Counted from the stretch's first letter, positions 1 to 43,273 are shown. The stretch is 43,273 nt of DNA from Lachnospiraceae bacterium (GCA_024403635.1 JAKSRL010000001.1:1-43273), one strand, 5' to 3'. Numbers and translations are program-made. The notes: a model not told the origin generated them from the letters alone.

Positions 1-89
1 CCCGTCAGCGGGGTGAGCAGATGCACGTGGATTTTTTGGAGAAGTATTATCAGGAAATGACGGAAAAGAAAGAAAACCATATGGGATGA
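1..89 (+). CDS. 3' end of an unidentified upstream gene (partial)
   Basis: Frame 3 is open from the window edge to TGA at 87-89 (...EKYYQEMTEKKENHMG*). An imperfect hairpin follows at ~106-143. Too short to assign a family. Confidence 0.25.
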   Translation, partial: RQRGEQMHVDFLEKYYQEMTEKKENHMG

Positions 90-312
90 ATATTTGCTCA
101 AAGAACAGACCGCCAGGGATGAGGGAGAATGCCTGGTGGTCTGTTAATAATAAGATTAAAGAAAAGTAATTTTTTGGGGAAAAGAGATGAAAACTGCGCA
201 AAACGTCAGAGAGATGTCAGTGCAGATTTTTTATTTAATATGCCAGTTAGTAAAGAAAGACAGAGCTAGGATATTTTTTACTGACAGCTATGTGAAAGAG
301 AGAAGATGGATT

Positions 313-1401
313 GTGAAAAAGATATTCGTTATTTTCGGAACACGACCGGAAGCAATCAAGATGTGCCCCCTTGTTAAGGAAATGAGAAAACATGCGGAAC
401 TAGAAACGGTTGTCTGTGTTACGGGCCAGCACCGTGAAATGTTGAAACAGGTGCTGGAAGCCTTTGAAATAGAGCCGGACTACAATCTTGACATTATGAA
501 AGCCGGCCAGACATTGTTTGATATTCAAACAAGCGTTATGGAAAAAATCAAACCTATTCTGGAAGCAGAAAAGCCGAATGTTGCGTTGGTTCACGGAGAT
601 ACCTCTACGGCATATGCTGCAGCTCAGGCGTGCTTTTATCTGGGGATTCCCGTGGGCCATGTTGAGGCAGGACTCCGTACATATAACCTGCAAAGCCCAT
701 TTCCGGAAGAATACAATCGTCAGGCAATCGATATCATCAGCAAATATCTGTTTGCACCGACGGAGCATGCAAAAGAAAACTTGCGAAAGGAAGGGAAGAA
801 TCCGGAGAACATCTATGTGACTGGAAATACCGTCATTGACGCTTTGCGCACGACGGTACGGGATGATTTTCAACACCCAGAACATTCACAACCGGCGGAC
901 ATCAGAATGAGACTGCATACAGCTCCTCGGACAGAAAATCTCGGTGATGCAAGGACGCAGATGATCCGCGCCATACGGCGTATCGTTGACCGATATGAAG
1001 ATGTTAAAGTGGTTTATCCGATTCATATGAATCCCATTGTTCGAAAAACTGCCCACGCGGTCTTTGACGGAACAGACCGCGTTCATCTGATTGGGCCGCT
1101 TGATGTGATTGAGTGCCATAACTTTATGGCTCGCAGCTTTCTTGTAATGACAGACAGCGGTGGAATCCAGGAGGAAGCGCCGAGTCTTGGGAAACCAGTT
1201 CTTGTCATGCGTGATACAACGGAGCGTCCGGAAGGTGTAGAGGCAGGAACAGCAAAGCTGGTGGGTACCGAGGAAGAAACTATTTTCAGAGAAGCATGCA
1301 GACTGCTTGATGAGGAAGCGTATTATCAGCAAATGGCACAGGCGGTGAATCCATATGGAGATGGACATGCCTGTAGAAGAATCGTAGATGCACTGATATA
1401 A
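313..1401 (+). CDS. wecB: UDP-N-acetylglucosamine 2-epimerase (WecB/MnaA family), possibly inactive
   Basis: Family-typical motifs: KKIFVIFGTRPEAIKM, HGDTSTA, VGHVEAGLRT, SPFPEE, DSGGIQEEAPSLGKPVLVMRDTTERPEGV, NPYGDG. The track ORF opens at 187, but family proteins start right before the FGTRPE motif, so I use the in-frame GTG at 313. The conserved HRREN motif reads PRTEN here (see findings). Confidence 0.85.
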   Translation: MKKIFVIFGTRPEAIKMCPLVKEMRKHAELETVVCVTGQHREMLKQVLEAFEIEPDYNLDIMKAGQTLFDIQTSVMEKIKPILEAEKPNVALVHGDTSTAYAAAQACFYLGIPVGHVEAGLRTYNLQSPFPEEYNRQAIDIISKYLFAPTEHAKENLRKEGKNPENIYVTGNTVIDALRTTVRDDFQHPEHSQPADIRMRLHTAPRTENLGDARTQMIRAIRRIVDRYEDVKVVYPIHMNPIVRKTAHAVFDGTDRVHLIGPLDVIECHNFMARSFLVMTDSGGIQEEAPSLGKPVLVMRDTTERPEGVEAGTAKLVGTEEETIFREACRLLDEEAYYQQMAQAVNPYGDGHACRRIVDALI

Positions 1402-1423
1402 AAGATAGAAGGAAAGATTGTAC

Positions 1424-2212
1424 ATGAAAACACGAGATCAGCGCTTTGGCGCTGGAGCAAAAAAAAGCAGATCATACCATTATACAAAGAACAGCATGCT
1501 TAAAAGAATCCTTTTTATTGCAATTACCTTTATCCCATTTTTGGGCATGTTATTTTACGGAAACGGAATGGTTTCCGAGTGGATTTCAAAATGGGCAGGA
1601 AAGATGATGCAGACCGGCTTGGGAATAGAATCTACTGTGCAGGAAATGGATTTTATTCCGTTCTTCAAGCTGAGATATCTATCCGTTGAGGGCAGTCTGC
1701 CAACGCGGCAGCACATTCTCATTGCCGGAATTGCCTGCATAGTCCTTATGTTGCTGGTATTCTTTTTTGGAAAAGGCCAGAGCCCGCTAACTTTCTTTGG
1801 GGTGATTTCTATTATCATCTTGTTGATTTCTACTATATATTTTTACTTTTGGGGAGACAGATTCCCTTATTCTCTGACAAGGTATGCAAGCCTTTATATG
1901 ACCCAGCAGATTGTCTCATGGCTGGCTATCGGCTTTATTTTGTCGATGGTGTTGGCACTTTATAGCAAAGCCTTACTTCCCGCAATTATTACCTATTACG
2001 GTACGCTGGCTTATTGCTTCGTTCTTGGAAGTCTTCGATACCTGTTTTATCTGATCTTCCTTCACCATGCAAGTAGTCTCTACATGGCTACACTTTTCTT
2101 TACGTTTGGTGTTTTCTGGGATTTTCTGTTTGTTGTGTGCATATTCTCCATGTTTTCCAGCAGACTGAGCGGCAGGTATAAAAAAAGAGGTGACGAAATA
2201 TGGCAGTACTGA
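1424..2212 (+). CDS. polytopic membrane protein of unknown function (EPS locus)
   Basis: Multiple hydrophobic helices run through the translation. The ATG at 1424 follows AGGAAAG with 7-nt spacing; the track start at 1418 is TTG. It overlaps the downstream GT2 start by 13 nt, which suggests an operon. Confidence 0.6.
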   Translation: MKTRDQRFGAGAKKSRSYHYTKNSMLKRILFIAITFIPFLGMLFYGNGMVSEWISKWAGKMMQTGLGIESTVQEMDFIPFFKLRYLSVEGSLPTRQHILIAGIACIVLMLLVFFFGKGQSPLTFFGVISIIILLISTIYFYFWGDRFPYSLTRYASLYMTQQIVSWLAIGFILSMVLALYSKALLPAIITYYGTLAYCFVLGSLRYLFYLIFLHHASSLYMATLFFTFGVFWDFLFVVCIFSMFSSRLSGRYKKRGDEIWQY

Positions 2213-3480
2213 TTCTGATTTTGAAAATATATTGCGTGTTCATCGTTGTGCTGATGACGGTATATTCCATCCGGCATTATGTACTGACAGATAATCGCCT
2301 TCACAAGCGGCAACGAATTGCTTATGGTGATATCTATGACAGCGAACTGCCGTATGTTTCCGTGCTTGTTCCGATGCACAACGAGGAAAAGGTTTTAAAT
2401 AACGTGCTGTCATCCCTGCTTGCATGTGACTATGACAAAGACAGGATGGAGATCATTGCCATCAACGATCACTCGGATGATAAAACTGCGGAAATGCTGG
2501 ATGCATGGCATGAGAAGTATCCGTTTATCAATGTCCTGCACCGACGCAAGGGCAATCAGGGACGAGGAAAAATGTACGGTCTGAATGATGCCATGGAAAT
2601 CGCAAAAGGCGATGTTATCATCGTCTTTGATGCGGACTATACACCGTCTACCGGACTTGTCAGAAAACTTGCTATGGCGTTCATCGACCCGACGGTAGGA
2701 GCGGTCATGGGCCGCGTTATTCCAAGAAATGCGACAAAGAACCATCTTACTTCCTTCCTGAATCTGGAACGAATCGGCGGCTATCAGGTGGATATGCAGG
2801 CGCGCTATAATCTGGGATTGATTGCATAATATGGGGGCACTGTCGGCGGTTTCCGGAAAAACTTCATTATGGAATCCGGAGGATTTAATACCAGAGTCCT
2901 TGCAGAAGATACGGAGCTTACTATGCGCCTTTACACAAACGGTTATCGTGTTGTTTATGATAACAGCGCAGAGTGTTATGAAGAGGTACCTGAAACATGG
3001 AAGGTTCGTGGAAAACAGATCCGCCGTTGGTCAAGAGGCCACAATGCGGTCATGTTCCGTTACTTTGGAAAAACGATCTTGTCGAGATACCTTAACTTTT
3101 GGCAAAAGATTGACGCATGCCTTTTTCTTGCCTGCTATCTGGTCCCGTTTTTATTTGTGCTTGGAATGGGTGCAAGCATAGCCTTGTTTTTCTTAAACGA
3201 GATGAGAATTGGAAATAGCTGGCTGCTGCTGATTTTTATCGGTCTTTATAATACATACGGAAATTTTGCTGCCTTCTATGAGATATCCAGCGGCGCAGTT
3301 TTAGATGGCGTGGAAGATGCACAGCTTGCGCTCCCGATGCTGAGCGTTTTGTTCTACTATAATATGTGGCATATTTCCTTGGGCTTCTTTGAGGCTGTTC
3401 CGAAAGGTTCAGTGGAACAAGACGGAAAGGTTTGCGGAAACGCCGGAAGGGAATATTCAGTTTCCTTTGGCGGCGGATGA
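2200..3480 (+). pseudogene. processive family-2 glycosyltransferase (synthase type) interrupted by an in-frame TAA
   Basis: ORFs 2200-2829 and 2869-3480 share one frame (669 nt apart). The only stop between them is TAA at 2827-2829, and the junction reads GLIA*YGGTVGGFRKNFIMESGGF. GT2 motifs span both halves: VSVLVPMHNEE, VFDADY, LAEDTELT, QIRRWSRG (QxxRW). An N-terminal TM and C-terminal TM helices are present. Confidence 0.85.
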
Positions 3481-3537
3481 AAACGCAGGAGTTAAAACAT
3501 CGGAAGAGGAGCAGATAACAGCGTCAGGAGGTGCAAG

Positions 3538-4356
3538 ATGATCTGGATATACCTTGGAATATTTATCGTGCTGATGGCTGCTCCGTTTCTTCTGAGTTGG
3601 TATTATACCGGGAAAAAGAAAAGAACGATACTCGCCCTTTCCGATGATAGCAGTGATATTCCTTTCCACAATAGTAGCAGGCATATGACGAATTCGGAGA
3701 ATGTGATAAAGATGGAACGTCTTGATGCGCCGGCAGAAAGCGTCTACGAAGAACCGCTTTTCATTGAAGGCAATGCTTCTTTTGGTAAAAACGCAAAGCT
3801 ATCTGCCGCCCACGCAAAGACGCTGACACTTTCTGAGCAAGGTTATGTCACTTCTTTCCTGAATGCGGATGAGTATCTTTCCGTTGGCGAAGGATGTATC
3901 CTCATGGGAAGCACAGAGTGCCATGGCAATATGGATATTGCAAACGGAGTCTCGTTCTATGATCTTTTTGCTCGAAAAATACGCTTCTCTGGAGGACCTT
4001 ATGAAGCAGGTTCCGATAGCGAAGAAAGAAAGGATTTGATTGTTGGAGCGAAGGAGTATGTTATGGGGGATATATCCACTGAAAACGATATTGAATTGGA
4101 CAATGACACAGTCGTCTTCGGAAATGTTATTTCACAGAAAAGCATAAAAATCGGATCTGGATGCCACATCAAAGGAAATGTATTTGCACAGGAGTGCATT
4201 GAAATACATGAAAATGTGACAATCGGCTCAGAAAAACAAGTTAAGTCTGTTGTCGCAGGTGATTCCCTTCTTCTGTTCGGTCCCAGCACGGTGTATGGAC
4301 GTGTTCGTGCCATTAGAGGTGGAAGGGTGACAGAGCAGCAGACTACGATGGAATAA
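3538..4356 (+). CDS. membrane-anchored protein with beta-helix / bactofilin-like repeats
   Basis: Good RBS (CAGGAGG). N-terminal TM (IWIYLGIFIVLMAAPFLL). The C-terminal half has repetitive G-x-V/I turns (GNVISQKSIKIGSGCHIKGNVFAQECIEIHENVTIG) like polymer-forming cytoskeletal/bactofilin proteins. Family call is tentative. Confidence 0.5.
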   Translation: MIWIYLGIFIVLMAAPFLLSWYYTGKKKRTILALSDDSSDIPFHNSSRHMTNSENVIKMERLDAPAESVYEEPLFIEGNASFGKNAKLSAAHAKTLTLSEQGYVTSFLNADEYLSVGEGCILMGSTECHGNMDIANGVSFYDLFARKIRFSGGPYEAGSDSEERKDLIVGAKEYVMGDISTENDIELDNDTVVFGNVISQKSIKIGSGCHIKGNVFAQECIEIHENVTIGSEKQVKSVVAGDSLLLFGPSTVYGRVRAIRGGRVTEQQTTME

Positions 4357-4473
4357 TTTTGGACTTCGACCTCCGAAGAATAAAAAGATATTAAAGACAG
4401 ATTGTGTTATAATATAAAATAATCGCGTCGGGGCTGGCGCGTATATGTAAACAAATGTATTGGAGGTTGTTTT

Positions 4474-5319
4474 ATGAAGCCAAATCAACAAACTGGAATG
4501 TTATCCGTTTTTCGTCCTCCTCTGTGTTTCGAACTGGCTGGAAAGCAGTTCTTCATGGAATTCGATGACGGCTATGACCGCATTGCCAACTTCAAGGACC
4601 GCAAAACTCTTTCCTTCGGCGTAGTGGGCGAAGAGAAAGAGTTCCCTTATGAATGCCTGAAGATTGCAGACAAATTATACTATGTAAACTTTGAAGATCC
4701 GACCATGGAGCCGAGAACCGGTATCACTCTGGTAGTGGATCTGCAGACCGAGTTAGTAACCATGGCGTTAGGCCGCATAGGAACGAACCCGAAATTCCCT
4801 GGAATTCCGAGTATCAGCTATGTTTTCGGCGCAATCCGCCGTGCAGATGGAACCATCTCCCATACACGCCACGGCTATACTACCGAACTGATGGGCAAGT
4901 CCATCAGCTGGAACTATGGTTACTTCGACATCGCACATGTTTACGCAACCGAGCATTATTATCGTATTACCTTCAGCCCACGTGGACTGGCTCGTGTTTA
5001 CAAGGGCAGACCGGAAATGCGTTCCTCATCTAAGATGAGCTACGTTGAACCAGGCGACACCTACGAAGACTACTTCACACCGATCAAGATCCGTGACCGC
5101 ATCTATCTGGTTGGTATCATCGAAGACACCAAAGCAAGAAAGATTGGTAACGGCAACAGCATCCTGGTTCTCATGAACCTGGACGAAATGCATGACGTAG
5201 GACGTTCCTTCGGTTCCAACCGTGAAGGCGGCACCGGCAACAACACTTTGGGAGCTTTCGGCGTATGGGTAGACGCTACCGAAATCATGTCCAGAAAGAG
5301 TTCCCTGTTCATCCGCTAA
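4474..5319 (+). CDS. hypothetical cytoplasmic protein, possibly MoaF-like
   Basis: Strong RBS (TGGAGG) and coding-like codon usage. The N-terminal LAGKQFFMEFDDGYDRIANFKDRKTLSF resembles my recollection of MoaF N-terminal domains. This is a weak assignment. Confidence 0.55.
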   Translation: MKPNQQTGMLSVFRPPLCFELAGKQFFMEFDDGYDRIANFKDRKTLSFGVVGEEKEFPYECLKIADKLYYVNFEDPTMEPRTGITLVVDLQTELVTMALGRIGTNPKFPGIPSISYVFGAIRRADGTISHTRHGYTTELMGKSISWNYGYFDIAHVYATEHYYRITFSPRGLARVYKGRPEMRSSSKMSYVEPGDTYEDYFTPIKIRDRIYLVGIIEDTKARKIGNGNSILVLMNLDEMHDVGRSFGSNREGGTGNNTLGAFGVWVDATEIMSRKSSLFIR

Positions 5320-5445
5320 AACGTGATTGAAACGCAACTGTGGGGATTTCAGATGGCGTGATTGCCACAACGACTTCCCATTGAATGAGCGAGAACGCAA
5401 CCGTGGGACCTTCCCATTAGAATGTGACAAAGAAAAGGTGATAGT

Positions 5446-6060
5446 ATGAGTAAGAATTTATTTGATTATATTTCCAACGAAGGCAAGAGCGTTGTTTTCG
5501 GCCTGCCGACCACAGAAGAATTAATCGGCAGAGAGGCTGTATACCCATGCGGTGAAAAAATCAGCTTCGGTGATGAGATGGCCATTAAATGCGATGACGA
5601 CCTGTTTCTCGTTGATGCAGCAGGAAAAATCCTGCTGGTAGAAGAATTAGAAGATTTAAGTCTGAAGGCTCTGGATGCAGAAGATACATGTGCTGGTGCA
5701 TCCGAACTTCCAGAAGAATTAGAAGGATGGCAGACCGACCTGAGCTTTGCGTCAGGCCATGTGTTGACTGGATTGTTCGCTGATGGCAAGCTGAACCTGC
5801 AGCCATCACCAACACCGGAAATTCCGGAAGTTTACCGGACCGAAAAGAAGTATTCCCCGGCAATCGAAGCAGAAGTTGATCTGGGACCGGAATCCTTCCC
5901 AGTAGAGACCGTGGCAACCGCGGACAAGAGATACTTATTCCGTTTCCCAGAGACTGGCGAAGTTGTATTCTTCGACGCACGCCGCTTTCTGCTTTATGCG
6001 CTATTGAACGGCCGCACGGTTACCGGCTTCGTAGAAATCCCGCCAAAAGACGCAAAATAA
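5446..6060 (+). CDS. hypothetical acidic protein
   Basis: ORF with RBS AAAGGTGA, followed by a strong terminator. No family recognised. Confidence 0.55.
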   Translation: MSKNLFDYISNEGKSVVFGLPTTEELIGREAVYPCGEKISFGDEMAIKCDDDLFLVDAAGKILLVEELEDLSLKALDAEDTCAGASELPEELEGWQTDLSFASGHVLTGLFADGKLNLQPSPTPEIPEVYRTEKKYSPAIEAEVDLGPESFPVETVATADKRYLFRFPETGEVVFFDARRFLLYALLNGRTVTGFVEIPPKDAK

Positions 6061-6143
6061 GAGGCGCGCAGCGGACATGTGCAAAAAAGGCGCAGTGCAA
6101 AGTGAGCACGGCGAGGCGGACATGCGCAAAAAAAATAAAAACG

Positions 6144-6176
6144 AACTCCCGAGAGCAGATTCTCGGGAGTTTTTTA
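6144..6176 (+). terminator. rho-independent terminator
   Basis: 11-bp perfect stem AACTCCCGAGA/TCTCGGGAGTT with a 6-nt loop, followed by a T run. Confidence 0.8.
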
Positions 6177-6615
6177 TGTTGTTTACGTTATTTTGACGGG
6201 AAAATTCTCCATTTAACCGCATTTTTCGAGTTTGTTCAGCATTTTCCCACACAACGTGCTCGTTTTTATTTCTGGTGGGGGCATAAATGACCTTTTACCC
6301 TGGTTTTTTCGCTATTATTCGCTTATTTTCCACATAAAATCACTTATGTATCAGGCCAGTGGGGGTATTTTATGGAAATTCTACCCCCACCAATTAATAA
6401 AAAGTACTCGTCATGTGGGCTTATTTGTTTTTCTGGGCTATTTTAGCTTAAAATGCGGTGAATTCACCCCCACTAGCTATGCTTTTACATGCATAGTGTG
6501 GGTTGGAGCCTTAAAATTATGTTTTTTCAAGCGGAAACTTTGTTTTTCAGAACGAAGTCGATATTTTCAAGCGGAACTTTTACTGATTTGAGCGGAGACT
6601 CTGATAAGCCCATGT

Positions 6616-7479
6616 TTACGGGACGGCGTCGTACTTCGAGCAGACAAAGGCGGCGGTTTCGGAGGCCTTTGCCAGGCAGGAGTCAATGTCGGAGCTCTTT
6701 AGATACTCGCTTAGGAAGGTGGCGGAAAAACTGTCGCCGGCGCCGACGGTGGAAACCACATCCGCAGGAACCGCCGGGCATTGATAAAACAAATTATTTT
6801 CGCGGTCATAGGCGTAGGAGCCATTTTCGCCGAGCGTTATCAAAATGATCTTCAGGGCAGGGAATATGTCCGTCATCTGAAGCAGAGTTTTTTCATAAAA
6901 GAAGGAGTTGACGATGCCGAGGGCGTCGGTCACGAGCGGGAGTTCTTCGCCGCTGACCTTCAGGATGGTGGCGTGTTCCAGAGCGAAGCGGATGACTTTG
7001 TTGGAATAAAAAGGCGCACGAAGGTTGATGTCTACGAAAATTTCCCGGAAGGAGTTGTTGGCAAGAATCGCGCGGAGAGAAGCGAGATTGTAGTCGCTGC
7101 GCAGGGCTAAGGAGCCGAAGTAGAGAACCGCTCCGTCTGCGCAAATGTTGCCGTCAACGTCCACAACCTTAAACGCATCAATATCATCCCAAGCGACATC
7201 TGTCTGCAGATCATAGCTTGGCAGGCCGGTATCGTCCAGCGTTACCAGGCATGCGCCGGTAGGTAGGAGCGAAGTCTTTACATAGTCCGTGCGGACATTT
7301 TTTCCCTGCATCCATTCCAGAGCGTCTCGGCCGTTTTCATCGTCGCCAACAGCGGAGATCATATAAGTCTCGTTGCCTTGCAGAGCGAAGTGGGCAGCAA
7401 AATTTAGCGGTGCGCCGCCGATGCATTTGCGCTCCGGATATACGTCATATAGAATTTCTCCAAAAGAATATAGAGCCAT
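6616..7479 (-). CDS. PfkB-family carbohydrate kinase (fructokinase-like)
   Basis: N-terminal LYSFGEILYDVYP...GGAPLNFA and the PfkB signature VSTVGAGDSFSATF. The track start at 7500 is GTG; I prefer the ATG at 7479 (MALYSFGE). Confidence 0.8.
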   Translation of the reverse strand: MALYSFGEILYDVYPERKCIGGAPLNFAAHFALQGNETYMISAVGDDENGRDALEWMQGKNVRTDYVKTSLLPTGACLVTLDDTGLPSYDLQTDVAWDDIDAFKVVDVDGNICADGAVLYFGSLALRSDYNLASLRAILANNSFREIFVDINLRAPFYSNKVIRFALEHATILKVSGEELPLVTDALGIVNSFFYEKTLLQMTDIFPALKIILITLGENGSYAYDRENNLFYQCPAVPADVVSTVGAGDSFSATFLSEYLKSSDIDSCLAKASETAAFVCSKYDAVP

Positions 7480-7499
7480 ATTTTTGTTGTGGGCAATCA

Positions 7500-7617
7500 C
7501 CGCGAAATCGCGCGTCTCGCAGTCAGCAAGGGCCCGCGAACCTCAAATCGCGCGTTCATAAAAGTAAAGGCCCGCGAACCTCAAATCGCGCCTCGCAGAA
7601 AGCGAAGCCCTGCGACC
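7500..7617. repeat. three degenerate tandem ~38-nt units
   Basis: TCAAATCGCGC...GGCCCGCGAACC occurs three times. The 23-mer GGCCCGCGAACCTCAAATCGCGC is exact at ~7531-7553 and ~7569-7591. It lies between the stop of the 7619-8059 gene and the fructokinase start. Confidence 0.7.
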
Positions 7618-7618
7618 T

Positions 7619-8059
7619 TTAATGAAACAGATTAAAATTCGTAACTAAAAGATAAACCAGAAAGATGAGCAGTGGAATGCAAACAACGAGGGCGAGAATC
7701 TCCCACCATTTCCATTCTCGTTTGGTGCCGTTGCGCTTCCGGTCGTCGCGCTTTAACAGCGCCAGCGGATCCTTACCGCCGTCCAGGCGCCGGAAAAAAT
7801 CCTTCAGCTTCTTCATGTCGTCGTCCGTGCAGAAGGTGTTGGCCTCAGTGTCGTCGTGGGCAATCTGGTTGCGGACATGGCGAAGGTGCTTTAAGGTCTT
7901 GTAATCATCATTCCAACCGGAAATGCGGCTAGCACCGTAAGACTTCTTCTCCATCTCCCTCAGATAATCGTTGACACCTTCGTTGCTGTGATAAATCTCG
8001 CAGCAAAGACGGTTCATTTTTTTATATCCCTCAATAAATCGGTTGTCAATTTTATGCAT
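7619..8059 (-). CDS. hypothetical protein with C-terminal membrane anchor
   Basis: ATG start. C-terminal WWEILALVVCIPLLIFLVYLLV transmembrane segment. No family recognised. Confidence 0.5.
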   Translation of the reverse strand: MHKIDNRFIEGYKKMNRLCCEIYHSNEGVNDYLREMEKKSYGASRISGWNDDYKTLKHLRHVRNQIAHDDTEANTFCTDDDMKKLKDFFRRLDGGKDPLALLKRDDRKRNGTKREWKWWEILALVVCIPLLIFLVYLLVTNFNLFH

Positions 8060-8214
8060 AGTTGTTCACTTTCTATCGGCCGCCGGTCGTGACGGCAACG
8101 CTATTAATTTCTTTTATTATAATACAAAAATGGGTGAATTGGCGCAGAAATTGTAAACACGCGCGCCAAACAAATGCCCAACAAACGTCGACAGAAACCG
8201 ACGAAGCTCCCGCT

Positions 8215-8242
8215 TTGCAACCCTCTCCGTTTGCAGTATAAT
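8215..8242 (+). promoter_or_regulatory. sigma-A-type promoter
   Basis: TTGCAA, a 16-nt spacer, then TATAAT, about 30 nt upstream of the ATG at 8273. Confidence 0.5.
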
Positions 8243-8272
8243 GACCAAAAAGAAAAAAGACAGGACGAACCT

Positions 8273-9553
8273 ATGAATTACTACGACCCAATGTTTTATA
8301 TCGCGTCCGAGAAAATGCCCTTCACCATTCGTATTGAAGTGTGGTTGAAGGAAGAGACAGTGGATCCGGATATTCTGACCTATGCCATCAGCAAAGCGAT
8401 TCAGCGCTATCCATATTATGCCATTCAGGTGGAAAAGCAAACCATAACGACAGACGGCGAGCCAAGGGAAGAGCTGGTCACGGTGCCGAATGAACGACCA
8501 ATCGTCGTATATCCCGGCCCGAATGTGTACCCGTTAGGTAGCCCGGAAGTGAATTATCACATGCTGGCCTTGTCCTATTATAAAAACCAAATCTATTTCT
8601 ATGCCAGCCATGTCTTCACCGATGGCAGCGGCTATTTCCCATACATCAAAACCGTGCTCTACTATTACCTTTGCAAGCGCCACAACGTAGAGTTGGATTC
8701 CACCGGCATCCGCCTGGCGGGAGAACCGTTCCTCGCGGGCGAAGTAGGCAACCCGTACCCAGAAGAGAAAATGGCAGTGGCAGAGCCATTAGGGAAAAGC
8801 AAAGAATTGAACTGCTTCCGCCTGAAAGACGGAGGCTATGTGACAGACCACGACGCCACCGTGTTCCGGTTTCGAGTGAACAAAAAAGACATGTTGGAAT
8901 TCAGCGAGGACCACGACGGCAGCCCATGGGCTCTGCTTTCTTCTTTGATGGTGAAAGCTATTTGGGACCTGCATCCGCAAGAGGAGAAGGACATCGTCAG
9001 CGCACCATCCTTTAATTTGCGGCCGGGGCTGGGCAACAGCTCCAACTACCGCATGTTGTGTCGCGCACTGAAATTATCGTATCCGAAAAAAGTGAAAGAC
9101 TGGCCGATTCTGAAGCTGTGCACCATTTCTCGGACGATGTTGGCGTTGCAAAGCCATCCGGATAACGTGCTGGTCTATGCCCAAAAGATGCGGCAGCGCA
9201 TGGAAGAAATTTTGGCCATTCCGAGTCTGGAAGAGAAGAAACGAATCATGGGCGAGATGGCCCTGAAAGATTCCATCGACAACACCTTCTCCATCAGCTA
9301 TGTAGGCCGAATCGACCTGGGAAGCATCGAGCCATACCTGGACGCCATCTACAACCTGACGGATGGATCCACCTACGAAACCGCATTCATTGAAGTCTCT
9401 GCGGTTAACGACAGCTTCGACATCGCCTTCCTGCAAGGCTTCTCGTCAGACGTATACTATGAAGCGCTTTTAGATCAACTAAGCAAATACGGCCTCTTCT
9501 TCAAAAAAGAGGGCAGCAGCGCCCTAACAGTACCGAAAATCGTTTTGCCTTAG
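8273..9553 (+). CDS. condensation-domain-like acyltransferase (HxxxDG superfamily)
   Basis: SHVFTDGSG matches the HxxxDG catalytic motif of condensation/PapA5/WS-DGAT-type acyltransferases, and the size (~426 aa) fits. The start is moved to the ATG at 8273, downstream of the promoter above; the track ORF begins at 8174. Confidence 0.55.
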   Translation: MNYYDPMFYIASEKMPFTIRIEVWLKEETVDPDILTYAISKAIQRYPYYAIQVEKQTITTDGEPREELVTVPNERPIVVYPGPNVYPLGSPEVNYHMLALSYYKNQIYFYASHVFTDGSGYFPYIKTVLYYYLCKRHNVELDSTGIRLAGEPFLAGEVGNPYPEEKMAVAEPLGKSKELNCFRLKDGGYVTDHDATVFRFRVNKKDMLEFSEDHDGSPWALLSSLMVKAIWDLHPQEEKDIVSAPSFNLRPGLGNSSNYRMLCRALKLSYPKKVKDWPILKLCTISRTMLALQSHPDNVLVYAQKMRQRMEEILAIPSLEEKKRIMGEMALKDSIDNTFSISYVGRIDLGSIEPYLDAIYNLTDGSTYETAFIEVSAVNDSFDIAFLQGFSSDVYYEALLDQLSKYGLFFKKEGSSALTVPKIVLP

Positions 9554-9567
9554 TCCATACGTAAAGA

Positions 9568-9602
9568 AACCCGCTGAAAAACGTTTCAGCGGGTTGTTTT
9601 TT
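9568..9602. terminator. bidirectional rho-independent terminator
   Basis: 12-bp stem AACCCGCTGAAA/TTTCAGCGGGTT with a 4-nt loop. A T run lies on the + side and TTTCTTT on the - side. It sits between convergent genes. Confidence 0.8.
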
Positions 9603-9651
9603 GTTAACTAAGTTCCAACATCCGGTTGGTCAAAACATCGCATATTTGAAA

Positions 9652-10041
9652 TTACGCCTCAAACTCTGCGTCGTCGATGAAGCACTCCATCTCCTCGATC
9701 TCCTCCTCGGAGTAATTGGAATCGTAAGCATACATGCTGACAAATGACAGCAGTTCCGCCTCCAAAGCGTACTCCTGATAATTTTCCGGGTTGGTCTCCT
9801 CCGCATCGTAGAGGAAAAGAGCCGGATAGTAGTCCTCTTCCTCGTCGCCGTAATAGCCTAGCCCTACGCGAACGCTAATCTCCAAATCAGGAATCACAAT
9901 CCGCAACGGATATGTAAACAGCTGGATGTCATTCTCCCGGATGATTTCGTATGGCTCCAACTCTTCGTAAATTCCGCCGTATTCCTCGTCCAGCTCTTCT
10001 AATATTTCCGCATATTCCGATAATTTAAATCTATATTTCAT
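9652..10041 (-). CDS. hyperacidic small protein (paralogue of 19254-19574)
   Basis: ATG at 10041 preceded by AAGGAG; the track start at 10056 is TTG. About 38 of 129 residues are D/E. Aligns with the ORF at 19254 (e.g. EEEIEEMECFIDDAEFE vs REEIENLECFTDEEEFE). Confidence 0.6.
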   Translation of the reverse strand: MKYRFKLSEYAEILEELDEEYGGIYEELEPYEIIRENDIQLFTYPLRIVIPDLEISVRVGLGYYGDEEEDYYPALFLYDAEETNPENYQEYALEAELLSFVSMYAYDSNYSEEEIEEMECFIDDAEFEA

Positions 10042-10095
10042 AAGGGGCTCCTTCAATTCCGTATTCTTTGCTGTATGCTGAGCAGGGGTGCATTT

Positions 10096-11028
10096 TTAAA
10101 ACCATTTTTTCCATTTGCCGATGATGGCAAAAATCAAAACAACTACGATAGAGAGAATAATGACATAGATATAACCAAATCTCCATGTAAACTCCGGCAT
10201 AGACTGAAAGTTCATGCCGTACCATCCGACGATGATCGTCAGCGGGAAGAAAATGCTGGTGAGGACCGTAAAGATCTTCATCGTATTGTTCATGCTGTTG
10301 TCCAGGTAGGAAGAGTAGGCGTCCTGAAGGTGTTCCACTGTATTTTTCAGGTTGCCGGTATCTTCACGAAGACGCGCAATACGTTTGGAAACATTGTCAA
10401 CATAGATGATGTTGGAATCATCGAAGATTCCGTTATCATTTTCAACGACGGCGTCGGTAATATCCAAGAGCTGTGCATAATAGGAGTGGCGTTTGGAAAG
10501 CAGTTTTTTCGTTTTCAGCAGCTGCAGGTTGAAATCCTTTTCGATTTTCTTTTCAAAAAGAGTTTCCTCCTGCTCGGAAAGCTCGGACTCAATAGCTTCC
10601 AACACGGTATAATCATCCGCAAGAAGCGAGTCTAAAAAAGCAGAGAGAATTTTTTCGCAGCTGGTTTTTTCCGCTGGGTATTTTTGGAGCGCCGACATAT
10701 ACTTCGCACGTGTAGAGCCGTCCACATCACAGATGTCGATCACCAGCATCAGGTTATGCTTCATATAAAGGGCGATGCAATCGTCCGCTTCTTCATGTTC
10801 GTTCATGATCCGCAGCTCCGTAAACGTATAATCAATATGAACCTCAACGCCTGAACGGAAAAAAGAGCTGGCATTTTTGCACGCTACGATGGTACTCTCA
10901 TCAAATCGAAACAGGGAGTTCAGCTCACAAAGCTCATCAATATTCAAATATCCGACGGTCAAAAAAATCGGGTTGATATTTTCTGCAGAAATTTCTTCCA
11001 TTCCGTTTTTTGTTATTTGAAAAAACAT
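10096..11028 (-). CDS. corA: CorA-family magnesium/cobalt transporter
   Basis: YGMNF signature followed by two C-terminal TM helices. ATG at 11028 preceded by GGAGG; the track start at 11040 is TTG. Confidence 0.85.
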   Translation of the reverse strand: MFFQITKNGMEEISAENINPIFLTVGYLNIDELCELNSLFRFDESTIVACKNASSFFRSGVEVHIDYTFTELRIMNEHEEADDCIALYMKHNLMLVIDICDVDGSTRAKYMSALQKYPAEKTSCEKILSAFLDSLLADDYTVLEAIESELSEQEETLFEKKIEKDFNLQLLKTKKLLSKRHSYYAQLLDITDAVVENDNGIFDDSNIIYVDNVSKRIARLREDTGNLKNTVEHLQDAYSSYLDNSMNNTMKIFTVLTSIFFPLTIIVGWYGMNFQSMPEFTWRFGYIYVIILSIVVVLIFAIIGKWKKWF

Positions 11029-11155
11029 GCATACCTCCAAAAATCAATCGTAATGATGTTCTCTTCTCGCATTGTAGCATAAAATGAGAGTGTTCGGTAA
11101 AAATAAGTGTTGGTTCTGTTTCGGTGAATTCCATGATATAGAACCAACAAAAGCC

Positions 11156-11195
11156 CATAAAAAGGGCAGATACGACAATGCATCGCATCCGCCCT
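11156..11195 (-). terminator. rho-independent terminator of the adhesin gene
   Basis: On the - strand, an AGGGCGGA...TCTGCCCT stem (with one G-U pair) is followed by TTTTT. Confidence 0.6.
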
Positions 11196-11234
11196 CTGTA
11201 ACTACTCAGTTAAGTTGTTTCTGCTTTATTCCGG

Positions 11235-14174
11235 TTAGTTTTTCCTTTTTCTGAAATAAATCAAGCTTCCGATTAATGCAGCTCCGCTAATACACAAGAG
11301 AGCAAACCAAAGAGTAAGGTTGTTGCTGTCTCCGGTTTTAGGATAGTCAGGATCATCCGGAGTAGGCGTAACATTTCTCGTATTGATGAATGTTGCGGTC
11401 ATCGTATCGTCACCGACGATGGTACCTTCCTCACCGGTTTTGGTGGTTACATATCCATCTGCAGTGTAGTCCTTCTCGCTTACTGTGTATGCTGTTCCGT
11501 TTGGGAGCTCGGTTGCAGTCTTGCTTTCCCCATCTTTCAGGGTGAAGGTAGCTACGCCATTTTCAAAGGTCATATCTCCGTAGGTTCCATTGATTGAGGT
11601 ATCGTCCAGTGTAACTGTGAAGTTGAACTCCTTGGTCTTGCTTGCCGAATTACCTTCGACTGTCTTGCTGACGGTCAGATCACCGTAGGTATTGCGGGTA
11701 TTGGTAAATGCTGCGGTCATCGTATCGTCGCCGACGATGGTACCTTCCTCACCGGTTTTGGTGGATACATAACCTTCGCGGGTGTAGTCACTTTCGCTTA
11801 CGATATATGCTGTTCCCTCAGGAAGCCAGGTCGCAGTCTTGCTTTCCCCATCTTTCAGAGGGAAGGCGGCTACGCCGTTTACAAAGGCCATATCTCCATA
11901 GGTTCCGTCGATTGAGGTATCGTCCAGCGTAACTGTGAAGTTGAACTCCATATCCTTATCACAGTCATTACCATCGACTGTCTTGGAAACAACAAGTGCA
12001 CCACGAGCAACAGGTGTGTGCGTATTGTTGATGGTATAACCTGAGGCTTCACTGCCGGAGATGATTGTATGATAACCGTCTACGGTATTCTCCGTAACAG
12101 AATAGAAAATTTTGTTTCCGTCTGGGTCAAATACATTAAGGTCAGTGAAAACATCTTCCCAGTGGTTGTCCTCGTTAAGAACAAGAGTTTTACCGGTAGG
12201 TTTGAGGTCTGCAAGAAGGTTAACCGTTACGCTTTCTGGGCGGATTCCATCCCGGTCTTGTTCATCGTGCCAGATCTTGTTTACTGAAATGCTGGTCTGT
12301 TCTGGCGTATAAGTGTTTGTTATACTATAGTTACTTTGGTTATAGGAAGGAGTGTAGTTCGGCACATTTACCTCGGAAATGGAGTAGACAATTTCTGTAC
12401 CGTGGTCATATTTATCCAAATCAGTAAAAGTCCATTTCCATCCGTCTGCTTCCGTGACAGTCTTTGTTTCCTTTACAACACCGTCAGCGTGCAGGAAAAC
12501 CGTAATACTTGTTGGACGATCCTCCTCGAGATTGTCCCCATGATTCCAAGTCTTTTCTCCTGAAACAGAAATGTGCTGGACCTCGTGAGTATTGGTGATG
12601 ATGAAGCCTACGGTTTTGCCTGCGTCATCTACCTGTGGCTCACAGTCTGATGTATAACCGTCCACAGGAACTTCTTCCACCGTGTAAATAATTTGTTTCC
12701 CGTCTTTTTTCTCAACAAGGTCTTCAAATTCGCCGCTCCAGTTGTTATTCTCCGTGAGTGTGATAGCCTTTTCGGTGTCAATTCCATCTGCAAAAAGCTT
12801 GACGGTTACGGAGCTAGGGCGGAGTCCATCGTGATTGGCGGAGTCATTCCAAGTCTTTTCAACGTTAATGCTTGTTATGCCAGGTGTGTAAGTATTGGTA
12901 ATATTGTATCCCTGATAGCTTGCGGAATAGTCCGGAACATATCCCTCGTCAACGGTATATATAATCTCAGTGCCGTCTGGATCAAACTTTGGCATATTAG
13001 GGAAGGAATAAGCCCAATTGCCTGCTGGATCTGGCTGCACAGTCAAGGTCTGTTTTATCTCACCGTTTGCATGAAGATGAACGGTAATGCTTGTAGGGCG
13101 CTGATTCTCAGGATTGTCACCGTGAATCCAGGTCTTATAGCCGCTGATGGTAATCGTTTCGTCTGCTGCGTGAAGTGTAGCTCCTCCAGTAAAATCAGCA
13201 GTAGTGATACCAACGCTGAGCATGGTCTGGAATGGGTGCAGAACATAGCCCTGTCCGTCACCTTTATCACCGATACCCTTTTCGTTCGTCACGTATTGCG
13301 TAATGTTGGTAGGAACCTTGGCAGAGCCTGTAATGCTGATGGACTGTCCTTCCGCAGAAGGGCCGTGCTCGGTCTGCAGATAGAAAGTCTCTCCACCGTA
13401 GACGGTATAACCGAGAATAACAAATTCGCCGTCTATAAAATCCCAATTCGGGGAAATCTCAAAACCGTCTTTGTCCAAAATGACTACGCCGTCTGGAACT
13501 GTGACGTTATACATAATCCGAAAGCCATCGGGATTTGTGATTGACAATGCGTCGGTCTTCCAGTATTCGCCGTGCTTTGCAAAGGTGGTACTACCGATCA
13601 CGTCGGGAGTAAATGAATCAGGAAGCTGCGGAAGTGGATCGCCGTGAAGCGCATAATCAATAAGTGCATTGTAGGCATCATCCCATCCTGGAATATCTGA
13701 GCCGGAACTTTCCATAATTGGAGTAAAGTGGGTATTTCCAGGAACGTTCCAAGTAGTCATCAGTGTCCAGATGAGCCCTTGTGTCAAATTGGATGCCATT
13801 TCCGATGCCGATGCTGCATCATAAGACTCATACAGAGGTGCCAAGGCGCCTACGGCATCATAAGGGTAGCCGGCAAAAAGGACTCTCTGAATAATAGCCT
13901 GCTGTTCCGCAGTCAAAAGATCAATAGAAGCTGCTTCTGTATAATGTGTCGGTGGATTTGCGTATCCTTCTCCGGTAACCGGCCATAGATAATCATACTG
14001 CATACAGTAGATGACTCTATGCACACCGTTTACGAGAACATCTTTCTGCGTTTTTCCAGGGATATGTTCCATTGTGAATGATTCACCTGAAGCATCAGCT
14101 GCAAATGCCATCGTTGGAGCAAGCGATAAGCACAACATAACGCAGAGAAGGAGAGAAAGAATTTTCTTTTTCAT
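11235..14174 (-). CDS. sortase-anchored adhesin: N-terminal thioester-like domain, 4 CnaB-type repeats, 2 near-identical C-terminal Ig-like repeats
   Basis: AGGAGGAA RBS and a signal peptide (MKKKILSLLLCVMLCLSLAPTMAFA). IYCMQ and LTQGLIW match thioester-domain Cys and Gln motifs. Four units match the pattern ExTWxxxxxxxxRPxSVTVxLxAdG...IxYTVxE. C-terminal sorting signal YPKTGD + hydrophobic helix + RKRKN. Confidence 0.85.
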   Translation of the reverse strand: MKKKILSLLLCVMLCLSLAPTMAFAADASGESFTMEHIPGKTQKDVLVNGVHRVIYCMQYDYLWPVTGEGYANPPTHYTEAASIDLLTAEQQAIIQRVLFAGYPYDAVGALAPLYESYDAASASEMASNLTQGLIWTLMTTWNVPGNTHFTPIMESSGSDIPGWDDAYNALIDYALHGDPLPQLPDSFTPDVIGSTTFAKHGEYWKTDALSITNPDGFRIMYNVTVPDGVVILDKDGFEISPNWDFIDGEFVILGYTVYGGETFYLQTEHGPSAEGQSISITGSAKVPTNITQYVTNEKGIGDKGDGQGYVLHPFQTMLSVGITTADFTGGATLHAADETITISGYKTWIHGDNPENQRPTSITVHLHANGEIKQTLTVQPDPAGNWAYSFPNMPKFDPDGTEIIYTVDEGYVPDYSASYQGYNITNTYTPGITSINVEKTWNDSANHDGLRPSSVTVKLFADGIDTEKAITLTENNNWSGEFEDLVEKKDGKQIIYTVEEVPVDGYTSDCEPQVDDAGKTVGFIITNTHEVQHISVSGEKTWNHGDNLEEDRPTSITVFLHADGVVKETKTVTEADGWKWTFTDLDKYDHGTEIVYSISEVNVPNYTPSYNQSNYSITNTYTPEQTSISVNKIWHDEQDRDGIRPESVTVNLLADLKPTGKTLVLNEDNHWEDVFTDLNVFDPDGNKIFYSVTENTVDGYHTIISGSEASGYTINNTHTPVARGALVVSKTVDGNDCDKDMEFNFTVTLDDTSIDGTYGDMAFVNGVAAFPLKDGESKTATWLPEGTAYIVSESDYTREGYVSTKTGEEGTIVGDDTMTAAFTNTRNTYGDLTVSKTVEGNSASKTKEFNFTVTLDDTSINGTYGDMTFENGVATFTLKDGESKTATELPNGTAYTVSEKDYTADGYVTTKTGEEGTIVGDDTMTATFINTRNVTPTPDDPDYPKTGDSNNLTLWFALLCISGAALIGSLIYFRKRKN
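11385..12010 (-). repeat. tandem ~318-nt intragenic duplication in the adhesin
   Basis: Two ~106-aa units (SKTV.GN...EFNFTVTLDDTSI.GTYGDM.F.NGVA.F.LKDGESKTA...TKTGEEGTIVGDDTMTA.F.NTRN) with long identical nucleotide runs, e.g. GCGGTCATCGTATCGTC at ~11393 and ~11711. Confidence 0.8.
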
Positions 14175-14501
14175 TTTGTTTTCCTCCTGAACATGTATTT
14201 CGTATTGTGGGGGACTTGGGATGGAAAATACCCTCCCATATTGGGTTTTATATCCCTAAAAAGCAGAGATATCTCTATCATATAATAGTACACAATTTGG
14301 GTTAAAATATAATGTGTGGCTTTGCACCATGTCTAAGACAAAGACACACAAAATAAGAATAACACAAAAAGCGCAAAAAAACAAAGGAATAGTTTGCACG
14401 GTGGTCCCAAATAGTAAATCCTGCAATTTAGAACCACCAAAAGGGCATAAAAATGATTTAGCGAAGAAAAATTAAAACGGCATTTACCGGAACTAAGAGG
14501 A

Positions 14502-14620
14502 ATGACGATACAATCACCGGATATATTTTTGCCACGAATGCAAGAAATCTTTGCGGAATGTGGAGTGGCTTTTGTATTGCTACCTCATTTGAAAAATTCC
14601 GGAGTGAATGGTAAGGTCAC
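14502..14620 (+). pseudogene. gene remnant, possibly ImmA/IrrE-HigA-type antitoxin/peptidase fragment
   Basis: The short ORF segment ...IFAECGVAFVLLPHLKNSGVNG resembles the central part of XRE/ImmA-type proteins. It lacks the N-terminal HTH and the C-terminal HExxH, and the ORF then runs into the convergent transporter gene. Confidence 0.25.
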
Positions 14621-14646
14621 TGGAGTTCCAGTGACCTTAATTTTTA
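14613..14646 (+). terminator. strong hairpin / terminator
   Basis: 11-bp perfect stem AAGGTCACTGG/CCAGTGACCTT with a 4-nt loop, followed by AATTTTTAT. It lies 17 nt beyond the stop of the - strand transporter. Confidence 0.55.
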
Positions 14647-14662
14647 TATGTAATCGTAATGC

Positions 14663-16069
14663 TTACGCTCCATATCCTACTGCTAAGCCAAGCAGCAAGA
14701 GTCCGGAAGTTAACACCAAGTTTAACAGCTGGAATTTGATGCTCCACTTGAACCACTCGCCGTAGCTTTCGTCGGTGAGACCCAAAGCTACCAGCAGCGC
14801 CGCATTGGTCGGATACAGAACGTTACTGAAACCGTCACCGAAAGCAAAGGCTACAATGCAAAGCTGAGCTGGAATACCGAAAATCTGAGCCATCGGAACG
14901 ATCAGCGGAATCAGCATAAAGGCCTTGGCAGAGCCGGAACCGATAAAGAAGTTCATGACCAGAACGATAGCATAAATAAACAGAATGACCGTCCATCTTG
15001 GCATGGTTGCCGCCTGAGCTACCGCGCTGTGAAGGACTGTATCCAAAACGTTGGCCGTGTCCAGCGTATACTTAATGGAGGAGGCCATAAGAATCATCAG
15101 TACAACCGGTAAGAAGCCAATGAGGCCCTTTCCAAAAGCTTTGAGAAGTTCTTTTCCCTTCATGCCAGCTGCCAGAGGAGCAGCGATACCTGCAACCAGG
15201 AACATCAACGCAACAATATAAAGAGTGAAATCCTGCAGGAAGGTGATGAAGCTGGAAGACAGAACCGTGGCCAGGCCGATGGCGATGATAATGGCGAAGA
15301 CCTTAAGACCTTTGTCCAGTTTCGTATCCGGACGGAAATTGTCCGTGATTTCCGAAGAAATCGGCTTTTCCACTTTCTTTGCATGGAGGCGAATAAACAG
15401 CCACAGCAAAAGGAAAATCAGCACGAAACTTAAGGCGCGGAGCCAGATTCCGGAGAACATCGGAAGCCCAGCCAAGCCTTGGGCAACACCGACGGTGAAC
15501 GGATTGCAGACACCGGAAGCGAAGCCGCAGCCTACTGCCAGCAAGCTCATTCCCAAACCGGTGAGCTTGTCCCAGCCCATGGAAACCGCCAGCACCACAA
15601 CAATCGGCACCAGAGGAATACACTCCTCAAAGGAACCAATCAAGGCGCCCATGGCCATGAAGAAAAAAGTAATCACGAACAAAAAGGTGTAGCGCTTGGC
15701 GCCGTATTTCCACGCGATTTTGTCCAGCATATATTGCATTAAATTGCAGCGAGACAGGCATTCAAAAATGCCGCCGATAACCAGAAGAAAGGCGATAACT
15801 GCGATGATCAGCGCGCTGCCCGGAGCGCCCAGCACCAGAAACGGAGAAAGAATCCATTTCCAGAAAGGGATTCCGCCGTCCACATAATGGAACTCGCTGT
15901 CCATGGTGATGATCAGATTACCGCTGCCGTCGTCGGTGCGCACGTATTGTCCGCCCGGAATAATAAAGGTCAGCACATAGGTCACAATCATCAGAACAAA
16001 AATAATGATAATGGCAGTAATAAACGATTTTACGCTAATACTCATGCCTTTTTTTGCTTTACTCTCCAT
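14663..16069 (-). CDS. YfcC/DcuC-type anaerobic carrier family membrane transporter
   Basis: About 12 TM helices with the YfcC-like layout. It starts 3 nt after the stop of the M20 peptidase; a peptidase-transporter pairing is typical for this family. Confidence 0.65.
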   Translation of the reverse strand: MESKAKKGMSISVKSFITAIIIIFVLMIVTYVLTFIIPGGQYVRTDDGSGNLIITMDSEFHYVDGGIPFWKWILSPFLVLGAPGSALIIAVIAFLLVIGGIFECLSRCNLMQYMLDKIAWKYGAKRYTFLFVITFFFMAMGALIGSFEECIPLVPIVVVLAVSMGWDKLTGLGMSLLAVGCGFASGVCNPFTVGVAQGLAGLPMFSGIWLRALSFVLIFLLLWLFIRLHAKKVEKPISSEITDNFRPDTKLDKGLKVFAIIIAIGLATVLSSSFITFLQDFTLYIVALMFLVAGIAAPLAAGMKGKELLKAFGKGLIGFLPVVLMILMASSIKYTLDTANVLDTVLHSAVAQAATMPRWTVILFIYAIVLVMNFFIGSGSAKAFMLIPLIVPMAQIFGIPAQLCIVAFAFGDGFSNVLYPTNAALLVALGLTDESYGEWFKWSIKFQLLNLVLTSGLLLLGLAVGYGA

Positions 16070-16072
16070 AAT

Positions 16073-17401
16073 TTAAGCCTCACTGATAATGTATTTATAG
16101 AAATCGACTGCCGGTACCAAAGTGTCTAAATCCACGCATTCGTTGAGTCCGTGGATGCTGCCAAGCTGCTCGTCGCTGATGGTGAACGGTACAAAGCGCA
16201 GACAGCAATCGCTGACCCGGCTGAAATAACGGGCATCGGAAGCGCCAGTCATAACGTACGGAACCGATGGAACCTTCGGGAAATTTTCCGCTACCGCCCG
16301 CTCCACTAAGCGGAAGCCGTCGCTGTTAAAGTCCGAAATTGGGGACTCAAAGCCCGGGTCTAAAACTTCCACATCAATCTTATATTTCTTCGCCAGAGCT
16401 TCTACCGCAGCGATGCTGGCTTTTCCGCCCTGGTGGTGAGAGAACCGCATGTTGCCAATGACCCAAGCCTCCTGAGGAAGCACGTTGGTTCCTTCGCTGC
16501 CCTGGGCCATAGTAAAGGCCAGAGTCGTCTTCAGCATGGCTCCAGCGGTTTCGCTAAGCTTCGGCATTAAGCTGGTAATCAGCGTATTGAACCCATCGGG
16601 ATGGGATAGAATGGCTTTTAGAGGACCATTCACAAACGGTGCAATCCGGAGAAACATTTCCCGAACGGTGGAAGAAACCTTCACGTCGAAGAGCTCTTTT
16701 TGCTCCACCTCTGCCATAAATTTTCCCAGACGAACTAAAGGAGAATTCTTCGGTGGAGTAGACGCATGGCCACCGTTGCTGCGGGCAATAAATTTCAAAT
16801 CCGCACAGCCCTTTTCGCCAACGCCGACCATAGCGAAGCGATTTTCCGTTCCGCCAATCGGATCTAAGACAATCATTCCGCCTTCATCTAAAACAAAATA
16901 GAAACGGATGCCACGAGCTTCCAGCACCTGGGAGATTTTGTCCGCACCACTGCCGTCGGTTTCCTCTGTGCAAGCAGATTCAAAATAAATGTCCCGGTCC
17001 GGAATAAAGCCTTCCGCCGCCAATTCCTCTGCCGCTTGCATCATGCAGAATAGGCCGCCTTTGGTGTCTAAGGTTCCACGGCCCCAAACTTTTCCTTCCG
17101 CAATCTCGCCGGAGAACGGGGGATACTTCCAGTCGCCGGTGGCTTCCACCACATCATGATGGTTCATCAAAAGAATGGGAGCTTTGGAACTGTCCTTTCC
17201 CGGCCAGCGCAGCAGCAGACTGCCATCAAACTCCTCCCATTGGCAGGCAGCAGAAATATGGGGGAATTCCTGCCGAAGCACGTCGTGAAAACGACGGAAT
17301 TTTTCCAGGTCCGTCTGTCCATGCTGGGAGATGGTTTCTATCTGAATCAACCGACTCAAGCCCTTGGCATATTCTGTTGTGCGTAGTTCTTCGTTCGCCA
17401 T
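16073..17401 (-). CDS. M20-family metallopeptidase (dipeptidase/deacylase)
   Basis: LLMNHHDVV and VWGRGTLDTKGG metal-site motifs. The dimerisation-domain region and the size fit the M20 family. RBS AAGAGGA. Confidence 0.85.
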   Translation of the reverse strand: MANEELRTTEYAKGLSRLIQIETISQHGQTDLEKFRRFHDVLRQEFPHISAACQWEEFDGSLLLRWPGKDSSKAPILLMNHHDVVEATGDWKYPPFSGEIAEGKVWGRGTLDTKGGLFCMMQAAEELAAEGFIPDRDIYFESACTEETDGSGADKISQVLEARGIRFYFVLDEGGMIVLDPIGGTENRFAMVGVGEKGCADLKFIARSNGGHASTPPKNSPLVRLGKFMAEVEQKELFDVKVSSTVREMFLRIAPFVNGPLKAILSHPDGFNTLITSLMPKLSETAGAMLKTTLAFTMAQGSEGTNVLPQEAWVIGNMRFSHHQGGKASIAAVEALAKKYKIDVEVLDPGFESPISDFNSDGFRLVERAVAENFPKVPSVPYVMTGASDARYFSRVSDCCLRFVPFTISDEQLGSIHGLNECVDLDTLVPAVDFYKYIISEA

Positions 17402-17446
17402 GATGTCCTCTTTCTGAGCGTTAGTGCGCGTTAAATGAGCGTTAGA

Positions 17447-19096
17447 TTAAGCATTGTCACGATAACGGTATTTAGCATAGTGTCCTTTGTTGATAGGTTC
17501 CAATATTCCTTGGCTTACAAGTCCTTTTAATAATCGATATGCTTTATTATCATCAACATGAAGTAGCTGAACAACATCAGCACGAGCTATAAAATCATTA
17601 GTCTTTGCAAGATTGATGATGAGCTCGGGGTATCGGGTTTCGTCAATATCAACCTGACGAACATAACCAATACGTTTGGATTTTGTGCTATATACCTTTG
17701 GGGATAGAATATAAGTTCTATTTCGACCGCTACCATAGATTTCTACAATTCCACATTCAATTGATGTATCTAGAATGGTCTTCGTTATAATCTCGGACAG
17801 GTTTGTTGCTTCAGCGAGTTCTGAAATATTGGATCGTGGCATATCCTTCAGCATGTTGAGAACTAAAAGTGTATTTAATGATAACGGTCTTCCGAGCCGA
17901 TTCTGTTCATTGGATATAAGCTTTGCAATTTGAGAATCTGGTTTACTACGAGGAATGAAAAGTGAAACCGTAACTGGAGTCGAATTACTATAATCTGGAA
18001 GTGGATTTCCATATATGAGAGAACCCTCAAAGATACGATCTATTCCTCGTCCGGTTTTTTCTGCTAAACCAATGCGTTTTAAAGCATCAGCAAGTTGTGG
18101 ATTTCTTCCATGAGGTTCCGCAGTAAGTAAATTTTTTATGGAAACGCCTTCTATAAAACCTCCTGGATTTGCAATAGTAAGGCCTTCGTCACTTATAGCA
18201 ACACGTACACGGCCCATCTTAGAGTAGTCTCTATGACTAAATGCATTAACAAGAGCTTCACGGTAGGCTCTTTTATTAAAGTCGGGAACAGACATACGAA
18301 AAAGCCCCATTTCAATTTCTTGCTCGGGATTCCATGCCTCCATATACGTGTTAATTTTATCGATGGTAGATAATAAAGGAAGGCAGATATCGTCATTAAC
18401 TTTCACATCGGTACCGGATAAAACCTGAAATGATGAAGTGTGTGTAGGTATATATCGCTTAATTGCATCAACTCTGCCTATCATCAAAATCCCGGTGATT
18501 GTCGGAATTAATTGTCCATTGAAATCTCGAACAAATCCTAATGCCTTAAACAAGTCTTCTACTGGAAGGTCTAGAAGGGACCGCTCACCATTGTATGCAA
18601 GAATGACATTTCGCAAATGTTCTATTTCTAAAGGGTCAAAATCATCTATAGAACACTCTAAAACTGGCATAGCAGAATAATCAAGCATACGAAGGTCAGA
18701 AAGCCTGGTTGCAAATTCTGAAGGATACATCGGAACATTTTCAGGAGTACCATCTGCCTTGATTTGACGCCGTTGAACTTTTCCGGAAATTGTAGCAACA
18801 ATACCGCCGTAAGACTTTGGAACAGAGATTTTCAGTACCGGATGAATATCTTCTATTATTTCTGCACGTATGGAAACAGGTGGCAGAGTATTATTAGCGA
18901 TATAAGCTCCAAGCGTTGTTGGGTCATTATGATCTTTGTGGACTCCGGTTACCTCACCAGAATCTTCAATTCCTAAATATAAGTCGCCACCTTCAGTATT
19001 CGCAAAAGCAACTACTGCATCGAATATATCAGAGTTTTGTACTTTGCTTTTATCGCTTTTAAATTCAATAGTAAGAGTTTCTTTTTTCGGTAACAT
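17447..19096 (-). CDS. AlbA_2 (Schlafen-like) DNA-binding domain protein with HATPase_c_4-like and C-terminal wHTH regions
   Basis: N-terminal ETLTIEFKS...VVAFANTEGGDLYLGIEDSGEVTG is the AlbA_2 signature. The middle REALVNAFSHRDYS...GLTIANPGG...RNPQLADALKRIGLAEKTGRGIDRI is typical of these 'putative ATP-dependent DNA helicase recG C-terminal' proteins. GGAGG RBS. The gene is visibly AT-richer than its flanks. Confidence 0.8.
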   Translation of the reverse strand: MLPKKETLTIEFKSDKSKVQNSDIFDAVVAFANTEGGDLYLGIEDSGEVTGVHKDHNDPTTLGAYIANNTLPPVSIRAEIIEDIHPVLKISVPKSYGGIVATISGKVQRRQIKADGTPENVPMYPSEFATRLSDLRMLDYSAMPVLECSIDDFDPLEIEHLRNVILAYNGERSLLDLPVEDLFKALGFVRDFNGQLIPTITGILMIGRVDAIKRYIPTHTSSFQVLSGTDVKVNDDICLPLLSTIDKINTYMEAWNPEQEIEMGLFRMSVPDFNKRAYREALVNAFSHRDYSKMGRVRVAISDEGLTIANPGGFIEGVSIKNLLTAEPHGRNPQLADALKRIGLAEKTGRGIDRIFEGSLIYGNPLPDYSNSTPVTVSLFIPRSKPDSQIAKLISNEQNRLGRPLSLNTLLVLNMLKDMPRSNISELAEATNLSEIITKTILDTSIECGIVEIYGSGRNRTYILSPKVYSTKSKRIGYVRQVDIDETRYPELIINLAKTNDFIARADVVQLLHVDDNKAYRLLKGLVSQGILEPINKGHYAKYRYRDNA

Positions 19097-19253
19097 AATA
19101 ATACCTCCAAATAAAATCTAACACATATGCGCATTAAAATCAACAATTCCAACGCGCGAACGCGTTAAAACTGTTGATGATGCGTTGGATTACATTTTTT
19201 TATGGGTTGTATTTCGTATAAGAAATCTTTATGTATGTTAAATAATCTATCAA

Positions 19254-19574
19254 TTAGTCTAACAACTCAAACTCCTCTTCGTCCGTAAAGCATTCCAGAT
19301 TTTCAATCTCTTCTCTGGAAAGGCCTTTCCGCAAAGCGTAGGAACTGACGATGAATTCAAAGGTCGTATTGTAATGAATTGCCTGGAATTTTAAAGGGTT
19401 CGTGATCTCATCATCGTAAATAACGAGTATGTCCTCCACCGGTTCCCCGTCCGGGCGGGAATAGACCACACCTTCCCGAACGCTGATTCCAACGCTCGGA
19501 ATCGTAACTTTCATTCCATACACAGCGGACTCATAGTCCTCGTCGCTTTCAATCGTATATTCTTTCAGCCCCAT
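19254..19574 (-). CDS. hyperacidic small protein, paralogue of 9652-10041 (N-terminus uncertain)
   Basis: Aligns with the 9652 protein over its whole length. The homology continues ~25 codons upstream of the first ATG (to ~19649), where only a CTG preceded by AAAGGAAG is available as a start. Confidence 0.55.
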   Translation of the reverse strand: MGLKEYTIESDEDYESAVYGMKVTIPSVGISVREGVVYSRPDGEPVEDILVIYDDEITNPLKFQAIHYNTTFEFIVSSYALRKGLSREEIENLECFTDEEEFELLD

Positions 19575-19771
19575 GAAAAGGGTGTCGTATTTTTCATTCA
19601 GTTCATAACTGATGTCGTCGTACTCATCCGGCGTGAATTTGTCGGTCAGGAGGGTACTTCCTTTGTTGTTGCGTGGTTGAAATCTTTGTGGTCATCCTAC
19701 GGATGATTCTTGAAATTAGTATAAGGGAAAGAGCAGGAGTGTCAATGGGGAGGGAAGACTATCAAATATTA

Positions 19772-19822
19772 GTTTGAAATATCAAACAGAATATTGAGTG
19801 ATTAATCTAATTATGGTACACT
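19772..19822 (+). promoter_or_regulatory. operator-like palindrome plus promoter upstream of the XRE gene
   Basis: Inverted repeat GTTTGA-AATA-TCAAAC (~19772-19787), then TTGAGT, a 17-nt spacer, and TGgTACACT (extended -10) at ~19794-19822. Confidence 0.4.
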
Positions 19823-19860
19823 AAACATGTATTATTTTAGCCTTGAGAAGGAGAGTAATA

Positions 19861-20067
19861 ATGACTGTAAGTTATAAAAAACTATGGCATATTCTTGTAG
19901 ACCGGAATATGAAAAAGAAAGATCTGGAAGAAGCAGCGAATATTACCCATTATCAAATGTATAAACTTGCAAATGATAAAGACATTACGACAGATGTCAT
20001 TGGAGCAATATGTGAAGCTCTTGACGTAGAACCTAATGACATTATGGAATTTGTAGCGGAGAAATAG
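19861..20067 (+). CDS. XRE-family HTH protein (possible R-M controller)
   Basis: ATG at 19861 follows AAGGAGAG; the track start at 19843 is TTG. The 68-aa HTH pattern KKKDLEEAANITHYQMYKLANDKDITTDVIGAICEALDVEPNDIMEF is Cro/C1-type. Confidence 0.75.
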   Translation: MTVSYKKLWHILVDRNMKKKDLEEAANITHYQMYKLANDKDITTDVIGAICEALDVEPNDIMEFVAEK

Positions 20068-20135
20068 GGAGTCCGTATTTTTGGACAACTGGTTATGTTA
20101 TATTGTCGTTATGAATTATTAACGGAGATGGGAAA

Positions 20136-20834
20136 ATGCTTCTAGAATATTTTAAAAGATATATAAAGGTATCGCGTGGTGTTACGGATAAATCAGTGAA
20201 ACATTATGTCACGGGAATAAATACGATAAATTCTTTATTAAAGAAATATGATTATCCAATTAAAAATGTATTTGAAGTAAATAGCATTGAAGAACTGGAT
20301 GACATTTTACTTTTTTTAACAAGTAATGAGGAGTTTGAGAGAAAAGATTCAGTCGGACATAATATGTATAGTGTAGCTTTTAAGCATTTTTACAGTTTTG
20401 CAAAAGAAGAAACAAACTTTTTTGGAAATAATATAGAAACAATGGATATGGTTGTGGAAATTCCGAAACAATCAACATCTACAACAACAAAGTGGAATAG
20501 AAATCAAATACTGATCACGCAAGCTATTGAGGGAGCTCACTATTTATGTGAGCATAATCGCAATCATGAAACTTTTATTTCAAAAGCAACTGGTAAAGCT
20601 TATATGGAAGGCCATCATCTCATTCCACTAAAATACCAGAAATCGTTTTCTCACAGCATAGATGTTTATGCAAATATTGTTTGTCTTTGTCCGATATGTC
20701 ATAGATTGCTTCATTATGGAACGGATAAAGAAAAATCTTATGCAGCTGAAGAACTTTTTGACACAAGACAAGAAAGACTCGAAAACAGCGGAATAGATCT
20801 ATCGAAAAAAGAGTTTTTGGAACTTGTTATATAG
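20136..20834 (+). CDS. HNH endonuclease with an uncharacterised N-terminal domain
   Basis: C-terminal MEGHHLIPL...NIVCLCPICHRLLHYG is an HNH/His-Me finger with a Cys pair. The N-terminal ~110 aa are not assignable. Confidence 0.75.
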   Translation: MLLEYFKRYIKVSRGVTDKSVKHYVTGINTINSLLKKYDYPIKNVFEVNSIEELDDILLFLTSNEEFERKDSVGHNMYSVAFKHFYSFAKEETNFFGNNIETMDMVVEIPKQSTSTTTKWNRNQILITQAIEGAHYLCEHNRNHETFISKATGKAYMEGHHLIPLKYQKSFSHSIDVYANIVCLCPICHRLLHYGTDKEKSYAAEELFDTRQERLENSGIDLSKKEFLELVI

Positions 20835-20845
20835 GAACTTGTTAC

Positions 20846-21262
20846 ATGGATAAACACACGCCAGAGCAGCGACGCAAAAACATGCAAGCTGTAAAAAATA
20901 AAGATTCGAAAATTGAACTATTGCTTCGAAAAGAACTATGGAGCAGGGGATTGCGATATCGAAAAAACACCAATAAAGTTTTTGGACATCCAGACATAGT
21001 TTTTATTGGAGAAAAAGTTGCAGTATTTTGCGATAGCGAATTTTGGCATGGATACGATTGGGAGAATCGAAAAAAAGATTTTAAATCAAATCAAGATTTT
21101 TGGATACCGAAGATAGAACGAAATATACAAAGAGATATTGAAGTGAATGAAAGACTTCATATGGACGGATGGATCGTTTTAAGGTTTTGGGGAAAAGAAA
21201 TTAAAAAAGACCCTAAGGGTTGTGCAGATATAATTGAAAGGGTGGTAAGACACGATGAGTAA
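20846..21262 (+). CDS. vsr: very-short-patch repair endonuclease
   Basis: TPEQRRKNMQAVKNKDSKIELLLRKELWSRGLRYR...PDIVF...VAVFCDSEFWHG is the canonical Vsr pattern. Overlaps the downstream Dcm gene by 8 nt. Confidence 0.9.
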   Translation: MDKHTPEQRRKNMQAVKNKDSKIELLLRKELWSRGLRYRKNTNKVFGHPDIVFIGEKVAVFCDSEFWHGYDWENRKKDFKSNQDFWIPKIERNIQRDIEVNERLHMDGWIVLRFWGKEIKKDPKGCADIIERVVRHDE

Positions 21263-22259
21263 ATATAAATCAATTGATTTATTTGCAGGCATTGGCGGAA
21301 TAAGAATGGGATTTGACAATGTTTTTGGAGAAGATATCGAAACCGTTTTTGTTTCAGAATGGGATGAGCCTGCACAAAAAACATATAAAGCTAATTTTCA
21401 AGATGATTTTGAAATTGCCGGAGATATTACAAAAGTTGATGAAAAAGATGTTCCTGGATTTGATATTTGTCTTGCAGGCTTCCCTTGCCAGGCATTTAGC
21501 CTTGCCGGACAAAGAAAAGGATTTGATGATGACTATAAAGGTAACTGCAGAGGAACACTTTTCTTAGATGTTGCGCGTATTTGTGAATACCATAAACCAA
21601 AAGTTATTTTTTGTGAAAATGTAAAAGGCTTGGTAATACATGATAAAGGAAGAACCTTTAAGATTATTACAAAAACCTTTGAAGACTTAGGATATAAAGT
21701 ATTTTATAAAATTTTAAATTCTAAAAATTTCGGTGTTCCACAAAACCGAGAAAGAATATATATTGTTGCATTTAGAAATGATATTGCACCTGAAACTTTT
21801 GAGTTCCCGGAAAAAACAGACGATACAAAATGTCTTTGGGATATCAAAGAGGAAAAACCTGTTCCGGCAAAATATGATTTGAGCGATGTCTACGTTGAAA
21901 CTCTTCGTAAACACAAAGCTCGTCATGCTGCAAAAGGAAATGGATTCGGTTATGAAATTCGCGATTGGAGCGATGTCGCAGGAGCGATTGTATGCGGCGG
22001 AATGGGAAGAGAAAGAAATCTGGTAATAGATAAAAGACAGAAAGATCTTGTTCCAACAACTCATATTAAAGGTGAAATCAATAAAGAGGGAATTCGAAAA
22101 ATGACTCCACGTGAGTGGGCACGTTTGCAGGGATTTCCAGACAGTTTTGTGCTTCCTTTAGCGGATACACATCTTTACAAGCAGTTTGGAAATAGCGTAA
22201 CGGTAAATGTAATTGAAGCTATTGCAAGGGCGATAAAGAAGGTACTGGATGAAGGTTGA
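21255..22259 (+). CDS. dcm: DNA (cytosine-5)-methyltransferase
   Basis: m5C MTase motifs: I DLFAGIGG, IV GFPCQAFS, VI ENVKG, VIII QNRERIYIV, X QFGNSV. Confidence 0.92.
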   Translation: MSKYKSIDLFAGIGGIRMGFDNVFGEDIETVFVSEWDEPAQKTYKANFQDDFEIAGDITKVDEKDVPGFDICLAGFPCQAFSLAGQRKGFDDDYKGNCRGTLFLDVARICEYHKPKVIFCENVKGLVIHDKGRTFKIITKTFEDLGYKVFYKILNSKNFGVPQNRERIYIVAFRNDIAPETFEFPEKTDDTKCLWDIKEEKPVPAKYDLSDVYVETLRKHKARHAAKGNGFGYEIRDWSDVAGAIVCGGMGRERNLVIDKRQKDLVPTTHIKGEINKEGIRKMTPREWARLQGFPDSFVLPLADTHLYKQFGNSVTVNVIEAIARAIKKVLDEG

Positions 22260-23400
22260 ATCAATTGAAGGAAAAAAATTGAATAAAGGCGAATGGGCCG
22301 AGTTTTATGTATTACTCAAATTACTGGGAGAAGGTCGACTTTATACCGCTGATTCAAAGCTGCGAAAAGATAGTGAGAGTTTTCTGGATATCTTGAAAGT
22401 AATACGTCAAGAAGATGACACATCTGTTCTGGAATACGTTATTGATAGAGATAACAATCAGGTTGTAATAAATGAACAAGGAAAGGGGACTCTTGATAGT
22501 ATACCAGCAGCGGATTTTGCAGATAATGCTCAAATATTATTTGACGGAATAAATAAAACAAAAGGAAATTCTGTTCCAGCACCGAAGGCAGTATGTGATT
22601 TTGCAAAAGAGATTTATGTAAGCAAACCTAAAGCTCCGTCAGTAAAAACGCTTAAGAAGCAATTTGGCGGAAAAAGCGATATTTTTATTGAGGCAAGAGA
22701 TGGAAAAACTTCTGTTACTTCGGTCATGGGATTTTCAATAAAGTCAAGATTTGGTCAAAATCCAACTTTGTTTAATGCAGGATCATCATCACAGTTCTTA
22801 TACAAGTTAGAAAATTGCAATGACGAATTAATGACAGAATTTAATGCCATATCTGATGGTGGCGGACGAGGCTGGGGATTGTGCAAAGAATATTTGTTAC
22901 TTCATGGTATAACAATGCAATTCACCCAAACACAGAATCCGATTTATAACGACAATTTATTTTTGGTCAGAGAGTCCATGAGTAAAATTTTAGCCTGGTG
23001 TGCAAAAGACCGTTTGATAGATTCTCAAAGTGATTATGAAGTATTAGAGACTGTTAAGAGAATGACAGCTGCAAACCCTCTTCATGTACCAAATGCACCA
23101 GTATATTACGAAAAAGCAATGAAAGACTTTTTGATGGCAGGATTCACAGGAATGACGGCAGGAAAAGTTTGGGATGGAAAAGAACAGGTAAATGGTGGAT
23201 ATATTGTTGTAATGGATGATGGAGATGTTCTTTGCTATCATTCCAACGACCGAGAAGCGTTTAGAGATTATTTATATAAAAACACTTATTTTGAATATGT
23301 CAGTGCAGATAAATATTGCTGGAGCCGTATTCAAAAAATAGATGGAGAGTATTATCTGCCGTTAAATATTTCGGTAAGGTTTAATAAGAAAATTAGGTAA
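22249..23400 (+). CDS. type II restriction endonuclease, HpaII-like (RE_HpaII family)
   Basis: Overlaps the MTase stop by 11 nt. The N-terminal NKGEWAEFYVLLKLLGEGRLY and the central GFSIKS..GQNPTLFNAGSS match my recollection of the HpaII endonuclease family. Size is 383 aa. Confidence 0.65.
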   Translation: MKVESIEGKKLNKGEWAEFYVLLKLLGEGRLYTADSKLRKDSESFLDILKVIRQEDDTSVLEYVIDRDNNQVVINEQGKGTLDSIPAADFADNAQILFDGINKTKGNSVPAPKAVCDFAKEIYVSKPKAPSVKTLKKQFGGKSDIFIEARDGKTSVTSVMGFSIKSRFGQNPTLFNAGSSSQFLYKLENCNDELMTEFNAISDGGGRGWGLCKEYLLLHGITMQFTQTQNPIYNDNLFLVRESMSKILAWCAKDRLIDSQSDYEVLETVKRMTAANPLHVPNAPVYYEKAMKDFLMAGFTGMTAGKVWDGKEQVNGGYIVVMDDGDVLCYHSNDREAFRDYLYKNTYFEYVSADKYCWSRIQKIDGEYYLPLNISVRFNKKIR

Positions 23401-23488
23401 TTAGGTGCAAATGTTTGTTTGAATCCTTTTTAGACAAGTATAAGTCAACTTTTTAAAGAATCTATTAAAAAAACTGGAGGCATAAATT

Positions 23489-25306
23489 ATGGATGGTCAA
23501 GCAAGAGAGTTTATGTGGATAAAAGATGCGGGAAAACTGGAAGTGCCTTTTTTCCAACGTCCTTATGTTTGGGATGAAGAAGATTTTACGGCATTAATTG
23601 AGAGCTTTCTTGACGCACCGGGAAAAACAATGCCATTTTTTGGAAGCGTTATCTTTAAAAAAATAGGGGATGAAGAAAATAGTTATCACTTGATAGTAGA
23701 TGGACAACAAAGAATAACTACTTTTAATATTCTTATAAGAGCATTGCTTGATTTAAGAGGAATCAACGCTTTTCAAATAGCACCAACAATAGAACAGGAT
23801 CTTAAATATGTTCTGTATAATATTGAAGTCGATGATGAAGGAGTTGAAAATTATGAATTAAGACTTGTTCCGTCGAATTCTGACAAAAAGTCATTTGAAC
23901 AGATCATGGACGTAAGTTCAAAACGTCCTTTAGATATTGATACGCTTGGAGACACACCAATCGAAAAAGCTTATACCTTTTTCTACACCTATTTTTCAAG
24001 CGATAAAGAGCGTGCTAAAGAATTTTGTATACGACTTTACAATAAAAATAAAAGCATGATTTATATTATTCTTGATAATAAGGATGATGAACAAAAAATA
24101 TTTGACTCAGTGAATAGCTTGGGAAAGGTGCTGTCAAATTCTGACATTATAAAGAATTATTTATTCCAAAAATTAAAGGAAAAAGCAGGAAATGATTCAG
24201 TCCAGCAAAAAGAAGTTATGGACTTATATTACAAATATTGGGATGCTATTTTTTATTCGGCTGATAAAAAGACCTTTGGGTATACAAAATTCACGGTCGG
24301 AAGGATAACAACAGACCACCTGGAAAGCTTGTTAAAAGATGTGGCAATTGTAAAAAAAATATATGCAGCCAAAAAGACAACTGGTACGTATGGTCTTTGT
24401 AATGCATATAAAAACTATATTAATGATTTGGATAATGTTCAACTCAAAGAATTGGTTAAGGATATTTATTCATATGCAGAGGTATATTATAAATATAAAA
24501 CAGAGTATGCGGATTTAAAACGATTTGCTTGGGATGATGCTAAAAACAGATTGTTGTTGATTTTTGATGTATTGGAAACATCAACTTTCAATCCGTATTT
24601 GTTGAAGCTTTTTAAAGAAAATGCTTCCGACATGGAAGAAAAGATGTTGAGATTGGAAAAATTCTTCTTAACACGTTTCATTTATGAAGCGAAAACTAAA
24701 AACTATAATCAGTGTTGCGAAGGCCTGATAAATGCGATAGATGATGAAATATATTTTAATGAATATATGAAAGAATCGCCTCCAGATTCAACATCATATA
24801 AAAATAAATTCCGAAAATTAACGAATAAACAAGGCGTACTATTCTTATTCCTGATAGAGATGTTAATTAGAAGGGGACAAGAAGATAAATATTCAGATGT
24901 ATTGAATATAGGACTATATACGCTCGAGCATATTATGCCTCAAAAATGGAACACCAATAATGACTGGTTTAAGGTTCCATCATACGATGAGAACGGAAAA
25001 CAAATTGATACAGGGAATATGCAGGCCTTTTTGGATAATAGGAATTCAGCGGTTGGCTCCATTGGCAATTTTGCGCTGCTGACTGCAAAATTAAATTCAT
25101 CCGTTAGTAATAGTTCTTTCGAGATTAAAATTAATGGAAACGGAAAGAAAAACGGACAAGGCATAAAAGCATATGCAGCAGCACTTGCAACAACAAAAGC
25201 TGTTATTGATATTTATGACAGTAGTGCTAACTGGGATGAAAAAAATATCTATAAAAAAGAAAAAGAATACTTTGGTTTATTGAATGATTTTTATGGATTT
25301 GAATGA
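23489..25306 (+). CDS. GmrSD-family type IV (modification-dependent) restriction enzyme, DUF262 + DUF1524
   Basis: The N-terminal FFQRPYVWDEEDF and VDGQQRITT are DUF262/ParB-like NTPase motifs. The C-terminal LEHIMPQKW ... GNFALLTAKLNSSVSN is the DUF1524 His-Me finger. TGGAGG RBS. Confidence 0.85.
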   Translation: MDGQAREFMWIKDAGKLEVPFFQRPYVWDEEDFTALIESFLDAPGKTMPFFGSVIFKKIGDEENSYHLIVDGQQRITTFNILIRALLDLRGINAFQIAPTIEQDLKYVLYNIEVDDEGVENYELRLVPSNSDKKSFEQIMDVSSKRPLDIDTLGDTPIEKAYTFFYTYFSSDKERAKEFCIRLYNKNKSMIYIILDNKDDEQKIFDSVNSLGKVLSNSDIIKNYLFQKLKEKAGNDSVQQKEVMDLYYKYWDAIFYSADKKTFGYTKFTVGRITTDHLESLLKDVAIVKKIYAAKKTTGTYGLCNAYKNYINDLDNVQLKELVKDIYSYAEVYYKYKTEYADLKRFAWDDAKNRLLLIFDVLETSTFNPYLLKLFKENASDMEEKMLRLEKFFLTRFIYEAKTKNYNQCCEGLINAIDDEIYFNEYMKESPPDSTSYKNKFRKLTNKQGVLFLFLIEMLIRRGQEDKYSDVLNIGLYTLEHIMPQKWNTNNDWFKVPSYDENGKQIDTGNMQAFLDNRNSAVGSIGNFALLTAKLNSSVSNSSFEIKINGNGKKNGQGIKAYAAALATTKAVIDIYDSSANWDEKNIYKKEKEYFGLLNDFYGFE

Positions 25307-25371
25307 TCACTGATGTTTGACTGGTAAAATGAATTGATAGTTTTTTCTTTTGTAAAGAAGGTATATGTTTT

Positions 25372-26427
25372 ATGTCAATAGAGATAATTGATCTTTTTTG
25401 CGGTATTGGCGGTTTGACCCGAGGTTTGATAGATTCGGGACTTAACGTGGTAGCAGGATTTGATATTGATCCTACTTGCAAATATACATATGAGCATAAC
25501 AATAAAGTGCCGTATTGTATGCAGAATATAAGAGAAGTGCAAGCGGAAGATTTAGAAAAAAAATATACAGAAAATGCAACAAAAATTCTTGTTGGCTGTG
25601 CTCCCTGTCAACCTTTTTCAAAGATGCGTTTTAAATTAGGGGAAGCAAATGAAAGCGATGAAAAGTATAACCTTTTATTGGAATTTGGAAGGCTAATTGA
25701 AGAAGTTCAACCAACTATTATTTCAATGGAAAATGTACCCCAAATTAAAGAAACTGATATTTATTCGCAATTTATTCAGGTTTTAGAAAGAAATGGTTAT
25801 CATTATAGCGATAAAGTAGTATACTGCCCTGATTATGGTATTCCTCAATCGCGACGCAGATTTGTTCTTGTTGGTTCTCTGCTTGGGCCAATAGAATTAA
25901 TCCCTCCGACTCATCGACGCGAAGATGTTAATGTCAAAGATTTTATTGGTGGGTTACCACATATTGAAGCGGGAAAAACTGACCCAGATGATCCATTGCA
26001 TCGTTCAGCAGCTTTATCTGAAACAAATTTAAAGAGAATTAAGGCATCTAAACCAGGTGGAACCTGGCACGACTGGCCAGAGAATTTAAGATGCCCATGT
26101 CATACAAAAGAATCTGGGAAAACATACAGCTCAGTATATGGGAGAATGTCTTGGGATAAAATTGGACCAACTATTACAACTCAATTTTACAGCTTTGGCA
26201 CGGGAAGATATGGGCATCCAGAGCAGGACCGCGCATTATCTCTTAGAGAAGGCGCATTACTACAAACATTTCCGATAGATTATGACTTTATTGACCCAGG
26301 CAAGAGGTTTGTTTTTGGGGATATAGCGAGACATATAGGAAATGCAGTTCCTGTTAAGTTGGGGGAAGTAATTGGAAAAACTATAGTGAATCATTTAGCA
26401 GACAATAATGTTGGAGAGGAAGAATAA
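25372..26427 (+). CDS. DNA (cytosine-5)-methyltransferase (second copy, different lineage)
   Basis: Motifs DLFCGIGG, GCAPCQPFS, ENVP, QSRRRFVLVG, IGNAVPVKL. A long variable region lies between motifs VIII and IX. Confidence 0.9.
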   Translation: MSIEIIDLFCGIGGLTRGLIDSGLNVVAGFDIDPTCKYTYEHNNKVPYCMQNIREVQAEDLEKKYTENATKILVGCAPCQPFSKMRFKLGEANESDEKYNLLLEFGRLIEEVQPTIISMENVPQIKETDIYSQFIQVLERNGYHYSDKVVYCPDYGIPQSRRRFVLVGSLLGPIELIPPTHRREDVNVKDFIGGLPHIEAGKTDPDDPLHRSAALSETNLKRIKASKPGGTWHDWPENLRCPCHTKESGKTYSSVYGRMSWDKIGPTITTQFYSFGTGRYGHPEQDRALSLREGALLQTFPIDYDFIDPGKRFVFGDIARHIGNAVPVKLGEVIGKTIVNHLADNNVGEEE

Positions 26428-28321
26428 CGTGGAAAGAGATTATACATTAAAAGTAAGTCCAAGAATGCTTGAATTACTAAGCAAAGATCTATATACCAAT
26501 ATGTATTTTGTTTTGGCAGAACTAATAGCAAATGCCTATGATGCGGATGCGGAAAATGTTTATATTTTTATTGATGACAACGAGATTCGAGTAGAGGACG
26601 ACGGAGATGGTATGTCTGGAGATATTCTGGATGAAAAATATTTGCTTGTTGGGGGAGAATCAAGAACATGCGAGGACGATGCCAAAACTGTACAAAAGAA
26701 AAGGCTGAAAATGGGAAGAAAAGGCATTGGAAAACTGGCAGCATTGTCTATATCTGATGGGTTTAAATTAATTACAGTTCAAGAGTCTAAGCCAATAGGT
26801 CTTTTTATTCCTCATAGAATTGAGCACGATGATGAAAAACTGAAAGTATTGTCATCCAAAGAATATGAATTAAAAAAAATAACGAATAAAGGCACAGCTA
26901 TTATTATGGAAAATCCGAAAGTAACTATTCCAAAACTGCATGAAACTGTGCTAAATAATCTTGCAAAAATTTTTCCAAATAATATAGCGGATTTTAACAT
27001 ATATGTAATATATAAAGGAAATTCAAAAAAACTTGTTCCAGACGAAAAAAAAGTTATAAATCGTTTAGGAACGTTTATGTCAATTGGAAATGAAAAAAGG
27101 TATTTAGAAGAGGAACTTTCTAAAGAAGATAAAAGTCTTCAGATTTTGCAACGCGATGCGATTACGCAAACAATAGAAATGTTAAATTCGAAAAATGAAC
27201 TTCAGTCCTTAGATGTAAGAATATATGGTTGGATAGGAACATATAAAACTTCTCGAGGAATGAAAAAGGAAATTAACGAGTTTTCGGACAACTATTTAGC
27301 TATTTTTGCGCATAATAAAATGGGACTTAGGAATGTGCTTCCTATTGTTAGCAGAAATAGAGTATATGAAAATTATATTGTAGGGAATTTGTACATTGAT
27401 GCTTTTGAGGCACCTGATTTTCCTGATATGGCAGGTACTAATAGACAAGGGTATAATGAAAACGATTTGAGATGGAAAACGGCACTTGAATATATTAGAA
27501 ATATTGTCGATGAGATAGTCAAATCGCACACACAATTTGCAACTATGGAAAAATCTTTAAAGGAAGCTGAAAAAGAATCAAAAAAAGAAGCTGCAGAAAA
27601 AAAGCTAAAAGAAAAACTTGATTCAACTACAAAAAATATTGTTCAAAATTTAGTGCAGAAAATTCAAGAACCAAATTCGGGAGATACTATTGAAAAATAT
27701 GTATCTGACGAACTGGAAACTATAAAGCCTCTGTTAGGCTTTAAAGCAACTGTTGATGCAAATAAGAAAAAGATAATGATTAGTCAAACCTTAAACGATA
27801 TGCCGGTTTCTAATGTGATATACCAGAGTTTATTATTTAATGGTGTACCTAAGGAGGACATAATATATTCAAATGGTCCTGATCCTGAAACAAATCTACC
27901 AGAAAAGGATATTTATGGATATTTACAGAAGTTTTTTGTTCAAAGTGCATCATCTGAAATGATATATGTTTTATTTGTTACAAGTAAGAATGTAGTAAAC
28001 GTTGATCCGAATTGTCCTTCTGTTAGTTGGGGAGAGTTGATGGAAATTGGGGCTGCGTGGGTAACAAGGAAGGACCATTGGGTATTTAATGTGGATGGAT
28101 TTAAGCCAGAACCACCATTAAACATATCAAATAAATGGGTTGATTTTTATACGATAGCAACTGAAGACGGAACAAAAATCTTGTCTTTAACAGAAGCGAT
28201 GGCGAATAGTTTTTGCAATAAAATATTAGAAACTTGTCAAGTATGTGGATATACTCCAAAGACTTTTGAGGAAAACAAGAAAAATTTAATAGACAACTAC
28301 ATAACGATTCATAATATTTAA
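26408..28321 (+). CDS. GHKL (HATPase_c_3, MORC-like) ATPase with coiled-coil and C-terminal TIR-like domain
   Basis: Bergerat motifs: ELIANAYDAD (N box), EDDGDGM (G1), GRKGIGKLA (G2). A K/E-rich coiled-coil KSLKEAEKESKKEAAEKKLKEKL follows. The C-terminal KKIMISQT...IIYS...IYVLFVTSKN...SVSWGELMEIGAAW fits a TIR/DUF1863-like pattern. The start is either ATG 26408 (20-nt overlap with the Dcm gene) or GTG 26429 (after GGAGAGG). Confidence 0.75.
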   Translation: MLERKNNVERDYTLKVSPRMLELLSKDLYTNMYFVLAELIANAYDADAENVYIFIDDNEIRVEDDGDGMSGDILDEKYLLVGGESRTCEDDAKTVQKKRLKMGRKGIGKLAALSISDGFKLITVQESKPIGLFIPHRIEHDDEKLKVLSSKEYELKKITNKGTAIIMENPKVTIPKLHETVLNNLAKIFPNNIADFNIYVIYKGNSKKLVPDEKKVINRLGTFMSIGNEKRYLEEELSKEDKSLQILQRDAITQTIEMLNSKNELQSLDVRIYGWIGTYKTSRGMKKEINEFSDNYLAIFAHNKMGLRNVLPIVSRNRVYENYIVGNLYIDAFEAPDFPDMAGTNRQGYNENDLRWKTALEYIRNIVDEIVKSHTQFATMEKSLKEAEKESKKEAAEKKLKEKLDSTTKNIVQNLVQKIQEPNSGDTIEKYVSDELETIKPLLGFKATVDANKKKIMISQTLNDMPVSNVIYQSLLFNGVPKEDIIYSNGPDPETNLPEKDIYGYLQKFFVQSASSEMIYVLFVTSKNVVNVDPNCPSVSWGELMEIGAAWVTRKDHWVFNVDGFKPEPPLNISNKWVDFYTIATEDGTKILSLTEAMANSFCNKILETCQVCGYTPKTFEENKKNLIDNYITIHNI

Positions 28322-28345
28322 GATAAATAGCTAAATATAAACTTT

Positions 28346-28732
28346 ATGACCTCCGTAGTAGCGGCCCTCATCTGGCAGGGCGATAAATTTTTAATATGTC
28401 AGCGACCAGCGCATAAGGCCCGTGGCCTTCTGTGGGAATACGTGGGCGGAAAAGTCGAGCCCGGCGAAACCCGCGAAGAAGCGCTGATCCGCGAGTGCAA
28501 AGAGGAACTGGATATCAGCCTCTCTGTGGGTGATGTGTTCTTCAAAGTGGACCATGTGTATCCGGACATCACCATCCATCTGACGTTGTTTAACGCCTCC
28601 ATCGCCGGCGGCGAAATTAAGATGCTGGAGCACAACGACATCCGCTGGATTCTCCCATCGGAAATTCTGGATTACGAATTCTGCCCAGCAGATGAAAGTA
28701 TTAATAAGGCGATAATGAAAAAATATGCGTGA
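28346..28732 (+). CDS. mutT: NUDIX hydrolase (MutT/8-oxo-dGTPase-like)
   Basis: Nudix box GGKVEPGETREEALIRECKEELDI. 128 aa. The G+C content returns to backbone level. Confidence 0.88.
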   Translation: MTSVVAALIWQGDKFLICQRPAHKARGLLWEYVGGKVEPGETREEALIRECKEELDISLSVGDVFFKVDHVYPDITIHLTLFNASIAGGEIKMLEHNDIRWILPSEILDYEFCPADESINKAIMKKYA

Positions 28733-28735
28733 AGA

Positions 28736-28762
28736 AAGCACCCTGGCTGGGTGCTTTTTATT
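28736..28762 (+). terminator. rho-independent terminator
   Basis: 8-bp stem AAGCACCC/GGGTGCTT with a 5-nt loop, then TTTTTATTATT. Confidence 0.75.
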
Positions 28763-29190
28763 ATTGTGTTTTATTAGAAAGTTTATAATGTTTACATTGA
28801 TTGAGTATCGTTAGATTTAAAAGAAGTGTTTAATCGGAAATTAGATACAAGAGAACAACAAAAAATAGTGTATGGATTATTGCTTGATGATGAGGAATTA
28901 CGGCGATTTTAATTGTAATAAGCAGTGAAAGATTGAAACAGGAAATTCACTCTTCGTATGCTGCGTAGTAGATCTTCCTTTTATTAGGAAGAGTGATAAT
29001 TCATATTTGGGAATAATTAATATTTATTTAAAATGGTAAACGTTGATTAATAGTTTTAAGACTATTACTATAATTTTATAAGGACTGGTTGAATAAATTG
29101 GGTCCACTAACGGTGGGGATGTTGACCGCCGTTCTTAAGAAATCCTTTTCAATGCACCTAGCATTTGCCGTATTTTTTTTACGGCAAATA

Positions 29191-29219
29191 TTGCAATTTA
29201 TAAAAATATATGCAATACT
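29191..29219 (+). promoter_or_regulatory. sigma-A-type promoter of the ATPase/TOPRIM pair
   Basis: TTGCAA, a 17-nt spacer, then TGcAATACT (extended -10), about 20 nt before the GGGAGG RBS. A 10-bp-stem hairpin ATTTGCCGTA/TACGGCAAAT abuts it at ~29163-29189. Confidence 0.5.
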
Positions 29220-29240
29220 GTTGAAAATGGGAGGTGCATT

Positions 29241-30341
29241 ATGATTACAAAATTCTCTGTTCAAAATTTTAAGGGCTTTCAGGATAATTTTACTTTTGAT
29301 TTAACACAAAGCAATTATGAGTTTAATCAGGGTGCAGTAAGAAACGGTATTGTTAATAAGGGCCTGATATATGGTTTTAATGGATGTGGAAAGTCAAATT
29401 TGGGACTTGCGATTTTTGATTTAGTTTTGCATTTAACAGATAAACAAACGATTATTGGAAAATATCCGGTATATTTAAATTTGGACTCTAATGAAAAATA
29501 TGCTTCTTTTTCATATTCTTTTGTTTTTGATGGTGTTCTGGTTGAATATTCTTATACAAAAGTTGATCCACAAGTTTTAAGAACAGAAGAACTGATAATA
29601 AACGGAGAACCGGTTATTGGTTATGATTTTGAAAAAGAAACCGGATTCAGCAACCTTGATGGAACGCAAAATCTACGCTTAAATTCTCCGGATAGCAGGC
29701 TTTCAAAATTAAAGTTTATTAAAAACAATGCCATTTTAGCTGAAAACGAAACCAATTTAATTTTTATTAAATTTATGGATTTTGTGGAAAGAATGTTATT
29801 GTTTTATAGCTTGGATGGAAATGCATATCAAGGATTTACACTTGGAGTAGAATCTTTAGATGATGTTATTGTGAAAGAGGGAAAATTAAAAGACTTTGAA
29901 AGATTATTAAAAAAAGCAGATATTAATATGAATTTAGAGTCTCAGTTAATAAATAATCAAAATGTCATTTTTTCAAAATACAAAAATGGATTGATACCTT
30001 TTGAACGTTCTGCTTCGCGAGGAACTAATTCTTTAGAATTATTTTATTTTTGGTATATAAGAATGTCAAAAGCTTCCTTCGTTTTTATTGATGAGTTTGA
30101 TGCATTTTATCATTACGAATTATCAGAGCTAATTATCCGGGAATTATTAAAATTATACGATACACAAATCATCTTAACGACTCATAATACAGATCTTTTA
30201 ACAAATGATTTACTCAGACCAGACTGTTATTACATTATGAATCCTAAGAATATTGTTTCTATTGCAAATTCTACAGAAAAAGAATTAAGAAAAGCGCATA
30301 ACTTGCAAAAAATGTTTAAGGCGGGAGCTTTTAATGAATAA
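29241..30341 (+). CDS. ABC-type AAA ATPase (AAA_15/AAA_21-like; AbiLi/AriA/RloA-like)
   Basis: Walker A GFNGCGKSN, signature-like SASRGTNSL, Walker B FVFIDEFD, H-loop TTHN. The N-terminal FSVQNFKGF is typical of SMC/RecF-like defence ATPases. Confidence 0.8.
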   Translation: MITKFSVQNFKGFQDNFTFDLTQSNYEFNQGAVRNGIVNKGLIYGFNGCGKSNLGLAIFDLVLHLTDKQTIIGKYPVYLNLDSNEKYASFSYSFVFDGVLVEYSYTKVDPQVLRTEELIINGEPVIGYDFEKETGFSNLDGTQNLRLNSPDSRLSKLKFIKNNAILAENETNLIFIKFMDFVERMLLFYSLDGNAYQGFTLGVESLDDVIVKEGKLKDFERLLKKADINMNLESQLINNQNVIFSKYKNGLIPFERSASRGTNSLELFYFWYIRMSKASFVFIDEFDAFYHYELSELIIRELLKLYDTQIILTTHNTDLLTNDLLRPDCYYIMNPKNIVSIANSTEKELRKAHNLQKMFKAGAFNE

Positions 30342-31152
30342 AGACCTTATTGCAATAATTGTTGAAGGGGAATCTTATGAAAAAGGTATTATTAAAAACA
30401 TTGAAAAAGTTTTCCCTTTAGGCAGACAAATATATGAAGTATTTACTTTGCCGGCAGGTCAAAATATTTATATGCTCTGGAAAAAGATGAAGGAAGACGA
30501 GTTTGAAACCGACATTATAGAAGTCCTACGAGATAGTTGTAAATCCTTGGAACGAGAGCTGAGCCCATTTACAAGGGATTCATTTAGTGAAGTATACCTT
30601 TTCTTTGATTATGATGCACATCAACAAAATTTAGAATCAGGAATAGATGCAGATGAAGTTCTTGTGGAAATGCTCGAATCATTTGATAATGAAACCGAAA
30701 ACGGGAAACTGTATATAAGTTATCCAATGGCAGAGGCAATCAGGGATTTTATTCCAGAAACTTGTAAGGCATTTTCTGGTGATTGTTTTATTAATTTTCA
30801 AGTAACTGGTTACAAACGCAAGTCTACCTACAAAGAGGATGGGACTGCGAGTAAGACACAAGCAATCAGTAAATATAATCATGATGTTTGGGTCAATGTA
30901 TTGACTTGCTTTGTTGAACGATTAAATTGCTTAAGAAATGATGAACAAAGGTTAAGCATGATTGAGTGCAAAAAATATACTCCGATAGATGTTTTTAGAT
31001 TACAACAATCAGTAATATTAAGTGAAGAATGTTTAATGATATTAAGCGCATTTCCTGAGTTTATTATTGATTATTTTAAAGAAGAGTATCTATCTAATTT
31101 CATTAACACTAGAGAAATAGATTTAATAAAATGCGATAAAAATGATAAATAA
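30334..31152 (+). CDS. RloB/DUF4435-like TOPRIM protein (AbiLii/AriB-like)
   Basis: Overlaps the ATPase stop by 8 nt. IAIIVEGESYE (TOPRIM Glu) and LFFDYDAH (DxD) lie at the expected spacing. YISYPMAEA resembles the RloB SNPCFE region. Confidence 0.6.
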   Translation: MNKDLIAIIVEGESYEKGIIKNIEKVFPLGRQIYEVFTLPAGQNIYMLWKKMKEDEFETDIIEVLRDSCKSLERELSPFTRDSFSEVYLFFDYDAHQQNLESGIDADEVLVEMLESFDNETENGKLYISYPMAEAIRDFIPETCKAFSGDCFINFQVTGYKRKSTYKEDGTASKTQAISKYNHDVWVNVLTCFVERLNCLRNDEQRLSMIECKKYTPIDVFRLQQSVILSEECLMILSAFPEFIIDYFKEEYLSNFINTREIDLIKCDKNDK

Positions 31153-31234
31153 ATAATAAATAATTATTATCTCACTTATACCCCTCGCATCATCTACTCT
31201 CATCTAACAGCCCGATAATAAAAGGAGCAACCCC

Positions 31235-31675
31235 ATGACCCACAACGAAAAAGCAATGAAAATATTTGATGATAAATTCAACTGTGCGCAGGCTGTGTTC
31301 GGCGCATTTGCGGAAGAGCTTGGCATGTCCGAAGAGCAGGCGATGGATATCGCCTTATGCTTCAGCGGCGGCATGCGAAGAGGCGAAACCTGCGGAGCGG
31401 TTTCCGGAGGACTGATGGTATTCGGCTTGAAATATGGCGAGCCGGGCCCGGACGAGGACGAACAGGAAGTTAAAATGAAGGCTTATTCTTTAGCGTCTAA
31501 GTTCATGGAACGGTTCCAGCAGGAGAACGGCTCGTGCAACTGCAAGGACCTCTTAGGTTGCGACCCCTCAACGGAAGATGGCCATGAATATGCTCTTAAG
31601 AACAATTTGTTCTATGACATTTGTCCGAAAAAGATTGAATCCGCTATCCGGATTTTAGAAGAACTTTTACAATAA
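31235..31675 (+). CDS. C_GCAxxG_C_C family redox-active protein
   Basis: FNCAQAV... and GETCGAVSGG plus the downstream Cys pair (GSCNCKDLLGC...ICP) define the family. AAAGGAG RBS. Backbone-like G+C. Confidence 0.8.
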   Translation: MTHNEKAMKIFDDKFNCAQAVFGAFAEELGMSEEQAMDIALCFSGGMRRGETCGAVSGGLMVFGLKYGEPGPDEDEQEVKMKAYSLASKFMERFQQENGSCNCKDLLGCDPSTEDGHEYALKNNLFYDICPKKIESAIRILEELLQ

Positions 31676-31745
31676 AAAAGAAGAAATCTACTGACTGAAG
31701 TTGTTGAGGTTCTCCTTAAAGTTTAAATTAAAAGGTAAAGAATAA

Positions 31746-32387
31746 ATGCCATATCTAATCCTAGCAATAATTATAGCCATTATAGCTATTGTCATTGCTT
31801 CAAGTAAAAAGAAAAGACAGAACGCTCAATCTTATTCCAGCGTAGAAGTTGCGCCGGATGAAAAAGAGTATGGCCGTCAGGGAGAACTTTTCGCTACGGA
31901 TATAATTTGTAGCGTTCTTCGGGACGGCGATTATTTTTTTAGAAATGTTCATATCGTCTACAATGGAAAGAAAGCGGAATTAGACAATCTGATTGTTAAT
32001 AAATATGGCGTTTTTATTATCGAAGTAAAGAATTATAAGGGCGTTATTAATGGCGAAGAAGACGACTATAATTGGATAAAATATAAAGATGACGGATACG
32101 GAAATATGTTCCAGGATTTAGTTACTAACCCGATCCAACAGGTAAAACGTCAGACTTATATTTTAGCGAATTATCTCAGAGAGAATGGTGTGAACGTCTG
32201 GGTAGAAGGATATGGTACGCTGCTTCAGGACAATAGTCCTGTAAATAGCGAGCATTTGTTGTATGATGTAGATGATATCGACAGAGCGATTCATACCTAT
32301 AGTCGAAAACTGTTGGACGCAAAAACCATAGAGAAGATTAAGGCACTAATTTTAGAATTGTTAGATGATGCAGGAGATTTTTCATGA
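31746..32387 (+). CDS. membrane-anchored NERD (nuclease-related domain) protein
   Basis: N-terminal TM (YLILAIIIAIIAIVIASS), then GRQGELFATDIICSVL...ELDNLIVNKYGVFIIEVKNYKG, the NERD core. Confidence 0.75.
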   Translation: MPYLILAIIIAIIAIVIASSKKKRQNAQSYSSVEVAPDEKEYGRQGELFATDIICSVLRDGDYFFRNVHIVYNGKKAELDNLIVNKYGVFIIEVKNYKGVINGEEDDYNWIKYKDDGYGNMFQDLVTNPIQQVKRQTYILANYLRENGVNVWVEGYGTLLQDNSPVNSEHLLYDVDDIDRAIHTYSRKLLDAKTIEKIKALILELLDDAGDFS

Positions 32388-32581
32388 CCCATAACGAAAA
32401 AGCAATGAAAATATTTGATGATAAATTCAACTGTGCGCAGGCTGTGTTCGGCGCATTTGCGGAAGAACTTGGTATGTCCGAAGAGCAGGCGATGGATATC
32501 GCCTTATGCTTCAGCGGCGGTATGCGAAGAGGCGAAACCTGCGGAGCGGTTTCCGGAGGACTGATGCTATCCGGATTTTAG
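32384..32581 (+). pseudogene. internally deleted duplicate of the C_GCAxxG_C_C gene
   Basis: The first 61 codons are identical in protein to 31235-31417, with 4 synonymous differences seen. They are joined directly to the last ~30 nt of the gene (CTATCCGGATTTTAGAAGAACTTTTACAATAAAA), which shifts the frame. Confidence 0.85.
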
Positions 32582-32615
32582 AAGAACTTTTACAATAAAA
32601 GAAGGAGGAACTTTC

Positions 32616-32700
32616 ATGACCTCCGTGGTAGCGGCCCTCATCTGGCAGGGCGATAAATTTTTAATATGTCAGCGACCGGCGCATAAGGCCCATGGCCTTC
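32616..32700 (+). pseudogene. 5' fragment (85 nt) of a second NUDIX gene copy
   Basis: ATGACCTCCGTGGTAGCGGCCCTCATCTGGCAGGGCGATAAATTTTTAATATGTCAGCGACC... matches 28346-28430 with 3 substitutions. It retains a GGAGG RBS that the intact copy lacks. Homology stops abruptly at ~32700. Confidence 0.8.
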
Positions 32701-33001
32701 ATGGCATTTAACCGCATTTTTTGAGATTGAATAAAAAATGTCCACCTATAGGGTGGGCATTTAAAAATTGGTGGGCGAATATCCTCGATTTCGGCCACCA
32801 ATTTTTATGTACTTGGATATATGGTGGAAAATTCGATGAAATTTAATAAAAAACGACGAAAAGAAGGCAAAAGCGTCCACCAAAAAATTTAAACGATGCA
32901 GGCTTGATGTTACCAAATGCAAGTTTTATAACGGTCTTCTGTTCCTGATTCGGAAATCTATCCGCGATAGCAAAAACTATCCAAATAGAAAACTTATGCC
33001 T

Positions 33002-33520
33002 CTATACGATTTCCAGAATAGCGATAACAATAGCAGCCACCAGAGAAATGATGGCAGGGAGTCTATTCAAGAGAAAATTGTGCCCCATATATTTTTTGCC
33101 GATTTTGAAAAATCTTCCGATGATTGCCGTTGCTGCTGCACCTGCAACGATATCATCTCCACTGCCGCCGGATACGTTTGCTACACGATTGTAAAAGTTC
33201 ACGCCGGAACCTTTTTCTTCCATTTCCAGCATACAGCTGACAAACCATCGTTCCTCCTCGGTCAAAGGTCTGTCCGTATGGAGATTCAGCTTTCTTGATT
33301 GGAGGCCAACCATCGTTCTCCCGATTGCAAATACGATAAGACCGACAATGCACAGGCCAAGGGGGATTAGGAGTACTTTTATAAGCTCATTACTTTCTTT
33401 TTTGATAAGCGCTGAAATTATAAAAGCTATGGCAATAAACAGAGCGCCGAGACAAAGATCTATACCCCAGCGAGCAATCGTGAAACCGCTTTTCAATTTG
33501 CTTTTTACAGATTCTTCCAA
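33002..33520 (-). CDS. hypothetical membrane protein (TTG start)
   Basis: Three or four TM helices. AAGGAG lies 7 nt upstream of the TTG, and there is no in-frame ATG near the N-terminus. Confidence 0.5.
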   Translation of the reverse strand: MEESVKSKLKSGFTIARWGIDLCLGALFIAIAFIISALIKKESNELIKVLLIPLGLCIVGLIVFAIGRTMVGLQSRKLNLHTDRPLTEEERWFVSCMLEMEEKGSGVNFYNRVANVSGGSGDDIVAGAAATAIIGRFFKIGKKYMGHNFLLNRLPAIISLVAAIVIAILEIV

Positions 33521-33596
33521 ACTTCTTCTCCTTTTATCAATCGACTATTTCGACAACGGTTTCTCCGCTGCCGAATACCTGATATCCTTTCGTATC

Positions 33597-35048
33597 TTAT
33601 GAAGAGTGCTTTCTTGCGATGATCCGGTAAAGGAAGAGAACGGTTAGAGCCGCAGCACTGCAGCCAAGAAGCAGTAACCATCCCAGCATATTGTTGCTAT
33701 CCCCGGTTTGAGGTGTGGCAACATTTTTATTTTCCGTGCTAGTTGAGGAAACGTCCGTATGCTGTGGAAGTATTTTCGGAAGAATCTTCTGTGCGGTCAG
33801 TACCATATGGCAATCTCCGCAGTGGGATCCTTGGGTAAGTCCTGTTGAAGTTTCGGTCGGCTCCACGCTTTGATCGATTACCACGTTGGTATGTGGGTCT
33901 TCATTAAACATTCTGCCGCATTCCTCGCACTTTTGCCAATGCTTCTCTACAGTCGTCATGTATTCGTCGCTCGAACACTTGTGACAGAAAATCGTGAATT
34001 CTGTATCACCCTCCTCAGGGGTGGCATTTAATACCCAGATGTGCAAATCTCCGATATATTTATCCCAAGCGTCTTTACATGCATATTCCGGAGGAAGCGT
34101 AAAAACCACATCACTTCCGGCTTCGGTATAATATCCGTCGTCTTTTTCGTCATCACTTGCGAGAACCTCTGCTTGTCCGTCGTCTCCGACAAAGACAATC
34201 TTATACAGAACAACGGTCAGGTCGTTGAGGATGCCGTTATTTGTGGTGCAAGTGATAACCGCGCTTTGGGATGACTTTGTAATCACTCCGTCGCTCCTAT
34301 TTTCTCCGCAAATAAGAGTACCATTATCGCCGACTGTGATATTGCCGGAATTCTTTTCTACGGTAACGGTTGCATTATTTATTTCAATATTTCCAGTATT
34401 TTCTTTTATCGTGATTGTTCCGCTCGTGGCATGGACCGTGCCTTCATTATTATTTATGGAACCTTTAGGGAGAACCGTTTCACTGCCGACAATCTTTTCT
34501 TCAAACGTAACCGTTCCGTTTTGACGGTTGTTTTCAATCTGACCGTCATGCATGATTACAGTACCGAGGTTAATACCAACCGTTCCAAAATTTTCATATA
34601 CGTTTCCAGCGTTCTCCTGAATCGTTCCGTAGTTTCGGTCAATCTCATTTCCCATGCCGAGGACAAGAACGGTTCCGTCCTTGTCATTCACGCCCAAGGA
34701 GCCGGTATTGTTAATCAAATTAATGGTTCCGTAATTGGTTCCCACATGTCCCGCTAAAAGTTTATCAATGGAACCGAAATTTTCCATAACGGTTCCGTAG
34801 GAAGAAGAAATATTTCCCCGGTTGTTATTTATCGTTCCGCCGGTATTCAGCGCGTTGATTGTCCCCAAATTCTCATTCATGGTATCTAAAGAAACGGCGA
34901 TAGAAGGGAAGGCATCGAGAGAATGTCCTTCCGGATTATTATCTGCAGCATATGTGATAATCGGCAGTGTTGCCGTCAGCAACAGAACTGCGAGCAGTAT
35001 CCGCAAAATCGATTTGACGATGGAATTCTTATTTTTGGTAGTCAGCAT
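33597..35048 (-). CDS. sortase-anchored surface protein with N-x-G-T-I/V beta-helix-like repeats and a Cys-rich module
   Basis: Start is the ATG 22 codons into the track ORF, after GAGGAAG. Signal peptide ILRILLAVLLLTATLPIITYA. Many NYGTI/NFGTV/NEGTV/NTGNI repeats. CHKC...CEEC...CGDC cysteine pairs. C-terminal TPQTGDSNN + hydrophobic helix + ARKH. Confidence 0.75.
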   Translation of the reverse strand: MLTTKNKNSIVKSILRILLAVLLLTATLPIITYAADNNPEGHSLDAFPSIAVSLDTMNENLGTINALNTGGTINNNRGNISSSYGTVMENFGSIDKLLAGHVGTNYGTINLINNTGSLGVNDKDGTVLVLGMGNEIDRNYGTIQENAGNVYENFGTVGINLGTVIMHDGQIENNRQNGTVTFEEKIVGSETVLPKGSINNNEGTVHATSGTITIKENTGNIEINNATVTVEKNSGNITVGDNGTLICGENRSDGVITKSSQSAVITCTTNNGILNDLTVVLYKIVFVGDDGQAEVLASDDEKDDGYYTEAGSDVVFTLPPEYACKDAWDKYIGDLHIWVLNATPEEGDTEFTIFCHKCSSDEYMTTVEKHWQKCEECGRMFNEDPHTNVVIDQSVEPTETSTGLTQGSHCGDCHMVLTAQKILPKILPQHTDVSSTSTENKNVATPQTGDSNNMLGWLLLLGCSAAALTVLFLYRIIARKHSS

Positions 35049-35231
35049 ATAGAATTCTTCCTCTCTTTTTCCAGACCCCCTGTTTTTTCGATGTTGTATG
35101 GGGCATAGCAACACGGAAATCCGAATATACTTCTTCTATTTTATTCTAGCATGGCATATAAAAAAAACAAGATACTACCAAAGGAGCCTAACGTGGTATA
35201 AAATATAACTATGAAAAAAGGAAGAAATGAT

Positions 35232-37847
35232 ATGAAAAATTATATATCCGCAATCAAGATTAGTGGATTGCAAAAAGCTTCTATGGGGCGCAGCTATCTG
35301 GTACAGTGTGAGAAGGTACTCCTTGCACCGGATACGCAGGAACGCATTGTTCATACCGCATGTCGCGCTTGCATTGCGAACTGTGGGGTATTGGCGCATG
35401 TGAAAAATGGTAGAGTTGTCAAGCTGGAGGGAGATCCTGCTGACCCTATGAGTAAGGGAAGACTTTGCGCAAAGGGTCTTTCCGGCATTAACGCTTTATA
35501 TCACCCAAACCGCAACAAATATCCTCTGGTGCGCGTTGGTGCTCGAGGAGAGGGAAAGTGGAAGCGCGTGACGTGGGAGGATGCCATTGACCGTGTTGCC
35601 CATATGCTGATGGAAATTCGGGAGAAATACGGCGCTGAGTGCGTCTTTGGAAGCACCGGCGGTGGCGGAAACCCGGAGGTTTGGAGTGCAGCGCGTTTCT
35701 GTAATATCTTTGGTACCCCAAACTGGTTTGAGCCCGGCAGCGCCCAATGCTATCTGCCCCGTGTTCTGGCTTGCGCCATGATGTACGGCGGTATGGATGC
35801 CAGCATTGCAGATTCCAACTGCCTTGAGTTTTATGATGAGGAAAATTGTCCAATCCAGGCGTTGGTTCTTTGGGGCACGGATCCTTCCTATTCCTGTCCT
35901 GCTTCTGGCGGACGCATGGTGAATGAACTGCGACAGAAGGGAGTCAAGACCGTAGTAATTGACCCTCGCCTGACCCCGGATGCGGCTAAGGCGGATGTGT
36001 GGCTGCCAATCCGTCCGGAGAGTGATGTGGCTCTGCAGATGAGCTGGATCCGCTATATTTTGGAAAATAAACTCTATGATGAGGACTTTGTCATGCGTTG
36101 GACAAACCTGCCTTATCTTGTAGATTGCGACAGCAGGTTTGTTGTTCACCCAGGTGGTGAGAAAACGGCTGCGTTGGTTTGGGATAAAAAGAGCAATTGT
36201 GCGAAGACCTTGCAGTATCCTTGGGATGAGGAACTGGATGTAGAGCTTTTCGGTACCCATGAAATCGGCGGAAAACTCTACAAGACTGGTGCCCAACTCC
36301 TTTGGGAGCGGGTAGAGGAATATACCTTGGATAAGGCGGCGGAACTTTGCTGGTTGGACAAAAATGATATTGAAAAAGCAATTCGTATTTATGCGGAGAA
36401 TTCTCCGAGCTCTCTTTGTATGGGCGTTGCAACGGACCAGAATATTAATTCCGAGCAGTCCGCCATGGCAGCGATTATCCTGGATTTCCTCCTTGGTAAT
36501 GTAGAAAAGCCGGGTACGGCTATGCAGCGGTTCCAGATCAGTGGCGTGTTAAAATCTCCGAATTATCCCGTTCCTGTTGCGTTGAAATGTCTGCCGAAAG
36601 AACAGCTTGAAAAGCGTCTGGGAGGCAGAGAACATAAGGGCCTTTCCATCTGGTATGGAGGTCATGCCGCCAGCATACTGAAAGCAATCCAGACGGGAAA
36701 GCCGTATCAGCCTCGTATGTGGATCGACCGCAGCGGCAATAAATTCGGCGTTCTCGCGGAGGTGCAGAAATGGGCGGAAGCGACGGAGAAGCTGGATTAT
36801 ATCGTTCATATGTTTACCTATCCTACCTCGATGACCGCATATGCGGATGTGGTGCTCCCGACCGAAGAATGGCTGGAGACGGAGATGGTGGTGGAGACGT
36901 GCAACATATGTGTGGCACGTCAGCAAGTGGTGCATCTCTGGGAAACTAGAGATGAGACGGTCGTGTGGTCCAACATCGCAAAACGATGTGGAGAGCTTGG
37001 CCACGAAATGTGCAAAAAATCCTTTGATCCGGAGTTTATGGGCGAAGATCTGGCCTACTGGGATTCCATGGAGAAATTCTTTGATCAGATCACGCCTGCG
37101 CAGGGAGTGACGTGGAAGGAATACTGCGAGAAAGCTCCTTTTGAATTTTTACCGAAGGAAGAATGGAAAACCTATTATGTATATAAGCAGCCGGATGAAG
37201 CCGGCTTGCCTCAGGGATTTAATACCCCAAGTAAGAAAATTGAAATATATTGTGACAGCTTTATTGAGTTGGGAAGAACAGGAGCTCCGTTCATGCCATA
37301 TCCGTTGCCACCGGCAGATCAGGACTATGAGCCGCTGCCGTATTATGCGGAGCCTACGGAAAGCCCTATGCGAAACGACGAGATTTCCAGAGAGTTCCCA
37401 CTGACGATGACAAACGGCAGACTCCCGCTGTATCACCATTCCACGTTACGAAACATTCCTGGTCTGCGTGAAATGATGGCAGTGCCGGAACTTTGGATCT
37501 GTCCGGAGGATGCAGAAACCTATGGTGTTCACACCGGAAATTGGGTATGGGTCGAGTCGAAACGTGGAAAGATTCGTGCAAAAGCCTATGTAACCAAGGG
37601 CATCCGTCCTGGAACGGTGTATATGGAGCGTTTTTGGCATCCGGAAACGCTGAACACTCCAACCCATGGATGGCAGGAGACCAATGTTAATGTGCTGACT
37701 CGTTCGGAAGGACCTTTCAATGATGTGGTTGGTACCCATGTTCTGCGTGGCTTCCAAGTGAAGGTTTCTCCGGCAGAAAGTGGACCGGAAGGAATCTGGA
37801 CGACACCTGCCGACTTTAAGAGTTGGTTGACTGTTGGAAAAACTTGA
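35232..37847 (+). CDS. molybdopterin (bis-MGD) oxidoreductase catalytic subunit, DMSO-reductase superfamily, cytoplasmic
   Basis: N-terminal 4Fe-4S motif CRACIANCGV...(27 aa)...CAKG. Family-typical blocks (GGGGNPE, VVIDPR, C-terminal beta-barrel WVWVESKRGKIRAKAYVT). No twin-arginine signal. The ATG at 35232 follows AAAGGAAG; the track start is 35211. Confidence 0.85.
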   Translation: MKNYISAIKISGLQKASMGRSYLVQCEKVLLAPDTQERIVHTACRACIANCGVLAHVKNGRVVKLEGDPADPMSKGRLCAKGLSGINALYHPNRNKYPLVRVGARGEGKWKRVTWEDAIDRVAHMLMEIREKYGAECVFGSTGGGGNPEVWSAARFCNIFGTPNWFEPGSAQCYLPRVLACAMMYGGMDASIADSNCLEFYDEENCPIQALVLWGTDPSYSCPASGGRMVNELRQKGVKTVVIDPRLTPDAAKADVWLPIRPESDVALQMSWIRYILENKLYDEDFVMRWTNLPYLVDCDSRFVVHPGGEKTAALVWDKKSNCAKTLQYPWDEELDVELFGTHEIGGKLYKTGAQLLWERVEEYTLDKAAELCWLDKNDIEKAIRIYAENSPSSLCMGVATDQNINSEQSAMAAIILDFLLGNVEKPGTAMQRFQISGVLKSPNYPVPVALKCLPKEQLEKRLGGREHKGLSIWYGGHAASILKAIQTGKPYQPRMWIDRSGNKFGVLAEVQKWAEATEKLDYIVHMFTYPTSMTAYADVVLPTEEWLETEMVVETCNICVARQQVVHLWETRDETVVWSNIAKRCGELGHEMCKKSFDPEFMGEDLAYWDSMEKFFDQITPAQGVTWKEYCEKAPFEFLPKEEWKTYYVYKQPDEAGLPQGFNTPSKKIEIYCDSFIELGRTGAPFMPYPLPPADQDYEPLPYYAEPTESPMRNDEISREFPLTMTNGRLPLYHHSTLRNIPGLREMMAVPELWICPEDAETYGVHTGNWVWVESKRGKIRAKAYVTKGIRPGTVYMERFWHPETLNTPTHGWQETNVNVLTRSEGPFNDVVGTHVLRGFQVKVSPAESGPEGIWTTPADFKSWLTVGKT

Positions 37848-37863
37848 AAAAGGAGAGATAGGA

Positions 37864-38493
37864 ATGAAGAAGCAATATGCAATCGTCGTGGAGCTGGATC
37901 GCTGTATCGGCTGCCGTGGCTGTCAGGTGGCATGCAAATTTGAAAACGATATTTCTTTGGGTGCTTCCCGCAATCACACCTATACCATGGGACCTGTGGG
38001 TTCTTTCCCGAAGCTCTCCATGTATTTTCTGACCCTTATGTGTCAGCAATGTGAGAATCCTGCCTGCGAATCCGTTTGCCCAACGGGCGCCTGCTATAAG
38101 AGCGAGGAGGACGGCATTGTCCGCATAGATCCGGAGCTGTGTATTGGCTGCAAAAGCTGCCAGAAGGTCTGCCCTTATCATGCAAACAATTTCAATCCGG
38201 AAAAGCGTATCATGGACAAATGTGATCTATGTGAAGCCAGCAGGGAAGCGGGAGAGATACCGGCCTGCATCAAAAACTGCGCTGGTGCAGCCCTCCATTT
38301 TGGAGATATCAATGATCCAGAAAGCAAGGTAAGCCAGCTTCTGGCTGCCAATGAAGGATATGTGTTTACGCTGAAAGATGAAACGGGCGTGAACCCTAGC
38401 GGAAGATTTATTCTCAGACGGGAACCGTGGATTGAAGAATTGCCTCATGTATTTGAAAAAATGTTACAGGAGGGAAACGGAAATGTTAGATAA
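37864..38493 (+). CDS. 4Fe-4S ferredoxin-type electron-transfer subunit (DmsB-like)
   Basis: Four Cys clusters (CIGCRGCQVAC, CQQCENPACESVCP, CIGCKSCQKVCP, CDLC...CIKNC). AAAGGAGAG RBS. Confidence 0.88.
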   Translation: MKKQYAIVVELDRCIGCRGCQVACKFENDISLGASRNHTYTMGPVGSFPKLSMYFLTLMCQQCENPACESVCPTGACYKSEEDGIVRIDPELCIGCKSCQKVCPYHANNFNPEKRIMDKCDLCEASREAGEIPACIKNCAGAALHFGDINDPESKVSQLLAANEGYVFTLKDETGVNPSGRFILRREPWIEELPHVFEKMLQEGNGNVR

Positions 38494-39172
38494 AAACGAA
38501 TTTCGCGCATTGACCGAATATCGAAGCGCACTATATAGACTCCTTTCTGGGCTGTATCTTATGGAGGTGGACGCGGAGCAGCTTAAAACCTTGAAAAGCC
38601 TGAGCTTTCCTCAGGTGGAAGGTGACAGCGATGCAGATTTGGATCTGCAGCAGGGATATGCTCTTTTGGAGAATGCCCTGAGCGAAACCGAGGAGAACGA
38701 CTTGGATGAGCTGGCAGCAGAGTATGCAAAAATCTTCCTGGCAGCCGGCGAATCAAGTGGAAAGGCTGCTTTTCCTTATGCTTCGGTTTATTTGGACAAA
38801 AAACACTATGTCGGCGGGGGAATGGAGCAGAAAATGAAACGACTGCTGCTCGCTCGTGGCAGAGATATTGATCCTGAGGCTTATCGCATTATGTACGATC
38901 ATATCGGACTGATGCTGGAATATATGGCTATTTTATGCGAGGAACAGCTGGCTGCGGAGGAGAACCTAAAGGAACTGATACAGGAACAAAAAGAATTTCT
39001 CCGGGACAATCTCCAGAGCTGGGTCTATGCCTTTACGGCAGATGTGGTGAAATACTCGAAAGGAAAGTTCTATGCCGGCCTTGCCCTTGTGACAAGCGGG
39101 TTATTAAAAAAAGAAACGGAATTTTTGAAAGAAACAGGTGAAAAGTATGGAGTGGACATTAACTGCGAATGA
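38483..39172 (+). CDS. TorD/DmsD-family molybdoenzyme maturation chaperone
   Basis: YRLLSGLY...LAAEYAKIFL...FPYASVYL...DHIGLMLEYMA pattern of the TorD family. Overlaps the FeS-subunit stop by 11 nt. Confidence 0.75.
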   Translation: MLDKNEFRALTEYRSALYRLLSGLYLMEVDAEQLKTLKSLSFPQVEGDSDADLDLQQGYALLENALSETEENDLDELAAEYAKIFLAAGESSGKAAFPYASVYLDKKHYVGGGMEQKMKRLLLARGRDIDPEAYRIMYDHIGLMLEYMAILCEEQLAAEENLKELIQEQKEFLRDNLQSWVYAFTADVVKYSKGKFYAGLALVTSGLLKKETEFLKETGEKYGVDINCE

Positions 39173-41033
39173 ACCTGGAAAAGTATGTCTGATGCAGGGC
39201 AATGAAGCCATCGTCAGAGGTGCTCTGGAGGCGGGGATAAACTTTGCTTCCTCTTATCCGGGATCTCCTTCCTCTCAGGTTTTGGGAATGTTGGGAAATG
39301 TAGCGGAGGAACGTGGGTTCTACGCTCAGTGGGCGACCAATGAAATCAGCGCGCTGCAGGGATGCATGGGTGCAAGCTTTGCCAATGCGAGAGCAATCTG
39401 CATTATGAAACAGAACGGCTTGCTAGTGTCGGCGGATGCTCTGTTCTGCGGAGTACAGGGAGGCGTTAAGGGCGGCCTTGTTCTTATTACTTCCGATGAT
39501 CCGGATGCGCATTCCTCAACGAACGAATTTGATTCCCGTAATTTTGCACCAGCAGCGGAAGCCATTATGCTGGAGCCTATGACTATGCAGGAAACGAAGG
39601 ATATGATTCCGTATGCCTTCGAACTTTCCGAGCGGCATCATCAGCTGGTTATCGTCCGGGTAACGACGAGAATCTGCCACGGCCGTGGCAACGTCGTGCT
39701 GGGCGAGCTTCCGGAAAAGGCGCATCCAATTCAGGCAGTGGATGAATGGGACCGGATGAATTGCGTATGCTACGAGCATCAGGCGACGTTAAATAAACTC
39801 AAAGCCGTACAGGAGGAATTCGAGAACTGTCCGTTTAATACATATCAGGGACCGGAGAAGGCAGAAAAACTGATCATTACTTCCGGTACCGGAAAGCTCT
39901 ACGCGAAAGAGGCAATCTCCCGACTGGGCGTAGCAGAGAACGTGGGCTTGTTGGCTCTGGGTACTTTATGGCCGCTTCCGGAAAAAACCATCACGTCTTA
40001 TATGAAAGAGGCAAAGGAAGTTCTCGTTCTGGAAGAAGTGGATCCTTACCTCATGACCCAAGTCGAAGCAATCGCCGGAAGATACGGCTTGAATATAAAA
40101 TTTTCAGACAGAGGAACTAACGTAGGAGAACTCTCTCCGGATGAAGTTTTGAAGGCCATCAGCGCGCTTACTGGGGCAGCTATCCCGGAAAAGAGAGTGA
40201 AGCAAAACGAGCAGGGCGAGAAGGAACCTTTGATAAGGCGGGAACTGACTTTCTGCGCAGGATGTCCTCACAGAGCGACATTCTATTTATTGAAAAAAGC
40301 TCTCCGATCGGAAAAAATTCCGGGAATTTCCATCGGAGACATCGGCTGCTATTTTATGGCTGGCGGAGAAGCAGGATTTTTCGGATATCAGGTCTGCAAT
40401 GCTATGGGCTCGGGAATTAATGTGGCTCAGGGCTTAGGACAGCTTACGTCTTACGGACTGAATCAAAAGGTTGTCACTATGTGTGGTGACTCCACCTTCT
40501 TCCACACGGTTATGCCGGGACTTCTGAATGCAAGCTACCACAACTCGGATATGCTTATGATCGTTCTGGATAATTCCGCAACGGCAATGACGGGCTTCCA
40601 GCCGCATCCTGGCACAGGCATTACGGCGATGGGCAAAACGGTAGAGCCGATGTCCATTGAAGCGATTTGTCTTGCCATGGGCTGTTCCGTTACGATAGCG
40701 GATCCGTTCGATATTGAAAATACACAGCAGATTTTATTAGACCTGTTGCAGCAGAAGGGCCTGAAGGTTCTTATCATGAAGCAGCCTTGTGCGACTCTGA
40801 AATCGAAGCAGGGCGGACCGAAGAAGACGGTTCGCGTAAATCCGGACAAGTGCTTAGGCGACGGATGTGGATGTGACAAATTCTGCTCCAGAGTCTGGGG
40901 CTGCCCAGGAAATTCATGGGATTTCGAGAATGGTAAGGCAGTTATCGATCCAGTGAGCTGCGTTGGCTGCGGCGTATGTGCGAAATTATGTCCGGCAGGC
41001 GCAATCGAAGTGGAAGGTGGTGCAGAAGAATGA
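39147..41033 (+). CDS. iorA: indolepyruvate:ferredoxin oxidoreductase alpha subunit (TPP- and FeS-binding)
   Basis: GNEAIVRGALEAG, TPP motif CGDSTFFH, and C-terminal ferredoxin motifs (CVGCGVCAKLCP). The size and architecture match IorA. The ATG at 39147 follows AGGTG. Confidence 0.8.
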   Translation: MEWTLTANEPGKVCLMQGNEAIVRGALEAGINFASSYPGSPSSQVLGMLGNVAEERGFYAQWATNEISALQGCMGASFANARAICIMKQNGLLVSADALFCGVQGGVKGGLVLITSDDPDAHSSTNEFDSRNFAPAAEAIMLEPMTMQETKDMIPYAFELSERHHQLVIVRVTTRICHGRGNVVLGELPEKAHPIQAVDEWDRMNCVCYEHQATLNKLKAVQEEFENCPFNTYQGPEKAEKLIITSGTGKLYAKEAISRLGVAENVGLLALGTLWPLPEKTITSYMKEAKEVLVLEEVDPYLMTQVEAIAGRYGLNIKFSDRGTNVGELSPDEVLKAISALTGAAIPEKRVKQNEQGEKEPLIRRELTFCAGCPHRATFYLLKKALRSEKIPGISIGDIGCYFMAGGEAGFFGYQVCNAMGSGINVAQGLGQLTSYGLNQKVVTMCGDSTFFHTVMPGLLNASYHNSDMLMIVLDNSATAMTGFQPHPGTGITAMGKTVEPMSIEAICLAMGCSVTIADPFDIENTQQILLDLLQQKGLKVLIMKQPCATLKSKQGGPKKTVRVNPDKCLGDGCGCDKFCSRVWGCPGNSWDFENGKAVIDPVSCVGCGVCAKLCPAGAIEVEGGAEE

Positions 41034-41674
41034 AGAAATTAAAATATGATCCTTTAAATATCGTCATTTGCGGAATCGGTGGTCAGGGAAACGTTTTGGC
41101 TTCCGAACTGGTTGCTTCCACCATGACAGAACTCGGTTATCACGTAGCAGTAGGTGAGACCTACGGCGCGTCCCAAAGGGGCGGCTCGGTTATGAGCCAT
41201 GTGCGTATTTCGGAAACGGAAGAGCTGGGCGTGCTCATCTCTCACGGCGAAGGAAACTTTATCATCGGTTTCGAGCCTTTAGAAACTTTGCGGATCGCCA
41301 GAGAATATTCAAATTCGGAGACGGTCATTATTTATGACCCGCGTCCGGTTTATCCTTTAGGCGTTTTAAAAGGTACGCAGGTTTATCCGGAAATGGAAGC
41401 AATGAAAGAAGAACTGAAAGAGCTTTCTGCAAAGGCTTACGAAGTTCCTGTTGCGGAGATTACTCTGGAAACCGGAAACTCAAAGGCGGCAAACATTGCT
41501 CTTCTTGGTGCATTTTCAAGACTTCCGGGCGCACCTCTTTCCAGCGAGGAGCTGAGAGAAGTTCTTACCACCCGATTCAAAGGGGATGTGCTGGAGATGA
41601 ATCTGAAGGCCTTCGACCTTGGATGCAAAGCCATAGACGATATGGACGATTCTGGCGCGGAGAGCGGCCGATAA
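41030..41674 (+). CDS. iorB: indolepyruvate:ferredoxin oxidoreductase beta subunit
   Basis: ATGA overlap with iorA. N-terminal NIVICGIGGQGNVLAS (POR gamma-type domain). Confidence 0.8.
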   Translation: MKKLKYDPLNIVICGIGGQGNVLASELVASTMTELGYHVAVGETYGASQRGGSVMSHVRISETEELGVLISHGEGNFIIGFEPLETLRIAREYSNSETVIIYDPRPVYPLGVLKGTQVYPEMEAMKEELKELSAKAYEVPVAEITLETGNSKAANIALLGAFSRLPGAPLSSEELREVLTTRFKGDVLEMNLKAFDLGCKAIDDMDDSGAESGR

Positions 41675-41685
41675 GGAGGAGAGAA

Positions 41686-41946
41686 ATGAGTAAGAACATA
41701 AAAGTAAATTTTCTGCATCCGAAGACGGACGCAGTTCTGACATTAGAAATTCCGGACGATACTCGTTTTGAGCAGCTGACCAAGCTCCTCTACCAGAAAG
41801 ATTTTGTTCTGGTTCAGAAACCTGGCTACCGGTATATCGTTCAGGGACATATTGCGGGAAATATTCATACCTTAAGAGACTATATGCCGGAGGACTGCGA
41901 AGAAATCACTTTGCGGATCTTCGGTCAGGGCCAGGTCTTGCTGTAA
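41686..41946 (+). CDS. small (86 aa) protein, possible ubiquitin-like beta-grasp fold
   Basis: GGAGGAG RBS 5-6 nt upstream. The pattern IKVNFLHP...LTLEIPDDTRFEQLTKLL...TLRDYMPEDCEEITLRIFG resembles YukD/ubiquitin-like proteins. There is no C-terminal GG. Confidence 0.5.
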   Translation: MSKNIKVNFLHPKTDAVLTLEIPDDTRFEQLTKLLYQKDFVLVQKPGYRYIVQGHIAGNIHTLRDYMPEDCEEITLRIFGQGQVLL

Positions 41947-41957
41947 GGAGGAATAAA

Positions 41958-43010
41958 ATGTTAAGTACATTTGCATTAGATACACAGGTAATTAAAAAGG
42001 GATTATGCACTGGCTGCGGTGCTTGTCAGGGCATGTGTCCATATTGGGGCTCGAAAGACGGCCGTACAATTTGCTATTTCGACTGTGAGAGACATGACGG
42101 CCGCTGTCAGGCGTTCTGTCCGAGCATGCCGACGGACTATAAGGCGTTACGAGAGAAGTTCTTCGACCCAGCTTCGGTTATTCCGGAGATGGGACCGTTT
42201 AAAGCTCTTTATGTAGTACGAGCTGCCGACGCATCCATTCGGGAAGGCGGCGCTCAGCATGGGGGAACGGTAACGGCTTTGCTTGAGTTCGCTATGAAGA
42301 ACGGCTTCATGGATGCTGCAGTTTTAGGTGGAGAAGATGAAAAGGGAAATCCGGCCGGCGTTTTCGCAACTACTGTGGAAGAGGTTCGGAAGGCTTCTGG
42401 TTCAAAGTTTAAGATTCCACCGACGTTGGCTACCCTCAACAAAGCGTTGGCAGCAGATGAATATCAAAAGATTGGCGTCGTTGCGACGCCGTGCAAGGCG
42501 AAAGCGGTATATAAGATGAAGTCAAAACCTTTGCCGGAGAGGGATAATAATGCCGACAACATCGGTCTGGTTATCGGATTGTTCTGTGGCTGGGGTCTGG
42601 AATGGGATGGCCTTACGGAGCTTTCCGCAAAGACTACGGGAGGCGAAAAAGTCAGCCACTCCGACATCCTTCCGAGTAAGTACCACTCCATGGAGTTTAC
42701 TACGACGTCTGGCACGAAGTCGGTGGATCTGGATGAGGTTCTTCCTTTGGTACGTGATGTATGCAAGACCTGCGATGACATGACCTGCGAATTCGCGGAC
42801 CTGTCGGTAGGCGGCGCGAGAACCGGCGACGGATGGGATGTTGATAAGGGCTGGAATCAGGTCATCATCCGAAGCGAAAAAGGTGAGGAGCTTTTTAAGG
42901 CAGCTTTGGAAGCTGGCGTCATTGAAATCCGTAAGACTCCGGAGGGTGCTTTGGAAAAGATTAAGGTGGCTTCCGCAAATAAGAAGGAAAAAGCGAAGGA
43001 AATCTCGTGA
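41958..43010 (+). CDS. FrhB/FdhB-family (coenzyme F420 hydrogenase beta-like) flavo-iron-sulfur protein
   Basis: N-terminal CTGCGACQGMCP ferredoxin motif, then FrhB_FdhB N/C-like blocks (GGAQHGGTVTALL, VVATPCKAKA, GLFCGW). AAGGAGG RBS. Confidence 0.75.
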   Translation: MLSTFALDTQVIKKGLCTGCGACQGMCPYWGSKDGRTICYFDCERHDGRCQAFCPSMPTDYKALREKFFDPASVIPEMGPFKALYVVRAADASIREGGAQHGGTVTALLEFAMKNGFMDAAVLGGEDEKGNPAGVFATTVEEVRKASGSKFKIPPTLATLNKALAADEYQKIGVVATPCKAKAVYKMKSKPLPERDNNADNIGLVIGLFCGWGLEWDGLTELSAKTTGGEKVSHSDILPSKYHSMEFTTTSGTKSVDLDEVLPLVRDVCKTCDDMTCEFADLSVGGARTGDGWDVDKGWNQVIIRSEKGEELFKAALEAGVIEIRKTPEGALEKIKVASANKKEKAKEIS

Positions 43011-43061
43011 CTGGCGAAATTAAGAGAACGAATGTTTTTCAGAATATAGGAGTATAAAACG

Positions 43062-43273
43062 ATGGAGAATGTCACAACATATATTAAATCCAGAAGAAGT
43101 GTCCGCACCTATGACGGACGGCCTCTGGAGGACCGCGTAAAGGAACAGCTGATTTCCTTTGCAAACAGTATTCAGAATCCTTTTGATCTTCCGGTGGAGT
43201 TCCGGCTTCTTGATGCCGGAAAGGCTGGACTTAGCTGCCCGGTTGTAAGCGGAACCGAGTTGTTTGTTGGCGG
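43062..43273 (+). CDS. nitroreductase-family protein (5' part; runs off the window)
   Basis: MENVTTYIKSRRSVRTYDGRPL is the typical nitroreductase N-terminus. AGGAG RBS. Open to the window end. Confidence 0.7.
   Translation, partial: MENVTTYIKSRRSVRTYDGRPLEDRVKEQLISFANSIQNPFDLPVEFRLLDAGKAGLSCPVVSGTELFVG

Follow-up and report, generated by a model that had tools for sequence, protein, structure and literature searches.

The window analysed here is the whole 43,273-nt stretch from a Lachnospiraceae bacterium (GCA_024403635.1, JAKSRL010000001.1:1-43273). It carries, on the plus strand, a gene for an m5C DNA methyltransferase (Dcm2) followed directly by a gene for a protein in which a GHKL ATPase is joined to a predicted TIR domain (GHKL-TIR; Table 1). 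A preliminary description had placed these two ORFs exactly where our ORF list finds them and had read a full m5C motif set in the first. This reading holds, with PF00145 covering the ORF end to end (profile search, E 3e-57), an additional match to TIGR00675, and motifs I (DLFCGIGG), IV (PCQPFS), VI (ENV), VIII (QSRRR), IX (REGALLQTFP) and X (GNAVP) all legible. Within the m5C methyltransferases Dcm2, which is complete, falls into the M.HgiDII/DrmMII-type subfamily; its top PADLOC model is DrmMII PDLC02651 (E 3e-97), and it is 26% identical to Dcm1 of its own island.

Table 1 Coordinates of the methyltransferase/GHKL-TIR pair and its features in the window.
Feature	Position	Strand	Basis or remark
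Dcm2, m5C DNA methyltransferase, 351 aa	25372..26427	+	PF00145, TIGR00675, motif set
Shine-Dalgarno GGAGAGG	26413..26419	+	within the 3' end of Dcm2, 9 nt upstream of GTG 26429
GHKL-TIR gene, 630 aa	26429..28321	+	ORF list; gene call P0001
Predicted GHKL (Bergerat-fold) ATPase domain, aa 1-200	26429..27028	+	HATPase_c_3, motifs, Foldseek
N-box ELIANAYDAD (E31/N35), aa 31-40	26519-26548	+	motif read
G1 DDGDGM, aa 57-62	26597-26614	+	motif read
G2 GRKGIGKLA, aa 96-104	26714-26740	+	motif read
Transducer/S5-like middle domain, aa 201-346	27029..27466	+	NF050001, BLASTP, Foldseek
Lys/Glu-rich helical linker, aa 347-444	27467..27760	+	AF2 secondary structure
Predicted SpbK-like TIR domain and C-terminal extension, aa 445-630	27761..28318	+	phmmer, profile, PADLOC, Foldseek
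First TIR strand and loop, KKIMISQTLND	27767-27799	+	
E539 codon GAA (E546 in the 637-aa ORF)	28043..28045	+	equivalent of SpbK catalytic E192
Intrinsic-terminator-like hairpin, 11-bp stem and T run	28733..28759	+	terminator scan; first strong one downstream

Two starts had been considered for the second gene, and both are present in the sequence: ATG 26408 gives 637 aa and a 20-nt overlap with Dcm2, and GTG 26429 gives 630 aa beginning 1 nt past the Dcm2 stop TAA (26425-26427). We prefer the GTG, because the Shine-Dalgarno sequence, the N-termini of the homologues and the database gene call concur. This Shine-Dalgarno site marks the translational-coupling junction between the two genes; most homologous loci likewise have the Dcm and GHKL-TIR genes separated or overlapping by 0-30 nt. 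Downstream, the terminator scan found no terminator between 28321 and 28346, and since the first strong terminator-like hairpin follows a NUDIX gene (28346-28732), this gene may share the GHKL-TIR transcript; it is not conserved beside GHKL-TIR homologues.

The surrounding low-GC island also holds an HpaII-like REase, GmrSD, an HNH protein and Vsr, nucleases that are all assigned to separate systems. The earlier statement that no nuclease accompanies the methyltransferase is right for the pair and its conserved relatives. None of the HNH, GmrSD, NUDIX and PDC-M12 genes recurs beside GHKL-TIR homologues. When PADLOC was run on eight of the island proteins, a check of the kind that had been proposed, the only named-system model to match was the single-gene spbK model, on the C-terminal part of GHKL-TIR, and the other matches were to generic REase_II, over the N-terminal 60%.

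Domain architecture of the GHKL-TIR protein

The N-terminal Bergerat ATPase of the preliminary description is borne out by a HATPase_c_3 match (E 4e-19), by motif residues that are invariant in 58 homologues (E31, N35, D57-G59-G61 and G96-G101), and by Foldseek matches to Hsp90, MORC2/3, MutL and GyrB (E ~1e-11 to 1e-13). The ATPase is followed by a transducer/S5 domain with the invariant motifs GWIGTY, HNKMG (K297) and TNRQGY, and the Foldseek alignments, which span 410-455 columns for MORC2, MORC3, Hsp90 N+M, MutL-NTD and GyrB43, point to a GHKL + S5 module. By sequence, the nearest family of this N-terminal module is HgiDII-type, not MORC. The Lys/Glu-rich coiled coil noted earlier agrees with the AF2 model (whole protein, mean pLDDT 83), in which one long helix (aa 347-412) precedes two more (418-431 and 433-444); the linker is probably a coiled coil.

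The C-terminal region had been read as a TIR/DUF1863 (ThsB-like) domain from the strings KKIMISQT, IIYS, IYVLFVTSKN and SVSWGELMEIGAAW. All four are present and belong to a TIR fold, so the TIR assignment stands, while the affinity to ThsB/DUF1863 gives way to one with SpbK. A single GHKL-TIR sequence finds SpbK (PDB 9phb) with phmmer at E 1e-4, the family profile does so at E 1.3e-9, and the PADLOC spbK model matches the C-terminal part only, at E 1.5e-11. The suggested structural comparison, with an AF2 model of the isolated domain (pLDDT 78), placed 9phb_A first in Foldseek (E 4e-8, probability 1.0, TM 0.73), followed by TIR-STING, TIR-1 and SARM1. With the isolated C-terminal 256 aa, Pfam TIR, TIR_2 and DUF1863 gave no TIR-clan match up to E 10, and by sequence the domain is recognised only with the PADLOC spbK model and with SpbK itself. 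We rejected a ThsB/DUF1863-like TIR; sequence and structure model together indicate a SpbK-like one.

For SpbK, NADase activity and abortive infection have been demonstrated, and they depend on the catalytic E192 and on G194 and W197 of helix C, which belong to the filament interface (PMC12847820). The helix-C motif of GHKL-TIR, LMEIGAAW, aligns with LNEMGATW of SpbK, and the residues equivalent to these three (E539, G541 and W544) are all invariant in the 58 homologues. Of the two glutamates in WGELME singled out earlier, the second is this conserved E539 and the first is not conserved. A difference lies in the loop that follows strand 1 of the TIR, with SQTxxD (S-Q-T-L-N-D in the window; family consensus I-S-Q-T/S-x-x-D) replacing the HxSxD of SpbK, so that the chemistry of the TIR could differ from that of SpbK, a point we count against the explanation favoured below. 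The loop of a Listeria GHKL-TIR member reads S-H-T-K-A-D.

Probable descent from HgiDII/BbrUII-type restriction-modification pairs

In the NCBIfam model NF050001 (BbrUII/HgiDII family restriction enzyme), GHKL-TIR aa 12-424 correspond to model positions 1-403 of 659, and the score of 202 bits falls short of the cutoff, 550; genuine members of the family, such as Azotobacter L086 (745 bits) and P0167, match over the full length, with scores of 730-745 bits. BLASTP aligns the protein to an HgiDII-type REase with 29% identity over 383 aa (E 2e-34), and the GHKL ATPase and transducer together make up a module in common with HgiDII-type REases. The PD-(D/E)xK core GRxDIxY-x12-IIELKR, kept in 15 HgiDII-type C-termini, is absent from GHKL-TIR, which has the TIR fold at that position. 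Given the sub-cutoff score and the missing PD-(D/E)xK core, we rejected the assignment of GHKL-TIR as a BbrUII/HgiDII restriction enzyme.

The partner gene points to the same origin, as an M.HgiDII-type m5C methyltransferase lies immediately adjacent (Dcm2, 1 nt upstream). Dcm2 is 42-71% identical to the partner Dcms of 35/35 GHKL-TIR loci and 45-55% identical to those of bona fide HgiDII-type REases (50% for L086), versus 22-34% for the majority of other Dcms in those loci. For M.HgiDII, experiments have established 5mC methylation of GTCGAC (PMC5867850). Both genes thus appear to descend from an HgiDII/BbrUII-type Type II restriction-modification (R-M) pair, with a TIR in place of the PD-(D/E)xK nuclease. 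The preliminary reading of a nuclease-less, R-M-like module is supported by these comparisons, and is strengthened because the N-terminal module is homologous to an REase family, Dcm2 is M.HgiDII-type and the synteny with Dcm is conserved. A scan against Pfam of the C-termini of 71 relatives without a SpbK-like TIR (phmmer) found nuclease models (SduA_C or PDDEXK) in 18 and TIR models (TIR_2 or TIR) in 12, while 1 carried a further ATPase domain of HK type; SduA_C occurs in 12 relatives of the N-terminal module. Orthodox Type II enzymes often recognise their site through the nuclease domain, and the loss of that domain here also counts against the favoured explanation.

The position of the TIR, exactly where HgiDII-type paralogues have their PD-(D/E)xK nuclease, raises the alternative of a true restriction enzyme, whose TIR would act on nucleic acid at or near unmethylated sites (as a nuclease, or by NAD+-dependent DNA ADP-ribosylation) and whose output would be to inactivate foreign DNA directly and not to deplete NAD+. 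Some plant TIR domains have been reported to hydrolyse DNA or RNA, and the divergent SQTxxD loop would suit this alternative. For the TIRs of their paraMORC4 family, Iyer et al. 2008 suggested that they act as nucleases or bind ligands (PMC2292703). We nevertheless consider it improbable: the nearest relative by sequence and fold is a demonstrated NADase, and neither the catalytic Glu of the NADase nor the helix-C residues that form the filament vary within the family. Moreover, one operon (L094) encodes, with a single Dcm, an OLD nuclease, GHKL-TIR, a bona fide HgiDII-type REase and Vsr, and complementary outputs of the two paralogues fit this arrangement better than redundant ones.

Gene neighbourhoods of GHKL-TIR homologues

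More than 100 full-length GHKL-TIR homologue clusters were found, for which the only name given is 'ATP-binding protein'. The Dcm + GHKL-TIR pair is conserved in >10 phyla, with GHKL-TIR occurring in gut Clostridia, Bacteroides, Listeria monocytogenes, many Proteobacteria, Patescibacteria and one Nanoarchaeia MAG. On the earlier question of whether homologues consistently lie next to a Dcm, a Dcm2-subfamily gene is adjacent in 35 of ~50 genome loci, usually overlapping upstream, and in other loci it is convergent or lies ≤2.7 kb away. Synteny with the Dcm2 subfamily is near-universal, and the link survives changes in gene order, strand and operon context and ~40% protein divergence. A 12-kb contig (L096) whose sole Dcm belongs to another subfamily counts against the favoured explanation. 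In a sister lineage (F[IL]SHxxxDK...CMFEGGAGWAT), which Pfam TIR_2 does detect, the partner is a different Dcm subfamily.

The only recurrent extra gene beside the pair is Vsr, which bears on Thoeris-like signalling, in which the TIR would make a cyclic ADPR-type second messenger for an unlinked effector. SpbK makes N1-cADPR as well as ADPR (PMC12847820), and one homologue (L089) adjoins ThsB_TIR and TIR_2 genes. Such signalling is very unlikely, however, since no third gene with a ligand-sensing effector domain is conserved beside the pair in homologous loci, and among the eight island proteins there is no match to ThsA-type models (PADLOC), nor to SIR2/SLOG (Pfam). Neither a SIR2/SLOG nor a ThsA-like gene recurs in the homologous loci. 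Membership in Thoeris itself (ThsA + ThsB) was rejected, as a ThsA-type effector partner is missing from the island and does not recur in homologous loci.

A second context is class 1 DISARM, within whose operons at least 16 homologues lie (L090, L091 and 14 genome loci), mostly with DrmMI as the gene immediately before; in 2/2 cases with wide flanks, a Dcm2-subfamily 'DrmMII' stands at the 5' end of the operon. DISARM copies are up to 85% identical to copies from simple Dcm pairs, and GHKL-TIR therefore moves between operon contexts. The eight island proteins gave no matches to the DrmA, DrmB, DrmC, DrmD and DrmMI models, and the literature search turned up no account of GHKL-TIR as part of DISARM.

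This mobility would also suit a methylation-independent sensor-effector, VcSduA/Shedu- or SpbK-like, which would respond to a phage protein or to free DNA ends, or would guard the methylase by responding to interference with it, and for which the Dcm linkage would reflect ancestry, co-regulation or island hitch-hiking and not self-marking. VcSduA functions as a single gene, and the trigger of SpbK is the phage portal protein YonE (PMC12847820); that SpbK senses this protein and not DNA was counted against a DNA-sensing model. In the only class 1 DISARM studied, that of Serratia (where the presence of GHKL-TIR is not established), deletion of both methylases caused no autoimmunity. At one locus (L008) GHKL-TIR is intact beside a Dcm split over three reading frames, a sign either of gene decay or of faulty assembly of the MAG. 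Both observations also count against the explanation favoured below. We regard a methylation-independent sensor as unlikely, though as the most serious of the alternatives: one Dcm subfamily accompanies GHKL-TIR through all the changes listed above, hitch-hiking would not select a single subfamily, start/stop overlaps are typical of obligate partners, and the proven homologue R.HgiDII is methylation-dependent.

Proposed mechanism and comparison with known systems

We favour, with moderate confidence, a two-gene R-M-like defence cassette derived from HgiDII/BbrUII, in which a SpbK-like TIR has replaced the nuclease and would act as an NADase gated by unmethylated DNA. Dcm2, for which we propose a self-marking role, would methylate a short palindromic site whose core is probably TCGA, as in GTCGAC. 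GHKL-TIR would form a coiled-coil dimer whose N-terminal ATPase clamp engages DNA without the Dcm2 mark. TIR NADases need head-to-tail, two-stranded assemblies, and ATP-driven dimerisation together with clustering on unmethylated DNA could bring the TIRs into such assemblies. NAD+ would then be hydrolysed and the infected or methyltransferase-less cell would arrest or die, giving abortive infection or post-segregational killing in place of DNA cleavage. With a TIR in the nuclease's place, a restriction-modification system may thus kill the infected cell and not cut phage DNA; unmethylated-DNA sensing leading to NADase activity and abortive infection is, in our analysis, the most likely chain of events. 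A broader proposal, to which we give somewhat less than even weight, is that the GHKL clamp ATPase would read a methylation mark, probably 5mC within a palindrome with TCGA at its core, and that unmethylated DNA would trigger a TIR-filament NADase. This would be the first R-M-type system with an NAD+-depleting 'restriction'. The GHKL-TIR gene would in addition be an effector arm, so far unrecognised, of some class 1 DISARM systems, and, where it is partnered with HgiDII-type nucleases, cutting and killing would be combined under one methylase.

If this is correct, methylation-based self/non-self discrimination would be joined to TIR NAD+ depletion and abortive infection, which are usually treated apart, and effector domains (nuclease, TIR or kinase-like ATPase) would be swapped at the same position on a common GHKL sensor chassis. 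The TIR would be a DNA-activated enzyme, comparable with protein-activated SpbK and with eukaryotic MORC ATPases. The gene is present also within class 1 DISARM operons, and how the DISARM effector works is still under debate. Since annotation pipelines label GHKL-TIR 'ATP-binding protein' or partial 'Type II REase', censuses of defence systems do not see this family.

Among known systems, HgiDII/BbrUII shares the layout, an m5C methyltransferase directly upstream of a ~630-670-aa GHKL protein with a homologous N-terminal ~400 aa, the methyltransferase subfamily (~50% identical) and Vsr as a frequent third gene; the difference is the swap of the nuclease C-terminus for a coiled coil and TIR. 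SpbK of Bacillus subtilis ICEBs1 comes closest in its TIR, by sequence as well as by fold; the catalytic Glu and the helix-C Gly/Trp are kept, and a helical region lies upstream of the TIR in both proteins. Unlike the Dcm2 and GHKL-TIR pair, it consists of one gene, for a 266-aa protein whose sensor for YonE is a four-helix bundle, and has neither an ATPase nor a methylase partner. The class 1 DISARM core (DrmD-DrmMI-DrmA-DrmB-DrmC +/- DrmMII) surrounds the homologues counted above, and the best PADLOC model for Dcm2 is a DrmMII model, but the window holds a bare two-gene cassette.

In their computational survey, Iyer, Abhiman & Aravind 2008 predicted a GHKL + S5 + TIR family, paraMORC4, in R-M-type neighbourhoods (PMC2292703), and the GHKL-TIR architecture is therefore not unprecedented in silico. 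The preliminary description had cited this survey only for GHKL ATPases in R-M loci and knew of no named system with Dcm + GHKL-TIR; no name for, or experimental characterisation of, this architecture was found in the literature. Like GHKL-TIR, paraMORC4 combines GHKL, S5/transducer and TIR domains and is tied to cytosine methylases and Vsr. Its TIRs are defined by an Hx[ST]xD loop, of which S-Q-T-L-N-D in the window keeps only the Asp, and the sister lineage fits the paraMORC4 motif better, in a comparison with the family as described in the paper. Shedu type I-D ('paraMORC3', GHKL + DUF4263 nuclease), exemplified by VcSduA, is alike in that a GHKL ATPase whose middle domain is clamp-like governs a C-terminal effector. 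VcSduA, a validated GHKL + Shedu-nuclease defence protein that needs both ATPase and nuclease (PMC12137116), differs in that its effector is a nuclease and not a TIR, its gene stands alone without a dedicated methylase, and it confers direct protection and not abortive infection.

The gene pair and the anatomy of the partner protein

The preliminary description placed an m5C methyltransferase gene (here Dcm2) directly before a second gene, and both ORFs are present on the + strand (see table). Dcm2 matches the C-5 cytosine methylase model PF00145 from end to end (E 3e-57), as well as TIGR00675, and carries the m5C motif set ascribed to it (motifs I, IV, VI, VIII, IX and X). The tight coupling of the genes also holds: at the junction (...GGAGAGGAAGAATAAcGTG...) the Dcm2 stop codon (26425-26427) lies 1 nt from a GTG start at 26429, with a Shine-Dalgarno sequence (GGAGAGG) 9 nt 5' of it, or the genes overlap by 20 nt if the other start is used. 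The GTG start is favoured by the public gene call (P0001, 630 aa) and by homologue N-termini.

In the 630-aa protein, termed GHKL-TIR here, HATPase_c_3 covers residues 32-160 (E 4e-19), and the N-box (E31, N35), G1 (D57-G-D-G61) and G2 (G96-RKGIG-K102) show no variation across 58 homologues (40-81% identity). The first ~450 residues of an AlphaFold2 model of the whole protein, built from the 58-homologue alignment (mean pLDDT 83), superpose on Hsp90 N+M, MORC2/3, MutL-NTD and GyrB43 (Foldseek E 1e-11 to 1e-13). These matches identify the anticipated Bergerat ATPase as a GHKL ATPase with a transducer/S5 domain, and the Lys/Glu-rich coiled-coil segment is found as long Lys- and Glu-rich helices at residues 347-444.

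Scanned against Pfam with E up to 10 allowed, neither the isolated C-terminal 256 aa nor the middle 220 aa yielded a meaningful domain; the TIR came to light solely through the PADLOC spbK model, the PDB sequence of SpbK and a search by fold. Residues 445-630 match the spbK model (E 1.5e-11), and the domain matches the SpbK chain of PDB 9phb by phmmer (E 1e-4) and by family profile (E 1.3e-9). Because whole-chain Foldseek was dominated by GHKL matches, residues 425-630 were modelled separately (pLDDT 78, pTM 0.77). The sole strong match of this model was the SpbK TIR filament structure (E 4e-8, probability 1.0, TM 0.73), with TIR-STING, TIR-1 and SARM1 next. The C-terminus is hence a TIR domain as proposed, but of SpbK-like rather than ThsB/DUF1863-like type. 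We regard a Thoeris-like signalling enzyme as highly improbable.

The TIR NADase SpbK, with E192 as its catalytic residue, aborts infection by SPβ; N191, G194 and W197 of helix C form a filament interface required for activity, and G194R and W197A are filament mutants of SpbK (PMC12847820). The SpbK segment LNEMGATW aligns with LMEIGAAW of the window protein, whose E539, G541 and W544 are invariant in the 58 homologues; of the two glutamates in "WGELME" singled out earlier, the second (E539) is conserved and the first is not. The TIR loop of the window family reads I-S-Q-T/S-x-x-D. The protein thus combines GHKL, transducer, coiled coil and TIR, with intact catalytic motifs in both enzymatic domains; direct action of the TIR on DNA, the suggestion of Iyer et al., is decidedly unlikely.

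Features of the window and of one composite operon elsewhere
Feature	Position	Strand	Remarks
Schlafen AlbA_2 + HATPase_c_4 + HTH protein, 549 aa	17447-19096	-	at or just beyond low-GC edge
HNH endonuclease-like gene	20136-20834		upstream R-M unit
Vsr	20846-21262		overlaps Dcm1 start
Dcm1	21255-22259		m5C methylase of upstream R-M unit
HpaII-family REase	22249-23400		upstream R-M unit
GmrSD-family Type IV (modification-dependent) restriction enzyme	23489-25306		GmrSD_N + GmrSD_C; ends 65 nt before Dcm2
Dcm2, 351 aa	25372-26427	+	ORF list
GHKL-TIR, 637 aa	26408-28321	+	ORF list; GTG start 26429 gives 630 aa
NUDIX/MutT-like gene, 128 aa	begins 28346		24 nt past GHKL-TIR stop; stretch noted 28346-28759
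Strong terminator hairpin	28733-28759		3' of NUDIX gene
PDC-M12 PADLOC candidate system, two genes	29241-31152		AAA_21/AbiL-like ATPase + partner, overlapping
NERD-domain protein, membrane-anchored, 213 aa	31746-32387	+	at or just beyond low-GC edge
Composite operon of homologous locus L094	6584-14634		coordinates of L094; OLD nuclease = AAA_15 + TOPRIM

Linkage of GHKL-TIR to one Dcm subfamily

When 185,579 species genomes were scanned and the 80 best loci kept, ~50 of these loci proved to encode a full GHKL-TIR; they come from Bacillota, Bacteroidota, Proteobacteria, Spirochaetota, Planctomycetota, Lentisphaerota, Actinomycetota, Patescibacteria, Elusimicrobiota and one Nanoarchaeia MAG. A Dcm lies within 700 nt in 35 of these ~50 loci, usually on the same strand and overlapping GHKL-TIR or at most 30 nt upstream; it is downstream on the same strand in locus L005 and on the opposite strand in L016, L042 and L049, and the same Dcm type is more distant in L043 (2.7 kb) and L047 (0.9 kb). 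A tractable representative is the pair of Listeria monocytogenes FDAARGOS_57 (NZ_CP030101.1, about 1,893,257-1,896,252), in which a 644-aa GHKL-TIR starts 5 nt downstream of a Dcm 50% identical to Dcm2. Full-length identity to Dcm2 is 42-71% for the partner Dcms, against 22-34% for most of the remaining Dcms of these loci, among them Dcm1 of the window; Dcms paired with bona fide HgiDII-type REases belong to the same subfamily as Dcm2 (45-55%). Synteny with methyltransferases therefore extends, in this neighbourhood survey, to a tight and phylogenetically robust linkage with one Dcm subfamily across phyla. Vsr, a repair nuclease and usual companion of m5C methylases, occurs in 33 of 87 loci, often directly 3' of GHKL-TIR. 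A DUF4917 protein (351 aa) is encoded immediately upstream of GHKL-TIR-Vsr-Dcm in Dethiosulfovibrio peptidovorans (L005, 6904-7959), again at metagenome contigs L006 and L007, and was seen in none of the other loci.

We consider it unlikely that GHKL-TIR is a methylation-independent sensor or guard. Some loci depart from the linkage. The sole Dcm of L096 (a 12-kb contig) is of another subfamily (30% identity to Dcm2), and in L008 an intact GHKL-TIR follows a full-length Dcm split over three frames, which, at a MAG coverage of ~15×, could be a pseudogene or an assembly error. GHKL-TIR is frameshifted in L047 and L049, beside a Dcm that is intact (L049) or has one frameshift near its start (L047); R-M systems usually decay by losing the toxic partner and retaining the methylase.

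Thirteen loci, together with L055 (gene interrupted), have no Dcm within ±7 kb, and the very large genes they have as neighbours are, by PADLOC and Pfam, those of class 1 DISARM: DrmD, DrmMI (an MmeI-like m6A methylase), GHKL-TIR, DrmA, DrmB and DrmC (PLD HxKxxxxD), in this order. In most of them the start of GHKL-TIR overlaps or abuts the DrmMI stop, and these GHKL-TIR copies are up to 85% identical to those in simple Dcm pairs. Independence from an m5C methylase, which these loci seemed to indicate, was rejected on the basis of ±10-kb contexts: in L091 and L090 the operon begins, in the DrmMII position, with a Dcm of the Dcm2 subfamily (46% and 50% identical to Dcm2, respectively). The best PADLOC model for Dcm2 is itself DrmMII (E 3e-97). 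In the DISARM papers accessible, we found no description of GHKL-TIR as a component.

Composite operons and the low-GC island

In class 1 DISARM operons, GHKL-TIR lies between DrmMI and DrmA in L012, L017-L022, L028, L030, L046, L050, L053, L055, L061, L090 and L091; this set includes a sub-variant in which DrmMI precedes it and a second DrmD-like SNF2 gene comes after it, and then an unannotated protein of ~570 aa that neither Pfam nor PADLOC recognises. The L090 operon further carries an AspBHI_N + Mrr_cat gene (5mC-dependent type) just 5' of GHKL-TIR and, further downstream, a NERD-UvrD_C gene and Vsr. In L094 and L095 the operon opens with a Dcm that has 52% identity to Dcm2; after it come two small ORFs, an OLD-family nuclease, GHKL-TIR, a protein of 662 aa and finally Vsr. 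Aligned from end to end, the 662-aa protein has 45% identity to the HgiDII-family REase of Azotobacter, and it carries the motif DIAYRTMAGKHIIVELK. Here TIR and nuclease paralogues share one methylase, as expected if both read one mark with differing outputs; in all, three different putative effectors accompany one methylase.

In the window, the pair sits within a low-GC stretch (~20-31 kb; GC 0.29-0.40 vs mostly 0.44-0.52 outside) that also carries an HNH protein, Vsr, Dcm1, an HpaII-like REase, the GmrSD enzyme, a NUDIX gene and the PDC-M12 (AbiL-like) pair. On the 5' side of the pair, positions 20136-23400 make up an m5C R-M unit of their own, in which starts and stops overlap. Eubacterium siraeum and other gut Clostridia (L001-L004, L009, L054) likewise have the Vsr/Dcm/HpaII block upstream of the pair, so the composite island moves as one. 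The PDC-M12 ATPase (366 aa) and its partner (272 aa) match PDC-M12A (E 7e-141) and PDC-M12B (E 3e-65), and the Schlafen AlbA_2 and NERD proteins belong to families common in defence islands. No tRNA or integrase was found at the island borders within the window.

No terminator separates the GHKL-TIR stop from the NUDIX start, and the NUDIX gene may be co-transcribed with the pair. It may be a flanking core gene, because it is absent beside homologues elsewhere and, with a GC of 0.40, the 1-kb stretch around it is not as AT-rich as the neighbouring parts of the island. The PADLOC candidate that it matches is PDC-S07 (E 5e-42); in NCBIfam, Nudix-hydrolase and pyrimidine (d)NTP diphosphatase models score best, though all stay sub-cutoff; a tie to 5-methyl-dCTP or ADPR metabolism is speculative. 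As functional partners, NUDIX, GmrSD, HNH and PDC-M12 were rejected, since none recurs in other loci. How often GTCGAC and TCGA occur in the window is uninformative: they look two-fold depleted because the shuffles count palindromes on both strands.

Kinship with restriction enzymes, proposed mechanism and known systems

The model NF050001 ('BbrUII/HgiDII family restriction enzyme') aligns with residues 12-424 only (model 1-403 of 659) and scores 202 bits, below its cutoff of 550; the PADLOC REase_II models likewise cover the N-terminal part only. A full HMMER pass of this GHKL and transducer part (N-module) over 1.8 billion representative proteins yielded 3451 relatives at E up to 1e-3, and the SpbK-like TIR query was matched in 38 of the best 150 of these, fragments and a few weak matches included. 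Pfam scans of the C-termini of 71 full-length relatives (~640-720 aa) without an SpbK-like TIR by phmmer gave SduA_C (12), TIR_2 or TIR (12), PDDEXK_4 or PDDEXK_14 (6) and a second HK-type HATPase_c (one, P0250). R.HgiDII was reported in 2008 as a GHKL domain with an unassigned C-terminal domain (PMC2441816). In true members of the HgiDII family, such as L086 of Azotobacter vinelandii (745 bits) and P0167 (730 bits), the C-terminus is a nuclease with a textbook PD-(D/E)xK core, GRxDIxY-x12-IIELKR...Q..KY, which rejects a cryptic TIR at this end, as a few weak matches had hinted; the weak TIR matches among relatives were traced to a separate TIR_2-type lineage.

Both genes are homologous to a proven R-M pair in which the nuclease is here replaced by TIR. 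Because of the NF050001 match to its N-terminal part and the PD-(D/E)xK core of true members, the window protein is an HgiDII-type chassis with the nuclease exchanged for coiled coil and TIR, and the cassette is predicted to work like a Type II R-M system. Phage records hold no full-length GHKL-TIR, only N-module relatives. One, labelled 'ParaMORC3' (Escherichia phage PhiR44_1, PV340563.1, 8017-9063), has 28% identity over 57% of the N-module query; GHKL-effector defence genes of this chassis are therefore also carried by phages.

As a whole, we hold it on balance probable that the pair combines Dcm2 self-marking with a TIR NADase gated by unmethylated DNA, leading to abortive infection or killing. 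Dcm2 would mark self DNA, probably in a TCGA-core palindrome such as GTCGAC, and the GHKL clamp of a coiled-coil dimer would engage unmethylated DNA; ATP-dependent dimerisation and clustering would arrange the TIR domains as two-stranded arrays, the activating form of TIR NADases, and NAD+ loss would abort infection or kill cells that lose the methylase. [quoted passage not shown] Three points weigh against the model for the pair: the DNA-reading element of GHKL-TIR is putative, SpbK's own trigger is a protein, not DNA, and methylase deletion in Serratia DISARM caused no autoimmunity.

The preliminary description knew of no named system of this kind. Among PADLOC models of named defence systems, single-gene spbK alone matches, over the C-terminal part, and all other PADLOC matches are to generic REase_II models; sources annotate the protein as 'ATP-binding protein' or 'hypothetical protein'. 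In the literature we found no named Dcm + GHKL-TIR system beyond the 2008 prediction and no experimental work on the protein. The cassette is uncharacterised, widespread and mechanistically interesting, not categorically new. It falls outside the HgiDII REase family, being without the nuclease and scoring below threshold. M.HgiDII is a 5mC methylase for GTCGAC, defined experimentally (PMC5867850), and DrmMII of Serratia class 1 DISARM methylates MT(5mC)GAK, a target with the same TCGA core. The window protein has the GHKL+S5+TIR architecture predicted for paraMORC4, without its published TIR loop signature, Hx[ST]xD (Iyer, Abhiman & Aravind 2008, PMC2292703). That motif is fitted better by the TIR_2-type lineage (F[IL]SHxxxDK...C[ML]FE[GA]GAxWAT), whose Dcm partners are of a different subfamily (25-29% identical to Dcm2). 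This sister lineage comprises Dcm-linked GHKL proteins of ~670-720 aa (L082, L072, L070, L067, P0216 and ~20 other representatives), with hosts including Veillonella parvula and Streptococcus oralis and a TIR detectable by Pfam TIR_2. The TIR of the window protein resembles that of SpbK, but is joined to a wholly different sensor part.
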